IMG/VR virus record: IMGVR_UViG_3300037308_000202
Coordinates: 11,159-75,158 of that record
DNA from: a virus
Direction: 5' to 3' (one strand)
DNA: 64,000 nt
Part shown: piece after piece, positions 1 through 64,000 of the stretch
How positions within the stretch are numbered: position 1 is the first letter of the stretch
Layout: the number at the start of each line of letters is the position of its first letter
Made by a program: the position numbers and the translations under genes
The notes under the pieces: model-generated
What the model was told of the DNA's origin: nothing
The model's database searches: none
What the model saw: the letters and a program-made list of their open reading frames with translations, nothing else

Positions 1-369
1 CCTCGAGCCAAGGATTTGGATCTTGGGGAAAATCGGTTTCGAAGATTTCGACGATCGTCGGTCGCCGTCGCTCAGCCCGAGCGAGCATCAGCCGAGCGCG
101 GTAGCCAGAAACCGCAGCGTATTTCGCCTCGTCCTGGGTGCGGCCCCAACCGTAGCGGCGCCGAAATGTCCGGCGGCTTAATTCTTCTGCCAACCGAACT
201 TCTTGCGCCCAGTCGTCGCGGTCAAAACCGAGCCGATCGATCTGCGTCATGCGCTTCATCTCAACGTTCCCTTTCCCACACATACGGCACTTTGCCGGTT
301 ACCACAACAATTTTTTTGAGGTTTTGCGCGACAATAGTTTTCCCCAATATTGACGCGCCGAAAATGACC

Positions 370-660
370 CTACGGTTTCAGATTTTGGGTGATCTCAGTC
401 AAAATCGACAACAGCCGCGCTCGAGCCGCGGTGCGGTCGATCCCGGGCGCCGTCCAGACCTGCGCCGCGAAGTACGCCACCGCCACCGAGACAAACGCGC
501 TTTGACTGACACCCAGCGCCGCGGCGATCTCGTCGACTACCTGCGCAGTCGCCACCGACGTACGCACCTCGAGCCGCTGCCGACCAACCACCTCGCCGGA
601 TAGCTCGCGCTGCCGACGGCGCACCGCACTAACAATACCGCGCCCCGTGCCCGCCATCAC
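370..660 (-). CDS. Ribbon-helix-helix (CopG-like) small DNA-binding protein
   Basis: 96 aa; RQRLEVRTSVATAQVVDEIAAALGVSQSAFVSVAV has the beta-strand + two-helix RHH pattern; 4-nt overlap with the primase gene. Confidence 0.55.
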   Translation of the reverse strand: MMAGTGRGIVSAVRRRQRELSGEVVGRQRLEVRTSVATAQVVDEIAAALGVSQSAFVSVAVAYFAAQVWTAPGIDRTAARARLLSILTEITQNLKP

Positions 661-1649
661 ACCGCCCCCAGCGACACGCCGCCAACGCGAACCGGTACCG
701 CTGCCGCCCGATACGCCTGCAGCTCGGCGCGCTCATGATCTGCCGGGTCACCCTGCCGCAAAAATACCGGCCGCACGTCGGCGAAAAACGCCGCGAGCCA
801 CTGCGCCGCCTGCCAAATCTCCGCGGCGGCGTCAGCGTCCCACATCAAATCAACGGCCCGGACGCCAGCCGCGATCAAGCGGCCAGTTTGCGCAGGCGAA
901 ATTTTCTTGCCAAACGTCGCCACGGCATCACCGCCCGCGCGTAAACAGTCCATAGGGCCCTCGACGATCGCCACGCGCGGATAATGGCGCGCGCGATCTA
1001 AATTCATCAACAAATCGCTGCTATTTGCCATGCCAGGATTTGCGGGAGGATTCAAACTTTTTCGATATTGCGATCCAGAAACCCCCGGCGGGCGCGGCCA
1101 CATTGCACGACCCTGAAAATAGACCAGGGCGCCATTTTCGAACACCGGAAAAATCAGCCGGTTTGCGTAGGTGCCTTGCGTGCAAAAGCCCAAACGCCAC
1201 TCTTGTGCGTCGGCCAGCGTAATTCGCCGCTCGGCCATGTAAGGCAAAACCTCGGTCACTGGTTGCCACGAGTAGGGGTAAGCGATCGGCACCGCCACGC
1301 GCGGCGCTTCCGGCACACCCACCGATGCCTCAAGGCCACCGACAAGCGCGCCCGTTCCTTTTGGCGCCACGTAATACTGGGCCAGCACCGCCTCGGCCCG
1401 CGCGCGATCCACCCCGTCCAAGACTTCGACCAGCGCGAGCACGCCGCCCGCGCTGTGCCCAACCCCCGGGCGCGTTGCACACACCCAACAGTGCCACTTT
1501 CGGCGCTCGGTATTCAGGGCAAGCTTACGCTTGCCGCACTGCGGGCAGTCGAGCAGAACTTCGCGGGTTGAGCCGTCGACGCCCCGAGCCGCCAAGTAGC
1601 GATCCAGGTCAAAATACCGCTCCAACTCCCACACCGACGGCATGATCAA
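657..1649 (-). CDS. DNA primase (Zn-finger + TOPRIM)
   Basis: N-terminal CPQCG...WHCWVC Zn finger, NRLIFP...YFQGR catalytic-core motif, TOPRIM IVEGPMDC and MWDADAA; same block as the DnaB-like helicase. Confidence 0.9.
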   Translation of the reverse strand: MIMPSVWELERYFDLDRYLAARGVDGSTREVLLDCPQCGKRKLALNTERRKWHCWVCATRPGVGHSAGGVLALVEVLDGVDRARAEAVLAQYYVAPKGTGALVGGLEASVGVPEAPRVAVPIAYPYSWQPVTEVLPYMAERRITLADAQEWRLGFCTQGTYANRLIFPVFENGALVYFQGRAMWPRPPGVSGSQYRKSLNPPANPGMANSSDLLMNLDRARHYPRVAIVEGPMDCLRAGGDAVATFGKKISPAQTGRLIAAGVRAVDLMWDADAAAEIWQAAQWLAAFFADVRPVFLRQGDPADHERAELQAYRAAAVPVRVGGVSLGAV

Positions 1650-2110
1650 GGCTCCCGCAAGCGACGCTCAAACCAAGCCCGCATCAGCGGGCGCGGCCAC
1701 GGGAAAAAATACGACGCCCAAAGCACCTGCACCGCACCCTCGAGCGACCAATCGCCGCCGCGAATGCTCACCAGCCAAGCCTCGCGCTCGAGAAACCAAC
1801 GGCCGGAAAAAAGCACCGGCAACGGCAAGAACACGCAAAGCAGCGCCGATTGATACAGCCCCAACGCCGTGCACTGTTGCGCAACGTGCACCATTTCGTG
1901 CTTTAAGACCGTGGTATGTTCGGACGCGAACGGATCCCGCACACCGACGGGGTAATAAATTGTGGGATCGCCAAACGGCAAACGGATCGTGGTCCAAAAA
2001 TCTGCCAGGAAATTGCGCACACCGAACAAGCGCAGCACGACGCCCAAGATCCGCATCAGCCAGGAATCGCCTTTGCAAATAAACCGCACATCGCCTTGGT
2101 ACTTCATCAC
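1646..2110 (-). CDS. Hypothetical protein with zincin-like HExxH motif
   Basis: VLKHEMVHVAQ plus downstream FLEREA; 4-nt overlaps with both neighbours indicate a real coupled gene. Confidence 0.55.
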   Translation of the reverse strand: MMKYQGDVRFICKGDSWLMRILGVVLRLFGVRNFLADFWTTIRLPFGDPTIYYPVGVRDPFASEHTTVLKHEMVHVAQQCTALGLYQSALLCVFLPLPVLFSGRWFLEREAWLVSIRGGDWSLEGAVQVLWASYFFPWPRPLMRAWFERRLREP

Positions 2111-3522
2111 ACGACCGCCCGTAATTGTCGCGGCGCCCCTAATTCCGGCGTCGTCGGTGTAGTGGGAGCGCTTGGCGAAACGATCCCGGCTTCCTCATAA
2201 ATTCGCATGCGCGCCATATCGGCGCGCACAAGCAAAACCTGGTCGGCCGCGTTCTCGCGGTACATCTCCGCGTATACACGCATTACGCCCGCACGCTTTT
2301 CGTCTTCGGTTTGATTCAAACTCCCGAAAAAATCGCCGACGCGCACTTTATCATAACAATCTGCAACCTGGCGTGATTTAATCAGGTGCTCCTCGTAATC
2401 AGCACCGTCGCGCGGGCGCTGCGCTGCCGCGGCCGTCCAGATCGCATAACCACGGTTGGCGAGCGACTTCATGTCGCGAAACGCAGCCTTTTGATTTTCG
2501 TAGTCACTGCGGGCGCGATGACGTGCGTTGAGCAAGTCACCGTAATCGATAATTACCAGCTCGGGCCGCCAATTGCGCGTTTGCCAGAGATCCCGCAAAG
2601 TGTCCTCGATATGCCCTACGTGGTAATCCCACTGGCTGGTGAACCCTTCGACAACCATTTTGCCGCGCAAAAAATCGTAATCACGCTGCGCTCGTTGATA
2701 TGACTCGATATCCACCGTGCCGTGCTTTACGCGTCCATAAATCTCGGCCATCCAGCACGCATCATATCGATTTTCGACTAGCCGGCGGCTGCCTTCCAGC
2801 ACCACGTGCAGAACGTTTTTTAGCGCCACGCCTGCAGCGGCGCGCCCATGTTGGATCAACATCGTTGTTTTGCCGATTTTTGGGTACGCGATCCACGTGG
2901 CCAGCTCGCCGCGTTTCAAGCCACCATCAAAAATCTTGTCCAGCCACGGGAACCCCGTTGGGATCCCTTCCTCGGTCGTATGCAGGTGCGTCCGTTGCCG
3001 CTCGCGAAATTCCAATTCGTCGTAAAACCAACCCCGATCGCGCGTTTCCCAACTGGTGCGCTGCAGCTCCTCCATTCGGCGCGCCATGTGGTCATAGGCT
3101 TTTTCGATCTGACCCCCGTTATAAAGGTCACGACTTTCGTGGAACGTTCGCACAAAAATATTACGCTTGATGAAATCGATCGAGGCATCGCGCAGCCAAT
3201 CCGCATCGCGCACCTGGGCCACGCGGATACGCTCGATCACCGACGACATCACCGCGGCGTTGGCCGCGTCGAGTATTCGGCGCGCCTCGTGGATCAAGAG
3301 CGTAAAGCTCGGCGCCGTGTGGTATTCATTCTGGTAGCGGTAAATTACCGAATAAATCCACCCAAGCGGCTGGGATTCGAAATGGTGCGGCCGTAAATGC
3401 GGCGCGATCGCGATGCAAAATAACGGATCGTCTAAAATCAAGCGAAGCAATGACACCTGAAATTCAGTGTCGAAAGGCATGGGTTGATCGGTCGACGCCT
3501 CGACCGATTTACGTGCAACCAT
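2107..3522 (-). CDS. dnaB: DnaB-like replicative helicase
   Basis: IPTGFPWLDKIFDGGLKRGEL, Walker A AYPKIGKT, Walker B LVIIDYGD, WTAAAAQR. Confidence 0.9.
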   Translation of the reverse strand: MVARKSVEASTDQPMPFDTEFQVSLLRLILDDPLFCIAIAPHLRPHHFESQPLGWIYSVIYRYQNEYHTAPSFTLLIHEARRILDAANAAVMSSVIERIRVAQVRDADWLRDASIDFIKRNIFVRTFHESRDLYNGGQIEKAYDHMARRMEELQRTSWETRDRGWFYDELEFRERQRTHLHTTEEGIPTGFPWLDKIFDGGLKRGELATWIAYPKIGKTTMLIQHGRAAAGVALKNVLHVVLEGSRRLVENRYDACWMAEIYGRVKHGTVDIESYQRAQRDYDFLRGKMVVEGFTSQWDYHVGHIEDTLRDLWQTRNWRPELVIIDYGDLLNARHRARSDYENQKAAFRDMKSLANRGYAIWTAAAAQRPRDGADYEEHLIKSRQVADCYDKVRVGDFFGSLNQTEDEKRAGVMRVYAEMYRENAADQVLLVRADMARMRIYEEAGIVSPSAPTTPTTPELGAPRQLRAVV

Positions 3523-3533
3523 GGGGCAGGCTC

Positions 3534-4157
3534 CTACGCTCGCGCTTGGTGCTGGCTTGCCTCAAGCCGAGTCAGCAAGATACCTACGCCAAAACGACCT
3601 ACCAACGCATGGGCGCAAGCGACCTGTGATGCGCAGGAGCGGCACCAACGGCTGCCATGGTGAAAACCCAGAGTCTCGGGATCTGCCATGCACTCGGCGG
3701 GCGAATGACCCATTCGAAAATGGCGCTCCTTGTGCGCCTCGACGGTCGCCGACAGATCGCGGTTTGGATCGTAGCTGGCGCCGGAACTCCCGCGATCCGC
3801 GTCCACGACCTCACGCGCGCGTTGGCGGAACAACGGCACCACCGCGCTCGCGTACAGGCCTTCCAGGCGCTCGCGTGCCGCTTTGCCCTGCGGCACAAGC
3901 TGGTTGAACTTCGGCGCGTACATCCACCTCGAGCGGGCAAAGACCACTGCCAGCCATCGACGCGGATTGTAGCCATGCTCGGCGCACCAACGCGCCATCG
4001 ACTCGAGCCCGGCCAGGCGCTCCGCCGTCGGCGCAAGCGATTTGATATGCGCGCCGCTCTTGCGGAGATTCTGAACGTGTCCGGTGTGAAAACGGTAGTA
4101 GTTGTAATCGTCGAGCAGCTCAGCGCCACTGACAACCGCAGACGTGGCCAAGGCCAT
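3534..4157 (-). CDS. Hypothetical replication-module protein (Cys/His-rich C-terminus)
   Basis: 207-aa ORF between the two helicases; C-terminal WCRSC...CAH; function inferred only from position. Confidence 0.5.
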   Translation of the reverse strand: MALATSAVVSGAELLDDYNYYRFHTGHVQNLRKSGAHIKSLAPTAERLAGLESMARWCAEHGYNPRRWLAVVFARSRWMYAPKFNQLVPQGKAARERLEGLYASAVVPLFRQRAREVVDADRGSSGASYDPNRDLSATVEAHKERHFRMGHSPAECMADPETLGFHHGSRWCRSCASQVACAHALVGRFGVGILLTRLEASQHQARA

Positions 4158-4288
4158 AGCGCACCGTCCCTTTCGCGCCCTTCACGCGGCGGACCGCGCG
4201 TTCCCAAGGGCCCGGAAGTTAGGCCACAAAACGTCGACGCGATCAAGAAAAATCGCACGGTGTGTAAAAAAGAATGTGTGGGAAATCA

Positions 4289-4318
4289 GCCCCGCGCGCG
4301 GGGAATAGCGCGCGGGGC
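4289..4318 (-). terminator. GC-rich hairpin downstream of the SF2 helicase
   Basis: gccccgcgcgc (4289-4299) and gcgcgcggggc (4308-4318) form an 11-bp inverted repeat; only a weak U-tract follows. Confidence 0.35.
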
Positions 4319-4402
4319 CAGAAAGGGAACGGTGATCCGCATGACGTGCTAGATCAACGTCAGGCCCCAAGATAGCACACCAATCTGCGTTTGCAACGGT
4401 TT

Positions 4403-5920
4403 TCAGCCAGGATCGCGGAACGGACCGAGGCCGGCAACCCAGGTCGAAAATTCGTAGGCATCCTCGAGCACTGCGGCCGTAAACGTAGGCTCCGCATGAT
4501 ATACCGCGAGCCGTTCGAGGCTATGATTCAGCAATTTTCTGTGATGTCGATCAGCAAAATCAACGATTATCGCGTATCGCTTCCCATGCGCCGCAGTCGA
4601 TACGCGGTAGGCATTTTGAATCAACGTCACTTCGGCCTTTTCACCCCGGGCATAAACCAGCGCATCAGCCGATGGCAGATCAACGCCTTCGCCTAACAAA
4701 CTGGTGCCAATCAACACCCCTACTTGGCCGGCCGAAAACGCGTCCACAACTTCCCGTTGTCGTGGCCTGGGTACGTCCGTGCTCACGTATTCGACCTCGC
4801 CGATCCGCGAATTTCGGCGGCGCGCCGCGCCGCGCGGGGCGGGCCCGGCGCCATTTTCAAGCAACCCCGCGATCAAATCTTGCAAAATCCGGCCCTGGTG
4901 TTTCGTACCCACCAAAACGAGCACCTGCCGACCTGTGGAGCGAAGAACAATTGCGGCCCATGCTGCCATTCTATTTCGGTCGACGTGCTCCTGCACTCCG
5001 TGTTTACCGTGCCCCATTTGGTAGGTTGTATTTGCCAACCCCCGTATTTTCGAGCTTTTAACCGGAAAAAATGCCACGTGCGTCGGCACCAGGTAACCCT
5101 GGGCTAAAAGCTCAGCAGACGTTATCCGAAATACCGTATCGGACAAATACGCGTGCAGTGCTAGTTCGTCCACCCCTGACCGGAAAAACGTGCCCGTCAT
5201 CCCATATCGGTGATAGACGTGCTCGCAATTATCAAAAACGTGGTGGTATGTCTTCGCGGCTGCGTGGTGATATTCGTCAATTACCAGAATTTCACGCGAT
5301 CGATAAAATTCCGCCGAAAGATTCCCTGCCGTTGCGGCAGTGCAGACCACGATATGTGATTTTGCCGCTTTATCCTGCTCCCCTGACCCGACAAGGTGGG
5401 TTGCGAAATTGTGACCAAAAAACCCGCCGAGTACCGTTACGGTTTGCTCAACGATGCGATCCGTTGGGGCGATCCAAATCGTCGGTAAGGCAAGCTCGTG
5501 GATTATTGCCGCCATGGTGCGGGTTTTCCCTGCCCGTGGTGGCATGTCTAACACACCGTAGCCAATTTTGATCGCTTGTCGTACAGCGTGTTTTTGGTAG
5601 TCCCTAAGCTCGATATTCACTAGCTCAGGCATGCCAATTTCAGGCCTTATCCGCCGGTCTTGGATAGTCCAAGAACACCGCATTTTTTCGGCAGTGCGTA
5701 ACGCACGAGATAATAGGCCCGTTGGAAACCAGATCGGGATCGTCTTGGGTTGGTGAAGGAAACAAACCCACCCATCCCAAGTCATGTCTGGGATTACGAT
5801 TCCCTTATCGCGCATCATAGCTACGTCTGTTGGGTAGCGTAATTCGCGATCTAAGGCTCGAATAAACGGGAGATCAGGATCGGTTACCCATGTCCTGTTA
5901 TTGTCCACCCAGAAAATCAT
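4403..5920 (-). CDS. Superfamily II DNA helicase (UvsW/XPB-like)
   Basis: Q-motif LRDYQ, Walker A PPRAGKT, DEYHH, motif III MTGT, GEGVDLP, motif VI QNAYRV. Confidence 0.9.
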   Translation of the reverse strand: MIFWVDNNRTWVTDPDLPFIRALDRELRYPTDVAMMRDKGIVIPDMTWDGWVCFLHQPKTIPIWFPTGLLSRALRTAEKMRCSWTIQDRRIRPEIGMPELVNIELRDYQKHAVRQAIKIGYGVLDMPPRAGKTRTMAAIIHELALPTIWIAPTDRIVEQTVTVLGGFFGHNFATHLVGSGEQDKAAKSHIVVCTAATAGNLSAEFYRSREILVIDEYHHAAAKTYHHVFDNCEHVYHRYGMTGTFFRSGVDELALHAYLSDTVFRITSAELLAQGYLVPTHVAFFPVKSSKIRGLANTTYQMGHGKHGVQEHVDRNRMAAWAAIVLRSTGRQVLVLVGTKHQGRILQDLIAGLLENGAGPAPRGAARRRNSRIGEVEYVSTDVPRPRQREVVDAFSAGQVGVLIGTSLLGEGVDLPSADALVYARGEKAEVTLIQNAYRVSTAAHGKRYAIIVDFADRHHRKLLNHSLERLAVYHAEPTFTAAVLEDAYEFSTWVAGLGPFRDPG

Positions 5921-5935
5921 GCGTTTTGCAACTCC

Positions 5936-6025
5936 AACTATGCAAAATTTGCATAGTTTTTCGCTATTTTATATCTATACCTATATCTAAATAATAGGTA
6001 ATAGATATAATATACTATAGGTATA
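5936..6025. promoter_or_regulatory. AT-rich region with palindromes; candidate replication origin/operator between divergent genes
   Basis: aactatgcaaa-a-tttgcatagtt palindrome (5936-5958); inverted repeats ttatatctat 5969-5978/atagatataa 6001-6010 and tatacctata 5976-5985/tataggtata 6016-6025; strongly AT-rich within a GC-rich genome. Confidence 0.55.
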
Positions 6026-6232
6026 TTGGCTCTAAATGCTCCCCCGCCCCCTAATGCCTTGGGTTGGCGTGGCATTGTTCGGGGGCAGGGGCGGGTCGGA
6101 GCAAAAGTATTTGGAATTTTTGGAAACAATCGAACGAGGGACCGAAAAGTCCCAATGCGTATCAATGCCGCCCTGCGCAGTTTCACGCAGACCCATGTCG
6201 ATTTTTTTTTCGCCTGGTTAGACTACCGCGTA

Positions 6233-6466
6233 ATGCCTACGTTTTTTCATAAAATTCATGCGGTCCGTGTAGGTGCTGATTGCCGGGTGATCGTCGACGG
6301 TCGGCAACTTTTGGCGAACGCAGGTACGTGGATCGTGACCGACCAGCACGGGCTAAGGCGTTGCCTTAGCCATGCCCAGTTTATGGCAGAGTATGAACCA
6401 GCCGATAATCTCGCGCGTGAGTACCTGGCCGCTGTTACCGTGCCGCTTGGAGCGCGTAACCCGTAA
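6233..6466 (+). CDS. Small hypothetical phage protein (PGDYG-like pattern); start uncertain
   Basis: ANAGTWIVTDQHG...F.AEYEP resembles the common phage 'GDWII...F...YE' family; alternative starts at 6155 or 6026. Confidence 0.45.
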   Translation: MPTFFHKIHAVRVGADCRVIVDGRQLLANAGTWIVTDQHGLRRCLSHAQFMAEYEPADNLAREYLAAVTVPLGARNP

Positions 6467-6932
6467 CGGCGACGATCGCGCCTGCCGTCACGACGCCGAC
6501 GCCAAACCAAAGCGCTGGCGACTCCCACCACCGCGGGGCCGCGTCCGCCGCCGCGACCTCGAGCACGCGCAAGCGCGCCTCGGCGTACTCGCGATCGGCC
6601 GCGCGCATCCGGGCCGCGTACTGCTCGGCGACCGCCGCGTGCTCGGCCGCCTCGCCGCGCACCAGCTCAAGCCGAGCGTCGCACTGTTCGGCCTTCGCGG
6701 TGAGCTTCGCCGCGGTCAGGTAATCCAGCAGCAAACCCGGGAAAGGGGCGATTTCGCCACTGGCGAGGTTTTGAGGGGCCTTTTGGCTCTCAGGGGTACT
6801 TCGACCAGGGGTCGGCTGAGAAAACGCAACAGACGGGCAGCTAGACGCCAAAAACAGCCATACACACACCCACCGCAACAGCCATTTGTCCACCAGCGCT
6901 CCAAATTGATCGAATTTCGCTGGCAATGTCAT
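6435..6932 (-). CDS. Membrane protein, possibly spanin-like/lysis accessory
   Basis: Hydrophobic N-terminus with Cys (LFLASSC), coiled-coil middle, C-terminal TM (ALWFGVGVVTAGAIVAVTGYAL). Confidence 0.45.
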   Translation of the reverse strand: MTLPAKFDQFGALVDKWLLRWVCVWLFLASSCPSVAFSQPTPGRSTPESQKAPQNLASGEIAPFPGLLLDYLTAAKLTAKAEQCDARLELVRGEAAEHAAVAEQYAARMRAADREYAEARLRVLEVAAADAAPRWWESPALWFGVGVVTAGAIVAVTGYALQAAR

Positions 6933-7270
6933 GTCTTGGTTAGCCGTTCTATGGCTTTAGCCATTGCTGCAGGATCGCCTTTTAACTTTTCTACCCTAGC
7001 CATCTCTTGGTTATTCAAGCTTTCGATTTTATCTAGGTATTTCTCGGATACAGCTTGCTGTGCGGCTTGTAGTCCTGACTTGGCTTCTATCTCGCGTGCC
7101 ATGTGTTCGGCAGCCAAGGCTCGAAACTCTACCTGCAGCAACTCAGCGGGGTTGGTGCGCCGCTGCATGGCGCGCGGTAGCAATAGCCACACCAGGAAGA
7201 ACGTCCCGCCGGCGAGTACCAGCAGCGGCACGTACCAGTACGTGCGGAGCCAAAGCCACGCCATAATCAC
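6929..7270 (-). CDS. N-terminal TM + coiled-coil protein (i-spanin-like)
   Basis: YWYVPLLVLAGGTFFLVWLLL TM followed by a helical region; 4-nt overlaps with neighbours. Confidence 0.45.
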   Translation of the reverse strand: MIMAWLWLRTYWYVPLLVLAGGTFFLVWLLLPRAMQRRTNPAELLQVEFRALAAEHMAREIEAKSGLQAAQQAVSEKYLDKIESLNNQEMARVEKLKGDPAAMAKAIERLTKT

Positions 7271-7575
7271 GGCGTGTTGTCCGTCGCGGGCTTTTCGGCT
7301 TCACCCAACGCAGGCACGAATTTGGCGCGCAAAACGTCGGTAACCTTGCTCCCAAACACGTACGCCGCGAGCGTATAAAACACCTCAAGCAGCCCTGGGG
7401 GCAAATTGGCTTCGGCGCCCGCGGTAAAATACCAGCGCGACCAGAAAACGAGCATCCAACCGAGCACAACCAGGAATGAAACCCGGCCCAGACTCACGAC
7501 TAGGACGCCGTTTTTATCTTCCAAAAAAAGACCGCCGATCCACTTGTATGCAAAAGCTTTGAATTGTTCCCACAT
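7267..7575 (-). CDS. Small two-TM membrane protein (holin-like)
   Basis: 102 aa, two hydrophobic segments, charged C-terminus; next to the fibre genes. Confidence 0.45.
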   Translation of the reverse strand: MWEQFKAFAYKWIGGLFLEDKNGVLVVSLGRVSFLVVLGWMLVFWSRWYFTAGAEANLPPGLLEVFYTLAAYVFGSKVTDVLRAKFVPALGEAEKPATDNTP

Positions 7576-7582
7576 GGTTACC

Positions 7583-7897
7583 TCACACGATCGAGCCAGT
7601 TAAAATACCGCGGTCGATCAGCGCTTGTTCCACCGCTCGGTCAAAAGCGGCGTCGCAAGTCGTGTCGCCGTCGACGATGATTGCGGCGTAATTCGTGAAA
7701 TCTTCGCCGACGAAAACCGTTGTCGTCGGGCGCAGGGCGCCCGGGACAAAGCTCCCACCGTCGACCGTGCCGTAAATCCACTTTACGCGCAGATATTGCG
7801 CGGTAGGATTTTTGGCCATGTCGGCAATTTGAACGTGCGTATACAACGCACCCGGGTCAACGTCGCCTGGGTCAAACGGGGTTGTCAGCAAAATCAC
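7583..7897 (-). CDS. Hypothetical protein (possible fibre-associated/chaperone)
   Basis: 104-aa ORF coupled (4-nt overlap) downstream of the fibre gene cluster. Confidence 0.5.
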   Translation of the reverse strand: MILLTTPFDPGDVDPGALYTHVQIADMAKNPTAQYLRVKWIYGTVDGGSFVPGALRPTTTVFVGEDFTNYAAIIVDGDTTCDAAFDRAVEQALIDRGILTGSIV

Positions 7898-8184
7898 GGG
7901 TTTTTCTCACTTTCTTTGGTTTCGGCTAGAATGCTCGCAATATCTTTTTCGTATTGTTGGATAATACCTCTTATTTCGGTCAAACGTTGGCGGATCTTTG
8001 CCGCGGCTTCATCGTGCGCGCGCAAGCCTTCGAGCAGCTCTTTACCCTCGCTTCGTAGCATTTGCGCGCGCTCGCAAATCCACGCTATCGAATTCGGTAG
8101 TGTAATCTCGGGCGCGAATTCGCCTGGTTCATCGTGCGCCAGAATGGCGCGGGCGGTCTGCTGTAGCTCTTGGTTTTGAGACAC
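7894..8184 (-). CDS. Hypothetical coiled-coil protein
   Basis: 96-aa ORF; directly follows the fibre gene. Confidence 0.5.
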   Translation of the reverse strand: MSQNQELQQTARAILAHDEPGEFAPEITLPNSIAWICERAQMLRSEGKELLEGLRAHDEAAAKIRQRLTEIRGIIQQYEKDIASILAETKESEKNP

Positions 8185-8197
8185 TTGGTTTTTCTCC

Positions 8198-10198
8198 TTA
8201 CTGAATTTCTACAAGGAACGATTCCAGCCGTATATCCCAATTGGTCGCATTTTCCCAAAATACAACCGGGAAAACTTCTTGATCCACCGTAAAATCAACA
8301 CCGGTTAACGTGAAAAATCCGGGGTATTGTAGATAATAAGGAGCCGGCGCTATTCCGCCCGCATCCAGAGACCAAGCCATAGCGGTGCACACTACAACAC
8401 CCGCCGCAGTAGCATCACGGACTATACCCACGACATCGATAAAAATCGAAGTTTGATACGCGCCGCCCGAACCTTGCACGGTATGCCGATAAAGCGCCAA
8501 ATTTGACCCAATCATGGCGGTTGAACGACTGCCCAATACGATCGCAAATTGAGCAATGTAACCACCAGCTTGATCAGCAGCCATGCGCAACCGCGCATGA
8601 ATTACCGTACCAACGGCAACGGTATTGGCTTTTATTACACCGCCGGCAGCATAATAACCCCAGCTTGCTGGGTAACCGCCGCCACTACTCTTTTGCATAT
8701 TTTCTTGCACAGGATCCGACTCGATTACCGAGTCTAATGCCTGGTAGCGCGTGCCATCGTATTGGTGGATAAACGGCGCATCATCGCCCTTGATTCGCAA
8801 ACGAGTAACTGAATTTATCGTATGCTTCCAAGCGCCGTTGGTGTTGTCTGACCGGCCAAAACGAATAAAATCGTTCGCATCGAAATAAATGGCCGGACTG
8901 CCGCCGGCGAATCCAAGAAAATAATTCGCGTCTACCACTGACAGCGTATCATCGATCGGTGTGCCATTATGTCCAATTACCGCGCCGTAGTAACTCCGCA
9001 AGCCCGTGGTTACCAAGTCCACAACGGGGTTTGTCGCGATAATGAATTTGAACGCGTCGCCTGTACGGTCGTAATACAGACGATCCACATCTGTGCGGTC
9101 AAAATAAATCGTCGGCGCCGTCAGGTTGTATGACATTGCGAAATCAGAATCACCAAGCGTGATTTCGTCGTCGTTGATTTGCGCTGCCGTGGCAGAGTAG
9201 CCAACCGCTAAACCACCTGACCGAACGTTAGCGTCGCCGTAAAATGAGGCTAGCGAAGCGTCTACCGAAAAAATCGTGCTACCGTAGCCACCGATAAACC
9301 ACTGGAAAATATTGGCGCCGCGATGATAGTAAAACCCGTCAACCGCGATCTCGTCGGTATGGAAATACGGATTACCGCCGGACAATTTCAGGTTGAAATT
9401 GGTATCTCCGATTGCGATGCGATCCTCAACCGGCGCGGCGTCGAAACCGATATTCATGCCACCGATATCGCGATCCCACCAACGGCGCAGACCTCGGCCT
9501 TTCACATCCTCGAGGCACTGGCGGACCGCAGCCAAAAACGTGTGCAAATCGTGCGCACCGTAGGTTTTGCGCGTCGCGTTTCGGTCGTTGGCCCCGCCGC
9601 CACCGTCAGTGCTCCAGCTTGAACGGTAGGCTTGATCAACTTCGCCCTCGAAAAAGAAATTGCGGCGATCGGTAAAGCTCGAAATCAGACCGCCGGCAAT
9701 CACCGCGTCGGCAACCTTGGTCCAGTCCGCGCCTGGCGAAGTCAGCTCGACACGCACCGACCAATTGGCCAAGCGGCGCGTCGCGGTTGTTTGCGCAATT
9801 TCGGAACCAAGACCTGCGGGATTCCAAAAAGCTCGGCTCAAGCTTTCGCCGTCGATCAAATCGAAGCGCAGATAAACGCCGTATGTACCGTTGGCAAAGC
9901 CGCTAATGTCGACGATCCGGCTCAGCTCACCTTCGGTCGTAAAGGCGCCATAAAACACCTGGCCAACTTCGCGCTGTGCGAATATCGCGCGCCCACGGGT
10001 AACCGTGACGTTTGCCGTGCCCGTGCCCGTCGCTTCAAACCCGCTCACGATCCACGAGCGAACCGGGCGCGCTGGGTCGGCGAAAAATTGCTCGAAATGC
10101 TGGCGTGATTGCGCCCGCAACGACTCGTCGACGGCAAAAAGGAAGTCGTCGAGATCCACGCGCTCATTGCTGGTGACTTTTAAAACACTCGTCGTCAT
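8198..10198 (-). CDS. Tail fibre / receptor-binding protein
   Basis: 666 aa, last large gene of the baseplate cluster; baseplate-anchor-like N-terminus, three internal ~55-aa beta repeats, aromatic-rich beta C-terminus. Confidence 0.65.
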   Translation of the reverse strand: MTTSVLKVTSNERVDLDDFLFAVDESLRAQSRQHFEQFFADPARPVRSWIVSGFEATGTGTANVTVTRGRAIFAQREVGQVFYGAFTTEGELSRIVDISGFANGTYGVYLRFDLIDGESLSRAFWNPAGLGSEIAQTTATRRLANWSVRVELTSPGADWTKVADAVIAGGLISSFTDRRNFFFEGEVDQAYRSSWSTDGGGGANDRNATRKTYGAHDLHTFLAAVRQCLEDVKGRGLRRWWDRDIGGMNIGFDAAPVEDRIAIGDTNFNLKLSGGNPYFHTDEIAVDGFYYHRGANIFQWFIGGYGSTIFSVDASLASFYGDANVRSGGLAVGYSATAAQINDDEITLGDSDFAMSYNLTAPTIYFDRTDVDRLYYDRTGDAFKFIIATNPVVDLVTTGLRSYYGAVIGHNGTPIDDTLSVVDANYFLGFAGGSPAIYFDANDFIRFGRSDNTNGAWKHTINSVTRLRIKGDDAPFIHQYDGTRYQALDSVIESDPVQENMQKSSGGGYPASWGYYAAGGVIKANTVAVGTVIHARLRMAADQAGGYIAQFAIVLGSRSTAMIGSNLALYRHTVQGSGGAYQTSIFIDVVGIVRDATAAGVVVCTAMAWSLDAGGIAPAPYYLQYPGFFTLTGVDFTVDQEVFPVVFWENATNWDIRLESFLVEIQ

Positions 10199-10201
10199 GG
10201 C

Positions 10202-12793
10202 TCAAACCTCGCGGTATTCAGGAATTACGCCAGCCGCCGTCAAGTCGTCCAAATACGCCTTCAGGAAGCCAAACGGATCTGTGATGTAAAACGGGTAATA
10301 CGCCCACAACACCGTGGGCAAGTCTTGCACGATCTCATTTTTGACCGAAAAATCGAGCATTATTAGCGCCGACAAAACCGCGCTGTAGTACACATCCACC
10401 ACAACGGGCGAATAAGGCAAAAACTGTCGCAGGGTAATTGTCGAGCCCGCGATCGTGCCCGCTTGACTCAGTAAGCAAGACATACCCGAATCAAGAACGA
10501 AATTCGGATTAAGCCGCCACGACAAACCCGCCTCGGTCACTGGCGAGCCTGGTGGAATCACGATCGCAATATTCGTTTCGGTCGGCAACGGTGTGTCCCA
10601 AAGCCCAAGGTCGGTATCGGTGTCGAGATCGTGCAAATACTGAATGACGTAGGCCCCATTATTCCCCTGGTCTGAATCGACAATCACGATCGATTTGCCC
10701 AAATCGTCGGGGTAGACAAATTGCTTGCCCGATTGTGGCACCACGATCCGATTATCCGTGCCGATTATCAAATTAGCAGACGCGTCGTTTAGCTTGCCCT
10801 GCACATCAACTTGATTGCCCGCGATAAACGCCGCAATTTCATAAACGCCATCACTATTGCCGCCGTACGCGTTCGTCACGTTGGCGCCGCTTAGCGTAAC
10901 CTGCTTGCCGACATCACCGGCGATAAAACCAAAAATCGTAATAGTTACGCGTTGCGGGAACGCAGGCGCCGTGGACGCGCCAAAGCTTCGCGCCCAATAT
11001 TCGGTAAATTCTTCGATGTAGAATCCGATGTGTTTTACACGCGCAACCTGACCGGTTACGGCCGCCACCAACACACCCCAAATCGTGGTTCGATTGATAC
11101 CAACGGGAAATAACGACCGTAATTGCGTGTCGATTAGCTGGCCGTTGACGTAAAATTCAACGTGCGATTGCCCGTATTTCCGCAATTCGATGTCGTGATA
11201 TACGTCTTTTGCCAAAATTGCAGTCACGCCAAGAAAACTGGTCAAATTCGCCGTCAACCCAACTTCAACGTGCGTCGCGTCGTATTCGCGCGTTCCCCAG
11301 TACATATAGCGGCCATTATCGGACAAACGCACCGCCCATTGATCCATGTCGGTTAGATTGGTGCTCCACGTGCCAGCCGAGCGGAAATTGACGCACATTT
11401 GAAACGTTATGTACGAATTTGAATTTACGCGCATCGACCGGTAATAACTCGGCGTTGATGTCCCCGACGTGTGCGTAAATTCCACGGCCTCGCCCGCAAT
11501 TTGCGTGACCTCGGTTGCTTCATTGCTGCCGGCGTAAGTCCACACCGGGACCGACGGCCCGCCGTCGTATTCGACCTGGGTGTCAGCGCTCGGTTTTTGA
11601 TTGCGAAAATCGCTCAACCGATCTTCGGGCCGCAACCGAATACTGTGGACCATGCCGCGCGTGACCACGGGATTTGCGACCACGACCGAGGTTGTTGACG
11701 AGCTTTGCCGATGCTCGGGTCCGGTAAGGTAGGTTTTGCCCGCGCTACCCGTGCCCACGACCGCGCCACCCAGCAAGCGGATAAATACCGTGCAGGGGTA
11801 GTTGATCAAGTCTTCCCACAGCTCGTAATTTCCTGCGCCAACCATCGCATCGAGGGCCAGCTCGAGCCCGAACATTGTGCCCCGGGGGTTGTACGCCAGG
11901 GCTTTGATGATCTCCCGAAACACATCATCGGATTCAAGGAATGGGTACCGCAAAACCCCCAAATTACGGCCCAAGGCGTTCAAATACTGGCCTTCGGCGT
12001 AGTCGACCAGAACGGACCGAATAAGCCGATCAACGCCCGACCAAGCGCCCGACAAGTCGGTTACCACCGCGCCCGGATCGTGTACCTGGCGAAACCCTGG
12101 TGTCGTGATCTCGTTCTCTTCGCGCGTGATATCCAAAAATTCCGCCGGCGTGGTTGTGCGCGCGCCGTAGCGGTACCAAATCCCGTCGAGCGCAATCGAG
12201 CCCACGTCGGGCCAGTCGAGCGTCGTTTCAACGGCGAGCGTGGTGCCGATAATTGCCGAGCGCGGCTCTGGTGACTTGTACGTCGAGTCTATGCCCGTCG
12301 GGATTGGCGCGCCGTGTGGGTTGGCGATCGTCACGTTGTAATGCGTGAACGCAAACGAAATATTGGTAATTTGGAACCAAAACCCCGTTGTTGTTCTGCG
12401 GATCCACATCCCGGTTGTAATTTGCGTCACGTTCGAAAAATCAACCGTGGTTGTGCCGTTCCACGTAATTGTGCCACCGAGCGCCGTTGCCGTCGGCCCC
12501 GTTGGGATCGTTTGACCCGCTGGATCGATCGTGACCGAAACCCCGGGCGTCACCGCCAAAACGCGAAACGGCCGACCACCGTCGACCAAGCGGATCCAGT
12601 CGCCCGCCGAAACCTCGGAGGTATCAGGCGCTAAAATCGTGTCAGTACCGGCCCACGCGTACGGGTGGGCAAGGTAGGCGTCGGTTGCGACCGCAGAGGT
12701 AACGCGCGTTTGGCGTAGCCCTCCGATCGTTGCGTCCTCGGTCGCGATCGCGTCGGCGACCGCCTGCACCCAATTGACTACTGGCAACGTCAT
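10202..12793 (-). CDS. Baseplate wedge/tail protein (P2 gpI-like core with accessory beta domains)
   Basis: YAEGQYLNALGRNLGVLRYP...DDVFREIIKAL...PRGT is typical of wedge proteins; lies downstream of baseplate J. Confidence 0.7.
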   Translation of the reverse strand: MTLPVVNWVQAVADAIATEDATIGGLRQTRVTSAVATDAYLAHPYAWAGTDTILAPDTSEVSAGDWIRLVDGGRPFRVLAVTPGVSVTIDPAGQTIPTGPTATALGGTITWNGTTTVDFSNVTQITTGMWIRRTTTGFWFQITNISFAFTHYNVTIANPHGAPIPTGIDSTYKSPEPRSAIIGTTLAVETTLDWPDVGSIALDGIWYRYGARTTTPAEFLDITREENEITTPGFRQVHDPGAVVTDLSGAWSGVDRLIRSVLVDYAEGQYLNALGRNLGVLRYPFLESDDVFREIIKALAYNPRGTMFGLELALDAMVGAGNYELWEDLINYPCTVFIRLLGGAVVGTGSAGKTYLTGPEHRQSSSTTSVVVANPVVTRGMVHSIRLRPEDRLSDFRNQKPSADTQVEYDGGPSVPVWTYAGSNEATEVTQIAGEAVEFTHTSGTSTPSYYRSMRVNSNSYITFQMCVNFRSAGTWSTNLTDMDQWAVRLSDNGRYMYWGTREYDATHVEVGLTANLTSFLGVTAILAKDVYHDIELRKYGQSHVEFYVNGQLIDTQLRSLFPVGINRTTIWGVLVAAVTGQVARVKHIGFYIEEFTEYWARSFGASTAPAFPQRVTITIFGFIAGDVGKQVTLSGANVTNAYGGNSDGVYEIAAFIAGNQVDVQGKLNDASANLIIGTDNRIVVPQSGKQFVYPDDLGKSIVIVDSDQGNNGAYVIQYLHDLDTDTDLGLWDTPLPTETNIAIVIPPGSPVTEAGLSWRLNPNFVLDSGMSCLLSQAGTIAGSTITLRQFLPYSPVVVDVYYSAVLSALIMLDFSVKNEIVQDLPTVLWAYYPFYITDPFGFLKAYLDDLTAAGVIPEYREV

Positions 12794-12796
12794 GGC

Positions 12797-13186
12797 TCAA
12801 ACCTCCTGGCGCACCGAGCGCGGGCCCAGGTCATAAAAGGGCGGCAGGACCTTGCGGACCGCGTGCACTGTGGTCAGGAAGCACCGCGGGAACGCCGTAA
12901 GGCCCGCGGCCAGCGTGGCCGGCGGCTCGAGGTTATCCACCCGTCGCACGACCACGTCGTGCGCGCCTTGCGCGATCAAGGGCGAATAACACCGGATCTC
13001 TTGGACGGTCAGCGCGTAGCAAGTGAAAACCCGGCCCGCGCGGCCCGACGGGCAGCGCGTGCCCGTCGACGTGTCCAAACGCACCTCATACGCCACGCCC
13101 AACTCGAACGTGCCCGCGACGCGTAGCAAGGTGCCACCGTCTTCGGCGACCTCGGCGGGCTCAACATCGGTGATTGTCAGCGCCAT
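12797..13186 (-). CDS. Small IPT/TIG-like Ig-fold baseplate-associated protein
   Basis: LTITDVEPAEVAEDGGTLLRVAGTF is an IPT/TIG-like start. Confidence 0.5.
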   Translation of the reverse strand: MALTITDVEPAEVAEDGGTLLRVAGTFELGVAYEVRLDTSTGTRCPSGRAGRVFTCYALTVQEIRCYSPLIAQGAHDVVVRRVDNLEPPATLAAGLTAFPRCFLTTVHAVRKVLPPFYDLGPRSVRQEV

Positions 13187-13195
13187 CGGAATACC

Positions 13196-14809
13196 TCACA
13201 GGACCGTGATATTTGAGCTGCTGGTGCGCGTGATTTGATCGTCGAGCAAAATCACGTCATCGGCCGGCGTGATCAAATCGACGTTGAGCACACCCGCCAC
13301 CGAGATCAACGCCGAAATCAAGCGCGCTCGGATCAAGTCACCTGACACCGGCAGCGTGTTGATGTAATTGACCGCCGCCGCGATCACTTCGGTGCGAACG
13401 TCCGCGTGGTCGTAGCCTTCCGCAACCGTAATCGTCAGCGTCACCGGTTGGATCAAAATCTGCGGCGTCTGCACGCGAACCATGCAGCCCGCGGCGCGAT
13501 AGCCGGGATAGGTCTGCCGATCGTTGGGATCGCCGTCAATCACTCGTTGGGCAAATTCAATTAGGCCGGTATACCGGATATACCCTGCGACAATTTTTTC
13601 GCCAGCAACCAGCGGCATGGTGAAAATCACCTGGCCCCTGGTTGGGTCCAAGGTGTAATCAACGCCCGCTGTCAAATTACCGTTCACGTCCGACGCGAGC
13701 CGCACGGGCAGCACGTCTTTGATCGCGATATTGTCGAGAAATAGCCGCGTTTCACCGCCCACCGCTTCGTCGGTAGGTGAAAGGCCTTCGGTTACGATGT
13801 CGAGCGCGATGCTGCTCGAGGTAGCGCCCGTCGGTATTGTGTCAGCGCCCGGGTTTAAAATCGTAATTGAGGTATTCGGCACCAGGCTTGTGATCTCGAA
13901 CCACTGGCCATCGGCATCGAGGCGGATCCAGTCGCCCGCAACCACCTCAGACGTATCGGGCGTGGTAATTGTCGTCGTGCCGTTCCACGTGAGCACCGCC
14001 GCGATCGGCGTGGCGTAGTCGGCGACCGCTTCCGCCGAGCCCGTGCCATCGTCGATGTAGACGATCGAAAATCCACGATTTACCACGTCCTCCTGCAGCT
14101 TCGCGTACAAAATCGTTTTTCCTGACACGGGATCGCGCTGGCCCACCAAACCGAATTCGATCGCCGACGGTTGGCAGCGCGCCAAACTCGTAACGTACGC
14201 TTTCAGGCGCCGGCGAAACGAATCGTCGCTTTCTTGGTCGGCGCCGAGCGCCGTGCCCGCCGTGTTTGTCACCGAGTCAACGCCGTTGGGCTTCGAGACA
14301 AAGCGCGTAATCGTGTTGACCGCTACGTTACCCGTCGTGCCCGCGGTATCGGCCTCGATCGCGACGTAGCCAGAATCACGGCCCACGCCGTGGCCTGAAA
14401 TCAATTCGCCCGATGTCGGTGTAATTTCGCCCGCTGCCAACGTCGAGAAAATCACACCGGCCGAGGTTTTAACGCGCGTGCCTGCTGGGATAACCGTTGT
14501 GCCTGTGGTCCCCGAACGCGAAAATACTACCGTACCCGTCGCCTTGTGCGCGCCTTCGCGCGTGACAACCCCGGGTTGTATTTCTTTGGCGCGTTCGTCT
14601 AGGTCTTTGCCCGACGCGGTATCGATCGAAAATAGCTGCAGCACCAAAAACATTTGGTACCACTGCTCGGAATCCTGGCGCGCGGAAGCGGCCAAAATAT
14701 GCTTTGTTACCGACGTATCGGTAATATCGACCATGCCCGCGCGCGTGGCGATCGACGCCAGCATTTGCGCCAAAATCTGCTCATATCGTCGAACTTCAAA
14801 AATAGGCAT
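13196..14809 (-). CDS. Baseplate J-like protein
   Basis: A.KATGTVVFSR...IPAGTRV, GTTGNVAVNTIT, GADQESDDSFRRR, C-terminal GVLNV motifs. Confidence 0.9.
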   Translation of the reverse strand: MPIFEVRRYEQILAQMLASIATRAGMVDITDTSVTKHILAASARQDSEQWYQMFLVLQLFSIDTASGKDLDERAKEIQPGVVTREGAHKATGTVVFSRSGTTGTTVIPAGTRVKTSAGVIFSTLAAGEITPTSGELISGHGVGRDSGYVAIEADTAGTTGNVAVNTITRFVSKPNGVDSVTNTAGTALGADQESDDSFRRRLKAYVTSLARCQPSAIEFGLVGQRDPVSGKTILYAKLQEDVVNRGFSIVYIDDGTGSAEAVADYATPIAAVLTWNGTTTITTPDTSEVVAGDWIRLDADGQWFEITSLVPNTSITILNPGADTIPTGATSSSIALDIVTEGLSPTDEAVGGETRLFLDNIAIKDVLPVRLASDVNGNLTAGVDYTLDPTRGQVIFTMPLVAGEKIVAGYIRYTGLIEFAQRVIDGDPNDRQTYPGYRAAGCMVRVQTPQILIQPVTLTITVAEGYDHADVRTEVIAAAVNYINTLPVSGDLIRARLISALISVAGVLNVDLITPADDVILLDDQITRTSSSNITVL

Positions 14810-14821
14810 CGCAGTAACTCC

Positions 14822-16732
14822 TTACGGCGCAATGCGCACACGCTCGCCGCTATCCCAGCCGCGAATTTCCAAAGTAGCTTCGATGGCGAGCGTATCGCCC
14901 TCGCCCACGAGAGTCACGTTACGAGCGAGCGCGACGCGTGGATCTTGCGTCAGCGACGCGACCACCGACGATTTCGAGGCCTCGTAATCGACGATCACGT
15001 TTTTGGTGCCAATCACGTTGGTTAGGCCGACCTCCCGATAGAGCTGGTCAGTGCCGCGATCCGTCCGCAAGCGCAACGTCATCGCCTGCGCCAAGTTTGC
15101 GAACCCGGCGACCTGCCGCGCATCGCCACCGCCTGACTCGGTATCGATCTCGGCGCCGTACACCGTGGCGCCCGGGCGCCCGCCCACGACCACCAGCGCG
15201 ATATCGCGCCCCATCAGCTTGTTTTCGCTCGTCGCCTCCGGGCGCACGCCGAGCACCGCCGGCGTCGGCGAGCGCTCCACCGGTTGGGAGAAGTCTGGGA
15301 TCAGGATCCGATCGCCGATCGTCAGCGCGCCCCGAAAGGGCGAATCAGCGCGCGTCAGGTCGGCGCCAGCTTGATCCGACAGAAACGGCGGGTGCAGTCC
15401 GTTCGCCGCGGCAAGGTAGGTCCAAAGCCGTCCATTGCCGAGGTAACGCGAAGCCAAGCTCACCAGCGTGTCGCCCGCCCGAATCGTCTGGTAGCGCCCG
15501 CCCGTGTACGCGCGCACCTCCCGACCTGCTTTGCCCTTCGCTCGAGCCGTCGACACGTCGCCCGTGGTGGTCTGCGTGCCGAGCGCGGCGACCTCAGCGA
15601 GCGAGCCCGGCGTTACCGGCTGCGACGACGTACCCACCTGAGAATCGCTCAGCGTCAAAAACGGATCTTCGTACCCGCGCAAATCCGAAATTGCCTTGTC
15701 GAGCGGCTGGCGAAAATCCGATGGGTTTACGCCGAGCCGTTCAAGCGAATCGCTCAGCGTGCGAATTTTCATCAGCGTATGAAGCGGGAGATTATACGCA
15801 GCGTAACCCGCTTCCTCCAATTCAAAAACCGTCTGCAGCGAATTTTCGATTAAGTCGACCGTCTGCGTTACCACCGTGAACGGGATATTGATTATATCAG
15901 TTACACCGTTCACGAAATCTTGCGCCGCGTCAACCACTGCCGACACGTTGTTGATAATTCCGGTAAAATTCGTAACAACGTTTTCAAGCTCTTGCCCAAC
16001 CGCCGTCAATTCATCGATCGCACCTTGGGCCATGCCGATGGCGTCGCGAATTGACTGCGCCGTATTTCGCAGCTCGTCCAAAATGCTCGCGTCGGTTGAA
16101 TCTTTATTCGCAAGCAACGTCGCGGGCGCAATTACCAACAACTCGATTTCGTACCGGTACAGCACGCGATCGCTTTTATCACGCGTCAACCGAAACATTT
16201 TCGGCGTTACAAGCCAGGCCTCCTCGTCGCGGTAATTATGGAAAATCATTTGCGTCTCGGGCGCGTATGATGGATCGCGCACAAGATCGCCGTACATGCG
16301 AAAAACAGCGTCTTGCAGGTAATGGAAGTGCCGTTGACCTGACAATTTGCGCAAATTCACCGAGCGCAATTCACGGCCCCAGGTCCGGTTGTCGAATTTC
16401 GCCGACAAACTGGTTGCGCCATAACCGCCCGATTTACCCTTGGGCGCAAACCCTGTGGTGCCCGATATTCGAATCGTGCGACGCACTAGGCCGCTTTCTT
16501 CGGCGTAAATACCACCGGCTTGGGTGTACGTTGCTTCAACGCCAAACTCTTCGTCCATGCTGTAATTTTCAGGTGGGATTACCAGCGGGAAAAAGAACAC
16601 CGGACTGCCTGCAGTTTGCGCGAGACTTGGCGGGATCCGCAGCTCAAACGATAGCGTCAAGCCGGTCCAAAATTTGGTATCCCCGGCCGACTGTTGCCGC
16701 TCAAGCTCGGTTAGTTGCTCAGCTAAACCCAT
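14822..16732 (-). CDS. Baseplate protein: tube-initiator/Dit-like N-terminus + LysM + gp25-like wedge C-terminus
   Basis: YQTIRAGDTLVSLASRYLGNGRLWTYLAAANGL is a LysM-like motif; C-terminal NLAQAMTLRLRT...LTQDPRV is gp25-like; ATG at 16732 follows AGGAGG. Confidence 0.75.
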   Translation of the reverse strand: MGLAEQLTELERQQSAGDTKFWTGLTLSFELRIPPSLAQTAGSPVFFFPLVIPPENYSMDEEFGVEATYTQAGGIYAEESGLVRRTIRISGTTGFAPKGKSGGYGATSLSAKFDNRTWGRELRSVNLRKLSGQRHFHYLQDAVFRMYGDLVRDPSYAPETQMIFHNYRDEEAWLVTPKMFRLTRDKSDRVLYRYEIELLVIAPATLLANKDSTDASILDELRNTAQSIRDAIGMAQGAIDELTAVGQELENVVTNFTGIINNVSAVVDAAQDFVNGVTDIINIPFTVVTQTVDLIENSLQTVFELEEAGYAAYNLPLHTLMKIRTLSDSLERLGVNPSDFRQPLDKAISDLRGYEDPFLTLSDSQVGTSSQPVTPGSLAEVAALGTQTTTGDVSTARAKGKAGREVRAYTGGRYQTIRAGDTLVSLASRYLGNGRLWTYLAAANGLHPPFLSDQAGADLTRADSPFRGALTIGDRILIPDFSQPVERSPTPAVLGVRPEATSENKLMGRDIALVVVGGRPGATVYGAEIDTESGGGDARQVAGFANLAQAMTLRLRTDRGTDQLYREVGLTNVIGTKNVIVDYEASKSSVVASLTQDPRVALARNVTLVGEGDTLAIEATLEIRGWDSGERVRIAP

Positions 16733-16744
16733 GTGCAAACCTCC

Positions 16745-17305
16745 TCAGCTAATTACGGTGCGATCAGTTACGCGCAGCCAACTGAACCCGTCGGAAAAAG
16801 CCGGCACCGCGCCGCCCGATGCGTCTGAAACGTAAATCAGGCGTCCCGCGGGCGCGACTGGTGGCAGCGCTGTTTTTAGAAAGCTCGGCAGCTCGTGCGG
16901 CTCGGTGTTGAAGGCGTTGGCAATTGCCCGCGAAAACGTGTCGACGTTGCCCGAACTACTCAGCGAATCCGGTAGCGTTGTCATCGCTCGCGCCGTCGGT
17001 GTTGAGCCCGCGGGATAACTGCCGATCCCGTAGGTGTCTTCAACCGTCACGCTCACGTTGGGATTTATCGCGGTAATTTTGTACCAGTACCCATGCGCCA
17101 CGAGCTTGATAAAATCGCCCAGCACGACCTCGGACGTATTTGCGCATAGCAGTAAAGCCGAGGCGCCGCTGCCACCAGGCCAGGTATAGGTCGCAGACAA
17201 ATTTTTTGGGTTACCGGATGGATCGCGCTCTTGCACATCGATTTGCGCGTATTGGGCATCAAGCTCGGTTTCGAGGTTTGCCGAAATTGCGGTTTCAATA
17301 CTCAT
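16745..17305 (-). CDS. Hypothetical baseplate-associated protein
   Basis: 186 aa; shares the TSEVxxGDxIxL beta domain with baseplate J; C-terminal RLIYVSDASGGAVPAFSDG..W is a fibre-like motif. Confidence 0.55.
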   Translation of the reverse strand: MSIETAISANLETELDAQYAQIDVQERDPSGNPKNLSATYTWPGGSGASALLLCANTSEVVLGDFIKLVAHGYWYKITAINPNVSVTVEDTYGIGSYPAGSTPTARAMTTLPDSLSSSGNVDTFSRAIANAFNTEPHELPSFLKTALPPVAPAGRLIYVSDASGGAVPAFSDGFSWLRVTDRTVIS

Positions 17306-17308
17306 GGC

Positions 17309-18580
17309 TCACTTGTCCAGTTTTACGCGTGTCGACTGCGTCGCCCCTGGGTCGGCAGCGTCCGTAAAAAGTCCAGAATAACGCGGCGGTACTGGTGGGA
17401 TTTTGGGGCCCACGTATTCACTAACATTCCCAGGCGGCACTGCGTCCATTGGCGCGTTAGCTGCCTTAGCCTCCGCCTGTGTCTGCGCATTGAAGGGCGG
17501 ATCGCCGACGGAAGGCGGGAAATACACGAGCGGTGATTTGACATTTTCGATCAACGGTTTGACGGGGTTTGGGATCAACGGAAACCAGTGCATTTCTTGC
17601 GGGTGTCGGTGCATCGCCACGTCGTCGGCGAGGGCGCGCAACTCGTCACGAATACGCCTCAGCTCGGCTTGCACCTTCGAATCGACCGGCACCCACTCCC
17701 CCGCCGGGCTCGCGCCCAGCTCGAGCACCTGGCCGGCGGCATCGATGAAAAAGCGGGTGTCCTCGTCTACGAAATGGATATCGGCCGCGTCGCGGGTGAG
17801 CTGCAGCCGCACCTTGGGCACCGGCGCCGCTGGGTCGGCCATCTCTTCCAGCGTGACCTCGAAAGCAGCGTCACGCGGCAATTGATAGCGTTGCGTGCCC
17901 TTGCCGGTCGTATCCGGCGGGGGCTCGTGGCCAACGCTGTCCAGCGCGCCATTATGCGCGAAACGCGTGTCGACCAGAAAATTGCCGTCGGTCTCCACGC
18001 CGTACAGCGTACCGTGGTGCTTCCAAATACTCGGATCGCCGTCGACCACGCGCAACCGCATGTCGCGCCGCTCGTTCGGCGCCGAATCGCGCTTATCGAC
18101 CTGTGGGTGTGGGATTGCGGCGACAATCACCGGCATGTCCGGCCGGTTGTCGATGAACCCGACCAGCACGTGATCGCCATCCCATTGCCCCGGGTCATTC
18201 GCCGCGCTCACACCCTGCAGCGTTTGGCCTTCGGCGACCGTGCCCGACACGTTCTTGGTGGTCGCGCGGGGCCGCCAGATCTTCCCGTTGTGCAAACCCG
18301 AGCCCAACGGTTGCGCGACCAAAACGCGACTCTTGAGCACCCACCGCGCCCGGCTCGAGCCGTAGCACAGAACATCGCAGTACATTTCGGGCGGATCGAA
18401 CCCTTCGGGCATGTAGTCCGTCGCAGGGTGGGATCCATCGTCCACGACGTAGACCGCCACGACCACACCCCGCAAAAGCAGACCCGCGGCCTCGGTCATG
18501 CCGCGTGAATTCGGCTGCTTTGGCGTCGCGCTTTGGTAGCGATGTCCGTTCGGACCAACAACCGACACGTAATTTGCCAT
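17309..18580 (-). CDS. Baseplate central spike (gp5/gpV-like OB-fold protein)
   Basis: GDHVLVGFIDNRPDMPVIV OB-fold motif; C-terminal HRH metal-binding tip motif; lies downstream of the hub gene. Confidence 0.7.
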   Translation of the reverse strand: MANYVSVVGPNGHRYQSATPKQPNSRGMTEAAGLLLRGVVVAVYVVDDGSHPATDYMPEGFDPPEMYCDVLCYGSSRARWVLKSRVLVAQPLGSGLHNGKIWRPRATTKNVSGTVAEGQTLQGVSAANDPGQWDGDHVLVGFIDNRPDMPVIVAAIPHPQVDKRDSAPNERRDMRLRVVDGDPSIWKHHGTLYGVETDGNFLVDTRFAHNGALDSVGHEPPPDTTGKGTQRYQLPRDAAFEVTLEEMADPAAPVPKVRLQLTRDAADIHFVDEDTRFFIDAAGQVLELGASPAGEWVPVDSKVQAELRRIRDELRALADDVAMHRHPQEMHWFPLIPNPVKPLIENVKSPLVYFPPSVGDPPFNAQTQAEAKAANAPMDAVPPGNVSEYVGPKIPPVPPRYSGLFTDAADPGATQSTRVKLDK

Positions 18581-18583
18581 GCG

Positions 18584-20113
18584 TCACCCCACCACCGAAA
18601 CATCGGAAAGCGGCGGCACGACTTCCGCCGGCAAAGTCTTTGCGGCAAACGGCGGCGTCGGATCCGAGGCTACCGTGTAGCGCGCCGCCATTTTTCGAAC
18701 CGCATCGAGCATGTCTGTGTCGGTTCCAATCCAACCACGGGTAACGCCCACCTGGGTGCGGATCCCCGTTTCTTTCGTCCAATTATGCGAAACCGATTCC
18801 ACGTAATAGGTTTCGTTCTCGCGCTCGCTTCGCACCCCCGGGATCCGTAGGCGCGTACCGACGCGTAAATCGGGCAGCCCTATTGCCGGCGCAATTGTGC
18901 CTTGCAGCATGTACGCGTTGAGGCAATGCCAGTCGCGTACTTTTTCCCGTTGGCGCGATGCAAGCCCGATATAATCTGCGTCTTGGGCTGTATATTTCGA
19001 AGTAACATCGAAGCGCCGTAGCCCGCGAAAAAACACGTCATCTTGATCCCACAGCGGCGGCGTCATATCGATCGCCCCGCTTTTGATAATCGCTTGTACC
19101 AACGCAGGCGCCACGAAAAACGCGTTATAACGCTCGGCACCACCACGCCCAACCTCGATATCGCCGAGAAATTCAAGCGGCAATTCATACAACGGCAAAC
19201 CAAACCACGGGCTCGACTCACCAAATTCAAGCGAGACAAACGGCCGTTCGCGAAACGTGACGACCATTTGCCCGTCTGCGGGTTTTAGCCCAAAACTTTG
19301 GTACCATTTTTCGGTCGACTCGCCTGCCCGGTACAAGTCGCAAGACAATTCGTTGAACATCGGATCCGCCCACTCCGACGCCAATTGCCAAAGCGCCCCG
19401 GTCGGGTGGAGCCAATCCGCCGCGCTCACTGCGAGCAAGTTGAACCCGGACGGGTTGTACCCGTCCGAATCATAGCGCACCGACTCGCCGAACGTCCGGC
19501 GCGCTCCCGGCATATTCGGCGGGGTTTCCCAAATTGCGCGCCCACGGTTTGCGAGGTAGGCGAGCATTTCGCTCAAAAACGCGTGCACGAGCTTATCGGG
19601 CGACGGTAGCAGGTTTTTTACCGCGCCTAAAATATCCATTGACACCGAACCCGCGACGTTTTCGAGCGTAAAGATATTGAACCAAATCGGGGTTTCTTCC
19701 CAAATTTGGCCAAAATCAAAACCACTGATCGTGTACGTGACCACACGCGAACCCGATGGCGAAGTACGGGAACGCCGATTTTCATGCACGCGCCCGCGCA
19801 TCGTGTGGTGGCGCGTTTCACCCGTTTGGAAAACGATGTCGACCCAGTCACCGTCGGTGACGCGATCGAAAATCTCCCAGGCCAACTCGTCCTTGCCAGG
19901 CTTGATCACAATTTCCCAATTGCCCGGACCGCCCAGTGCCTTGGACGTGGCCACCGAAACAAGCGTCGGCGTCGTATCCCAGCGACCAGCACCCGCCACA
20001 CCAGACGCGGCAAGGCCGCTCGTCGCAACCAGCGGATCGGTGTTGTGCGTGTAAAAATGGACCTCACAGCCGCTCGCCGTGGTGCCCCACAAATTTGGCT
20101 TTCGAAAATCCAT
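18584..20113 (-). CDS. Baseplate hub protein (gp27/gpD-like)
   Basis: Follows the tape measure; TISGFDFG; C-terminal PDLRVGTRL...YYVESVSHNW...T.VGVTRG. Confidence 0.75.
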   Translation of the reverse strand: MDFRKPNLWGTTASGCEVHFYTHNTDPLVATSGLAASGVAGAGRWDTTPTLVSVATSKALGGPGNWEIVIKPGKDELAWEIFDRVTDGDWVDIVFQTGETRHHTMRGRVHENRRSRTSPSGSRVVTYTISGFDFGQIWEETPIWFNIFTLENVAGSVSMDILGAVKNLLPSPDKLVHAFLSEMLAYLANRGRAIWETPPNMPGARRTFGESVRYDSDGYNPSGFNLLAVSAADWLHPTGALWQLASEWADPMFNELSCDLYRAGESTEKWYQSFGLKPADGQMVVTFRERPFVSLEFGESSPWFGLPLYELPLEFLGDIEVGRGGAERYNAFFVAPALVQAIIKSGAIDMTPPLWDQDDVFFRGLRRFDVTSKYTAQDADYIGLASRQREKVRDWHCLNAYMLQGTIAPAIGLPDLRVGTRLRIPGVRSERENETYYVESVSHNWTKETGIRTQVGVTRGWIGTDTDMLDAVRKMAARYTVASDPTPPFAAKTLPAEVVPPLSDVSVVG

Positions 20114-22320
20114 TATTCAGCCCCCCACAAGCTAAAGCTAATCGGCGGCGATCTGTACTCATGCACCTTTTTTTCAATCGCTCCTTGCCCCGGCTCGTCT
20201 TTGACCTTGTCAATTACCTTTTTGACAACTAGGGCAAATTCAGGAGCCATTGTCGCTAAATCGCTAATTGCTTGCGTCAATTGCTGAAATGGCGCAGCCG
20301 CGAGCACGTTAAAGGCGTCCGCCACCTTTCGGGTTGTTTCTTCGAGGTTGAACATCGCGTCGATGTATTTCCCACCTTGCCCGATCTCTTTATTTTCGAG
20401 CGCTTTTGCGCGGCGCACCTCAGCGGGCGTCATTTGCTCAGCCTGGCGCAGCATCTCTTCGGGTGTTGCCACGTCGCGAGCTTCCTTGCCGCCGCGGCGC
20501 ATCTCCCGTTGAGTCTGTTGCAGTCGCGCCGCCAGTTCGGGCGGCATCTCACCGACGCCAAGCTGCGCCGCCATTGCCGCCATTTCGATGGGGCCCACTT
20601 CAACATCAAGCATGCCGAGCAGCGATCGGCCTCGTTGCCGCGCCTTAGCTTGTTCTTCCGGCGTGCCGCCCTCACCCGCACCTGGGCCCATGACACGACC
20701 GAGCAACCGCTGCACCAGATCCGGTTTCAGCGCCTCACCGCTTTCGATCGCCATTTGGGCCTTTTCGTAGCCGAGCGCGCCCGTTCCGGGTTTCCACCCA
20801 AGCTCCTGCAATAAGAGCACCTCTTCAGGCGTTTGTGGGCCACGGCGGGCCAGCTCTTGGGCCTTCCCCGCGAGCCCCTGCGCCATCGCGCCGCCGCGGA
20901 TCGCACCAACACCCGTCAGGGCAATCGCGCGCGACATGCCGGCGATCGATTCGCGGTTAACCGGGATTCCTGTTTGGCGCCACTGCGCAATGCCTTGGGC
21001 GATCTGGTCAACGTAGGCCGTGATCTCGGAACCCTCGAGGCCCATCCGCAGCGCGTCGCCGACGGTCGACACCAACGCTTGCCCCGAGGCGCCTGCGGCG
21101 CCAGTAAGGCCCCCACGTCGACCAGCCGCGAGAAACTGCCCCGCGGTCCCGTAGCCCACGCCATACGCGCGCATTGCACCAAACGCCGCCGGCAGCATGC
21201 CCTGCGATCGCAGCTCAGCGCCCCGACCGCCGCCCGCCTGGGTGATTGCCGCGGCTGCTTGTAGCGCTTCCGGCGCGGCCATGCCGACGCTCAAGCCTTG
21301 GCGCCGGATCGTGTCCATAAGCGTCTCGGGCCGACGTACGCGGCGCAAGTCGCGCTGCATCAACTCTTCGCCGATCTGGCGCTCACGCTCCGCGGTCAAT
21401 TGATCGCGGCCAACCATCACGGCCATTCGCCGACGCGCCTTCAAATCTTGAAAGGCCTCGGGCGGGGCCGCTTCCTCCCACGCGCCATACGGCCCAACGC
21501 GTGTCCGCTTCGCGGTGCCGCGCTCAAGCTCGCCAAGCTCGCTCGACATCCACGGGCCTGGCGCATGCTTGCCACCCGGTAGAAACTCCGACTCGGGAAC
21601 CTGGCCGACCTCGGCCCGCGCCATCCGCGCGGCCTCAGCCCGCCGCGCGGCCATACGTTGCGGATCCCATGCGGCGCCGTACTGGCGCCGCTCCCACTCT
21701 TGGCCTGAGATCCCACCCATGCGTGAGCGCAAATAAGGCACCGCCTGCATTTCCTGGCCGCGGAAGGCGAGGTATTGCTGTGCGAACCCCATCTGCATTT
21801 GCAACGGCGCCGCCGCCAAGCCACCGCCCGGCACCGATTGCAGTGCTTCGATGATCCCGCCCATACCACTCGTGAACGTGTGCACACCGCCCGATGCGAC
21901 GCCCCGCATACGCTTGCCCAGCTCCGCGCCGAGGGCTTGGCGGAACATGCCCGGGCCGCGCTCGAGGTAGGCCGCTTCCGGCACAAGGCCTTGCAACAAG
22001 CCTTGCGTGAAGCGGCCTTGCTTCATCTTATTTTCGGCCGTGGCGCGGTTGATCCCAGCGATCGTCTGTTGGACTTTTGCGCCGGCTTTTTGGACCGAAT
22101 TTAGCTGGCGCTCGAGCGCGCGGTATGCGTCGGTACCCTCTTTGACTTTTTTTAGGGATTTTACCAGCTCCACCTGCTTGCTGATAATCCCAACGTAGGT
22201 CCGCTCGAGCTTTTTACCTTCCGCGGCCAATTCAGAAATGGATTTGCGGCCGGTTCGCGAGACATCTTGAAAACCCTCGGAACGGGCCTTTAAAACAAAT
22301 TCAGTCCGATTACCGGCCAT
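20113..22320 (-). CDS. Tape measure protein
   Basis: 735 aa, Ala/Gly/Gln-rich and helical; lies between the tail chaperones and the hub. Confidence 0.8.
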   Translation of the reverse strand: MAGNRTEFVLKARSEGFQDVSRTGRKSISELAAEGKKLERTYVGIISKQVELVKSLKKVKEGTDAYRALERQLNSVQKAGAKVQQTIAGINRATAENKMKQGRFTQGLLQGLVPEAAYLERGPGMFRQALGAELGKRMRGVASGGVHTFTSGMGGIIEALQSVPGGGLAAAPLQMQMGFAQQYLAFRGQEMQAVPYLRSRMGGISGQEWERRQYGAAWDPQRMAARRAEAARMARAEVGQVPESEFLPGGKHAPGPWMSSELGELERGTAKRTRVGPYGAWEEAAPPEAFQDLKARRRMAVMVGRDQLTAERERQIGEELMQRDLRRVRRPETLMDTIRRQGLSVGMAAPEALQAAAAITQAGGGRGAELRSQGMLPAAFGAMRAYGVGYGTAGQFLAAGRRGGLTGAAGASGQALVSTVGDALRMGLEGSEITAYVDQIAQGIAQWRQTGIPVNRESIAGMSRAIALTGVGAIRGGAMAQGLAGKAQELARRGPQTPEEVLLLQELGWKPGTGALGYEKAQMAIESGEALKPDLVQRLLGRVMGPGAGEGGTPEEQAKARQRGRSLLGMLDVEVGPIEMAAMAAQLGVGEMPPELAARLQQTQREMRRGGKEARDVATPEEMLRQAEQMTPAEVRRAKALENKEIGQGGKYIDAMFNLEETTRKVADAFNVLAAAPFQQLTQAISDLATMAPEFALVVKKVIDKVKDEPGQGAIEKKVHEYRSPPISFSLWGAE

Positions 22321-22323
22321 CGC

Positions 22324-22737
22324 TTACAACTCCTCGTAAAGATCGGGAACCTTGCCGTCGGCTAATTCGCGCTCCCATTTATCGACCAGGGGATCGGTCG
22401 ACGCCTCTTTTTCGCCGAGGGCCTGGCGCACGCGAACGAGCCGCTTATTGATATCGCCGCGCTCGCTCTGTGGCGACTCCTCAAGCTCGCTCTCTAAATC
22501 GTCGCGAAGCAACAAGAGATCTTCCTCGATCTCCTGTAAATGCTCCGCAACCGAGCGTTGCAGAAACAAAGGATGGTGGGGCGGTAATTGGTATTTTTTG
22601 ATCCACCAACGCCTTAGCCCAGCCATCCCGCGCGTTACTTCCAGCTCAGCCCTGCGCCGGATCCGAGCTGTATCGCCAAAAAAAGCTCTCGTGCCCCGTA
22701 ACGTGCTCGTAAATCGCCGCGACCAAGCGCGGATCAA
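22324..22737 (-). CDS. Tail assembly chaperone, downstream frame (probable frameshift extension; may alternatively start at MAGLRRW)
   Basis: Overlaps the upstream chaperone ORF by 92 nt across a T7 run (22678-22684); immediately precedes the tape measure. Confidence 0.65.
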   Translation of the reverse strand: MIRAWSRRFTSTLRGTRAFFGDTARIRRRAELEVTRGMAGLRRWWIKKYQLPPHHPLFLQRSVAEHLQEIEEDLLLLRDDLESELEESPQSERGDINKRLVRVRQALGEKEASTDPLVDKWERELADGKVPDLYEEL

Positions 22738-23155
22738 GTAACGTCAGCAAATTTTCGGCCCACGTGGGCCGCTTGGTCAGCGCGTATTGCAGGTGCGCGA
22801 GCTGTAAATTGAGCGTTGCCGTTGCGCGATCCAAAGCCGACAACTCCGTACCCGCCTGGTAGCGCGCGCGTAGGATGCCCATTGCCTGCTGCTCCTGCAG
22901 GTTCAAGATCTTGGTCGTGAACTCGCCCTGCCAGCGCTTGCCACGTGAATCCGTCCAATCGAGCGAGAACGTGTAAGACTCACGGTTGCGCGGGTCTTCG
23001 TCGGCTGCAGCGTTGGCCGCTTTGTCGGGCGCGGCAGCGTTCTGCACCTGCTCGAGCACGCGCTTGGCTTGCGTGGCGTGCTCGGCCTCGTCGGTGTCGA
23101 AATCGGACAACGGATTTTGCGCGAGATTGCGCAGGATGGTTTCGGCGACAGGCAT
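22646..23155 (-). CDS. Tail assembly chaperone
   Basis: Lies between tube and tape measure; ends HESFFWR at the slippery run. Confidence 0.7.
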   Translation of the reverse strand: MPVAETILRNLAQNPLSDFDTDEAEHATQAKRVLEQVQNAAAPDKAANAAADEDPRNRESYTFSLDWTDSRGKRWQGEFTTKILNLQEQQAMGILRARYQAGTELSALDRATATLNLQLAHLQYALTKRPTWAENLLTLLDPRLVAAIYEHVTGHESFFWRYSSDPAQG

Positions 23156-23160
23156 AGGAT

Positions 23161-23201
23161 CTCCCGGTTGGGTTGGTTGTTACGCCACCAACCTACGGGA
23201 G
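23161..23201 (-). promoter_or_regulatory. Hairpin sequestering the RBS of the tail chaperone
   Basis: ctcccg/cgggag (23161-66/23196-201) and ggttgg/ccaacc (23171-76/23188-93) stems; the outer stem includes the GGAG located 5 nt before the ATG at 23155. Confidence 0.45.
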
Positions 23202-23228
23202 CCGCCGGACCACAACCAGGCCTGGCGA

Positions 23229-23684
23229 TCAGACCGCGGTTTCGGATTCGTCTTTGACCACGATCGCGACGAATTCCACGGCCTCGCCGACGACTTCGCG
23301 CGCGTTAACCGTCCAGTTATGACTGGCGATTTTCACGCCCTGCACCTGGGCCAGCTTGGCACCCGTGATCGAATCCTCGAGTAGGGCGGTCATCTCGCCC
23401 TGCAGCACGACGTTTCGCAATTGTTCCTCGGAGGTTTGGCCGCTCTTGGGGAAAAACCCCGCCTGTTTGAGCGATTCGCCAACCACCTTGAACAGCTCGC
23501 ACGTGAGCCCGACGGTGTAGCCCGTCGGCACGTGCTCGAGCGTGCGGATGTCGTCGAGCGCTTCGATCGGCTGCATATTGTACGCTTCGGTCACGGTCAC
23601 GCCGCGCGCGAAGCCAATCCGCTTGCCTTCCAGCGAAAAGCGCGCACGCGCGCCTGTAATGAATTTTCCTTTTGGGCTCGCCAT
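23229..23684 (-). CDS. Tail tube protein
   Basis: 151 aa after the sheath; TGARARFSL.GKRIGFA...EHVPTGY pattern of SPO1-like tubes. Confidence 0.85.
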   Translation of the reverse strand: MASPKGKFITGARARFSLEGKRIGFARGVTVTEAYNMQPIEALDDIRTLEHVPTGYTVGLTCELFKVVGESLKQAGFFPKSGQTSEEQLRNVVLQGEMTALLEDSITGAKLAQVQGVKIASHNWTVNAREVVGEAVEFVAIVVKDESETAV

Positions 23685-23697
23685 TTTCGTACCTCGC

Positions 23698-26001
23698 TTA
23701 CGCCGTCAGCGTGGAAACAACCAAGTGAATGGTCGACGTAATGAAATTGTTTGGAGTTACGGGGGCCATCTCGACCGACACCGAAATACCGTCAGCGACG
23801 CGCACCATTTTTAGGCTGCGCCACTCAACGATAATTTCATCGGCAATTTGCCGATCCAGCACTGTCTCGGCGGTCGAATGGAGCGCGGCCAAACTGCGAC
23901 CGACGCCTTTTTTGCCGACCTCAATTTCGAGCGCCGTCCGAAATTGCTGGGTCGCGTAATTCCCGGCTTGATTTGTCGAGGCCTCGATAAACGCCAGGTT
24001 GTTGGTTCGGGTGTACGTCGTCAGGTTGCGTTCCACGCGGAACCCGGCGCCGTCAACGCGCTCCGTGAACAACAAGCCCGCCGTCAGCATCTCCTCGGCG
24101 TCGTCGACCTGCGACCACGACGAATCGCAGCGCACGTCGAGGACGTTAATGTATTTCCACGTCAGCGGCTCACCGATCGGCGCGCCCGCCTGCATGCCCG
24201 CGATCGCGACTGCGAGATACGGCGGCAGATACTCGGTCCGCACGCCGTCGCGGTCGTAGCGCTCGATCGCCTCCGCAACGGCGCGGATATGCCGCGAATT
24301 GAGCGCGCGGATCTGCGTCTTGATTTCGCTCTTGGTCGGTACGTCCGTTAAGCCCGTGTTGAGCAGACCGACCACGCCATCGCGCTCCATACGGCCCTGG
24401 CCGCACATATACGCGCAATGCGCCTCGAGATCAGCGTGCACGCTCGGATCACCGGTCAGCACGACGATCGTGTTGACCGCGACCTTTTTCAGGAAGTCGA
24501 GCGCGGCCAAGTAGGTGGAGCGCGTCGCCGTGCCCTCGATACCGCCCACGAGGTACACCGGCGAGGCCGTGTTCGATGGCGCGCCGCCATGTGCCCCCGA
24601 GCTTTTGGCCGCGGTGACAAACCCGCTGTTGTTGTTGATCCAATCGATCACGGCCTGCAGGTCAGCCGTGAATACCGGGTTGTTGGTCGCGTAGACGTTC
24701 ACCGGCGCGGCCGACACGTCCAACTCGCTCGGCGATTGATCAGTGCGCGCCGTGTCGAGCACCAGCACAAAGCCGTTGCCGCCTTCCCATTTTGCGTTGA
24801 AGTGGTCGGCGACCTTCTGCAGCGTGTTCTGGGTCGTGTTGACCGAAGCGCATGCCGTCGCGCTAAACGTGATCGTCGAGGCCGCCGCCACGTGACCCAT
24901 TACCAACGTTGTCAGGCGCGACCACTTGGCCGTGCCCACAACCGGCGTTGTGCCCGCCAGCGTCAGCACCTCAAGCTGATAGGCGCCTGTGTCGGCGAAC
25001 CCCGCAAGGATGACCTTCTGCGTGGTCGCGGCACCGGCAACCAGCGTCAGCACGCCGCCGCCGACGTACATGCCCACGGCGCGCGTTGCACCCTTGATCG
25101 GGTTGACGCCAGCCGCGGCCGAAAGGACCGTGGCGCCGCCGGATTCCACACGGCACGTCACCGTGCCCAGTGTGGTGCCTGTGATCTCCATGGCCCAAAC
25201 GCTGTCAGCCAAAAACGTGGTCGTGCTCACGACCGGCGTTGTCCCATTCATCGCCAGGCGCTCGCGCACCGGCGTACTGCCCGGGCTCGCCAAGCCGTAG
25301 ATGTCGACCACCTGCGAAGTGTCCGCCGCGTTCGACGAAAGCACCTCGACCTTGGCCGGCGCGGCCAGGGTTGTCACGTCGGTGTCGAGGCCCGGATCGC
25401 TCTTGGTGCCGTAGGCCGCAACACCGGTGGACAGCACCGCCGCGGTCATCGCTTCCCACGAGCCCGACGCCCCGTGCTCGTACGTCAAATGAAAAATGTC
25501 TTCGCCGCCAACGTCGTCGCCAACCTCGGTCGTGTCTTCAAACACGATCGTGATCAGCTTACCCTGGGTCGTGCCCGACGCGATCGCAACGTTCACCTGC
25601 TGCGTGTGGGCGCCGTAGTCCACACTCGTCAGATCGATCGCATCGCCGTGGGTGTTGATCAGCACGGCCGAGCTGTGAGTTGCCGGGTTGACCTTGCACG
25701 CGACCACCTGGGCCGCGCCGCCCGGAATGTTCACGTCGTTACTCGGCGCGAACGCGATCGGAACTGCCTCGAGCAAGTCACCCGAGCGGAAAATCTCGCC
25801 CTCCTGCCCCGCTCGCGTGATCCGCACCAGGTCGTCAACCTTGGTGATCGCCGACATCGGCCGGCCGCCTTGAGCCGTGCCGAGAATCGCGACCACACCG
25901 ATCGCGCCGAAACCAACCTGCTCTAGGCCGGTAGCATCGATTTTCGAGTATGAACCCGGGATCGATGTTCGGCGCCCATTAAAATAAATACTCGTCGCCA
26001 T
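23698..26001 (-). CDS. Contractile tail sheath protein with inserted domains
   Basis: IYFNGR..IPGSYSKID N-terminus; C-terminal GEPLTWK, GLLFTE...GFRVERNLTTY. Confidence 0.92.
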   Translation of the reverse strand: MATSIYFNGRRTSIPGSYSKIDATGLEQVGFGAIGVVAILGTAQGGRPMSAITKVDDLVRITRAGQEGEIFRSGDLLEAVPIAFAPSNDVNIPGGAAQVVACKVNPATHSSAVLINTHGDAIDLTSVDYGAHTQQVNVAIASGTTQGKLITIVFEDTTEVGDDVGGEDIFHLTYEHGASGSWEAMTAAVLSTGVAAYGTKSDPGLDTDVTTLAAPAKVEVLSSNAADTSQVVDIYGLASPGSTPVRERLAMNGTTPVVSTTTFLADSVWAMEITGTTLGTVTCRVESGGATVLSAAAGVNPIKGATRAVGMYVGGGVLTLVAGAATTQKVILAGFADTGAYQLEVLTLAGTTPVVGTAKWSRLTTLVMGHVAAASTITFSATACASVNTTQNTLQKVADHFNAKWEGGNGFVLVLDTARTDQSPSELDVSAAPVNVYATNNPVFTADLQAVIDWINNNSGFVTAAKSSGAHGGAPSNTASPVYLVGGIEGTATRSTYLAALDFLKKVAVNTIVVLTGDPSVHADLEAHCAYMCGQGRMERDGVVGLLNTGLTDVPTKSEIKTQIRALNSRHIRAVAEAIERYDRDGVRTEYLPPYLAVAIAGMQAGAPIGEPLTWKYINVLDVRCDSSWSQVDDAEEMLTAGLLFTERVDGAGFRVERNLTTYTRTNNLAFIEASTNQAGNYATQQFRTALEIEVGKKGVGRSLAALHSTAETVLDRQIADEIIVEWRSLKMVRVADGISVSVEMAPVTPNNFITSTIHLVVSTLTA

Positions 26002-26012
26002 GTTTTTTCACC

Positions 26013-26354
26013 TCACGCCGTAACCGGCTCCGTTAGATATTTCTGGTAAAGGATATGCCATTCTGCGACCGACCGCGGACGCAAGTTTTCGCGCTTCGCC
26101 AGCGCCAAAAATCCCGCGATTTTGTCGACGCGAATACCCGATACCCGCGCGAAAATCTGCGCACTAACGAGCGAAATTTCGCGCGAAGGTTGTACCGGCG
26201 TAACCGGGTGCGGGCGGTCAATGAACAATTCGGGCGGATCTGGTTCCACCGCGGTATTGGCCATTTCAAAATCGCTTGACGGTTTTTGGACGAAATACAA
26301 GCCCGGATTTTCGGGCGCCCCGTCTGTCTGCTCGTGCTTTTTCTTCGACATCAC
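26013..26354 (-). CDS. Hypothetical protein between neck and sheath
   Basis: 113 aa; 4-nt overlap with the upstream gene. Confidence 0.55.
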   Translation of the reverse strand: MMSKKKHEQTDGAPENPGLYFVQKPSSDFEMANTAVEPDPPELFIDRPHPVTPVQPSREISLVSAQIFARVSGIRVDKIAGFLALAKRENLRPRSVAEWHILYQKYLTEPVTA

Positions 26355-27016
26355 TCGTTATCCGCCTCGTAAAGATCCACGTTTGTTTTCACGTCGCCCG
26401 GGTCACCGCGTCCACCCAGCTTGCTGATATGCACGCCAATGATCCGGTTTACGCGCCACAGGCGGGAGTCTATGTCAGTCACCAAGAACGGCCTAGATGT
26501 CTGAAAGGTCAGCGTGCGCGCGAACAGGTGCTCGGGCAGGTAGCGCGTATCCGGCATCAGGTCGGCGCCGCTCATGCGCATCCGGTAACACGCAAGGTCG
26601 GCCAACTGGACCATGGCCGGAATTAAAATCGCTTTCGCGACCTCGTAATTGATCAGCGTCGTTTCAGGGTGTTCGGAATAAACCAACACCTGATACGTGT
26701 GATCCCACGAGCTGCCGACGACATCCGCGCCGACGTTCGGATCGTCCTCATCGGTAATTACGCCCGCATCGTTGCCGAGATAAAGATCCGACTCGCCTTC
26801 GCTCGTCAAAACAATTGAATATAGCGGGAACGTATCATCGACGCGTGCATAACCGTGTTTGACGGTCGGCGTTTTTTCTCCCCACAATTTCTTGTGCACG
26901 GCCATTTCTTCGCGGGATAAATCCCAATCGGCCAACATGGTGTCGAGCGTGGCCGGATCTTCGTGCACATCATCCACACCAGCCTTTAGCACGTCAAAAA
27001 GGAATCTCTGGATCAT
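26351..27016 (-). CDS. Tail terminator/neck protein
   Basis: Starts MIQRFLFD with an ATGA overlap at 27013-27016; position before the sheath; FPLYSIVL..E.E motif. Confidence 0.65.
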   Translation of the reverse strand: MIQRFLFDVLKAGVDDVHEDPATLDTMLADWDLSREEMAVHKKLWGEKTPTVKHGYARVDDTFPLYSIVLTSEGESDLYLGNDAGVITDEDDPNVGADVVGSSWDHTYQVLVYSEHPETTLINYEVAKAILIPAMVQLADLACYRMRMSGADLMPDTRYLPEHLFARTLTFQTSRPFLVTDIDSRLWRVNRIIGVHISKLGGRGDPGDVKTNVDLYEADNE

Positions 27017-27822
27017 GTCTCGCCTGCAATTCCCGCAAAAACATGCGGTGCAATTTGATTTACAAAACTTTCGACCTCGCGCAACAGGTGCACACCCGAT
27101 GTCGCGGGCCGTATCCACGGGCTTTTACCGACCGGCGAACCCTGGGCATCGACCGCAATTGTGCGAAATGTCGCGTATTGCGATTGCGTGGCTTTTTTAT
27201 AGGTTTTTTCTTCGCGGACCATGCCGGCGTAAATATCGGTCGCGTGGTACGGCCTCAGCAACGGCGCCAAGCCTTCGGGCAGCCGCTCACCCCAGCTCGT
27301 AGGCCCGCCAGGTTGCGATGTCGTCGCGCCCAGCGCCTTGGCGGCTTTGTAGATGTCGCGCCCCAGTTTTTTCGCATCGGCCACGGCCTCGTGCCCTGTG
27401 TAGGGTCGGCCCATTGGCTGGCCAACTGCGCCGCCCGAGCTTGGGCCTGCGTGGCGGAAAGGGATCGCGCGATGATAACCGCCGGCTTTGCTTGCATGCT
27501 TGCCGCGGCCACCGCGGCCGACGATCGGCACGTTCGGACCGAGCAGCGTGTTGTGGAGGTCAGTTTCGGGCATCCCGTTTTCGAGCAAATTGGGAAGCAT
27601 GCCCACAAGCGCGATCGTTGCGGCACCGTCGGCCATGTCGACCGGTAAAACCCCGTTCATGTAGTCGCGTCGCGTGGAAAACAGGCGCTCGCCTGCGAGG
27701 CGCAACCACTCGGCGCGCGCGGCTTCGGCCAAATTACGCAAGGCCGTGTCGGCGATCGCAACCTCGAGCGCCACGAGATACCCAGGCGGCAGCAGCTCGC
27801 CGACGTTGACGATCTTGATCAC
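27013..27822 (-). CDS. Neck/tail completion protein
   Basis: STRRDYMNG...LENG...D...LL...IPFRH...YATFRTI...WIRP pattern seen in SPO1-like neck genes; position in neck cluster. Confidence 0.6.
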   Translation of the reverse strand: MIKIVNVGELLPPGYLVALEVAIADTALRNLAEAARAEWLRLAGERLFSTRRDYMNGVLPVDMADGAATIALVGMLPNLLENGMPETDLHNTLLGPNVPIVGRGGRGKHASKAGGYHRAIPFRHAGPSSGGAVGQPMGRPYTGHEAVADAKKLGRDIYKAAKALGATTSQPGGPTSWGERLPEGLAPLLRPYHATDIYAGMVREEKTYKKATQSQYATFRTIAVDAQGSPVGKSPWIRPATSGVHLLREVESFVNQIAPHVFAGIAGET

Positions 27823-28625
27823 AGCAAGAACTCGTAACGCAGCGCCGCTTGGACGGGAAAATCGGTGAATCGACCCTTGGGTAAGGTCGTTTTGAACTTG
27901 ATCATGGTCGCGCGCGTGCTGTGCGGATGGTCAATTACGCGCCAAGTCGGGTGGCAGTAGTAGTGCACTGCCAGGCGCGTGCCTGGTGCGGGCATCTCCG
28001 CCGGATCCCAAATCAGGTCGCCTTCGTTCAGCACAAATTCGCCGTCTTGGTGGTAGATGGTTTCGACCGTGCGAAGCACGTTCACGCGCACCGCCGGATA
28101 GGCGAGCGCTAGGCGCTCAGTGTCCGCCGGCATGTCGACCACCTGGCTATAAACAATCAAATTATCGATATTCGTAATTCGATCGTAATACCCGAGCTTG
28201 TTTTCGGCACGAACCGTAACCGCCGTGGTACCTTCGAGGCGCCGGCGTACCTGATCCCAAGGCGCCTCGTTATTCACGAAATTCGACATAACCCCCATTA
28301 TGGGCGCCGCGTTATTCGCGATGATTTTCTTTTGCAGCGGATCCAGGTCGCCGAAAACGCGGTCAACGTCGTTTGCGACGGCCGCGGGCGCAATCAAAAA
28401 CCACCCACTACCCTTGCACAGCGTGCACGTCGGATCGGCCTGCTGTATTTGGTCGGTGGGCATTTTGCACGGGCAAAAAACCGCCGACGACCACGCAAGC
28501 CGATAGCCATGGCCTTCGATCTGTGCAACGAAAATTTCAGGACGAAAATCGGCGCGTCCGCCAGCCTCTTTTCCGGGGTAACCAACAACACCTGGCGCGG
28601 CAACTGATTGATTTGGGTAATCCAC
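27819..28625 (-). CDS. Head closure/head-tail joining protein
   Basis: FCPC...CTLCKGSGW Zn motif; LGYYDRIT; position in neck cluster. Confidence 0.65.
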   Translation of the reverse strand: MDYPNQSVAAPGVVGYPGKEAGGRADFRPEIFVAQIEGHGYRLAWSSAVFCPCKMPTDQIQQADPTCTLCKGSGWFLIAPAAVANDVDRVFGDLDPLQKKIIANNAAPIMGVMSNFVNNEAPWDQVRRRLEGTTAVTVRAENKLGYYDRITNIDNLIVYSQVVDMPADTERLALAYPAVRVNVLRTVETIYHQDGEFVLNEGDLIWDPAEMPAPGTRLAVHYYCHPTWRVIDHPHSTRATMIKFKTTLPKGRFTDFPVQAALRYEFLL

Positions 28626-28626
28626 G

Positions 28627-29745
28627 TTACACCGCCATCAATTTCGGGCCGCGCGCCCAGCGTTGGCAAGCCGTGTAATTATCCTTTAATTCCTTCTGGT
28701 ATTGCAAAAGACGCGCACCGTACCCGGCGTTTGTGGCGGAGCTAGTTGTCGCAATACTCTGCGAAAGACCATCGATCGAGAGACTCTGGCTCGCAATACC
28801 AGCGCCAACCAATAAATCGCCCGCGATATTGAGCGGACCAAACGCGGCCAATTTACCGACCATGTCTTTGATCACGCCCGGCACCTCTTCGATTTCGGGA
28901 TTTGGGTTTGAGACCGAATCCGGCTCGGGCCCGCTGGGATCCCACTCGTAGGAACCTTCGGGCATCGGGCCAAACCCTGCCGTGTAGTCGATGCGCAGCA
29001 TATCCGGCACGGCCCGCGCCATCGTCATCCACGTTGACCAAATCGGCGCCCACTGGCCGCCAAGCGGGCCCACAGAGCCGCCCGGGATCAACTGCAACTG
29101 GCCCGAATCGCGCTGCACGTGGATCCAATTTTTCGGAAATGTCCGCATGGTGGTTCCGTCCGGCAGAACCATCCGCACGCGCTCCACCGAAATAACGGGA
29201 ACGCGCCAAAGCTGCAGCATCAACCATTCGCGCGCGCTTTCGCGCTCCCAGTCGTGCATTTCGCTCAAAATTGTTCGTCGACGGATCGAAATATCTAATT
29301 TCATCTCCAAAAACGACACAGCCGAGCGGATGTAGTGCACGAAAAGCGCATCGGGGTACGGCGTATTGTAATCGTCCGTCATATTTACGCCGAACAAATA
29401 AAACGACTTCAGCTCGTCGATCGAAAGCACTTCAAGGCAAGCGTCCTCGGTGCCTCGCACAGCCGCCGAATATGGACCAAGCGCGTGCGTGGATGGGTTG
29501 TACGTCGCCCACCGGTACCAATAATTTTTTGACCCGGATGGGTCGACAAAATCATAAATGGTGACTTTCGAAACCAGCGGGATCCAAGTCAACTCGGTCG
29601 TCGCCTCGGTCCACGGGCCGCTCGAGCCACTGTTACTGCGGTAGACACGCACGTGCGTGAATCCCGCGGTAATTTGCGCAGTCGGATCCGGGATCAAAAC
29701 CTCAACGAAGGTCGGTACAACAGTGCCACAAGCTCGCGCCATCAC
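28627..29745 (-). CDS. Head-tail adaptor with N-terminal Fn3-like domain
   Basis: YLFGVNM...YIRSAVSFLE..LDI; SQSLSIDGLSQSI..TSSATNAGYGAR adaptor motif; extra beta-rich N-terminal domain. Confidence 0.7.
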   Translation of the reverse strand: MMARACGTVVPTFVEVLIPDPTAQITAGFTHVRVYRSNSGSSGPWTEATTELTWIPLVSKVTIYDFVDPSGSKNYWYRWATYNPSTHALGPYSAAVRGTEDACLEVLSIDELKSFYLFGVNMTDDYNTPYPDALFVHYIRSAVSFLEMKLDISIRRRTILSEMHDWERESAREWLMLQLWRVPVISVERVRMVLPDGTTMRTFPKNWIHVQRDSGQLQLIPGGSVGPLGGQWAPIWSTWMTMARAVPDMLRIDYTAGFGPMPEGSYEWDPSGPEPDSVSNPNPEIEEVPGVIKDMVGKLAAFGPLNIAGDLLVGAGIASQSLSIDGLSQSIATTSSATNAGYGARLLQYQKELKDNYTACQRWARGPKLMAV

Positions 29746-29751
29746 ACGCCC

Positions 29752-30852
29752 CTAGTCTGTCCAGGTGGTCAAATCTTGGAAATCAGCATCAGGCACAACC
29801 CGGTTGATCGACAAGCCCGTTGCCTCGATCTCAAACACGACTTCCGCCCCGCGCAACAACTCCATTTCGAAATAACCGTCGGCGTCGGTTTCAATGTGCG
29901 CGATCCGCGTGTTGACCGTTGCGCCCTGCACGTCCTGGGGCGTGCGCGCGTAAGCGCCACAACAGGCCCCCGCCACCGGCACGCCGGCCGCATCGCGCAC
30001 CCAACCAAAGATCACGCACTTGTTGGGATCGCTCGGCACGATCGGCTCGTAAAGCCGCGTGCCCTCGAAACTCAGCAACGCGTCAGCCACCACAACAAAC
30101 GGTTGGGGCGTCACGAAAGCCACACCCGACGCGAACAGGCGAAGGTTGTACGAGCCGTCATCCAACGCGAACGTGCAAAGGCCGTCCACGGCGGTATGCT
30201 GGCGCCCGATGAAGACCAGATCGGCCGCATCAAACACGTCGACTTGAGCGCCCACGATCGGCGCGCCGTGTTGGTCGTCGAGGTAGATCTCGATCTCTCG
30301 CGCTCCGACCTCACCCGCCGAGCACGCCGCCAACGCCGCGCCCGTCGACCCTGGTGTCAGGTGACCGGCAAGCACCTCGTCCCACACGGCATCCGCATTG
30401 GCCCGCGCAACCGCGCCCGTGGATACTTCCATGGCAGCAAGCCGCCCCATTACCGTGTCGCCCGGGATCACCGGCACCACACCCGAGCCGACCGGAATAA
30501 ACAGCTCGTCGGTAACGGTGTGCTCCTCGACCGCGAAGCCAACGGGCGGCGTCGTATTGCGGAAATACATTAAATATACAATGTTTCCCGCGACCAAGCT
30601 TTGCTCGAATAGGTACGTGTAGATCCCAGGCGTGTTGACGGCGTCAACTGGCGTCAGCGTGTGCCACGTCGGCGTGCCCGAAAATCCAACGCCATCCCAG
30701 TACCAGTTATCAAGCGGCCCACCGCCCTGGCTCGCGCGGGCCCGCCGGATAGCCACTTGCGGCGTTGCGCCCACGACCCCAAGGCCGGTTGCGGGATCAA
30801 TGATTTGCAGCGCCAGAAAAATGTCGTCTGTCTTTGCGTGTTTGAAATACAT
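29752..30852 (-). CDS. Accessory virion protein (Ig/transthyretin-like domains, one AVWDE repeat)
   Basis: Carboxypeptidase-regulatory-like GAPIVGAQVDVF..., TDADGYFEMEL; NADAVWDEVLAGH. Confidence 0.5.
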   Translation of the reverse strand: MYFKHAKTDDIFLALQIIDPATGLGVVGATPQVAIRRARASQGGGPLDNWYWDGVGFSGTPTWHTLTPVDAVNTPGIYTYLFEQSLVAGNIVYLMYFRNTTPPVGFAVEEHTVTDELFIPVGSGVVPVIPGDTVMGRLAAMEVSTGAVARANADAVWDEVLAGHLTPGSTGAALAACSAGEVGAREIEIYLDDQHGAPIVGAQVDVFDAADLVFIGRQHTAVDGLCTFALDDGSYNLRLFASGVAFVTPQPFVVVADALLSFEGTRLYEPIVPSDPNKCVIFGWVRDAAGVPVAGACCGAYARTPQDVQGATVNTRIAHIETDADGYFEMELLRGAEVVFEIEATGLSINRVVPDADFQDLTTWTD

Positions 30853-30856
30853 GGGG

Positions 30857-32467
30857 TCAAACCGTTTCCTGCACTGCGAGGATTTGCGCCGTGCCCGAAC
30901 TGTTGGCGTTTACTTGCGTCGTGTCCAACCAGCGCAACGTCGTTGGATTTACGCCCGCCGCCAAAATCGTGAAGCCGTTGGTCACCGGCGGCGCCGTGCC
31001 GATCGCTTGCTTTGCGGCCGTCTGATTGGTCGCCGTAAATACGCCCGCAGTCAATTTCGCAAAATCACCGACCAGCGTTTGAATCGTCGTCGTGTCGGCG
31101 TACGCGCCAAACGTCAGGCTCCGCGCCACAAAGCCGCCCAGCACGTAATTGGCGCCCGACACGATCGCATTTTGCACCCGGCCCGCCAGGTTGGTGGCGA
31201 CCAAGCCCGACCAAGCAAACGTGCCCTTCTCATCGGGCAGCGCCTCATCGACGCGCAACGTGCGCGACCACACCGCGCCCGAGCCCACCCAAGCGGGCTC
31301 GACAAACGTGCCGCGCTGGCCGCCCGGATCGGTCACCAGCGACGGCGCCTCGAGTAGCGCTTGGTTTGCTGTCAGCGTGATCACGTGATCTTGGGCCGTC
31401 GTGCCGTCCATGCCGCCCGAGCGCAAGCGCGCGGCTGGTGTCGTAATCGTCACCGTCGGCACGTCGTGCGCGATCGCCACCGTAGTCAACGCCGCCGACA
31501 CCGCACCGTTATCGGCCCGCGTCATCGTCACCCGAAGGTTTACGGCGCTCACGTTGTAGCCACCGGCGATCCGGCTTACGACCTTGGTCGCTTGAAATAA
31601 TGTCGGATCGACGATCGACAACTCAGCCGCCGGCGAGTCAAACGCGCACGTGTTCGCCCCGACCTGCACATAATCCGAGATCAACGGCACCGTCGCCGAC
31701 TCGATATCTTTAAGGGCCGCTTGCGTCGGGGGATACGTCGGAAGGCCCCACACCGCCGAGAAATAGAAATTGTTGCACGTGACCAAATCGACGCCTTCAA
31801 CCGTGCCGCCTTCTTGATCCGTTGCGCGGACCGCGCTCAACGCGCCCGTGACCGCGTCGCGCACGCGCACGTGTGCGGGTAACAATTGCGGCGCGGCCCC
31901 ACGATCCGCGATCGGGATCGGCACGTTGAACGTCAAACCGGCAGGCACCGTGATCAGCGTCGGCGCGCCTGCGTCCAGATCCAACACCTCGACGGCGTCT
32001 ACCGCGCGATCAGCCGTACCCACTATATCGAATGTATCGCCTGCTTTGACTTCGATTTGGCCGCCCGGATAGCCGCCTGTGAACTGCAGCGCCGTGATTA
32101 CTGGGGGCGGCGCATAAACCACGTCGACCGTGTCGCGCGCGCCGTCTGCGTCGTCCGGTGTCGATACCACCACAAACACGCCGCCCGCTGCTGGCAACAC
32201 GACATCAACCGCGCCCGCGTAATGCCCACCGTCGACCGCCAGCGGAAGCTCGAACGGGATCCCAGCGATCGCGATCTTTGGGTAGCTCGCGGCCAGCGTA
32301 AAACGAAGCTCGAGCGTGCTCGCCGTGCAGCTCTGCAGCACCGTTTCAGCGGCATCTTGCCACACCTTATCGACCACGCCCTGGCCAACGGCCGTGGGCT
32401 CGATATCGACGATCCGCACCCAGCCAGCGCCACCCGCGTTGATCGTCCCGCCGCCTATAACCGCCAT
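30857..32467 (-). CDS. Accessory virion protein, multi-Ig-like beta-rich
   Basis: 536 aa, Thr/Val/Ala/Gly-rich beta pattern; within the structural operon. Confidence 0.5.
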   Translation of the reverse strand: MAVIGGGTINAGGAGWVRIVDIEPTAVGQGVVDKVWQDAAETVLQSCTASTLELRFTLAASYPKIAIAGIPFELPLAVDGGHYAGAVDVVLPAAGGVFVVVSTPDDADGARDTVDVVYAPPPVITALQFTGGYPGGQIEVKAGDTFDIVGTADRAVDAVEVLDLDAGAPTLITVPAGLTFNVPIPIADRGAAPQLLPAHVRVRDAVTGALSAVRATDQEGGTVEGVDLVTCNNFYFSAVWGLPTYPPTQAALKDIESATVPLISDYVQVGANTCAFDSPAAELSIVDPTLFQATKVVSRIAGGYNVSAVNLRVTMTRADNGAVSAALTTVAIAHDVPTVTITTPAARLRSGGMDGTTAQDHVITLTANQALLEAPSLVTDPGGQRGTFVEPAWVGSGAVWSRTLRVDEALPDEKGTFAWSGLVATNLAGRVQNAIVSGANYVLGGFVARSLTFGAYADTTTIQTLVGDFAKLTAGVFTATNQTAAKQAIGTAPPVTNGFTILAAGVNPTTLRWLDTTQVNANSSGTAQILAVQETV

Positions 32468-33330
32468 CGCTTCAGCTCCTTTTCGGCCACGTCAAAACCA
32501 AGCTGGCCCATCTCCGCAATTTCGGAGGGCTCAAAAGACAAGGGCGATCCGGGCAACGGACCATCGGGCTCGTAAACGCGGATCGGCACAAAGCGCTTGC
32601 CCTTCACCAGGCCGATACCGCGTGACGCCAGATCGTTGTGCGTCTGCGCCAGCGCTAGGTCGCTCTGCTGCACTTCGTCGATCAGGATCTCGAGCACACG
32701 CAGCGCTTGATCAACCATGCCCGCGGGCGCGGGCTTGTTGGTCGCTTGTCCGCGCTTGAAAGTCAGAATCACGTCGATCCCGTCAACTCCCGCGCGGAAG
32801 GCCTCACCCAGCGGCGTTGCATGGCGCACGCCGCCGTCGACCCAGGTTTCGCCGTCGATCGTCACTGGTGCGAACATCAGCGGGAAAGCCGCGCTCGCAA
32901 CGATCGCTTTTTCGATGTGCGCCGATTGCTCGGTCCAAACGCGGCTCTGGTAGGTTTCCAGCGAGGCCGCGACCACGCGCAGTTTTTTGCCCGACGTGAT
33001 CAAACTCTTTATATCGAAATATTTGTGCACCAAGTCGGCAAGCGGCTGGGAATTGGTGAGAGACTTTCCGCCGACAAGCCCTTGGACGTACCCAAAAAAC
33101 CAGTGTCGATAAATCGCCGCCGTGTCGATCGTCTCCCAGATCCGATCCAGCACGGCCACACCCGCGGCGCCGTCCCTATGCTGCGCCAACATCGCCGCGT
33201 TGATCGCGCCCACCGACGTGCCGCAGTAGACATCCCAATTTGCCTGACCGGCCGCGGCCAGTGCGCGCAAAACCCCAACCTGAAAAGCGCCTCGTGAAGC
33301 GCCACCAGAAAGCACCAGCGCTCGCGTCAT
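32455..33330 (-). CDS. Patatin-like phospholipase
   Basis: ALVLSGGASRGAFQVG oxyanion loop, GTSVG nucleophile elbow, SAAFP, VDGG catalytic Asp. Confidence 0.93.
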   Translation of the reverse strand: MTRALVLSGGASRGAFQVGVLRALAAAGQANWDVYCGTSVGAINAAMLAQHRDGAAGVAVLDRIWETIDTAAIYRHWFFGYVQGLVGGKSLTNSQPLADLVHKYFDIKSLITSGKKLRVVAASLETYQSRVWTEQSAHIEKAIVASAAFPLMFAPVTIDGETWVDGGVRHATPLGEAFRAGVDGIDVILTFKRGQATNKPAPAGMVDQALRVLEILIDEVQQSDLALAQTHNDLASRGIGLVKGKRFVPIRVYEPDGPLPGSPLSFEPSEIAEMGQLGFDVAEKELKRWRL

Positions 33331-36300
33331 CCAATCCGATCCCTGACAGCCTCGAGGCTATCCGTTGCTTGGTCGTACGTTTGCGATCCGTCTTTGTTGC
33401 AGAGCCGATCCAACAACGAGCCCGGCGCCGCCGTTGCCGGATCCTCGGTCGCCGCGACATCGATTTTTTGCACTTGCGCGCCAACCGTGCCCGGCGTCGT
33501 GTGAGCGCTCGAAAGCTCATCCCAAACCGCCACCGCGATAGCCGGCGGCGTCACCGGGCCCGCACCGCCTGCGTTGTCCAGCGCCGTCGCCGCGTTGCCC
33601 ACACCAAGGTGCGGCGCAAGTGGCTCCTCCCAGACTTCGGCAACCGTGGCTCTACTTGAGACAGGCACATCCACCCGCGCCAACGCAACGCCAGTGCTTC
33701 CCACAACCACGTGACCCGCGGTCAGCTCATCCCAAACGGCGTCTGCGATTTCCTCCGTGGTTGGGTAGACCGCGACCGAGCCATCAAGGATCGTTCGCGT
33801 CTCAAGCTTGGTGAATGCCACCGCTGCCTCGGCGTACGTGAACGCAAACCGCACCTGCGCATCGGGGTGCGTCGAGGCTACCGAATAGGTCACCTCGTAA
33901 ACACCGACCGCAAGCCGCGTCATGGTCGTTGCTGAAAGGTTGGCGTCGAGGCTCGCGCCCGACTCGGTTTGCGCGTGCACGTTGATCGTGTTCGCGTCGG
34001 GGTCCTCCGGGTGTCCGTCGGTGTCCTCAAGCGTGACCGCGATCTTGTACGTGCGCGTACCGACCTCGGGCCGGATCAACTCTGGGATCGAAGCACGGAA
34101 CCGAACCGTGTTCGCGACCGCCGCCACCGCGTCGCGGATCTGCTCAAGGCTATCGGTCAGCGCGACGAAACCCGAGCCCGCAAGCTCTGTCAGGTTTCGC
34201 CCACCCGAGCCTTGGATCGTGGTCCGCGCCGTCGTAATCGGCTCATCCACACGGCCTAGCGTCGCGCCTGCGCTGCCTGCGACGACGTGCCCAGCCAAAG
34301 ACTCATCCCAAACCCCGTCAGCGATTCCAGCGACCGCTGGCGCGGTTAGCGTCATGGCATCGCCTGGTGCGGCTCGTGTCGTCACCGCGGCATCAAGTCG
34401 CGCTGCCGCTTCGCCCGCGCTACCCGCGACCACGTGACCCGCCAAAAGCTCATCCCAGACCGCGTCGGCCACTTGGGCCGGCGTCACGCCACCGCCGGCC
34501 GCGTTGAGCGCTTCCGCCGTCGATCCCACCGTGCCGCTATGGTCTGCGATCGGCTCCTCCCAAACCGCATCGGCAATTTCACCCGCGGCCGAGGCCGCCA
34601 GCGCGTTTGCGTCCACGGCGTCGGTTATGAGATCCATCGCGTCGCCTGGGGCCGCGCGACTTGAAACGGCCACGTCGACACGAGCCGCTGCAGCTCCAGC
34701 CGAGCCCACACCGGTGTGACCGCTCAAGACCTCATCCCAAACCGCATCGGCAATTTCTGCCGCACCCGTCGCGGCGATCGCAGCGCTATCAACCGCGTTC
34801 GCCGCCAGCGTCATCGCGGCGCCAGGCGCCGCTCGCGTGCTCACCGCGACATCAAGGCGCGCCACCGCTTCACCAGTCGTGCCTGGCGTCACGTGCCCGG
34901 CGAGCGTTTCGTCGAGCACTGCATCGGCCGTAGCGGCAAGCGCCGCCGGCGTCAGCGCCATTTGTGCGCCTGGTGCCGCGCGGCTCGTAATTGCCGCGTC
35001 CAAGTAGCTTAGCGCCTCACCCGTCGAGCCCACACCGATATGCCCGCCGCGAGCTTCGTCCCACACTGAGTCAGCAATTTCTTGGGCCGCCGATGTCGCA
35101 AGGCTCGTGGAATCAACGGCGTTTGCCGTGAGCGCCATCGCGGCACCTGGTGCGGCTCGGCTCGTAACCGTCGCATCAAGCCGCGCCAAGAATTGCGCCG
35201 TTGAACCCGCCACACCACTGTGATCGGCGAGCGGCTCCTCCCAAACGTAGTTGGCGATCTCCTCGGCCGCGGTAAAATCGAGCGCGTTCGCGTCTACCGC
35301 GCCCGCGATCAAATCCATGGCCGCACCTGGTGTCGCCCGCGTGCTTATCGCCGCGTCGATCCGCGCCCCCGGGAACGGTGTTGCGTCACTGATAATCGAA
35401 TCGCGGATCTCGTTGACCGCTGTTGTGGCCAAGCCGCCGTTTGTCAGCGCCACCGACTCGCCAAACGAACCAACCACCGTGTGCGCACCGCGCGACGCAT
35501 CCCAAACCGCAGCCGTAACTTGCGCTGGCGTAATGCTGCCACCGCCCGCACCTAAATCAGCCAACTGCTTGCCAGCCGAACCCACTACCGCGTGACCAGA
35601 AAGCAGCTCGTCCCAAACTGCGTCTGCCGCGCCTGCGTTCGTTGCGCGGGTTGTAATCGCCGCGTCGAGGTTATCGAGGTAACCCGCGCGGGTTGGCGTG
35701 TAACCCTGATTTGTCAGCGCGGTTTGCACGTCAGCGATCGAAAGATCCTGCAGCGCTGCGATCGCAGCCTGCGTTGCCGTGTGCTGCGCAAGCTGGTTGC
35801 TTTCGTCTGCAGGATCACTCGGTAAGTTGTCCGTGCGAGCTTTGATCCCAGCAATGCTTGCGCCCGCGAACGGTGTTGCGTCCGATAGGATCTGCGCTTG
35901 CGTAGCGCGGCTCGAAACCGCGGCGTCAACGCGCGCGCCCTGAAACGGCGTCGCATCCGACAAAATCGCGCTTTGGATCTCGGTCACCGCATCCGCGGCG
36001 AGCGCCGCAGCGTCGAGCGCGTTCGTTACGAGATCCATCGCATCGCCTGGTGCTGCTCGGCTCGTAATCGTGGCGTCCAATCGATCGAGATAACCGGCTC
36101 GCGTCGTGGTGTAGCCCTGCGCCGTCATCGCCGATTGCACGTCCGCTTGGCTCAAATCGTTGAGCGCCGCGATCGCAGCCTGCGTTGCAGCATGCTGTGC
36201 GAGCTGGTTGCTTTCGTCAGCGGGATCCGCCGGCAAATTGTCAGTCTTGGCCTTGATCGCCGCGATGCTCGCGCCCGCAAACGGTGTGGAATCCGACAGA

Positions 36301-36926
36301 ATCGCGTCGCGGATTTCGTTAGCGGCGTCCGTTGCCAGGCCGGCCGCGGTAAGCCGCACCGACTCGCCGAACGAACCCGCTACCGTGTAGCCACTGCGTA
36401 GCGCATCCCAAACCGCGCCCGCCACCTGACCCGGCGTCAGCGTCCCCGTGCCGATGCCCGCCAACGTAGCGCCAGCGCTGCCCACAACCACATGACCGCT
36501 CAACAGCTCGTCCCAAACGCCCGCCACCGTTGCGCGGCTCGATATCGTCGCGTCCACGTTGTCGACCCACTTGCCGACCTGAATCACCGCGGGCGAAGGC
36601 AACCGCGCGTTGGTGCCTGGCGTCTGCACCGGGATTACCTGGTAATCGTCGTTGGCCGTGGGGTTGGTGATCGAAGCCGTAGGCAAGCCGCCCGTCACTT
36701 CGTACAGGCCTGGCGCGTTGGTCGCGCTAATTTCGGTCAGGCTTTTATTTAGCGTGGTCCAGCCGGTGCTTTTGAACGTGTACCCAGTCCAATCAAGAAA
36801 AAACCCGTCAGATACGCGCCGAATTCGAACGTAAAGATCGGTCAAGCCTGTGATCGGGTTTCCGGCCGTATTTACGGCGTAAACCGAAATAGGCTCGGTC
36901 GCGCCTGTGGTAATTCTGACATTCAT
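33327..36926 (-). CDS. Large repetitive virion accessory protein with AVWDE-type repeats
   Basis: About 14 copies of A-x-x-V-W-[DE]-[EA]-x-x-x-x-H/Y; duplicated DNLPxDPADESNQLAQH block; Ig-like domains near both ends. Confidence 0.65.
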   Translation of the reverse strand: MNVRITTGATEPISVYAVNTAGNPITGLTDLYVRIRRVSDGFFLDWTGYTFKSTGWTTLNKSLTEISATNAPGLYEVTGGLPTASITNPTANDDYQVIPVQTPGTNARLPSPAVIQVGKWVDNVDATISSRATVAGVWDELLSGHVVVGSAGATLAGIGTGTLTPGQVAGAVWDALRSGYTVAGSFGESVRLTAAGLATDAANEIRDAILSDSTPFAGASIAAIKAKTDNLPADPADESNQLAQHAATQAAIAALNDLSQADVQSAMTAQGYTTTRAGYLDRLDATITSRAAPGDAMDLVTNALDAAALAADAVTEIQSAILSDATPFQGARVDAAVSSRATQAQILSDATPFAGASIAGIKARTDNLPSDPADESNQLAQHTATQAAIAALQDLSIADVQTALTNQGYTPTRAGYLDNLDAAITTRATNAGAADAVWDELLSGHAVVGSAGKQLADLGAGGGSITPAQVTAAVWDASRGAHTVVGSFGESVALTNGGLATTAVNEIRDSIISDATPFPGARIDAAISTRATPGAAMDLIAGAVDANALDFTAAEEIANYVWEEPLADHSGVAGSTAQFLARLDATVTSRAAPGAAMALTANAVDSTSLATSAAQEIADSVWDEARGGHIGVGSTGEALSYLDAAITSRAAPGAQMALTPAALAATADAVLDETLAGHVTPGTTGEAVARLDVAVSTRAAPGAAMTLAANAVDSAAIAATGAAEIADAVWDEVLSGHTGVGSAGAAAARVDVAVSSRAAPGDAMDLITDAVDANALAASAAGEIADAVWEEPIADHSGTVGSTAEALNAAGGGVTPAQVADAVWDELLAGHVVAGSAGEAAARLDAAVTTRAAPGDAMTLTAPAVAGIADGVWDESLAGHVVAGSAGATLGRVDEPITTARTTIQGSGGRNLTELAGSGFVALTDSLEQIRDAVAAVANTVRFRASIPELIRPEVGTRTYKIAVTLEDTDGHPEDPDANTINVHAQTESGASLDANLSATTMTRLAVGVYEVTYSVASTHPDAQVRFAFTYAEAAVAFTKLETRTILDGSVAVYPTTEEIADAVWDELTAGHVVVGSTGVALARVDVPVSSRATVAEVWEEPLAPHLGVGNAATALDNAGGAGPVTPPAIAVAVWDELSSAHTTPGTVGAQVQKIDVAATEDPATAAPGSLLDRLCNKDGSQTYDQATDSLEAVRDRIG

Positions 36927-37528
36927 ACCACCACCTCAAGGAGCGAAAAGGACAGATAGCGAAACGCTAATTCGGTTGCCGTGTTTTTCTGCGCCTGCGC
37001 AACGTACAGCGTTTCCACCGCGTCAAAAGGCAACCCGGGCGCCGTTGTCAGGCTCAAAATCGCCCACTCGCCCTCGGTATCAGACAACGTCACCGGCCCT
37101 AGCAGCGCCGTACCATCGGAATCGACGACCCTAAATTCGGCGTCGTCACCAGCGCATTTTACCTGGCCGACCACTCGCGCGAAGGCGTTGGGCATGTGCT
37201 TGGTTAAAAAACTGATGCGCGACACCACGCCGCCAACATCGACCCAGCCCGCACCCTCAATTGTTTTCGCGTCGGTCACGAGCGTTGAACCGGCGCGAAA
37301 TTCCACGAACGTAATCGGCTGGCCGGTGTGCGCCGCCACAATCCCGTCAAGGGTTGTGTACTCAGCCGCCGTTAAATCCGCGGTAAAAACGATCGTGCAT
37401 GTCGTGCCGCGCGTATCGATATGGTGGATTTTTGCAGATAGCCCGGTTGCCCTGATCTCAGCAAGCAAACGATCCGGCGCAACAACACCATTCAAAAAAG
37501 CCGAAAACGGATAATCGTAATTCGTCAT
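36923..37528 (-). CDS. Hypothetical structural accessory protein
   Basis: 201 aa; 4-nt overlaps on both sides. Confidence 0.55.
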   Translation of the reverse strand: MTNYDYPFSAFLNGVVAPDRLLAEIRATGLSAKIHHIDTRGTTCTIVFTADLTAAEYTTLDGIVAAHTGQPITFVEFRAGSTLVTDAKTIEGAGWVDVGGVVSRISFLTKHMPNAFARVVGQVKCAGDDAEFRVVDSDGTALLGPVTLSDTEGEWAILSLTTAPGLPFDAVETLYVAQAQKNTATELAFRYLSFSLLEVVV

Positions 37529-38124
37529 ACCAGCGCCTCGATAATCGTGAGATTCGCAAAACCAAAGTCAGGGCTCGTTACCGGACGTATCCGGCCCGTT
37601 CCGCCGTCCACACGCCAGCGTAATTTTACTTCAACGTTACCAGCCGGCAGACCTGTGCGGCGCTCATGGCAGCCACCATTACCAGGCTTAACGTTTGCAA
37701 CCGCATACCCAAATCCATAAATCGCAGTCCCACCAATCGTTAGTTGCCCAAACTGATAATTCGCGCCCGAATTATCGCCGCCATGATTTGCCCAAATCAG
37801 CAACACGCTATCAGCCCGGATTTTATTGACGGTAATCGTCAATAAATCAACGAACGCCGTGCTGGTGGTGGTTGTGTCCACCGTGATTTCGGTGTGGAGC
37901 GATTGCAAAATCGACGCGATGTGAACGTGATCCGATCGCGCAAGCGAAGTCGCCGAACCCTCGGCGAGCGCCGAGCCCAACCCCACCGGGGTTGCCGTCG
38001 TCACGTCGTGCTTGTGGTCGTTGCGCGCCGCTTCGATACCGGTGCCCACCGCCGCCGTTGCTTTCGTGACATTTACCGGCGCAATCGATGTCAGGCCAAC
38101 GCCCGGAATATTTCCCAACTGCAT
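37525..38124 (-). CDS. Fibre/whisker-like protein
   Basis: A.GT...AARNDHKH and ARSDHVH fibre-repeat motifs; beta-sandwich-like C-terminus. Confidence 0.55.
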   Translation of the reverse strand: MQLGNIPGVGLTSIAPVNVTKATAAVGTGIEAARNDHKHDVTTATPVGLGSALAEGSATSLARSDHVHIASILQSLHTEITVDTTTTSTAFVDLLTITVNKIRADSVLLIWANHGGDNSGANYQFGQLTIGGTAIYGFGYAVANVKPGNGGCHERRTGLPAGNVEVKLRWRVDGGTGRIRPVTSPDFGFANLTIIEALV

Positions 38125-38126
38125 GA

Positions 38127-38483
38127 TTATCGCTCCTCGTCAGGGCGCGCGGATCCAGATCGCGGCCGGCGGCGTTCGCCCAAAACAATCTCTTCGCGCA
38201 AGATCGCGATCGTGTCACTCAGCGCTTGCACCTGCAGAGCAAGACGCGACAATTGATCGCGCAGATCCTCCCGATGCAACCGTAATTCGTCGCGAAAATC
38301 GACGCGCTGGCGTTGTATTTCGTCGCGAAAAAGCGAAGCTTGAACAGTCAAGGCTTCCTTGAAATCTTGGGATAACCGCGGAATTGTGTGGCTAAACGTA
38401 CGTTTTACCAACCACACAACCAAGCCGATCGCAGTTACGCCGCCGACCGCCTGGGAAAGCTCGCCAAAGTTGGTGGGATCCAT
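38127..38483 (-). CDS. Small TM + coiled-coil protein
   Basis: MDPTNF start; TM AVGGVTAIGLVVWLV followed by a heptad-rich helix. Confidence 0.5.
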   Translation of the reverse strand: MDPTNFGELSQAVGGVTAIGLVVWLVKRTFSHTIPRLSQDFKEALTVQASLFRDEIQRQRVDFRDELRLHREDLRDQLSRLALQVQALSDTIAILREEIVLGERRRPRSGSARPDEER

Positions 38484-38525
38484 GGGCCCCAGGGTACCGG
38501 AGGCCCTGGGCGCCCTCAAGACGAG

Positions 38526-38843
38526 CTAGGCCCGCTTCTGGAAAGCCGCGATCTCAACCGTAGTGGCGCCCTTGATCCAAATCGAATCACGCTCACCGGG
38601 ATCGGTTTCGACTGGGCCTTGCCATTCGCCGTAGGGATACGTCGCCGATGCGATCGGCAACTCGGCGTATTGGTCGTTGCCGGCCAGAAAATCTTTTTCC
38701 GTGAAATAGATTTTCGCGACCGCCGCGCCCTTGTTGCGAACGATCAGGTAGGAAAGAAAAAACGGGATATTGACCTTGCGGCCCGACGCATCGAACGCGC
38801 CGCGCCAGGCCCAAACGGCCCCGCCTCGTAGGGTGTGCGCCAT
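38526..38843 (-). CDS. Hypothetical small beta-rich protein (possible head decoration)
   Basis: 105 aa; downstream of the capsid gene. Confidence 0.5.
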   Translation of the reverse strand: MAHTLRGGAVWAWRGAFDASGRKVNIPFFLSYLIVRNKGAAVAKIYFTEKDFLAGNDQYAELPIASATYPYGEWQGPVETDPGERDSIWIKGATTVEIAAFQKRA

Positions 38844-38856
38844 GGCTCAACCCCTT

Positions 38857-39165
38857 TCAGTCGCCGAGTGCGAGCAAAAACACCTTGGTCGCGGTGTCGG
38901 CAAGCGTACCGTGGCCGGTGCCGCCCTTGTAGACCCGAACCGTTACCTTTTGGCTACAGCCCGGCTCAACGGGGTTTTTCTCGATCGCGATCAACGATTC
39001 TTCGTTGGCCACGATCGCCGCTGCTGACAGCGTCGCCGTAATCGAGCGCAAGCTGCGCAGCTCGGTGTCGACCACCAGCACGCCCGTGGCAGGCACCGTT
39101 ACCTCGGCACCTGCGACTTGCGGCAGGTGCCGCGAAAGACTCGTAACCGCTCCAACTTCGATCAT
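38857..39165 (-). CDS. Hypothetical small beta-rich protein (possible capsid cement/decoration)
   Basis: 102 aa; downstream of the capsid gene. Confidence 0.5.
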   Translation of the reverse strand: MIEVGAVTSLSRHLPQVAGAEVTVPATGVLVVDTELRSLRSITATLSAAAIVANEESLIAIEKNPVEPGCSQKVTVRVYKGGTGHGTLADTATKVFLLALGD

Positions 39166-39177
39166 GTTCGTTGCCTC

Positions 39178-39735
39178 TTAGCCGTACATGGCTTCAGTTA
39201 TCGCGGACACCAACTGCGCCTTGGTCATTGGCGCCGCGTTGACCACGCCGTACGCCTTCGCCATTTCGAGCAACTGCGGCTTGGGCATGGTCATGTTTGG
39301 ATCGGGCCATTCGCCCGCTTCGGTTGGCTCACTCACTGGGGTTGGTTCTGCAGCGCCTGGCGCCACTGCAACCGGCGCAGGGGCCGGTTGCGCACGCATC
39401 GTCGGAAACTCCAACTCCGAGGAAACCGGCGGGTTTGCCGCGACATTCAACGGCAACGGCATTGCCGCCGGCACCTCGGGTTGGATATTTCGATCAATCA
39501 CGCCGCCAGTGCGGGTGATCAACTGAGCCTGAGCCTTGTACGCTTCCCGCCGAACCACGCGCGTCGCCGCGGCGTCTCCCGCTTTATTGGTTGTCCAGTA
39601 TTTCGTGGACAGCAATTTTGCCGAATCCGCCTCTTTTACGTCCGTGATTTTGCCGTCGTTGTCCACATGATAAATCGTGCCGTTTACCATTACGCCGCGA
39701 TTTCGCATGTGGGGTTGGATTGCGTACAGGTCCAT
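39178..39735 (-). CDS. Post-capsid protein with C-terminal Rho-N/HeH-like helical domain
   Basis: C-terminal MTMPKPQLLEMAKAYGV...MTKAQLVSAI; Pro/Ala linker; AGGAG RBS. Confidence 0.6.
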   Translation of the reverse strand: MDLYAIQPHMRNRGVMVNGTIYHVDNDGKITDVKEADSAKLLSTKYWTTNKAGDAAATRVVRREAYKAQAQLITRTGGVIDRNIQPEVPAAMPLPLNVAANPPVSSELEFPTMRAQPAPAPVAVAPGAAEPTPVSEPTEAGEWPDPNMTMPKPQLLEMAKAYGVVNAAPMTKAQLVSAITEAMYG

Positions 39736-39748
39736 TTTTCTCGCTCCT

Positions 39749-39816
39749 GTTGTCTGGGCCGTCGATAGCGGGTGGGAACAAACCCACCCGCTATCGTGGG
39801 TTACCGCCCAGACAAC
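39749..39816 (-). promoter_or_regulatory. Long interrupted RNA hairpin between the capsid gene and the next gene
   Basis: Perfect 14-bp IR (39763-39776/39783-39796) inside an 11-bp IR (39749-39759/39806-39816); abuts the AGGAG at 39744-39748; no U-tract. Confidence 0.65.
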
Positions 39817-39844
39817 CCAGCGTCAAGCGCTACAGCGCCGCGCC

Positions 39845-41287
39845 TCAGTGCACGATCGAGCCGACGTTGCGGCCGACGTTGACGAACAACAGGTTTTTGC
39901 CCGGCGTATACATGACCGGGACACCGTACACGACTTGTGCCCAACGTACTGCCGTGTCCACCGTGGCGAGGGGGATACGCACCATCGGGGCCAACTGCTT
40001 GAAGGCCATCGACTCCTGATTTTGTTGGAACAGGAACGCGCTGGTGCAGTAGGGCAGGTAATCGTTGTAATCGTTGATCACCTGCTCGCCTGCGCCCGCG
40101 GTATTCTTGACCTTCAAAATCAACCGCTCGGTACCGGTCGCGCCGCCCACCTTGGTGCGGTAGACGCGGTAATAATCCACCGACGTTGCGCCGCCCGGGG
40201 TCATGCCCCAAGTGGTTTTTTCGGCCGCGCCAACGGTAATTGCCGTCGGGCCCGCAACGAGCGGCACCGCGGCCGAAACGCCGTAACGGTTGACCGCTTG
40301 GATCGTATAAAAATAATCGCCGGCGTCTTCGGTCATGAATTTCGACAACGCATCGGGGCCCGGCGTCGTGGCCGGTGTCGAAACGGTCGGCGTGCCCGGT
40401 CGCTTGGCAGCGTCGCCGCGCGCAACGCCAGGTCCGCCACCGTCCGTGATAAACACGTCGGAATTGAACCTCACGTTGCCACTCGGCGAAACGTAACCAG
40501 CGATGTCGAGGCCGATCATGCCGTCGCTGCGCTTCGAAAACAGGTCGTAACGCTCTTTCGGGAAAAATTGCTTGAGCAAATCCGCCTTGACGCGCGGCGC
40601 GCAATACAGGTCGGTCGCGAAACCGTAGTTGGGCGGATCCGACACGATCAGGGCGGCGTCGATCAACACATCCTCGGTCAACGGCCGGCCGCGCATGTCG
40701 ATGATATTCGTCGCGGGGCTTTGACTCTTGATCAACGCCTCGTAACCATCGAATTGCAGCGCCGACAAATTCGAGTCACCGAAAAACAGTGCGCGCTCGA
40801 GGCCGCGCAACAGGTGCATGGTGCCGTTGACGGTTTCTTGCGCAATCAACGCGCCATGGGCCGGCCGGATCATCGTCGCTACGTGCGACAATTTTCTGGT
40901 CGTGCCCATGAATTTCACGATCGAGTAACGGCGCTCGTAGGTCGCGTCGTCCTCTTCGGGCAGATCGGCCTCTGCAATCCACAGGCCATCCTCGTTCGAG
41001 CCGTAGTCCTTCAAGACGTTATGCTCGGCGACCGTGTTCCACTCGGGCAATTTTGTTATGTTTTTCCAAAAAACGATGTGTTCCATTTTCGACGTTTGGA
41101 TCTTCAACGTCGACTCGAGCGACTCCACGCGCATCGCGAAACCGTCGCCCGGAACCACTGACACGGGCGCGTTGATGTCTTGACCGACCTTCAACGCTTT
41201 GTTCAAATTTTCCACGTCATTCGGCGAGGCCACGCCAAAACCGTCCACGCCGTCGTAATCAGACCAAGAAACCATGTTCGGATTCAT
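39845..41287 (-). CDS. Major capsid protein (SPO1/Twort-type HK97 fold)
   Basis: AMRVESLESTLK...FWKNITK...TVAEHN..KDYG motif; AGGAG 8 nt upstream of the ATG at 41287; putative maturation site LNK|A near residue 30. Confidence 0.92.
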   Translation of the reverse strand: MNPNMVSWSDYDGVDGFGVASPNDVENLNKALKVGQDINAPVSVVPGDGFAMRVESLESTLKIQTSKMEHIVFWKNITKLPEWNTVAEHNVLKDYGSNEDGLWIAEADLPEEDDATYERRYSIVKFMGTTRKLSHVATMIRPAHGALIAQETVNGTMHLLRGLERALFFGDSNLSALQFDGYEALIKSQSPATNIIDMRGRPLTEDVLIDAALIVSDPPNYGFATDLYCAPRVKADLLKQFFPKERYDLFSKRSDGMIGLDIAGYVSPSGNVRFNSDVFITDGGGPGVARGDAAKRPGTPTVSTPATTPGPDALSKFMTEDAGDYFYTIQAVNRYGVSAAVPLVAGPTAITVGAAEKTTWGMTPGGATSVDYYRVYRTKVGGATGTERLILKVKNTAGAGEQVINDYNDYLPYCTSAFLFQQNQESMAFKQLAPMVRIPLATVDTAVRWAQVVYGVPVMYTPGKNLLFVNVGRNVGSIVH

Positions 41288-41337
41288 TCTCAAAACTCCT
41301 GTTTTTCGATCTCAGCTCTCGGGTTTTTCCGCGTGGC

Positions 41338-42219
41338 TCAGTGCATCGCCCGCAAGAATTCCCTGACCTCTGCTTGCACCGACGGGTTAGCCGTGCCCGC
41401 GCTCTCCAGCTCGGCGACGGCCAGATCGATCGGCTGGCCACAACGCAGCACGCCCGGACGACCCTCGCTCTTGCTCAGATCCATCATGCCCTCAAGCGCC
41501 TTGAGCATTTGGCCACGGCCCAAAGGCTCGCCACCGGGTTGCGCGCCAAAGCTCTTGTTGAGCGCCTGGGCGCCGCTCAAACGCGACTTGGGTTGGCGGG
41601 CGGGTTGCGACTCGATGACGCCGAGCCGCTCCGACATCGCCGCGGCAAGGCGCGCCGTGTCGGCGACGGCCTTGGCCAGCACCACGTTGAACTCGTGTTG
41701 CCGCGCGCCGCTCTGCTCGACCTGGGCGCCCAGATCGCCAAGCGACTTCACGAGCTGGCCGGTCTGCTCGGCCAAGAAATCCGACACGTCAAACGCTTCT
41801 TGCATCTTGGCGTTCTGGGTGAGGCCCTTGGTCAATTGGCTGGCGAGCTGGCTCGAGCCGTCTTCCTGATTGCCGAGCAACCGAAACAGCTCCTCGGTTT
41901 CCGACTTGGACAGCTCCTCGGACTGCGCCTTCGAAAGCAGCGTTTCCTTGCGCGTCGCGGGCGACGTTTGGGCGTACGCGTCCAGGCGATCGAGGCCCTT
42001 GCGCAAATCGTCGACGGTCACGCCGGCGTCATGGCTCTTGCGGTAGGCCTTCTCTTCCTTCTCCTCGCCTTCGCCCTCTTCCTCGCCGCCCTCACCGCCT
42101 TCGGCCTCGCCGCCTTCCTTCTCGTCGCCGCCCTCGGCTTCGTCCTCGTCCTCGGCCTTCTTCATGCCCTTTCGGACCGGCGCGGTGTTCGGCATCAACG
42201 GCACCTTCTTGAAACCCAT
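41338..42219 (-). CDS. Capsid scaffolding protein
   Basis: Lies between protease and capsid; acidic N-terminus, coiled coil, ~10 x-x-K-[A/S/G] motifs; AAGGAAGG RBS before the ATG at 42219. Confidence 0.7.
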   Translation of the reverse strand: MGFKKVPLMPNTAPVRKGMKKAEDEDEAEGGDEKEGGEAEGGEGGEEEGEGEEKEEKAYRKSHDAGVTVDDLRKGLDRLDAYAQTSPATRKETLLSKAQSEELSKSETEELFRLLGNQEDGSSQLASQLTKGLTQNAKMQEAFDVSDFLAEQTGQLVKSLGDLGAQVEQSGARQHEFNVVLAKAVADTARLAAAMSERLGVIESQPARQPKSRLSGAQALNKSFGAQPGGEPLGRGQMLKALEGMMDLSKSEGRPGVLRCGQPIDLAVAELESAGTANPSVQAEVREFLRAMH

Positions 42220-42232
42220 GGTGTTACCTTCC

Positions 42233-43333
42233 TTAAATTTCGCCGGCTTGCTTCCAGCGCCGGACGGTTTGAACAAACTTTATCGCTTGTTCGATTGGCA
42301 AATTCGGAATGCGATCGCGCACAAATTCGACCGCATCCGCCACACTCAACGATTTTTTCGCGTCAACGCCCGCCTCCATACGTTTTAGGCGGGTGTAATA
42401 ATCTGGTATTTCGGCCAGATGATCGCGCGCAATTTCGTGAGCGAGCTTTTTGTTTTTCGTGTGCTCGGCTTCCACTTTCGCGCCCATGCGAATTTGCTTG
42501 GGATCAAAAGCCGCATCCGTTTTGCCGGCAGCCTTTCCGCCTGGCAGCAAATCGGCTTTTGAGAATTGCTGATTTTTCAAGGCACGCTTTTTCTTGCGGT
42601 ATTTGGCGCGCCCATCGCCTTCGCGCTCCAAGTCCTCAACCGCCAGCACTGCGCCCGCACCCGCGCCCGTGCGCGGGCCCATGGGGTTTGATCCCGTCTC
42701 ACCCGTGCCCATGGTCAGCATTTTGCGCAGCGTCAATTTCGGTTTTGACTCGCTTTGCCGCGCCTCGGTAAATGCCTTGCTCAACACCTCCATGCTGGTG
42801 TTCGCATTTACGGGGCAATTCGTGACCGCGACGTTACGCACCTGCGCGGCAAGCACTGTGTCACCGACCCAAGCGCCTTGGCCGTCCGCCGACTTTTTGA
42901 AAACCGTTCGCGGGCCGCCCCGTCTGTGGATCTTGCCCTCGACCGAATACCCAAGCGCGCGGCCAGTCCCCTGCAGCGCCTTGCCAAGGCGCCAAATCTT
43001 GTCGGCGGGCTCCCAGTTTTCCAGCAAATAGCCTTCGAACCACGTGCAGTTTTCGTCGGCGGTTTTGCCGTTCGGCAAGCGCGCGCCCTTTTGGAAACGC
43101 TTGACGGTCGTGGGGTAGCCCAGCACGCCCTCGGCCGTCGCCTTGCTGTGGTTGTCGTTGAGCCACCCGGCTTTGAGAAACGGATCGAAGTCCAAGCCCG
43201 CCTGCTTAATCACTTCGCCCTCTTGGTCGCGCGCCTCAGTCGAGATCACGCCGCCGATCCGGCGCCGTTGACCCTGGGGGGCGCTGGCCTTCTCGAAAAA
43301 CTCGACCGGAACGTGAAAGCGAAAATCAGTCAT
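42233..43333 (-). CDS. Prohead (maturation) protease with C-terminal DUF5661-like domain
   Basis: STEARDQEGE, WLNDNH (His), LGYSVEG (Ser), VAVTNCPVN; C-terminal MGAKVEAEHT...EIARDHLAEIPDYYTRL. Confidence 0.85.
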   Translation of the reverse strand: MTDFRFHVPVEFFEKASAPQGQRRRIGGVISTEARDQEGEVIKQAGLDFDPFLKAGWLNDNHSKATAEGVLGYPTTVKRFQKGARLPNGKTADENCTWFEGYLLENWEPADKIWRLGKALQGTGRALGYSVEGKIHRRGGPRTVFKKSADGQGAWVGDTVLAAQVRNVAVTNCPVNANTSMEVLSKAFTEARQSESKPKLTLRKMLTMGTGETGSNPMGPRTGAGAGAVLAVEDLEREGDGRAKYRKKKRALKNQQFSKADLLPGGKAAGKTDAAFDPKQIRMGAKVEAEHTKNKKLAHEIARDHLAEIPDYYTRLKRMEAGVDAKKSLSVADAVEFVRDRIPNLPIEQAIKFVQTVRRWKQAGEI

Positions 43334-43345
43334 GTGCAAGCCACC

Positions 43346-43391
43346 AAAAACAAAAAAGGGCGGATCGGCCGACCACCGGCACAATCCGCCC
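43346..43391 (-). terminator. Intrinsic terminator/attenuator immediately upstream of the protease start
   Basis: Minus strand reads GGGCGGAT...ATCCGCCC-TTTTTTGTTTTT, ending 13 nt before the protease ATG. Confidence 0.65.
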
Positions 43392-43497
43392 CTAACCGCG
43401 GCCAAAGCCGCCTACCGGGCGTCTACGCGCCAAACTGCGCGCTCGTCTTACTGCAGGCACAGACTAAGCGGGGCCCGCCAAAAGGTACAAGCCCTAT

Positions 43498-43710
43498 TCA
43501 GCGCGTCGGTGTTGACGGCACAAAAAGGCGCTCGGTTGCGATCTCAATTCCCGGGTTTAGCTGGATCGGCACTTCAACTTGCTTGCCGCACCAGTGGCAA
43601 GCCGCGTGACATTTCCCCTCGGCGTCAAATACGTGCACGCCATCCGTGCGCAAGCGGATCACCGATCCCACACGCTGTAGCAGCCGGTTTTTGCAGTGCG
43701 GACAACGCAC
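43498..43710 (-). CDS. Com-like zinc-ribbon protein
   Basis: RCPHCKNRLL...CHWCG; resembles the Mu Com RCxxCxxLL...CxxC pattern. Confidence 0.55.
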   Translation of the reverse strand: MRCPHCKNRLLQRVGSVIRLRTDGVHVFDAEGKCHAACHWCGKQVEVPIQLNPGIEIATERLFVPSTPTR

Positions 43711-43713
43711 GCG

Positions 43714-46452
43714 TCAGCCTCGCCGCTTGCGCGCTTCCGCGCTATCCGCCAGGTTGGGTTGGGCTGTGACGCGTTTGCGCTGCAGCTCCTCGACGTGCGC
43801 CTTGTTTCGCTCCGCGTCTTTCGCGGGATAGGATCCGTGGTGCTTCGCCGGCACCACAATTTTGACCGACCGCGGGGCCGCCTCTGGGATCTGATAAATC
43901 GCCTTGTCGCGAAACCAATGGTCGATGTCGGTTTCGTCCTGTTGCATCGCCTCCAGCTCCTCGCGCGGCGTCGGTCGCCAACCAACTTGGCGCGCATACG
44001 GTTGCCGCGGCGCCGCGCCCACGGCGTAATTGGAGCCTGTGCCCAGGCTCGCGTTGCCGCGTTGCGCGTGCTCAGCCGCGGGCCCAAGGAGCGCCGCTGC
44101 GGCGCCGTCGCTACCGTGAAACGTGGCCTTGTTGAGCGGCACCACGAGCTTTAGGCGCGCCTTGCTCGGCAATGCGGCTTCAACGTCGGCAACCTCCGTG
44201 CCCTCGAGCCAACGTTGCAACTGATCGATCGTGACCTCGGACACTGCACCGAAAAAATCCGCCGGCGTATCGTAGTGCATCTCATACGCGTTGATCGCGC
44301 TGCGCTGGTCGGCGAACCCCACCATTACCTTGTCCTCGTCGTAGACACCGGTCGCGGGATTTTGCTGGTGAACGATCCACGCTCGAGGCGCCTCGGGGTT
44401 TGGGCCCAAAAACACGTCGACACCATCGCCATCGGCGCCCGTCGTGCGCTCCGCAAACCCGTACGCGCATTGCATGCGCGTCAGCCCTTCGCGGCCCTGG
44501 CTGTCGCGCCAGTGTCGGATCGAGCCCACCGGGTTTTCGATCCGCACCCGAATGCCCTGGTAATCGACCACGTCGGCGACCTCGAGCGCGCGGCGCAGAT
44601 CCTCGCCGCGACGTACGCGCCAATAGGCTTCGCTCTTGCCGTACTCTTCGCCCAGCTCGCCGTCGGGAACCATTTGGCCATCCTCGTTGAACCCCCAGCC
44701 GTCAGGCACCCGGATCAATTGGCACTGGCAGTTATGCACGACCAAACCGTTCGCCGTGAACGAATGCGATCGTGTCGTCAGGTTGTAGACGACACCGCGA
44801 TAAAAATCCGAACTGGCATTGACAATAGGATCAGGTTTTGCGATCCCAGCACAATGGCTAGCGTCTATGGTTCTTTTCGGCGCAAACTCGATATCGCCGT
44901 TATTGTAGATCTGCATTTCCACAAATTGTTGTCGATCCAAGAAATAGCCAGCAACCTCGGCGTCGCTCGCGGGACGATAGTAACGCGGTTGAAGCGGGCT
45001 AACCTCACTCCCAGAAATAAATCGGAGGCCATGCGCAACCGGATGCAGCGTTTGACCCCCGCTGCCCGCCGGCAAAATATCGCCGCCTTCCACGCCACTA
45101 TCCGAGGCAAGCCCAAGCCCGCCCGCTTCATCTTGGCGAGCCTCCGCGCTCAAGTCGGTAAATTCAAATCGACCAACGAACGCTTGGTTTACGAGGCGAT
45201 CTGCGCCCGTGGGTTGCTTCCACAAATCAACTGCCTGGTTGACAGGTTCTTGGTTGATCTCGCCTTCCCCGACATACGTTTGGCCGTCGAAGTGGATGGC
45301 GGTAATTGGCACACCACTCCGCGAAAATCCAAACGAGATTTTCGCAAAGCGCAAATCCTCCAACAACTCGGCTGGCACATTCACCGGATCCAAATTTGTC
45401 AAAAACCCAACCTCCCCGCCGAAATTGATCAAGTCGTCGCCTTGCACAAGTTTTTGTGCAACAACCCAACCCCGATCAGTGTCAAACGGGTGATTCGCCG
45501 TAGCTGTGACCGTCGCGCCTGATGCACACTTGATCGTCGTAATTTCGCCTGAATATAACGACACCCACGTATGGCTAATTGGTTCCCACGTACCCTCGCG
45601 CGACAATACCAACTCGCCCGGGCGTAAATCCTCAATCGCTTTTGCCCCCGTACTTGCCAAAACTTGAGTACCCGGCGGGAAACAGTGCGGGTGAAGCGGC
45701 GGCACTGTCGGCAGCCAGTCGCGCGCTTTGCGTCCAACGTTGGTCCCGTTCCCGTCCAAGTCTTCGAGCGCAAAAATAATTGGCTGCCCGTCACCGCCCA
45801 AATAAAGCCGCTGGCAATGCGGGCATGCGTCGGGCATCGTGCGCACGGCGACTCGGCCTTTACCGCCGTAGCGCTTGCCGTAATATTCCGCAACGCCGCG
45901 CTGCATGGCGAAATGGTTTTCGGTGTTGGCAATCCGCTGCCAATCGCGCGCCCAGTCTTTGGTCGCCCAACCCAGGTCGCTTTTTAGCTGTTTTACCGTC
46001 TCACGCTCGGCAATATTGCGCTCGGTTGCGGTCCTTATTTCATGCCGCATTTGCCGGCGCAAATTGGCGTCGGCTTCGATGAGTAGCGCGCCTGTGTCTT
46101 GAGCCACACGATTACCGAGACCCACGCAATAATCACCTGCGCGCTGGCGCGCAAACGCCATAGCGTCACGTTCAATTGACGTAAGGGGAATCGGATGTTT
46201 GCGCAGATAACGCTTGAACTCCTCATAACCCATTCCTGCAACTTGGGGGTTTTCAGCCGCGGCCAAGATCTGGCCGTAAATATACGCGTCGCCAACGGTA
46301 TCGATCCGCACGTTGATCAACCCAAGCCGGCGCAACCGCGCCAATAAATCCGGCGCGAGCGCGTCAGGGCTAATCGTGTTGGCGATAAATGCCGCGTGGT
46401 AGTTTTCGACAATTTGCCGAATTTCGCGTAATTGTTCCGGTGTGAGCAGCAT
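43714..46452 (-). CDS. MuF-like head morphogenesis protein containing an intein and a C-terminal InPase-like domain
   Basis: DWQRIANTE, DACPHC..LY, PPLHPH|CQCQL (MuF PPLHPxCxC motif split by the intein); C-terminal IENPVGSIR...YG...TTGADGDGVDVFLG...DEDKVMVGF. Confidence 0.88.
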   Translation of the reverse strand: MLLTPEQLREIRQIVENYHAAFIANTISPDALAPDLLARLRRLGLINVRIDTVGDAYIYGQILAAAENPQVAGMGYEEFKRYLRKHPIPLTSIERDAMAFARQRAGDYCVGLGNRVAQDTGALLIEADANLRRQMRHEIRTATERNIAERETVKQLKSDLGWATKDWARDWQRIANTENHFAMQRGVAEYYGKRYGGKGRVAVRTMPDACPHCQRLYLGGDGQPIIFALEDLDGNGTNVGRKARDWLPTVPPLHPHCFPPGTQVLASTGAKAIEDLRPGELVLSREGTWEPISHTWVSLYSGEITTIKCASGATVTATANHPFDTDRGWVVAQKLVQGDDLINFGGEVGFLTNLDPVNVPAELLEDLRFAKISFGFSRSGVPITAIHFDGQTYVGEGEINQEPVNQAVDLWKQPTGADRLVNQAFVGRFEFTDLSAEARQDEAGGLGLASDSGVEGGDILPAGSGGQTLHPVAHGLRFISGSEVSPLQPRYYRPASDAEVAGYFLDRQQFVEMQIYNNGDIEFAPKRTIDASHCAGIAKPDPIVNASSDFYRGVVYNLTTRSHSFTANGLVVHNCQCQLIRVPDGWGFNEDGQMVPDGELGEEYGKSEAYWRVRRGEDLRRALEVADVVDYQGIRVRIENPVGSIRHWRDSQGREGLTRMQCAYGFAERTTGADGDGVDVFLGPNPEAPRAWIVHQQNPATGVYDEDKVMVGFADQRSAINAYEMHYDTPADFFGAVSEVTIDQLQRWLEGTEVADVEAALPSKARLKLVVPLNKATFHGSDGAAAALLGPAAEHAQRGNASLGTGSNYAVGAAPRQPYARQVGWRPTPREELEAMQQDETDIDHWFRDKAIYQIPEAAPRSVKIVVPAKHHGSYPAKDAERNKAHVEELQRKRVTAQPNLADSAEARKRRG
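44731..45684 (-). mobile_element. Intein (318 aa) inserted in the MuF PPLHPH|CxC motif
   Basis: Block A CFPPGTQV (45684), block B TATANHPF, block F/G VYNLTTRSHSFTANGLVVHN ending at 44731, followed by +1 Cys. Confidence 0.93.
44854..45522 (+). CDS. HTH + DUF559/Vsr-like endonuclease encoded antisense inside the intein
   Basis: 222 aa; LSIQEIASNLGVARGTIVTRLKR HTH; ERLVYEAI...VDLAFPDIRLAVEVDGGNWH...KRDFRKAQILQQLGWHIHRI DUF559 signature. Confidence 0.85.
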   Translation: MASVYGSFRRKLDIAVIVDLHFHKLLSIQEIASNLGVARGTIVTRLKRANLTPRNKSEAMRNRMQRLTPAARRQNIAAFHATIRGKPKPARFILASLRAQVGKFKSTNERLVYEAICARGLLPQINCLVDRFLVDLAFPDIRLAVEVDGGNWHTTPRKSKRDFRKAQILQQLGWHIHRIQICQKPNLPAEIDQVVALHKFLCNNPTPISVKRVIRRSCDRRA

Positions 46453-46456
46453 CGCG

Positions 46457-46717
46457 TTACCTCTTGGTACGTTGCGGATGGATCAGCGGGCGAAAGTCAC
46501 ATATCCCCAGCATGATCGGTTGCCCTAACGTAGGGCAAAACCCGAAATGGGTGAACGTCTCGAAAAGCCCCGCCTCGATGTGGCCATGAAATTCGAAAAA
46601 TTCCAAATCCTCGTGGCATTTATGGCACCGGGGGCAGTCCTTTACGGTCTCTTTGATTGGCAGATCAGGCACGCTAATCCACCGATCGAAGCTTTCGCGC
46701 CAGGTCCAAAAGCTCAT
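46457..46717 (-). CDS. Small Cys/His-rich hypothetical protein (real start possibly GTG at 46672)
   Basis: CPRCHKCH...THFGFCP; sits between the giant gene and MuF. Confidence 0.5.
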   Translation of the reverse strand: MSFWTWRESFDRWISVPDLPIKETVKDCPRCHKCHEDLEFFEFHGHIEAGLFETFTHFGFCPTLGQPIMLGICDFRPLIHPQRTKR

Positions 46718-49700
46718 TTACGGCCATCCCAAACAACCGGCCGCCCTCTTCGTAGTCTGCCGGGCCGTAGCCATACGCCGCCAGCGCTTCCTGTACGCGC
46801 TCGTACGCCCAACCATCCGCGTCAGCGATCGGCTTGGTCCAATCGTAAAACTCATCCGCCCGCGCATCCTCGAGCAGGCCCACCGCGCTCGCGGCGCCCA
46901 GCGAGCGGACAAGCGCCTTGAATAGCTCGAGCTGCTTGGCTTCAGCTTCCTTGCGGGTGACCGCTCGACGCGTAACCGGCTTCTGTGTCGGTTGCGTTGG
47001 CGCCTCGAGCTTCGGTGCTTCCGGCTTCGGCGCCTCGGGCGCGGGTGGGCGCATGGCTTCCTCTACCGGCGCCACCTGGGTCGTGTACTGCAGCCGCCAT
47101 CCCGCGGGCAGCCGATGCAGCATCAGCGAGCCGCCGGCCGTCGTCACAAGGTAGCGCGACTCGGCGCGCATCGCGCCCCCACCGAAATCCTTGGCGAGCT
47201 TACGCGCCTCGCCCTCGCTCACGTCCTGCCAGCTCGCGCCGATCGGATTGCCCTCGGCTTCCTGGTGCAGGAACCGCGCACGGTCGCGCAACGCAGGCGG
47301 GAAGTCGTCGATGTGCTGGCCGGCGGTCCGATGGTACTTCGCCGCTTCGTCCAGCTCGGTCTGCGAGTAGGTGCGCTCGCTTGTGTCGTACTTGTGCCGC
47401 GCTGGTTTCTCGGGCTTGGCTTCTGGCTTGGGCGCTTCCGGCTTAGCCTCCTCGGGCTTACGCGCCACCGCCTTGCGGCGCACAACCTTGGGCTCTTTCG
47501 TGGCCACGGTCTCCGGCGCGGGCTCGGGGTTGATCGTCGTCACCGTCACCTTTTCGCCCTCCGCATTTTCCGCGTGCTCGGTCTTGGGCTCCACCGTGCC
47601 GCTCGGATCGCGCCCCATGATTTGCGCGACAATATCGCTAATTTTGATGGGCGCCTCTTGCCACTTTTTCTCCTCTTCGGTCACCGGGCGACGTTCGTTA
47701 ACCATCGCATGCAACCGATATTTCTTACGAATTAAATCGGTAATCGCCTGGTCCATGGAATTGCCGGCGATCGTAGTCCAATAAATATCAACCGCGTTTT
47801 TCTGGCCGATACGATGCGCCCGTGCTTCTGCCTGCGCGATGTCCGCCGCGGTCCACGGTAAATCGTTGAAAATAACCTTGTCAGCCGCGGTTAGCGTCAC
47901 GCCTTCGCGCGCGCTTGGGATCGTCAAAATCATTACCCGTTGGGTCGTATCCTCTGGGCGCTTGTCCGCGTGAAACAGCTTTTTCGCCGCTTCGCGCTTC
48001 TCGAAACTCTCGTCGCCCGTGTGAATTACCGACAACTCGGGCCCAAGCTCCGCGTGCATCATACGGGCAGCCGCTTTCGACTCCGTGAAAATCAGCACGT
48101 TTGATTCAGAGCCTTCGATGATTTCTTTTGCGAACGCGACCGACGCAGGCGCTTTCGCCTGGGCTAACGCAAATTTGACCTTGCCGTATTCTTCGATTGA
48201 TCGCTTGGTGAAGAAATCGACCCACTCTTGGGGATCCATATCTTCCTTCATTTCCTCCAATTCGACCTTTGCATCCTCAGCGGCTTTTTCGCCCAGCGCG
48301 ATGGCTTCCGCCTCACTCTTACCGGCTTCGAGCGCATCAGCTTTCGCAAAATATTTCGCGTTACTGATAAATTTTGCCGGCGACGTGGTGAGGTCCGGCG
48401 CCTCGTCGACCTCCTGGTGAAGAATCGACGTGTTCTTTTCGGGAAGGTCTTTCAACACCTGCTTTTTACTGCGCTGCAAGTAAAATTCACGCATCTTTTT
48501 GACGGTGCCGCCAATCGTCGTGTGCTGGATCTCCTGCGCGTTGCCAAACAGACCCGGCCGCACCAACTGCACCTGCTCAAACAACTCCCCGCGCCGATTT
48601 TTGATTGCCGTGCCCGACAACAGGATCCGGTGTGCCGATTCCTTGGCCAAGCGCTTGATAGCTTGCGTCACCTTCGCCTTTGGATTTTTCATCCGGTGCG
48701 ATTCGTCAACCACCAGCGTATCGAACCCCGCACCGTCAATGTACGGCATGAATTTTTCGATGCTCTCGTAATTGATCGATGCCAAATTCGCCGTATCAAG
48801 GCCAAGCCTCGTGCGCACCATTTTGCGCTTGTCCTCTTCGGTCGCACCCGGCATGTCCTTGTCGACCTGGCGCTTGATCTTGAGCAGCGCCGCAGAATCA
48901 AGCTCGATCGAATTGAACGAACCCGGGAAAAATCGATGGCTTTCCTCGATCCAATTACGCCGAACCATTTTCGGCACAACCGCGATCGCCCGCTTTTTCT
49001 CGGCGACCACGTAACCAAGGCACTGCGCCGTTTTGCCGAGGCCCATTTCGTCGCCAATCAACGCACGACCGTTGGTCTTCTGCAGGAAGCGCACGCCCTC
49101 ATTTTGGTAGGGGTACAGCGTGATCCCTGGGGCCAGCTTGTCCACCAGCTCGGGCAGCGGCTTTTGCAACGTCGTCTGCCGCTCTTGCTCCTGGCGCTCG
49201 GCGTCCTCGAGGCCTTCGGTAACGATCTGCCAATGCGGCGCACGCTTGCGAATTTCCTCGATCGCCTGCTTGGCGACTTCCAAATCGAAAACGTAGCGCT
49301 CCCACGTGCCGCGCTCGATACCCTTGGGATCCCAAAAAACAATTCCCTTCAATATACCAGAATCGTTTTTGAAGACTTCCGCAACCGTCTTGTCGGCGCT
49401 CTGCCGGAATTCAAACGAGCCGTCCTCTGGGTGCCAACGCATGGCGACCACATCGCGCAGCTTGCCCTGGCGCAGCGCTTCAAACACGCCGTCGACCGGG
49501 GTTTTTCCCATCGCCTTCGCGCGCTCAAGCGCGCCCGTGGCCTGCTTCGCCGCTTCCTCTTTCGCCTTTTCTGGTGACTGCGACAAAATTTCGGGTAGCT
49601 CGCCAAACTCGGTATCGGCGGGTAGTGCCTCCGCAAGCGTCGTCAAAAACTTTGCTTGGTCTTTGATTTTGTCGAAATACTCGCGCTTGAGAACAAACAC

Positions 49701-52700
49701 GCCATCGGTAAAAAACCAGCCTTGTGGCTTCAGAATATTGCGGTATAGGTGCTGCCAGGCGTCGGTCGGCAACCGACCCGACAACCGCATATTGAGCGAT
49801 CCAAATTTCGGATGAATTTCGAAGCTCATCCGATAATCGCTCACGCGATCCGCACAGCCCGCGCGGTAATAATCCTCGCCACCGATCTGGCGCTTGTATT
49901 TCTTCAACATGGCGCGCATGGCGCGCACGTCGCCCACAATCGAGGGCCAGCGGTGCATATCGAACGTATTTAAACCAACATTATCTTTGGTGGTCGGATC
50001 CATCATTTGGTGCTGCGCCAGCGCCGTGCCTTCGCGGATCAACCACTCTTTCGCCTCTTCCTCGCCCCAACGCTCCCCGGGATCCTCGCTCGCCCGGGGC
50101 GGCGCGCTTGGCGCGGGTCCGTGCTCCCCGGGCTCTTTGGCTTCCGCGTACTCGTACTGCCATTCACCGTGCGGGCCACGCCAACGCCGAACGTACTTAT
50201 GACCAGCGCGTTCCTCGCCCTCGGCCTTTTCCAGCTCGGCGTCGTCTTCGTCGTCGTCGACCTCCACGACATCATTGGCTAGCGCTTCGTCGCACGTGAG
50301 CATCTCTGCCAGCTCCGAGCCGTCGCCCGCGGACAGCCGCCCGGCTGCCTTGCGCAAGGCGTCGCGCTCGTCAAGCCAGTCGAGCGCCTTTTTCAGCGCA
50401 TGCGTTTCCTTGATCGCACTGACCAAGCGCGAAATCGCGTCATTTATGCGATCGCGTTCTTCGTCCATAGGGTACGGGTGCCCAGCCCAAGGATCGTCCG
50501 GGTCTTTTTTCATAATGTCGCGGTACGCCATCGCAAAAAAAGCCGCGGCTGCTTGACCCGAGGCAACCCCAGTCCCGTCAACCAGGTAAGCATTTGACCG
50601 ATCCTGTGTGGTCAATTGGTCCTCAGCCCACGCCTCAAAACAACGCGCAAACAATTCGGTCGGCCGCTCCCAGTATGGGGTTTTCGATGAAGCAGAGCTA
50701 AATTTTTTGCCCCAACCGCTGGTATTCATTTGGCGCGATCGCTCGAAATAACTCGATCGTTTCCAGCTATTGGATTCTTCCGATAGTGCGCGCCACTCGG
50801 CCCGCTCGCCCTGCGTCAGGTGCTCGTTTTTTGCCAACCGTCGATCCAAAACCATCATCCGCCGATATTTTTTGGCGGTTTCCAAATCCGCCCAATGGAT
50901 TAAATCCATAACCTCGGTCATCGCGTCCCGCACTTGCGGGTGTATCTGTCCGTGCGACCCATTGGACAAAAACAACTCGGCTTGGGTCGACTCTGGGTTT
51001 GCGGCTTTTGCCAAAATACTGTCAAGCGCGTGGCCATACTCATGCGCTAAACAGCCACCGCCGGCAAATTTCGTCAAATTGATAATTTCGCCGTCGGATT
51101 CGTAATGCGCCGACCCACCCAAAAATCCGGTGCCGCGCCCACCAAACGAAATTGACAGGCGACCATTCAAGCTCACCGCCTCATCCGGCAACCCAACAAT
51201 GTCGGCCAAATCGAAAAGCGCACCGTGCGCGGCCTTCAAGTGGGTAGCAGCGTCGTCGTCGGAAACCCAATCGCCAAATTGAACATTTTTCAACCGAAAC
51301 GCTTTTGCCAGCTCTTTTTCGTCGGCCATTGGCACATCGCGTCCGCCCACACGTTCCACGCGACCGGTCATTTGCCGTTGCCAACGGAACCGCTTTAGTC
51401 GGCCCACCGCGCGCTGCTTGCCTTCAAGTAGCGCAAACATTTGGGTTTCTTGTTCGTTTGCCGCTACCTCTTCACGCTGCCATGCCCTAGCCTGCCGATA
51501 GGCGTCTTGTAGGCCTTTCGGCCCTGTTACTACACCATGCGGCGTAGCAACTGCCTTGACCATGCGCTCACCTAACGCCGATAGCTGCAGAGCGTATGGG
51601 TTTTCACGTAACTGCTCTAACTGCCGGCTCGTCGCGTTAAAACCCGCATATACGGTATACCCATGGCTTTGGTTTAACTCGATTTTTATATCGCGGCCCA
51701 TTAAATCAGGCATCGCAATTTTCCAACCACGATAGCCATAATCATCGCCTGCCGCGTCGGCGTACTCGCTCCTAATTTCGCGAATAGCCCCGTCGCGCTT
51801 CGCCCATTCCTTCAACTGGCTATCGTTGTCAACCGCCGCCATCATCCGTTTTTCGATTATACGCGCCTTTGTCACACCTTCGGCGGTAAGCTCGGCACGT
51901 ACCTTGCTCAGGATTTCAATACGTCGTGTGTACTGCTTGTTATGGATATCCTGTGCTTCTTTTTTTAACGCGGCATATTCGTCATATGTGATATTTAGAG
52001 GCATACCACGCCGTAACATTTCCGCATCACGCGCGCGAAATAGCGATTCCTCCGTAACGTTTTGTCTTACGGCTTTAAACCCCAAAACCAAATAATGCCA
52101 TTCAGTCAAAAACGCTTCAAAATCTTCGTGGGTGCGTATGTGCTCATACGAACGCGCAAGAAAATCGATCCCATTCATATACAATTGTCGCGCCGCCAAA
52201 CTGTCCGGCGGCTCAGGTGCGATCAACCGTTCAACTGCCGAACGCATCAAAATTGCCCCCGGCGACCAACCTTGCCCTAACAAATCCTCGGGCTCCCACG
52301 CTGGCAACAATTTCGATTTTTTGCAAAAACGCTTTTGCTGGATCGGCGTCAACGCCGCCAAATCGGACGCAGATCGCGGCTCAGCAAGATCGGCACGCGA
52401 TCCGTAAACGTGCTCGCCGACCTCGACGTGCTTTCGGCGCGAGCCCTTGCCGCGCTTGCTCGGCTCCGCGGGCGCCTCCAGCGTCGGCAGGGCCGCGGGC
52501 TCGTCTGTCTCTTGTGGCGTGGCGTCGGTATCCACGTCGGGCTCGGCGTCGTGCGCCTCGGCGTTGGTGTCGGTGTGCAACGGCGTCGCCTCGATCGGCG
52601 TTTCTGGCGTCTCGGTCGTGGGCTCTTTGGTTGGTTCCTCCGGTACATGCTCGGCTTGCGCCGTAAACGAAAAGCCCAACTGTTGCGGCTCTTGCGGTTT

Positions 52701-55208
52701 CGACGCCGTTTTCGGCACTGGATCCGCGGCCACCGGTTCGGCGTACTGTTCGACGATTTGCACCTCGAGCGCTTGGCGCGTCATCCGCTCCCACTGGTAC
52801 AGGTGCATCGGCGTGCCGCGCTTGGTCTCCGCCGTCGTCTTCTGCTCCGCCTTCACCCGCTCGAGCAGCTCCCCGAGGTACCACGGCGGGCGCTCAGATA
52901 GGTCAGCCACGATTTGGCCCTCGTCGGCCTTTGGAACGCTCCGCAGCTCAACCTCGGGTTGGGACGTGGGCTTGGCTTGCTGCGCCTCACCCTGGGCCAG
53001 CGAGGGCGTGTCCTCGGCGTACTCGTAGTGCCACTCGCCGCCTTTGCCCCGCCACCGCTTGAGGTACTTGTGCCCGGGCCGCTCGAGGCCTTCACCGCCG
53101 GCCTTCTCCAAGCCGTCCTCGTCCTCGCCATCCTCGAACGCCTTGCGCAAGCCACCGCCCGCATGGGCAACTACCTCGAAGGTCGCACGCGCCCATTCAG
53201 GCAACGATCGCGGGCCTTTGGTCACGTATTTTGAAAATACTTCAGCAAAATACTCGCTCGCGTTATTCCCGCCATAAAACGAAACAAATGGCGAAACCAT
53301 CGGATGGTCCACCATATTTTCGAAAAACTCCTCTACCCAATGGCGTGGAACCGTATGCGTCGCAAATTCGAACGAATCAAAATTATCCGCGACCTGTTCA
53401 GCACCATAAACACCGCTCGCCCGTAAACGCGCCTGCATTGCAGGAACATTTATTTCGTCTGCGTCAGGATCAATAACTGCGTCGCGCAGAGCATGAATTT
53501 CTGAAGCGTTCAGTTTCGTACTACGATTAGCGATTTCTGTTACCCAAATCTCACGCGCGTGAGCAGGCAAATTACGATAATAAAATCGGTGCCCCACCTC
53601 GTGCGCTAAAACCCCCGTAGTTACCGGGCCGCGACAGTTACTAAACGCGGCCGTGTGCAGCATTATCTCACCGCTTTTTTCCTGACCTTCGCCTTTGACA
53701 CTAACAACATGGTATTGACCCGCCGCACCGTATTTAGACAGCGGATTGAATTTGATTTTTCTACCGCGTAAATGAATCGTAAGATCCTTTACCGCCCCAG
53801 AGAAACCGGCTTTATTTACCGCGTCAAGCTCACGCCGAATTTGCGCCAGACTGTCCGAAACTGGCCTAATTTTTTCGTCCAAGCTCGCCGACCGGTGTAC
53901 TACTACTTTCACATCCCCCGCGCGCGTCTGCTCTATGGGCGCATCGATTATTTCTAGCTCATGCTCAGCATTAGCCATTTGGGTGGCCCGGTAATCCACC
54001 AAGGCCAAGCTTAGCCAGTCCTGCATTTCAGCGATTTTTTTATTCGCATGAGCCGCTAGACGCTTTTTCGTCTCAGGGGCATCGACTTGCACGATTTTGG
54101 TGTACCACTGTTGAAGCGCGTTTGGCTTTTCCTCCCTGTGGATCATGTACCAGCCATCATATAAATCGCTCATAATGGCTCGCGCTTTTTCCAATTCCTC
54201 ACGCGCCTTTTCAGCGGTTAATTTTCCCGGGTGATCCTCCTCATGCGTTGCTTGGCGGGTTTCCTCGTTAATTACATTACCAAGCGCGTCGAACCACTCT
54301 TTCGCAGACTTGAAGCGGTTATGCAGAATATCGCGATCCCGCTTCCAATCATAATCCGGGCTTTTTACAGCCGAAATCAACTCGCGTAACTCAGTTACCG
54401 CGTGCCCAACCACCTCCTGCAAAACACCCCATTGCACGTGGCCAGGCATCAACTTGTGTGGGTCGTAAATCCGCCTGATTTTGTCATCCCGTGCTAGGAT
54501 TTTGTCGAGCTGCTTTTTCTCCAAACCCTGGTAACGCGCATCCATTGCTTGGCGAGCAATTTCGTTAAACTGCTGGTAATGCGTGCGCGCAAACGCCTGG
54601 TGCAGAAACCCCTCGCTTACCTGCAGCTCGTGGCCTGTCTCGTCGTGGCGCACGGTCAGCATGCGCTCGCCGTTGGGCGCCTTTGATTCACCCAGGACCT
54701 CAAAATGGCCCATTTTCCCCTTGTGCTCGACGCGCACCTTGTCGCCGACTTTGTACGCCGCCGTGGTGTTGTCATGCGTCAGATCGTAAGCGTAGGCGTA
54801 TTTCGGGGGCGGGCTCGAATTGTTCCAACGACGCAGGTATTTGTGGCCAGCGCCTTTTTCGAGAAAATCGCTCGCCAGCAAACTGTCGAGCCAAACCTCT
54901 TCCTCACCCAAATCCGCGTCAAGGCTTTTGACCGCAAAATCCAGCGAAGTCGAATGGCCGCGGTCCGATAATACGGCCTCAATTTCGCGCGTCATCAAGC
55001 CCATTAACCGGGTGTATTCATCCTGCGCGATCGCCGCCATCTCCCGCATTGCGGGGTATTTCAGCGTGTGTTCTTTTTTCGGCAATGCCTTGTAAAGCGC
55101 ATCCGCGAGATCCGGCGCCTCGGCCTGCAGCCGAAACGACAACGTTTCAACAAATCGCGTGGATTTTTCAGTCAATTCGCCGGGCTTCGCTTCGATACGA
55201 ATACGCAT
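46674..55208 (-). CDS. Giant polyvalent protein (2844 aa): zincin metallopeptidase + LPD1-like + SNF2/SMARCAL1-like helicase
   Basis: HEVGH...SEYFAE (53589-53603); VQFGDW...ALFDLAD..G...SLNGRL...HEYGHALD...YW..PTELFARCFE (LPD1-like); LYPYQ, DEMGLGKT, DESH, SGTAIKNR, QAEARAHRIGQ (SNF2). Confidence 0.88.
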   Translation of the reverse strand: MRIRIEAKPGELTEKSTRFVETLSFRLQAEAPDLADALYKALPKKEHTLKYPAMREMAAIAQDEYTRLMGLMTREIEAVLSDRGHSTSLDFAVKSLDADLGEEEVWLDSLLASDFLEKGAGHKYLRRWNNSSPPPKYAYAYDLTHDNTTAAYKVGDKVRVEHKGKMGHFEVLGESKAPNGERMLTVRHDETGHELQVSEGFLHQAFARTHYQQFNEIARQAMDARYQGLEKKQLDKILARDDKIRRIYDPHKLMPGHVQWGVLQEVVGHAVTELRELISAVKSPDYDWKRDRDILHNRFKSAKEWFDALGNVINEETRQATHEEDHPGKLTAEKAREELEKARAIMSDLYDGWYMIHREEKPNALQQWYTKIVQVDAPETKKRLAAHANKKIAEMQDWLSLALVDYRATQMANAEHELEIIDAPIEQTRAGDVKVVVHRSASLDEKIRPVSDSLAQIRRELDAVNKAGFSGAVKDLTIHLRGRKIKFNPLSKYGAAGQYHVVSVKGEGQEKSGEIMLHTAAFSNCRGPVTTGVLAHEVGHRFYYRNLPAHAREIWVTEIANRSTKLNASEIHALRDAVIDPDADEINVPAMQARLRASGVYGAEQVADNFDSFEFATHTVPRHWVEEFFENMVDHPMVSPFVSFYGGNNASEYFAEVFSKYVTKGPRSLPEWARATFEVVAHAGGGLRKAFEDGEDEDGLEKAGGEGLERPGHKYLKRWRGKGGEWHYEYAEDTPSLAQGEAQQAKPTSQPEVELRSVPKADEGQIVADLSERPPWYLGELLERVKAEQKTTAETKRGTPMHLYQWERMTRQALEVQIVEQYAEPVAADPVPKTASKPQEPQQLGFSFTAQAEHVPEEPTKEPTTETPETPIEATPLHTDTNAEAHDAEPDVDTDATPQETDEPAALPTLEAPAEPSKRGKGSRRKHVEVGEHVYGSRADLAEPRSASDLAALTPIQQKRFCKKSKLLPAWEPEDLLGQGWSPGAILMRSAVERLIAPEPPDSLAARQLYMNGIDFLARSYEHIRTHEDFEAFLTEWHYLVLGFKAVRQNVTEESLFRARDAEMLRRGMPLNITYDEYAALKKEAQDIHNKQYTRRIEILSKVRAELTAEGVTKARIIEKRMMAAVDNDSQLKEWAKRDGAIREIRSEYADAAGDDYGYRGWKIAMPDLMGRDIKIELNQSHGYTVYAGFNATSRQLEQLRENPYALQLSALGERMVKAVATPHGVVTGPKGLQDAYRQARAWQREEVAANEQETQMFALLEGKQRAVGRLKRFRWQRQMTGRVERVGGRDVPMADEKELAKAFRLKNVQFGDWVSDDDAATHLKAAHGALFDLADIVGLPDEAVSLNGRLSISFGGRGTGFLGGSAHYESDGEIINLTKFAGGGCLAHEYGHALDSILAKAANPESTQAELFLSNGSHGQIHPQVRDAMTEVMDLIHWADLETAKKYRRMMVLDRRLAKNEHLTQGERAEWRALSEESNSWKRSSYFERSRQMNTSGWGKKFSSASSKTPYWERPTELFARCFEAWAEDQLTTQDRSNAYLVDGTGVASGQAAAAFFAMAYRDIMKKDPDDPWAGHPYPMDEERDRINDAISRLVSAIKETHALKKALDWLDERDALRKAAGRLSAGDGSELAEMLTCDEALANDVVEVDDDEDDAELEKAEGEERAGHKYVRRWRGPHGEWQYEYAEAKEPGEHGPAPSAPPRASEDPGERWGEEEAKEWLIREGTALAQHQMMDPTTKDNVGLNTFDMHRWPSIVGDVRAMRAMLKKYKRQIGGEDYYRAGCADRVSDYRMSFEIHPKFGSLNMRLSGRLPTDAWQHLYRNILKPQGWFFTDGVFVLKREYFDKIKDQAKFLTTLAEALPADTEFGELPEILSQSPEKAKEEAAKQATGALERAKAMGKTPVDGVFEALRQGKLRDVVAMRWHPEDGSFEFRQSADKTVAEVFKNDSGILKGIVFWDPKGIERGTWERYVFDLEVAKQAIEEIRKRAPHWQIVTEGLEDAERQEQERQTTLQKPLPELVDKLAPGITLYPYQNEGVRFLQKTNGRALIGDEMGLGKTAQCLGYVVAEKKRAIAVVPKMVRRNWIEESHRFFPGSFNSIELDSAALLKIKRQVDKDMPGATEEDKRKMVRTRLGLDTANLASINYESIEKFMPYIDGAGFDTLVVDESHRMKNPKAKVTQAIKRLAKESAHRILLSGTAIKNRRGELFEQVQLVRPGLFGNAQEIQHTTIGGTVKKMREFYLQRSKKQVLKDLPEKNTSILHQEVDEAPDLTTSPAKFISNAKYFAKADALEAGKSEAEAIALGEKAAEDAKVELEEMKEDMDPQEWVDFFTKRSIEEYGKVKFALAQAKAPASVAFAKEIIEGSESNVLIFTESKAAARMMHAELGPELSVIHTGDESFEKREAAKKLFHADKRPEDTTQRVMILTIPSAREGVTLTAADKVIFNDLPWTAADIAQAEARAHRIGQKNAVDIYWTTIAGNSMDQAITDLIRKKYRLHAMVNERRPVTEEEKKWQEAPIKISDIVAQIMGRDPSGTVEPKTEHAENAEGEKVTVTTINPEPAPETVATKEPKVVRRKAVARKPEEAKPEAPKPEAKPEKPARHKYDTSERTYSQTELDEAAKYHRTAGQHIDDFPPALRDRARFLHQEAEGNPIGASWQDVSEGEARKLAKDFGGGAMRAESRYLVTTAGGSLMLHRLPAGWRLQYTTQVAPVEEAMRPPAPEAPKPEAPKLEAPTQPTQKPVTRRAVTRKEAEAKQLELFKALVRSLGAASAVGLLEDARADEFYDWTKPIADADGWAYERVQEALAAYGYGPADYEEGGRLFGMAVNELLDLARKLRSVD

Positions 55209-55250
55209 TGCCTTGTCCTTTTACGTTTTGCCGCTGCGCCGCTGCTCAAA

Positions 55251-55646
55251 TTACGCCGTGGGATCGCCCCAAACAACGTACAGGCCGATCAGCGCGTCCG
55301 TGGTGCTGGTGTTCTGCACCTCCACACCGGTCAGCGGGCCTTCGAAAAACAGCTTGGCCGCAGCCGCTTCGGGCGCGGGCTCGAGCGGGATTGACTGCAC
55401 GCCGCCGTTTAGGCGCACCAGGCACACGGCGTTGACCTCGAGATACAGCCCGCGCACGTCGGCCACGTCGCCAAACGTCAGCGTTTCAATCGCGCTCGGC
55501 TCAACCGCGAGCATCGATCCGGCGGATTTTTCCAGCGAGTCAATTACGACTTGATCCGAAACCTCGTCGGACCAATATAATTTTCGCTGGCCTTCGGTAT
55601 CGCGGGAAATTTGAAGAGTGACAACGTGCTTGACTCGGATCGCCAT
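55251..55646 (-). CDS. Hypothetical beta-rich protein downstream of the portal
   Basis: 131 aa; AGGAGG upstream. Confidence 0.6.
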   Translation of the reverse strand: MAIRVKHVVTLQISRDTEGQRKLYWSDEVSDQVVIDSLEKSAGSMLAVEPSAIETLTFGDVADVRGLYLEVNAVCLVRLNGGVQSIPLEPAPEAAAAKLFFEGPLTGVEVQNTSTTDALIGLYVVWGDPTA

Positions 55647-55661
55647 AAAACCTCCTGCGTT

Positions 55662-57464
55662 TTACAGCAGAAGGTCTAACACGATCCGTTCTTCGCGGCG
55701 AAGACCAGGCGTTGAGTGTCGCGACTTGCGCAGCGACTTCGCGGTTGATTCCGGGCTGCCGCCTTCGTTGCGCGCGGCGCGCGCTTGCTCTTGCTTGGCG
55801 GCGTCCGCCTCGGCGTTAGGCCCCGTCGCCCCGCCCTCGGGTGAGCCGCCTTCGCCGCCCTCACCGAACAACTGCGCCAGCTCGTCCTGGGACATACCGC
55901 CCGGCGAGGGCTCTGCGCTCGGCTCCTTGGGACCACCGCCCGGGCCGCCCGGAGGCCCGCCTGGACCGCCCGGCCCTTGGGGTTGGGCCGCGGCTTCCTT
56001 CGCCTGCGAGAACTGCAGCCACGTGGGATCCAAAATCACCTCGCCCTTGCCGTCGGGCAGGGGCGGCAAATCATCCTCGGCGCGAATTTCATCGACCGTT
56101 TTAATCGCTTTGACCTGCTTGATCGCAAGGTCCGCCGCCTGCTCAGGGCTTCGCGCGTCAAGGCCGACAAATTCGAATTCGAACGATTCGTTGATCGGCC
56201 AAATGATAAACTGGTTGATAATATCAGCCAAAAATCGGAGCATCGGGCGCAAGCCACGCTCTTTGCTTTCCGTGATTTTTTCTTTGTTGCTGGCTTCGGT
56301 CAGGCCAGATTTTTGACCGACATTGCCGTATTTGAAATTTACCTCAACCGGATCGATCTGGTACATGCTGCAGGCGACTTTGATTTGAAAATCGATCCAG
56401 GCGTTATATTCCATATCGCGGTTTGTGGTGTGCATCGGCACCCACTGCACATCGTCCGCGTTCGTAATCGGGGTTTTCCAGGCATTTTCAATGCCGCTTA
56501 GCATTTGGTACCAAAACCGACGAAATTGTTTCATTTGCTTGTCGGGAATGGTGCCTTTGAAATTCAGCAGGCCCTTGTGCACCGAGCCTTGCCGAAACGC
56601 CATCATGTTGTACTCGAAACCCCACAGCAACGCGGTGATCGTCGACACGAGCATTTCTAGTTCGCTCACGCCGTACCCATACGCGCGTAAATCGCTGCGC
56701 GGATTTCGCACACCAAACGCCAGCTCGCCGAGGGCGTACTCAGCAACGATCATCCCGTCGTAAACCTGCACCTGGCGGATCGTTTTCAGGTCGTCATCAG
56801 GCACATAATTACGGGCCGTATCTGCGAGCCGAATTGTGGCCGCGTCGACCGCGTACCACTCGCACGGCCGACCTTTTTTATCCGGCACTATTTCAATCGC
56901 TAGCTGGTCGTAAACGTACGAATCCCAGATCACCTTGCGCAGCAATTTTTCGAACGTGTCACGCCCGCGCGGGCTTTCGGTAACGCCTGTGCGTTGGATT
57001 AGCGCGCTCATTTGCTCAATCCAGCGCACCTCAGCCTTGGACGGCTGCTTGCGCGGATCTCGCGTCTGAATGCGGAAACCCAACCCGTAACGATCGCGTT
57101 GCGGCTTCGAAAAGCTTGCGACTTGATTGATACGGGTTTGAATAATCGCCTGCACGATCGGCATTCTCCAAACCATCGCGCGTAGCGTCGCGTACGATAT
57201 TTGACTGGGCCTTTCCTTGTAGCCCATCGCCGAAATTATCGAAAATGGATCCCAAAATAGGGCCTTGGGATCGTCGGGCGAATTATCCTGCGGTACCGGA
57301 TGACTTTCCGCCGTGTCCTCGTCAGTGCCACCGGGGGACGTTTCTGGCCCCTCGTCGACATCGTATTTGCCCGCGGGGTAGGCCTTGGCGAAACCCGCGA
57401 GCGCACCGCCCGCGGCGCCCAACGCCGCCACGCCCAAGTCAGCAAGTCGATCGCGGATTCCCAT
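55662..57464 (-). CDS. Portal protein (SPO1/Twort-type)
   Basis: YKERPSQISY..LRAM...IVQAIIQTRINQV, RDTFEKLLRK..WDSYVYDQ..IE, AVDAATIR, GYGVSELE; ATG at 57464 after AAGGGG. Confidence 0.92.
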   Translation of the reverse strand: MGIRDRLADLGVAALGAAGGALAGFAKAYPAGKYDVDEGPETSPGGTDEDTAESHPVPQDNSPDDPKALFWDPFSIISAMGYKERPSQISYATLRAMVWRMPIVQAIIQTRINQVASFSKPQRDRYGLGFRIQTRDPRKQPSKAEVRWIEQMSALIQRTGVTESPRGRDTFEKLLRKVIWDSYVYDQLAIEIVPDKKGRPCEWYAVDAATIRLADTARNYVPDDDLKTIRQVQVYDGMIVAEYALGELAFGVRNPRSDLRAYGYGVSELEMLVSTITALLWGFEYNMMAFRQGSVHKGLLNFKGTIPDKQMKQFRRFWYQMLSGIENAWKTPITNADDVQWVPMHTTNRDMEYNAWIDFQIKVACSMYQIDPVEVNFKYGNVGQKSGLTEASNKEKITESKERGLRPMLRFLADIINQFIIWPINESFEFEFVGLDARSPEQAADLAIKQVKAIKTVDEIRAEDDLPPLPDGKGEVILDPTWLQFSQAKEAAAQPQGPGGPGGPPGGPGGGPKEPSAEPSPGGMSQDELAQLFGEGGEGGSPEGGATGPNAEADAAKQEQARAARNEGGSPESTAKSLRKSRHSTPGLRREERIVLDLLL

Positions 57465-57475
57465 GTAGTTGCCCC

Positions 57476-59917
57476 TTACCGCCGGCGCGGGCTCAAACGC
57501 GTGTGTTGCCCGGGCCGTAGGTTGATCCCTTCCGGCACGAAACGATGCTCGGCGCCAACACCGCCGGCGCCGCAATGCGGGCATTGCGTCAACATCGCCG
57601 GATAGGAGCCGTCGCACCCGCCTGCGTGTTGGCTTTTGCACAACGTGCGATAGCCCATCATCGGCGTTGGCCGCGTCAACGTCGGCGAGCCGCCGGTGTA
57701 GAACGCGTCGCCCTTGGCTAACTCGGCCGCTTGCTCGTCAATCGAGCGCTGCTGGCTACGCACCAGGTCGTCGCGCCGACCCTCGAGCGCGCGCCGCATG
57801 ATCGCGCGCTGGCGCCCAAACACCTCGAGGCCCGCACCACCGGCCATCGATTTGCGCGCGGCAAGGATCTGCCAGTCGTCGGGGCTCAAAGCGTCGGTTG
57901 CCTGTTGGGCGCCCTCGGTCGCAGTCGGCACGCCTACGGGCCCGCGGGCCGTAGTACCGCGGCCTGGGTCCGAATCGTGGCCAGCCCAAGACTGTTTGCC
58001 GAGGCCCACCAACGCGGCGCCCTGGCGCGCGTCCTCGTCCAGCTCGTCATCCTCTTTGCAGCTCGGTAGGCCGGTCGGGCGCCCCTGCTTGTCGAAACCA
58101 TCCGACGCGCCGCTGTCATGGCCAGCCCACGACAACTTGCCAAGGCCGTCCAAGTCGGCGCCCTCGCCGTTGAGCCTGGCTTCGATCGGCGTACAGCAAT
58201 CCGCTTTTGCGAGCCATTTTTCGAGATCGTTCACGGGCTTCATTCCTTTCTTGAATAGGGACAATTGCTCGGGTTTTTTCGGCTTCTGCCGTTCTTTTTC
58301 GGCAGCGCGGGCCGCTGCGTCGGCTTGCTCTAGCTTTGCGTGAATTTCATCGCGCTTTTTGACGTGCTCGGCGGCTTTAGCCTCGTGCGCGTCCGCCTCC
58401 TCATGCGCTGCGACCGCTTGTGGCGTTGCGGTTTTTTTCTTTTGGTACAACTTTGTACCATGATTACGTAATTCAGTCGCTAAAACCGAATGCGCACTGA
58501 TAACGTCGTCGTGCGCCAGCGCGTGCTTTTGCGAATTTGGCGCTTGTTTTTCTTGCTCCGCCAAATCCTTTTGCACCGCGGCAAGCTTGGTCCGTGCGTC
58601 CACTACCTTAGCCGGCTCGGCAACAGCCTTTGGTTCTTTTGGCTCTTTTGACTCTTTCGGCTTTTTTTCCGCTTTGGGCTTTTCCGGCTTCGCGCCAATA
58701 TCTTTGCCCCACTTTTCCTCAATATCGCTCATTTTGCCGTTGGCGTCACCGCGCTTAAATTTAAGATTTGTAATCTTTTTCGAGCGCTCCTCATACGGCA
58801 TTTCCTTATCTGCCTGTAGCGCCTCAATTTGCTTGTCGAGGCGCTTCACCGTCTGTTGTAGTTTCTGGTGGCGCTCTGCCGCGTCGCCGCGCTCTTTCGA
58901 GGTTTTTGCTTGCGCCTCTTCCTCGCGCAAACGCTTTCCGCGTTGCACATCTTCCCGCCGCGCAAAAAAGCGCCCTAATTCGCTTTTTATTTCAGACGGG
59001 AAATTTTCCTTTTGCGCCATGTCGGCAAAATGATCAATTTCGTTTGCTGTGAACGGCCCCGGGTAGGCACCTTCCGACAACGCGGCACCCAGCGTTGTCC
59101 CGCGATCGCCATACAGGCTATTGCTCGCCCAGCGCTCTAGCGCTGGTTTGAATTTCTGAATTTCATCGCGCGACAATTCTTTGAGCTTGCCTTCCATATG
59201 GCGCGCACTACGATTTGACAGCATATAATCGAGCGCCTTGCCGTGCGTGGCCCCTGGCGATGGCCCAATTTCAGCAATCATCGAATCAAGCTTTTCTTGG
59301 GGAATATGATCCAAGCGGTAGTGCACATCCGCCCCCGCCATCCCCGATCCGTGCGTTTGGTTGATCGCGTCGACGTGCTCCTGCGTCGACGCGTGCGCCA
59401 CCTGGTGCACGGCCTCTTTATCGTCGCCCCATGGGATCTTGTGGTTCGCATCGGCCCACTTGCCGCCCCGGGGGCCGATGAACGGACCGCCGGCTTTGCG
59501 CAACCAATCGATCAAATCCGGCGCGTGGCTCTTGCGAACCTTCGCGCCCGCGATCCGGTACATCGCCTCTTCGAAGTCGTCGACCTCGACACCCAGGCGC
59601 TCGGCAGCCGCGTGCACCTCGGAATCCTCCGGGTGCGGGTTGCGCTCGAGCAGCTTGCGGGCCGCGCCCTCGAGCTTGGCTTCGGCGCCACCCTCGCCTG
59701 CCTCTTCCGGGGCCTTGCGGAGCCAATCGCCCAAGTCGGCCGCGTGGCTTTTCTTCGCGTCCTCGTCCTGGTCTTCGTCGGGCTTGTCCCCGAGGCGCTT
59801 GGGCAATTTCTTGCCCTTCGTCTCTTTTTCCCACTTTGCTACGGTTTTTGGCGACATTTCGCCGCGGCTCATCTTTGCGTGAAACAGGGCTCTTTGGGCC
59901 TGGCTTTGGAATGGCAT
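57476..59917 (-). CDS. Large modular head-associated hypothetical protein (813 aa)
   Basis: First gene of the late operon; MPFQSQAQR...KWEKET..KKLP N-terminal motif, repeated KSHA.DL.DWLRKA, GPFIGPRGGKWAD, QLSLF, C-terminal CPHCG. Confidence 0.7.
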   Translation of the reverse strand: MPFQSQAQRALFHAKMSRGEMSPKTVAKWEKETKGKKLPKRLGDKPDEDQDEDAKKSHAADLGDWLRKAPEEAGEGGAEAKLEGAARKLLERNPHPEDSEVHAAAERLGVEVDDFEEAMYRIAGAKVRKSHAPDLIDWLRKAGGPFIGPRGGKWADANHKIPWGDDKEAVHQVAHASTQEHVDAINQTHGSGMAGADVHYRLDHIPQEKLDSMIAEIGPSPGATHGKALDYMLSNRSARHMEGKLKELSRDEIQKFKPALERWASNSLYGDRGTTLGAALSEGAYPGPFTANEIDHFADMAQKENFPSEIKSELGRFFARREDVQRGKRLREEEAQAKTSKERGDAAERHQKLQQTVKRLDKQIEALQADKEMPYEERSKKITNLKFKRGDANGKMSDIEEKWGKDIGAKPEKPKAEKKPKESKEPKEPKAVAEPAKVVDARTKLAAVQKDLAEQEKQAPNSQKHALAHDDVISAHSVLATELRNHGTKLYQKKKTATPQAVAAHEEADAHEAKAAEHVKKRDEIHAKLEQADAAARAAEKERQKPKKPEQLSLFKKGMKPVNDLEKWLAKADCCTPIEARLNGEGADLDGLGKLSWAGHDSGASDGFDKQGRPTGLPSCKEDDELDEDARQGAALVGLGKQSWAGHDSDPGRGTTARGPVGVPTATEGAQQATDALSPDDWQILAARKSMAGGAGLEVFGRQRAIMRRALEGRRDDLVRSQQRSIDEQAAELAKGDAFYTGGSPTLTRPTPMMGYRTLCKSQHAGGCDGSYPAMLTQCPHCGAGGVGAEHRFVPEGINLRPGQHTRLSPRRR

Positions 59918-60025
59918 AGGTTCACCTCAGAGGGCCAATCTACCCAAACACCCCCGTCGCGTCGATACGTTCCCGCCTTACCGTCTCAGCGCGAGGCCGA
60001 ACGCCATTTACCTGCTAATTTTTGC

Positions 60026-60054
60026 TTGACAAAACCTACCGACTTCAGTACATT
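60026..60054 (+). promoter_or_regulatory. Sigma70-like promoter
   Basis: TTGACA (60026-31) - 17 nt - TACATT (60049-54). Confidence 0.75.
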
Positions 60055-60079
60055 AAAAATGAAAGGAAACGGAACCCAC

Positions 60080-60343
60080 ATGATCACCAGCAACCCTTTT
60101 ATGTTTGGATTCAGCCCCGGCCACCTCGGCGAAAAAGCGCGAAAAATCATCCGCGCTTTGGATCCCGAAATTGACTTGATCAACGGATACGACAGGGGCG
60201 GTACGCCGCAGAACGGCAGCCCGATCCACTGGTTCACGGCCCCCAACCTGGGCGAGCCCTTCAACTCCAACGTCGCGCAAACGGTGCGCGACGCCATCGC
60301 CCAAGCCGGCGGCTGCTTCAAGCGCGGCCACAACCCTCGGTAA
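60080..60343 (+). CDS. Small early-type hypothetical protein
   Basis: MITSNPFMF...; follows the promoter and a GAAAGGAA leader. Confidence 0.6.
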   Translation: MITSNPFMFGFSPGHLGEKARKIIRALDPEIDLINGYDRGGTPQNGSPIHWFTAPNLGEPFNSNVAQTVRDAIAQAGGCFKRGHNPR

Positions 60344-60348
60344 CCCCC

Positions 60349-60615
60349 ATGCGCCGACCATTCATCACCTCCCCCAAGTCCAAAGCAAACGCGCGACTGC
60401 CCGGCCTACCCGAGGCCGAGCGCTGCGTGGTTTGCGCTCGACCCATCGCAGACCCAAGCCGCGCGGCTTGGGTCCGTCTGCTCACCACAGGCGAGCTTGC
60501 CGATCGCGCCGAAATAGTCGACGCAGCCGACGATCGAGGGTTTTTTCCCGTCGGCCCGGAATGCGCACGCAAGCTCCCCAAGGCTTTCCATTTCGCAAAC
60601 GAGATTTTTAAATGA
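60349..60615 (+). CDS. Small Zn-binding hypothetical protein
   Basis: CVVCARP ... VGPECARK. Confidence 0.6.
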   Translation: MRRPFITSPKSKANARLPGLPEAERCVVCARPIADPSRAAWVRLLTTGELADRAEIVDAADDRGFFPVGPECARKLPKAFHFANEIFK

Positions 60616-60812
60616 GCGCCGCGCCGTTGATTCAGATCGCCGAATTTCGCGGAACGCACCGCACGACGGTTGTGTTCCGCGCCCACCCTCACCCGACCCA
60701 CTATTTTTACTTGGTCGGAATTCTCGGCGCTGCCGAAAAAGACCTGGTGCGCTTCCGCACCAAACCCTTGGCCTTAGCGTACGCCCAAGATTGGGCGAAT
60801 GGTGACCCATGA
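60612..60812 (+). CDS. Small hypothetical protein
   Basis: 66 aa; ATGA overlaps on both sides. Confidence 0.55.
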   Translation: MSAAPLIQIAEFRGTHRTTVVFRAHPHPTHYFYLVGILGAAEKDLVRFRTKPLALAYAQDWANGDP

Positions 60813-61039
60813 AGCAAAAAACCTGGGCCGAAATACGAGCCCACAGCCTTAATTTTTTGCGAAAACAACTGCGCGCCGCGCTCGATAAATATGACTGGAA
60901 TTTAACGGCGACGGCGAAAGCACTCCGAGTGCCAATATCGACACTACAGAGTTTAATCCTATCGCACGACGTAAAAGCTGAATACGCGATCCGCGCGCAC
61001 AAGCCCGGCCGGCCGAAAAAGGCAAAACCCGATGCTTGA
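60809..61039 (+). CDS. Stand-alone Fis-like HTH protein
   Basis: LRAALDKYDWNLTATAKALRVPISTLQSLI matches the Fis/HTH_8 pattern. Confidence 0.75.
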   Translation: MKQKTWAEIRAHSLNFLRKQLRAALDKYDWNLTATAKALRVPISTLQSLILSHDVKAEYAIRAHKPGRPKKAKPDA

Positions 61040-61229
61040 TCTCTGCCCGGTGTGCGGAAATTTAACGGCCGACTGGGCCGTAATCGACACGGTCGGCAAT
61101 ATGTGCTGCGTGCGCTGCTACGACGCCACGCTGGCCGCCGTGCAGCAACTCGAAGTCGACGCGCGCAAAAATGCGCTTGTCAGAACCACCAAGGCCAAAA
61201 CGTCAAAATCCCGAAAGGGAAAAACATGA
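61032..61229 (+). CDS. Small Zn-finger hypothetical protein
   Basis: CPVCG...CCVRC. Confidence 0.55.
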   Translation: MLDLCPVCGNLTADWAVIDTVGNMCCVRCYDATLAAVQQLEVDARKNALVRTTKAKTSKSRKGKT

Positions 61230-61990
61230 CCATCACCCGACAAAACCCCGTTCTTTCCCCGCAAGCTCGATCGTCCGCGCACGCCGCGCGGGAGATCTTT
61301 GCCACGGCCGCGGCGCGCTACTGCGCCGCGGAAGTCAGCTCACCCGAGGCCGAGGTATTCACCACCGAGCTAACGAGCATACAAGCTCGTTGGGCTCGAG
61401 CCCTGATCGCGGAAAGCACCGCGATCGAACCCAACACCCCCGCTTGGCGGGCCGTGGGTCGCGGTTACCTCAGCCTCATCGAGGCCGGTGTTGACCTGGC
61501 GTCCTTCGGCTCGTGCCGTCGGCGGGCCAACGACCTCGGCGGCGCGATCTGGCGCCCCGTCGAGGCCGCCGTGCGTGCCGAACTGCTACGCCGCCATGCG
61601 CACGCGGGCCGGTGCGCTCGGCTCGGCTATTGGGTTGAGCCCGGTAACCCCACAGACCGGACCGCGGCCGACCACCAGGCCCTTGTCGAAATGGCCTGGC
61701 CCTTCACCTGGCATGCCGTTGCCCGCTGCGAGGCCGCCTTGGCGACGCAGACCCCCGAGGCCTGGGGCTTGGCTGGCCAGGCGATCCGGGCCGCCATCCG
61801 CAACGAATGGGCGATCGACGTGTTCGCCCAGCAAGCCGAACGAGCAGCCGAGGCCGCGAAGGCCGAGGCCGACCCGTACTGCGATATTTGCGGCGGGTAC
61901 GGTGTCATGGATCTTGCGGAACAAGACGGCCCGGACTGTGATAGGTCGCTCAGCGGTTTTTCGCCGTGCACGTGCCGCAGCGCTCAATAA
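61226..61990 (+). CDS. Ala-rich helical hypothetical protein with C-terminal Zn motif
   Basis: ATG at 61226 after GAAAGGGAAAAAC; C-terminal CDICGG.G...PCTC. Confidence 0.6.
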   Translation: MTITRQNPVLSPQARSSAHAAREIFATAAARYCAAEVSSPEAEVFTTELTSIQARWARALIAESTAIEPNTPAWRAVGRGYLSLIEAGVDLASFGSCRRRANDLGGAIWRPVEAAVRAELLRRHAHAGRCARLGYWVEPGNPTDRTAADHQALVEMAWPFTWHAVARCEAALATQTPEAWGLAGQAIRAAIRNEWAIDVFAQQAERAAEAAKAEADPYCDICGGYGVMDLAEQDGPDCDRSLSGFSPCTCRSAQ

Positions 61991-62052
61991 ACCCCGAATT
62001 TTCCTCGTATTTTCCCCACCCAAATTATTTTTGATTTTCGTGCATTTTTCCC

Positions 62053-62081
62053 TTGCGTAATCTTACGGCCGTCCGTATAAT
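62053..62081 (+). promoter_or_regulatory. Sigma70-like promoter
   Basis: TTGCGT (62053-58) - 17 nt - TATAAT (62076-81). Confidence 0.75.
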
Positions 62082-62105
62082 AGAAGTCAGAAAGGGAAAA
62101 CGCAC

Positions 62106-62354
62106 ATGAACACCAACACCAAAACATTCTTCGTAAAAACCGCAGACGGGACCGAAATCGGCGCTTTCGAGAACTTCCGCGAAGCGCTCGATAAATGCCT
62201 CGCCATCGCCGAACGCCAAGCCGGCAGCGACGTGGAAGTTTCCACGTTCGTCAACGGCGGCGATCCCACGGTCGACCCCTGCGACCAATGGGAAGCAGGC
62301 GCGGGCCCCGCCGACGACACGTGCGCCGATTGGCCGCACGTATATCGCCGCTAA
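62106..62354 (+). CDS. Small acidic hypothetical protein
   Basis: 82 aa; follows the promoter and a GAAAGGGAA leader. Confidence 0.65.
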   Translation: MNTNTKTFFVKTADGTEIGAFENFREALDKCLAIAERQAGSDVEVSTFVNGGDPTVDPCDQWEAGAGPADDTCADWPHVYRR

Positions 62355-62420
62355 ATACCCGCGACATAGCGCCAAGGCCCGGCAACGCAAGCGGGCTTTT
62401 GGCAATGAAAGGGAACGAAC

Positions 62421-63254
62421 ATGACAGACTTTCAAAAAATCACCGACGATATCACCCTCAAAAACGACAACGGTCTATTTTTCATCCTCATCCCCGCAGA
62501 CGAGGATTTCGACATGCCCGACGACGAAATGCTGCGCCTCATCGCACAACATTTGCGGCTTGATCCTAGCGACGTTACCCTGGTCGATGGCTTGCACGCT
62601 TGGCAGCGCGTAAGCGACGGCGGCGACGGCGGCGACGCCGACGATCAAATCATGGCCGAAATCGCCATTGAGCCAGAAACCCTCACCGCGATCGCCGAAC
62701 AAATAGCGGCAGACTGCGCTGCCGCGTATATCGAAGAATTCGGCGCCGATCCCGACGTTGGTGATTGGGACGGCGAAGCCTACAACATCAGCACAGGCAA
62801 GCTTGGCCCCCTCGAAGATCACGCCTTTTTCGGCGAAGAGGGTTGGGCGATTTTTCTCAAAAAATTTCACGGGATCATCGCCGATCTAGGCCGCTGCCAA
62901 TGCGGCTGCGATTGCGAGGCCTGGGCCACGCATCGCGACGAGGGCGTTGCCCTCTGCGACGCCTGCGGCGATTACCACTACGACGCAGACGGCACGTGCG
63001 TGTGCTCGCGCCAAACCGACGGGTGGGAAAAATGCCCCACCTGCGGGCAGCCGCTCGACTGGTGCCACGACAACAACAACGCCGAAAATGCTGACTGCGA
63101 TTGCGGCGGATGGCGCCGCGAAGAACATGGCCCGGGTAATTGGGTCGTGGTTCACAGCCCCAACGACGACACCAACAAAAAGTGGCACGCCCTTTATTGC
63201 GCCTATCATGGCGGCGGCGATTGCACTTGCGGCCTCACTCCTTGCGAAGATTGA
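62421..63254 (+). CDS. Highly acidic, Cys/His-rich hypothetical protein
   Basis: Asp/Glu-rich N-half; C-half CQCGCDC, CDAC, CVC, CPTC, CDC, CxxH..CTC. Confidence 0.65.
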   Translation: MTDFQKITDDITLKNDNGLFFILIPADEDFDMPDDEMLRLIAQHLRLDPSDVTLVDGLHAWQRVSDGGDGGDADDQIMAEIAIEPETLTAIAEQIAADCAAAYIEEFGADPDVGDWDGEAYNISTGKLGPLEDHAFFGEEGWAIFLKKFHGIIADLGRCQCGCDCEAWATHRDEGVALCDACGDYHYDADGTCVCSRQTDGWEKCPTCGQPLDWCHDNNNAENADCDCGGWRREEHGPGNWVVVHSPNDDTNKKWHALYCAYHGGGDCTCGLTPCED

Positions 63255-63267
63255 CACGACGCACCCT

Positions 63268-63300
63268 GGGCCGCGGGATAATCCCGCGGCCCATTTTCTT
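63268..63300 (+). terminator. Intrinsic terminator-like hairpin
   Basis: gggccgcggga-taa-tcccgcggccc perfect 11-bp stem followed by attttctt. Confidence 0.6.
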
Positions 63301-63315
63301 CGAAAGGGAACGAAC

Positions 63316-63813
63316 ATGCTGAAAAAAGATGTACGTGTAGGCGGCGAATTGGTACGAAATTTGGTGCCAAGTCATGCCTTGGTGGGCACATTTCACTTGC
63401 ACGGATATGTGCGGCACCTTCGCGGACACAATGGACACCCACCTGCATTACATCGACCCGCCGAAAGCCAAGAAAGGAAAAACCCCGTGATCAAAATCTT
63501 AAATCTCACGCTCACCCCCGGCACGCCCGCGCAATTCGACGCTGGTCTAGTCGACCTCCCGGCCGACACCCGCGGCGACATCGCCCAAATCCTGTATTTT
63601 CAGGATTTCCCCGAGCTTTCCGAAATCAAACAACGGGCCGAATATATCGCCGACATCGCCCGCGACGCAGGCGCCGCTACTGCGCTACTCGACGGTCCAG
63701 CGTGGATGCTTTCCGCCCTCGAGGTGGCCTTGCGCGAGCGCGGCATCACACCCCTTTACGGTTGGGGCTCGCGCTTCGTCATGCCCCCGCTACCGACGAT
63801 CGCCAGCAAATAG
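63316..63813 (+). CDS. Hypothetical phage protein (second in-frame start GTG at 63487)
   Basis: Both starts have GAAAGG-type leaders; the IKILNLT...F.D.P..E..RA..IA...GP.W..ALE.AL..RGI.PLY pattern is recognisable as a recurring phage family of unknown function. Confidence 0.55.
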   Translation: MLKKDVRVGGELVRNLVPSHALVGTFHLHGYVRHLRGHNGHPPALHRPAESQERKNPVIKILNLTLTPGTPAQFDAGLVDLPADTRGDIAQILYFQDFPELSEIKQRAEYIADIARDAGAATALLDGPAWMLSALEVALRERGITPLYGWGSRFVMPPLPTIASK

Positions 63814-64000
63814 GCCCCGCGCTATTGCTCGCCAGCAAGCGCTCGGCAAAAGTGGCCTTTGGCGCACAACCTACCGGAGGCCACGTTGCCAAGCACCAAA
63901 CCCAAAATCACTGCCGACACGATCGCCACCCCACTGCGCGAAGCTCTGTTTGGGCTCGCTCGCCTCGCCGGCGACTTGCCCGGGCCAAAGCCGCACGCGC

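Follow-up and report, generated by a model that had tools for sequence, protein, structure and literature searches.

Antisense LAGLIDADG endonuclease ORFs within inteins were reportedly described by Gorbalenya in 1998 and by Gogarten et al. in 2002. Examples cited in a recent preprint are the inteins of Synechocystis dnaX and of a Chloroflexus SpoVR-like gene (bioRxiv 10.1101/2025.01.02.630785). In that preprint, Gosselin, Arsenault & Gogarten (2025) list "VSR -1 ORF" inteins whose host genes encode MuF-like minor capsid proteins of actinobacteriophages, and gene 5 of Gordonia phage Malisha is entered in their table as 'VSR -1 ORF'. Vsr-like endonucleases are also found in fractured genes, in which a free-standing endonuclease gene lies between the halves of a split intein (Dassa et al. 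2009, PMC2677866); these arrangements are thought to start with the invasion of an intein by a free-standing endonuclease gene. The EDxHD homing endonuclease I-Bth0305I comes from a group I intron within recA of Bacillus phage 0305phi8-36 (PMC3239194; PDB 3r3p), and the roles assigned here to its catalytic residues are taken from that report.

Here we describe a locus in a window of 64,000 nt (the whole stretch of DNA analysed) from an uncultivated freshwater phage. We give a probability of about 0.8 to the reading that its element belongs with the mobile inteins that have an antisense VSR-like HEN. The layout is already known from the 2025 preprint and the element in the window is a further case of it. 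A sequence-only reading that preceded our analysis had cautiously suggested an undescribed architecture, which does not stand given that description (bioRxiv 10.1101/2025.01.02.630785). Its core proposal, a separate nuclease gene on the strand opposite an intein, is upheld by family matches, the predicted fold, recurrence at some 20 loci and selection that switches between strands.

The intein and its MuF-like host protein

The host gene (43714-46452, minus strand) is an ORF for a 912-aa precursor, a MuF-like head-morphogenesis protein fused to InPase. The Pfam InPase family (PF18823) matches the protein with an E-value of 5e-35, and PHROG families of minor head proteins match as well. Within Pfam, PF04233 (Phage_Mu_F) gave no match to the host protein of the window at E-values up to 1; the same family (IPR006528, SPP1 gp7) is present in one relative with 58% identity to it. 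A putative MuF-like assignment is in line with the PHROG matches, with the HxxCxC motif and with the location of the gene among structural genes of an operon. After splicing, the predicted MuF-like product would have ~594 aa, and relatives lacking the intein have ~600 aa with 50-87% identity. GC content across the region is 0.49-0.59, under the 0.60-0.70 of the flanks.

The intein itself is of class 1 and comprises 318 aa (44731-45684, minus strand), with Cys1, T62xxH65, H317-N318 and a +1 Cys. It is inserted at the HPH/CQC motif of the host protein, the minus strand reading ...TVPPLHPH/CFPPGTQV...TATANHPF...GLVVHN/CQCQLI. The NCBIfam models intein_Nterm (TIGR01445) and intein_Cterm (TIGR01443) scored 26.9 bits (cutoff 24.5) and 21.6 bits (cutoff 15.6) respectively, while matches to Pfam Intein_splicing and Hint_2 remained under their gathering scores. 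Residues C1, T62, H65, H317 and N318 are invariant among 12 homologues. Across loci, Cys1, TxxH, HN and the +1 Cys are kept almost everywhere, L016 being the exception.

In the AF2 model the N-terminal HINT splicing subdomain (residues 1-89; 45418-45684, minus strand) is beta-rich with pLDDT of 80-94, and the C-terminal subdomain with blocks F and G (residues 278-318; 44731-44853, minus strand), which TIGR01443 matches, has pLDDT of 86-92. Between the two lies an insert of residues 90-277 (44854-45417, minus strand) that reads through the antisense nuclease gene. This insert is predicted to be disordered, with pLDDT <50 over residues 90-258 and 263-277, and it is the exact complement of nuclease residues 1-188. 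Neither LAGLIDADG nor HNH families matched the sense-frame middle of the intein, and no other family did. The sequence-only reading had seen a complete intein with Cys1, block B, His-Asn and +1 Cys splitting a MuF motif, as the residues and NCBIfam scores bear out, and a middle devoid of LAGLIDADG or HNH motifs and of a fold, with which the family searches and the model concur. A canonical bifunctional intein was rejected on the missing in-frame LAGLIDADG/HNH match, the pLDDT <50 of the insert and its omega of 0.89.

From the conserved catalytic residues and a HINT omega of 0.15, we infer that self-excision of the intein restores MuF. The contrary possibility, that splicing has been lost and the 318 extra residues are tolerated in the head protein, is highly improbable, as the intein interrupts an H-x-x-C-x-C motif that is otherwise invariant, the splicing residues are kept in almost all loci (though not in L016) and the HINT omega is low.

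The antisense nuclease gene and its shared codons

The plus strand at 44854-45522 encodes a 222-aa protein with a helix-turn-helix (HTH) and a Vsr/DUF559 (EDxHD-type) nuclease domain, a putative homing endonuclease. Pfam MTES_1575 (PF18741) matches it with 48.3 bits (gathering score 38.2, E 1e-12) and DUF559 (PF04480) with 24.0 bits (gathering score 20.6). The Vsr-like core spans residues 107-180 (45172-45393, plus strand) and holds D135, E146, D148, H153 and D162, all invariant in 11 nuclease sequences, as well as the motif AVEVDGGNWH (45283-45312, plus strand). An N-terminal HTH DNA-binding module at residues ~14-48 (44893-44997, plus strand) is suggested by weak HTH and sigma-70 region 4 matches over residues 17-50 in Pfam and NCBIfam and by three AF2 helices (H14-23, H28-35 and H39-48), each with pLDDT >90; the motif IAxxLGVSRGTI is conserved among the homologues. 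Nuclease start codons align across loci.

The AF2 model of the nuclease has a pLDDT of 85.8, with a confident helix at 187-203 and a tail that falls below 50 from residue 212. Its top Foldseek match was 3r3p, the catalytic domain of I-Bth0305I (probability 1.00), followed by 1cw0, 1vsr and 3hrl, the last being a DUF559 structure. A family-profile search of solved structures likewise placed 3r3p first (E 1.2e-5); a single-sequence search of the same structures with P0001 found no match, and only the family profile reached 3r3p. In the profile alignment D135, E146, H153 and D162 stand opposite I-Bth0305I D196, E206, H213 and D222. The earlier identification of a 222-aa plus-strand protein with an HTH and a DUF559/Vsr-like nuclease is supported by Pfam matches over gathering scores, the AF2 fold and the 3r3p match. 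Long antisense ORFs are common in the window and the plus frame is open back to 44155, as might be said in favour of a chance antisense open frame in a GC-rich gene. That explanation has a practically negligible probability and is ruled out by the Pfam scores and confident fold, by the conservation of starts and catalytic residues across loci, by an omega of 0.25 and a third-position excess in the nuclease frame, and by the presence of the ORF in AT-rich phages too.

The register offset of the two frames is 0, and both use the same triplets. With shared triplets, antisense stops arise only from TTA, CTA and TCA, and as each of these has synonymous codons, avoiding them costs the nuclease nothing in protein sequence. 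The nuclease frame of the window contains none, against 3.9 expected (P = 0.016). Across 12 loci the nuclease genes contain none, against ~46 expected; the joint P value counts related loci as independent. Avoidance is marked in the AT-rich relatives L007 (P = 1e-7) and L011 (P = 3e-6). Selection therefore keeps the intein frame open. Both the shared triplets and the avoidance of these codons in the window had been noted in the sequence-only reading.

The unbroken frame also bears on the possibility that MuF is a fractured gene, its intein functionally split, its halves made separately and joined by trans-splicing, with the open frame merely incidental. Fractured genes are where Vsr-like nucleases have been known to accompany inteins (PMC2677866), and a disordered insert that is neutral in amino acids would suit such an origin. 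However, the lack of intein-frame stops in the 12 loci, where ~46 would be expected, extends to phages of 34-39% GC, and no conserved internal start was found for a C-terminal half, leaving this explanation very unlikely. A split intein as in Dassa et al. (2009) was likewise set aside, the minus frame being uninterrupted from 46452 to 43714 and the 12 loci being free of antisense-stop codons.

At its 3' end the nuclease gene extends beyond the insert. The C-terminus of the protein (residues 189-222; 45418-45522, plus strand) lies over folded HINT-N including block B, which is opposite nuclease residues 213-216, and the nuclease stop TGA at 45520-45522 is the TCA of intein Ser55. An overlap of nuclease end and block B had been correctly anticipated, but it was put at ~40 codons and amounts to 34, opposite HINT-N residues 56-89. 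Dual coding near block B is real.

Selection in both frames, which the sequence-only reading had proposed to check by dN/dS, was estimated per frame and per domain from the close pair formed by the window and L028. Intein-frame omega is 0.15 for HINT-N residues 1-55 and drops to 0.055 over residues 56-89. For HINT-C (residues 278-318) it is 0.15 in the intein frame versus 1.7 in the antisense frame, whereas the 188-codon insert gives 0.25 in the nuclease frame versus 0.89 in the intein frame. Within the overlap with nuclease residues 189-222, 6 of 102 nt differ from L028; in the adjoining HINT-N codons the figure is 41 of 165. Family-wide, differences at nuclease codon positions 1, 2 and 3 are 0.49, 0.41 and 0.65, and translations are 40.5% identical in the nuclease frame versus 23.5% in the intein frame. 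These substitution patterns show purifying selection on the predicted nuclease protein. Over the insert, the intein frame is neutral in amino acids yet held stop-free. Selection, as estimated from the close pair, visibly switches strand at the domain borders.

Distribution, mobility and expression

The antisense-nuclease layout occurs at ~20 divergent phage loci with GC of 0.34-0.69, always at the MuF site and in register 0. Counted as carriers were L001-L011, L015-L017, L021, L022, Gordonia phage Malisha and Salmonella phage SaI_NFG_5577. Among the 120 MuF relatives nearest to that of the window, 14 have the mirror motif of AVEVDGGNWH within an intein. Distant DUF559 matches at L012, L014 and L023-L026 lie outside inteins and were set aside. 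The 85-kb virus record holds a single copy of the element. The best isolate-phage match of the nuclease is Malisha gene 5 (33% identity over 85% of the length), where the element has the same MuF site and register as in the window. In the records of both Malisha and SaI_NFG_5577 only the host gene is annotated at the nuclease locus. Gene callers retain only the longer ORF, which is why the nuclease gene is left out and a widespread nuclease escapes annotation pipelines.

The intein is absent from most MuF relatives. Locus L029 is an exact intein-free allele (VVPPVHPH/CQCQLIRV, with no other gap) that fixes both intein borders and provides a natural example of the intein-free junction that had previously been reconstructed from the window. 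The exteins of L029 are closer to those of the intein-bearing L028 than the L028 exteins are to those of the window. Locus L010 is a degenerate copy of the element, and in P0184 this MuF site is occupied by a mini-intein of 147 aa. The dS of the intein (0.24-1.08) is only moderately under that of the exteins (1.35-1.58), the latter being near saturation, so that the comparison lends no firm support to recent horizontal transfer. Neither an intein-less joint nor variants were found in the contigs of two DNA runs, the second sample included. The presence/absence pattern needs gain or loss and is compatible with either direction, and the empty allele, degenerate L010 and mini-intein P0184 fit a putative homing cycle.

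As a mobile intein, the element would operate as follows. The precursor would be translated straight through the insert and the intein would splice out to restore MuF, while the nuclease would be produced from its own plus-strand transcript. It would then cut intein-free MuF alleles in co-infecting relatives near ...CACCCGCAC|TGCCAGTGC..., a target suggested by the L029 junction, and repair of the cut allele would copy in the whole element.

It is also conceivable that the nuclease is real and selected but serves no homing role, being used instead to attack or exclude competing phages or in some other phage function, with the intein as a safe harbour. Purifying selection shows that the protein matters but leaves its task undefined; the preprint regards some lineages as seemingly inherited vertically (bioRxiv 10.1101/2025.01.02.630785), and certain anti-phage proteins, ProA and Hhe among them, likewise contain DUF559/MTES_1575 domains. 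However, ~20 divergent phages carry the gene at one site in one gene and always within an intein, the closest relative of solved structure is an endonuclease with proven homing, and the empty allele, degenerate copy and mini-intein match a homing cycle. Cutting intein-free rivals and homing can, moreover, coexist. We consider a purely non-homing function clearly unlikely.

Upstream of the nuclease start codon, a TTGACA hexamer (44819-44824, plus strand) lies within a conserved TT[GA]ACAAT[AG]G, which is the antisense of the IV(N/S)V strand of the intein and is found again ahead of the start codon in L005-L009. As previously noted, the hexamer has no -10 partner, and a sigma-70 consensus scan of 44300-45900 returned no promoter-like site. 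Terminator-like matches in the scan of this interval were within shuffle expectation, no Shine-Dalgarno sequence was consistent across loci before the nuclease start, and none of the RNA runs in which the phage sequence was sought had a match. The sequence-only reading had proposed that plus-strand expression may be early and uncoupled from the late MuF protein. The antisense layout might serve as a timing device, giving early nuclease and tuning the late supply of head protein, although we regard this proposal as rather doubtful. Under it, the nuclease could be transcribed against the late structural operon, at a time when co-infecting genomes could be cut and repaired; the message would possibly be a leaderless or near-leaderless mRNA from the -10-like TACAAT/GACAAT box that is also the block-F strand of the intein, and nuclease transcription or mRNA could collide or pair with the MuF message.

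Comparison with known systems

Canonical bifunctional inteins resemble the element in having HINT split at the same structural position and in their sporadic distribution. Unlike them, the element keeps its mobility enzyme outside the intein polypeptide, and its in-frame insert is disordered. Fractured genes share with it a Vsr/EDxHD-type nuclease present as its own gene inside an intein of a phage gene (PMC2677866), but in the window the intein frame runs unbroken through the opposite-strand nuclease gene. I-Bth0305I is likewise built in two parts, binding DNA with its N-terminal portion and carrying the nuclease at the C-terminus, and it has a Vsr-like core with aligned D, E, H and D, at ~21% identity over that core. 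It differs in binding DNA through NUMOD motifs where the window nuclease has an HTH, and in being encoded in a group I intron instead of antisense within an intein. The antisense LAGLIDADG inteins, as cited in the preprint, likewise have an endonuclease on the strand opposite the intein, yet the nuclease family and the host genes are different.

Few natural examples show so clearly how two functional genes on opposite strands can use the same codons. The element favours the "splicing first" view, in which mobility was gained by the capture of free-standing endonuclease genes.

Closest of all are the antisense VSR-like HEN inteins of the preprint. These share with the window a contiguous class-1 intein, a MuF-like host (IPR006528), the -1 antisense register, a Vsr-like fold matching 3R3P and an unstructured sense-frame middle. 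The carrier of the window differs from those described there in being an uncultivated freshwater phage and not an actinophage, and in having MuF fused to InPase. In the searched text of the preprint, neither dN/dS by frame nor a test for the avoidance of stop codons is reported. To its description the present analysis adds omega for each frame, the avoidance of stop codons and an exact empty allele, together with confirmation beyond the actinophages and with carriers that range in GC from 0.34 to 0.69 and include a Salmonella phage.

The intein and the gene on its opposite strand

The intein lies on the minus strand at 44731-45684 and occupies residues 257-574 of its host protein, with Cys1, a block B motif (T62-x-x-H65), a terminal H317-N318 and a +1 Cys. 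Its N- and C-terminal splicing regions score above the NCBIfam cutoffs, and the GC content of the intein region is lower than that of the flanks. A family-model search of the sense frame gave no LAGLIDADG or HNH match, in line with the sequence-only reading, which had proposed an intein lacking a recognisable endonuclease in its own frame and carrying a homing-type endonuclease gene on the opposite strand. The statements of that reading on the sequence of the intein and the antisense ORF all hold with one correction: the nuclease gene does overlap the folded part of the intein, over 34 codons and not the approximately 40 originally given.

The antisense gene (44854-45522, plus strand) encodes 222 aa and uses the same triplets as the intein frame. 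Its product matches Pfam MTES_1575 with 48.3 bits (gathering score 38.2, E 1e-12) and DUF559 with 24 bits (gathering score 20.6), while its N-terminus gives weak HTH matches. In the predicted fold (mean pLDDT 85.8, 11-sequence alignment), three HTH helices at the N-terminus precede a helical linker and then a core of alpha/beta type. The homing endonuclease I-Bth0305I provides the top structural match with its catalytic domain (3r3p); Vsr (1cw0, 1vsr) and a DUF559 protein (3hrl) come next. When solved structures were searched with the family profile, 3r3p again ranked first (E 1.2e-5). Residues D135, E146, H153 and D162, invariant within the nuclease family, align in the profile comparison with D196, E206, H213 and D222 of I-Bth0305I, which are among the residues named catalytic or active-site (PMC3239194). 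Profile and structure searches thereby place splicing regions on the minus strand and a DUF559 nuclease with an HTH and a predicted Vsr-like fold on the plus strand, as had been proposed.

The model of the intein has pLDDT values of 80-94 at residues 1-89 and 278-318, and below 50 at residues 90-277. Intein residue i and nuclease residue j are related by i = 278 - j, so the insert predicted to be disordered (90-277) is the exact complement of nuclease residues 1-188. The nuclease frame is open for 233 codons further upstream of its ATG (44155-44853, plus strand), antisense to the C-extein. Because AT-rich relatives have a stop codon just upstream of the nuclease start, this openness looks like a GC-rich accident and not an N-terminal extension.

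No sigma-70-type promoter for the plus-strand gene was found in a scan of 44300-45900, and no consistent ribosome-binding site precedes the nuclease start across loci. A conserved TT[GA]ACAAT[AG]G upstream of the start, which includes the TTGACA noted from sequence alone, runs antisense to the IV(N/S)V strand of the intein. At several loci it places a TACAAT box 9 nt ahead of the nuclease start codon, and one might speculate that this box is a promoter for a leaderless message.

The host gene is a MuF-like ORF at 43714-46452 (minus strand), located within a block of phage structural genes of about 50 kb on the same strand. The window belongs to an uncultivated virus whose 85-kb record derives from a freshwater metagenome. 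The 912-aa protein has PHROG matches to minor head proteins and a C-terminal InPase domain (PF18823, E 5e-35; MuF residues 628-750; window 43714-44600, minus strand). Among relatives further C-terminal modules are swapped (PF01743, PF06414, PF04607, PF18763), so that the head protein serves to carry enzymatic domains that vary. Directly upstream of the MuF gene lies a 2844-aa ORF (46674-55208, minus strand) in which SNF2-type helicase motifs occur together with HExxH stretches resembling those of metallopeptidases and with recurring GHKY(L/V)RRW segments; it looks like a giant polyvalent protein, possibly virion-packaged. Just downstream is a 70-aa ORF with two CxxC pairs, zinc-ribbon-like (43498-43710, minus strand); a 69-aa gene holds the same position in L028, a close intein-bearing relative.

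Selection on the two reading frames

Comparison of the window with L028 (N-extein 87% identical) is unsaturated and allows omega to be estimated for each frame. In the part of HINT-N without overlap (intein residues 1-55) omega was 0.15 in the intein frame and 0.78 in the antisense frame, and in HINT-C (residues 278-318) the values were 0.15 and 1.7. The insert (residues 90-277, nuclease 1-188) gave the reverse, 0.89 in the intein frame against 0.25 in the nuclease frame, which bears out the proposed selection on the antisense gene. Within the insert, 54 of 106 differences fall at intein codon position 1, equivalent to nuclease position 3. Family-wide, differences at nuclease codon positions 1/2/3 of the nuclease core were 0.49/0.41/0.65, and amino acid identity was 40.5% in the nuclease frame versus 23.5% in the intein frame. 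The 34-codon overlap of the nuclease tail with HINT-N holds 6 differences in 102 nt, compared with 41 in 165 for neighbouring HINT-N codons (window versus L028). Such scarcity fits a double constraint, yet the length of the nuclease tail varies across the family.

The nuclease gene had been predicted to avoid TTA, CTA and TCA, and none of these codons occurs in the nuclease genes of 12 loci, whereas codon usage in the neighbouring genes predicts about 46 (P of 1e-7 and 3e-6 in two AT-rich phages, 0.016 in the window). With an intein-frame omega of 0.89 and selection in the nuclease frame, the insert's intein frame is free in its amino acids; as the missing codons show, it is not free to close. 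Since all three codons have synonymous alternatives, we infer from the genetic code that sharing triplets in this register allows the intein frame to stay open without cost to the nuclease protein.

Relatives of the element and proposed stages of homing

A word search of 5.8 billion proteins found only two close relatives of the nuclease, both antisense, inside an intein and at the same MuF site. Scans at the DNA level added nine viral contigs, five further metagenome contigs and one that belongs to a metagenome-assembled genome and is identical to one of the nine. All relatives spanning the whole nuclease are antisense, in register 0 and inside an intein, and nuclease start codons share alignment columns across loci. 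The carrier inteins begin after H-x-[HNW] and end in HN/C, or KN/C in one case, with locus GC ranging from 0.34 to 0.69. Most of the 120 closest MuF relatives are about 600 aa long and without an intein; 14 of the 120 contain the mirror image of AVEVDGGNWH inside an intein. Two cultured phages are carriers: Gordonia phage Malisha (OP434458) in gene 5, and Salmonella phage SaI_NFG_5577 (PQ488694) in its head morphogenesis gene. Neither deposited record annotates anything but the host gene across the antisense nuclease stretch.

In Malisha and three other loci (L016, L021, L002) the nuclease core is preceded by a tandem pair of HTH modules and the inteins are longer to match (350-390 aa), which suggests that the DNA-binding part changes in a modular way. 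The intein in L016 (2114-4345, minus strand) ends in ...LVAKN/CRC, Lys replacing the usual penultimate His, and may splice by a variant chemistry or be inactive.

Another relative, L029, has the exact intein-free allele (VVPPVHPH/CQCQLIRV; ...catccgcat/tgtcagtgc...), which confirms both intein borders and the target reconstructed earlier. Its exteins are nearer to those of L028 (dN 0.07-0.08) than those of L028 are to the window (0.09-0.13), indicating at least one gain or loss among close relatives. Extein dS was near saturation in the intein/extein comparison and gives neither direction of change nor recent transfer. At locus L010 (5887-6687) the 267-aa intein frame remains intact, but the antisense nuclease has lost the HTH and lacks a start codon at the aligned position; this copy may represent an element in decay. 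P0184, a 740-aa protein among the 120 MuF relatives (N-extein identity 58%), has a 147-aa mini-intein at the HP[HN]/CxC site shared with the element, with no room for a nuclease; this mini-intein may be ancestral or derived by deletion. Empty allele, full elements, degenerate nuclease and mini-intein together match stages of a homing cycle.

Comparison with described systems

Free-standing Vsr-like endonuclease genes sit between split-intein halves, and Vsr-like domains were stated as not known within inteins (Dassa et al. 2009, PMC2677866). The suggestion that the present architecture is undescribed does not stand: full inteins with "anti-sense VSR-like" endonucleases have been reported in actinophage proteins (Gosselin, Arsenault & Gogarten, bioRxiv 10.1101/2025.01.02.630785). 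HHpred there gave a match to 3R3P, and the middle of the sense frame is described as unstructured. The same preprint refers to prior accounts of LAGLIDADG ORFs that lie antisense in inteins, and Malisha gene 5 appears in its supplementary table as "minor capsid, MuF-like, VSR -1 ORF". By tblastn the Malisha element is a homologue of the window's nuclease, and the window element therefore belongs to the described class. No per-frame dN/dS or stop-avoidance test was found in the searched text of the preprint. The feature is real, and what the first reading made of it is substantially correct; striking as it is, it had been described before. New here relative to the preprint are the per-frame dN/dS, the stop-avoidance test, carriers well outside actinophages and the exact empty allele.
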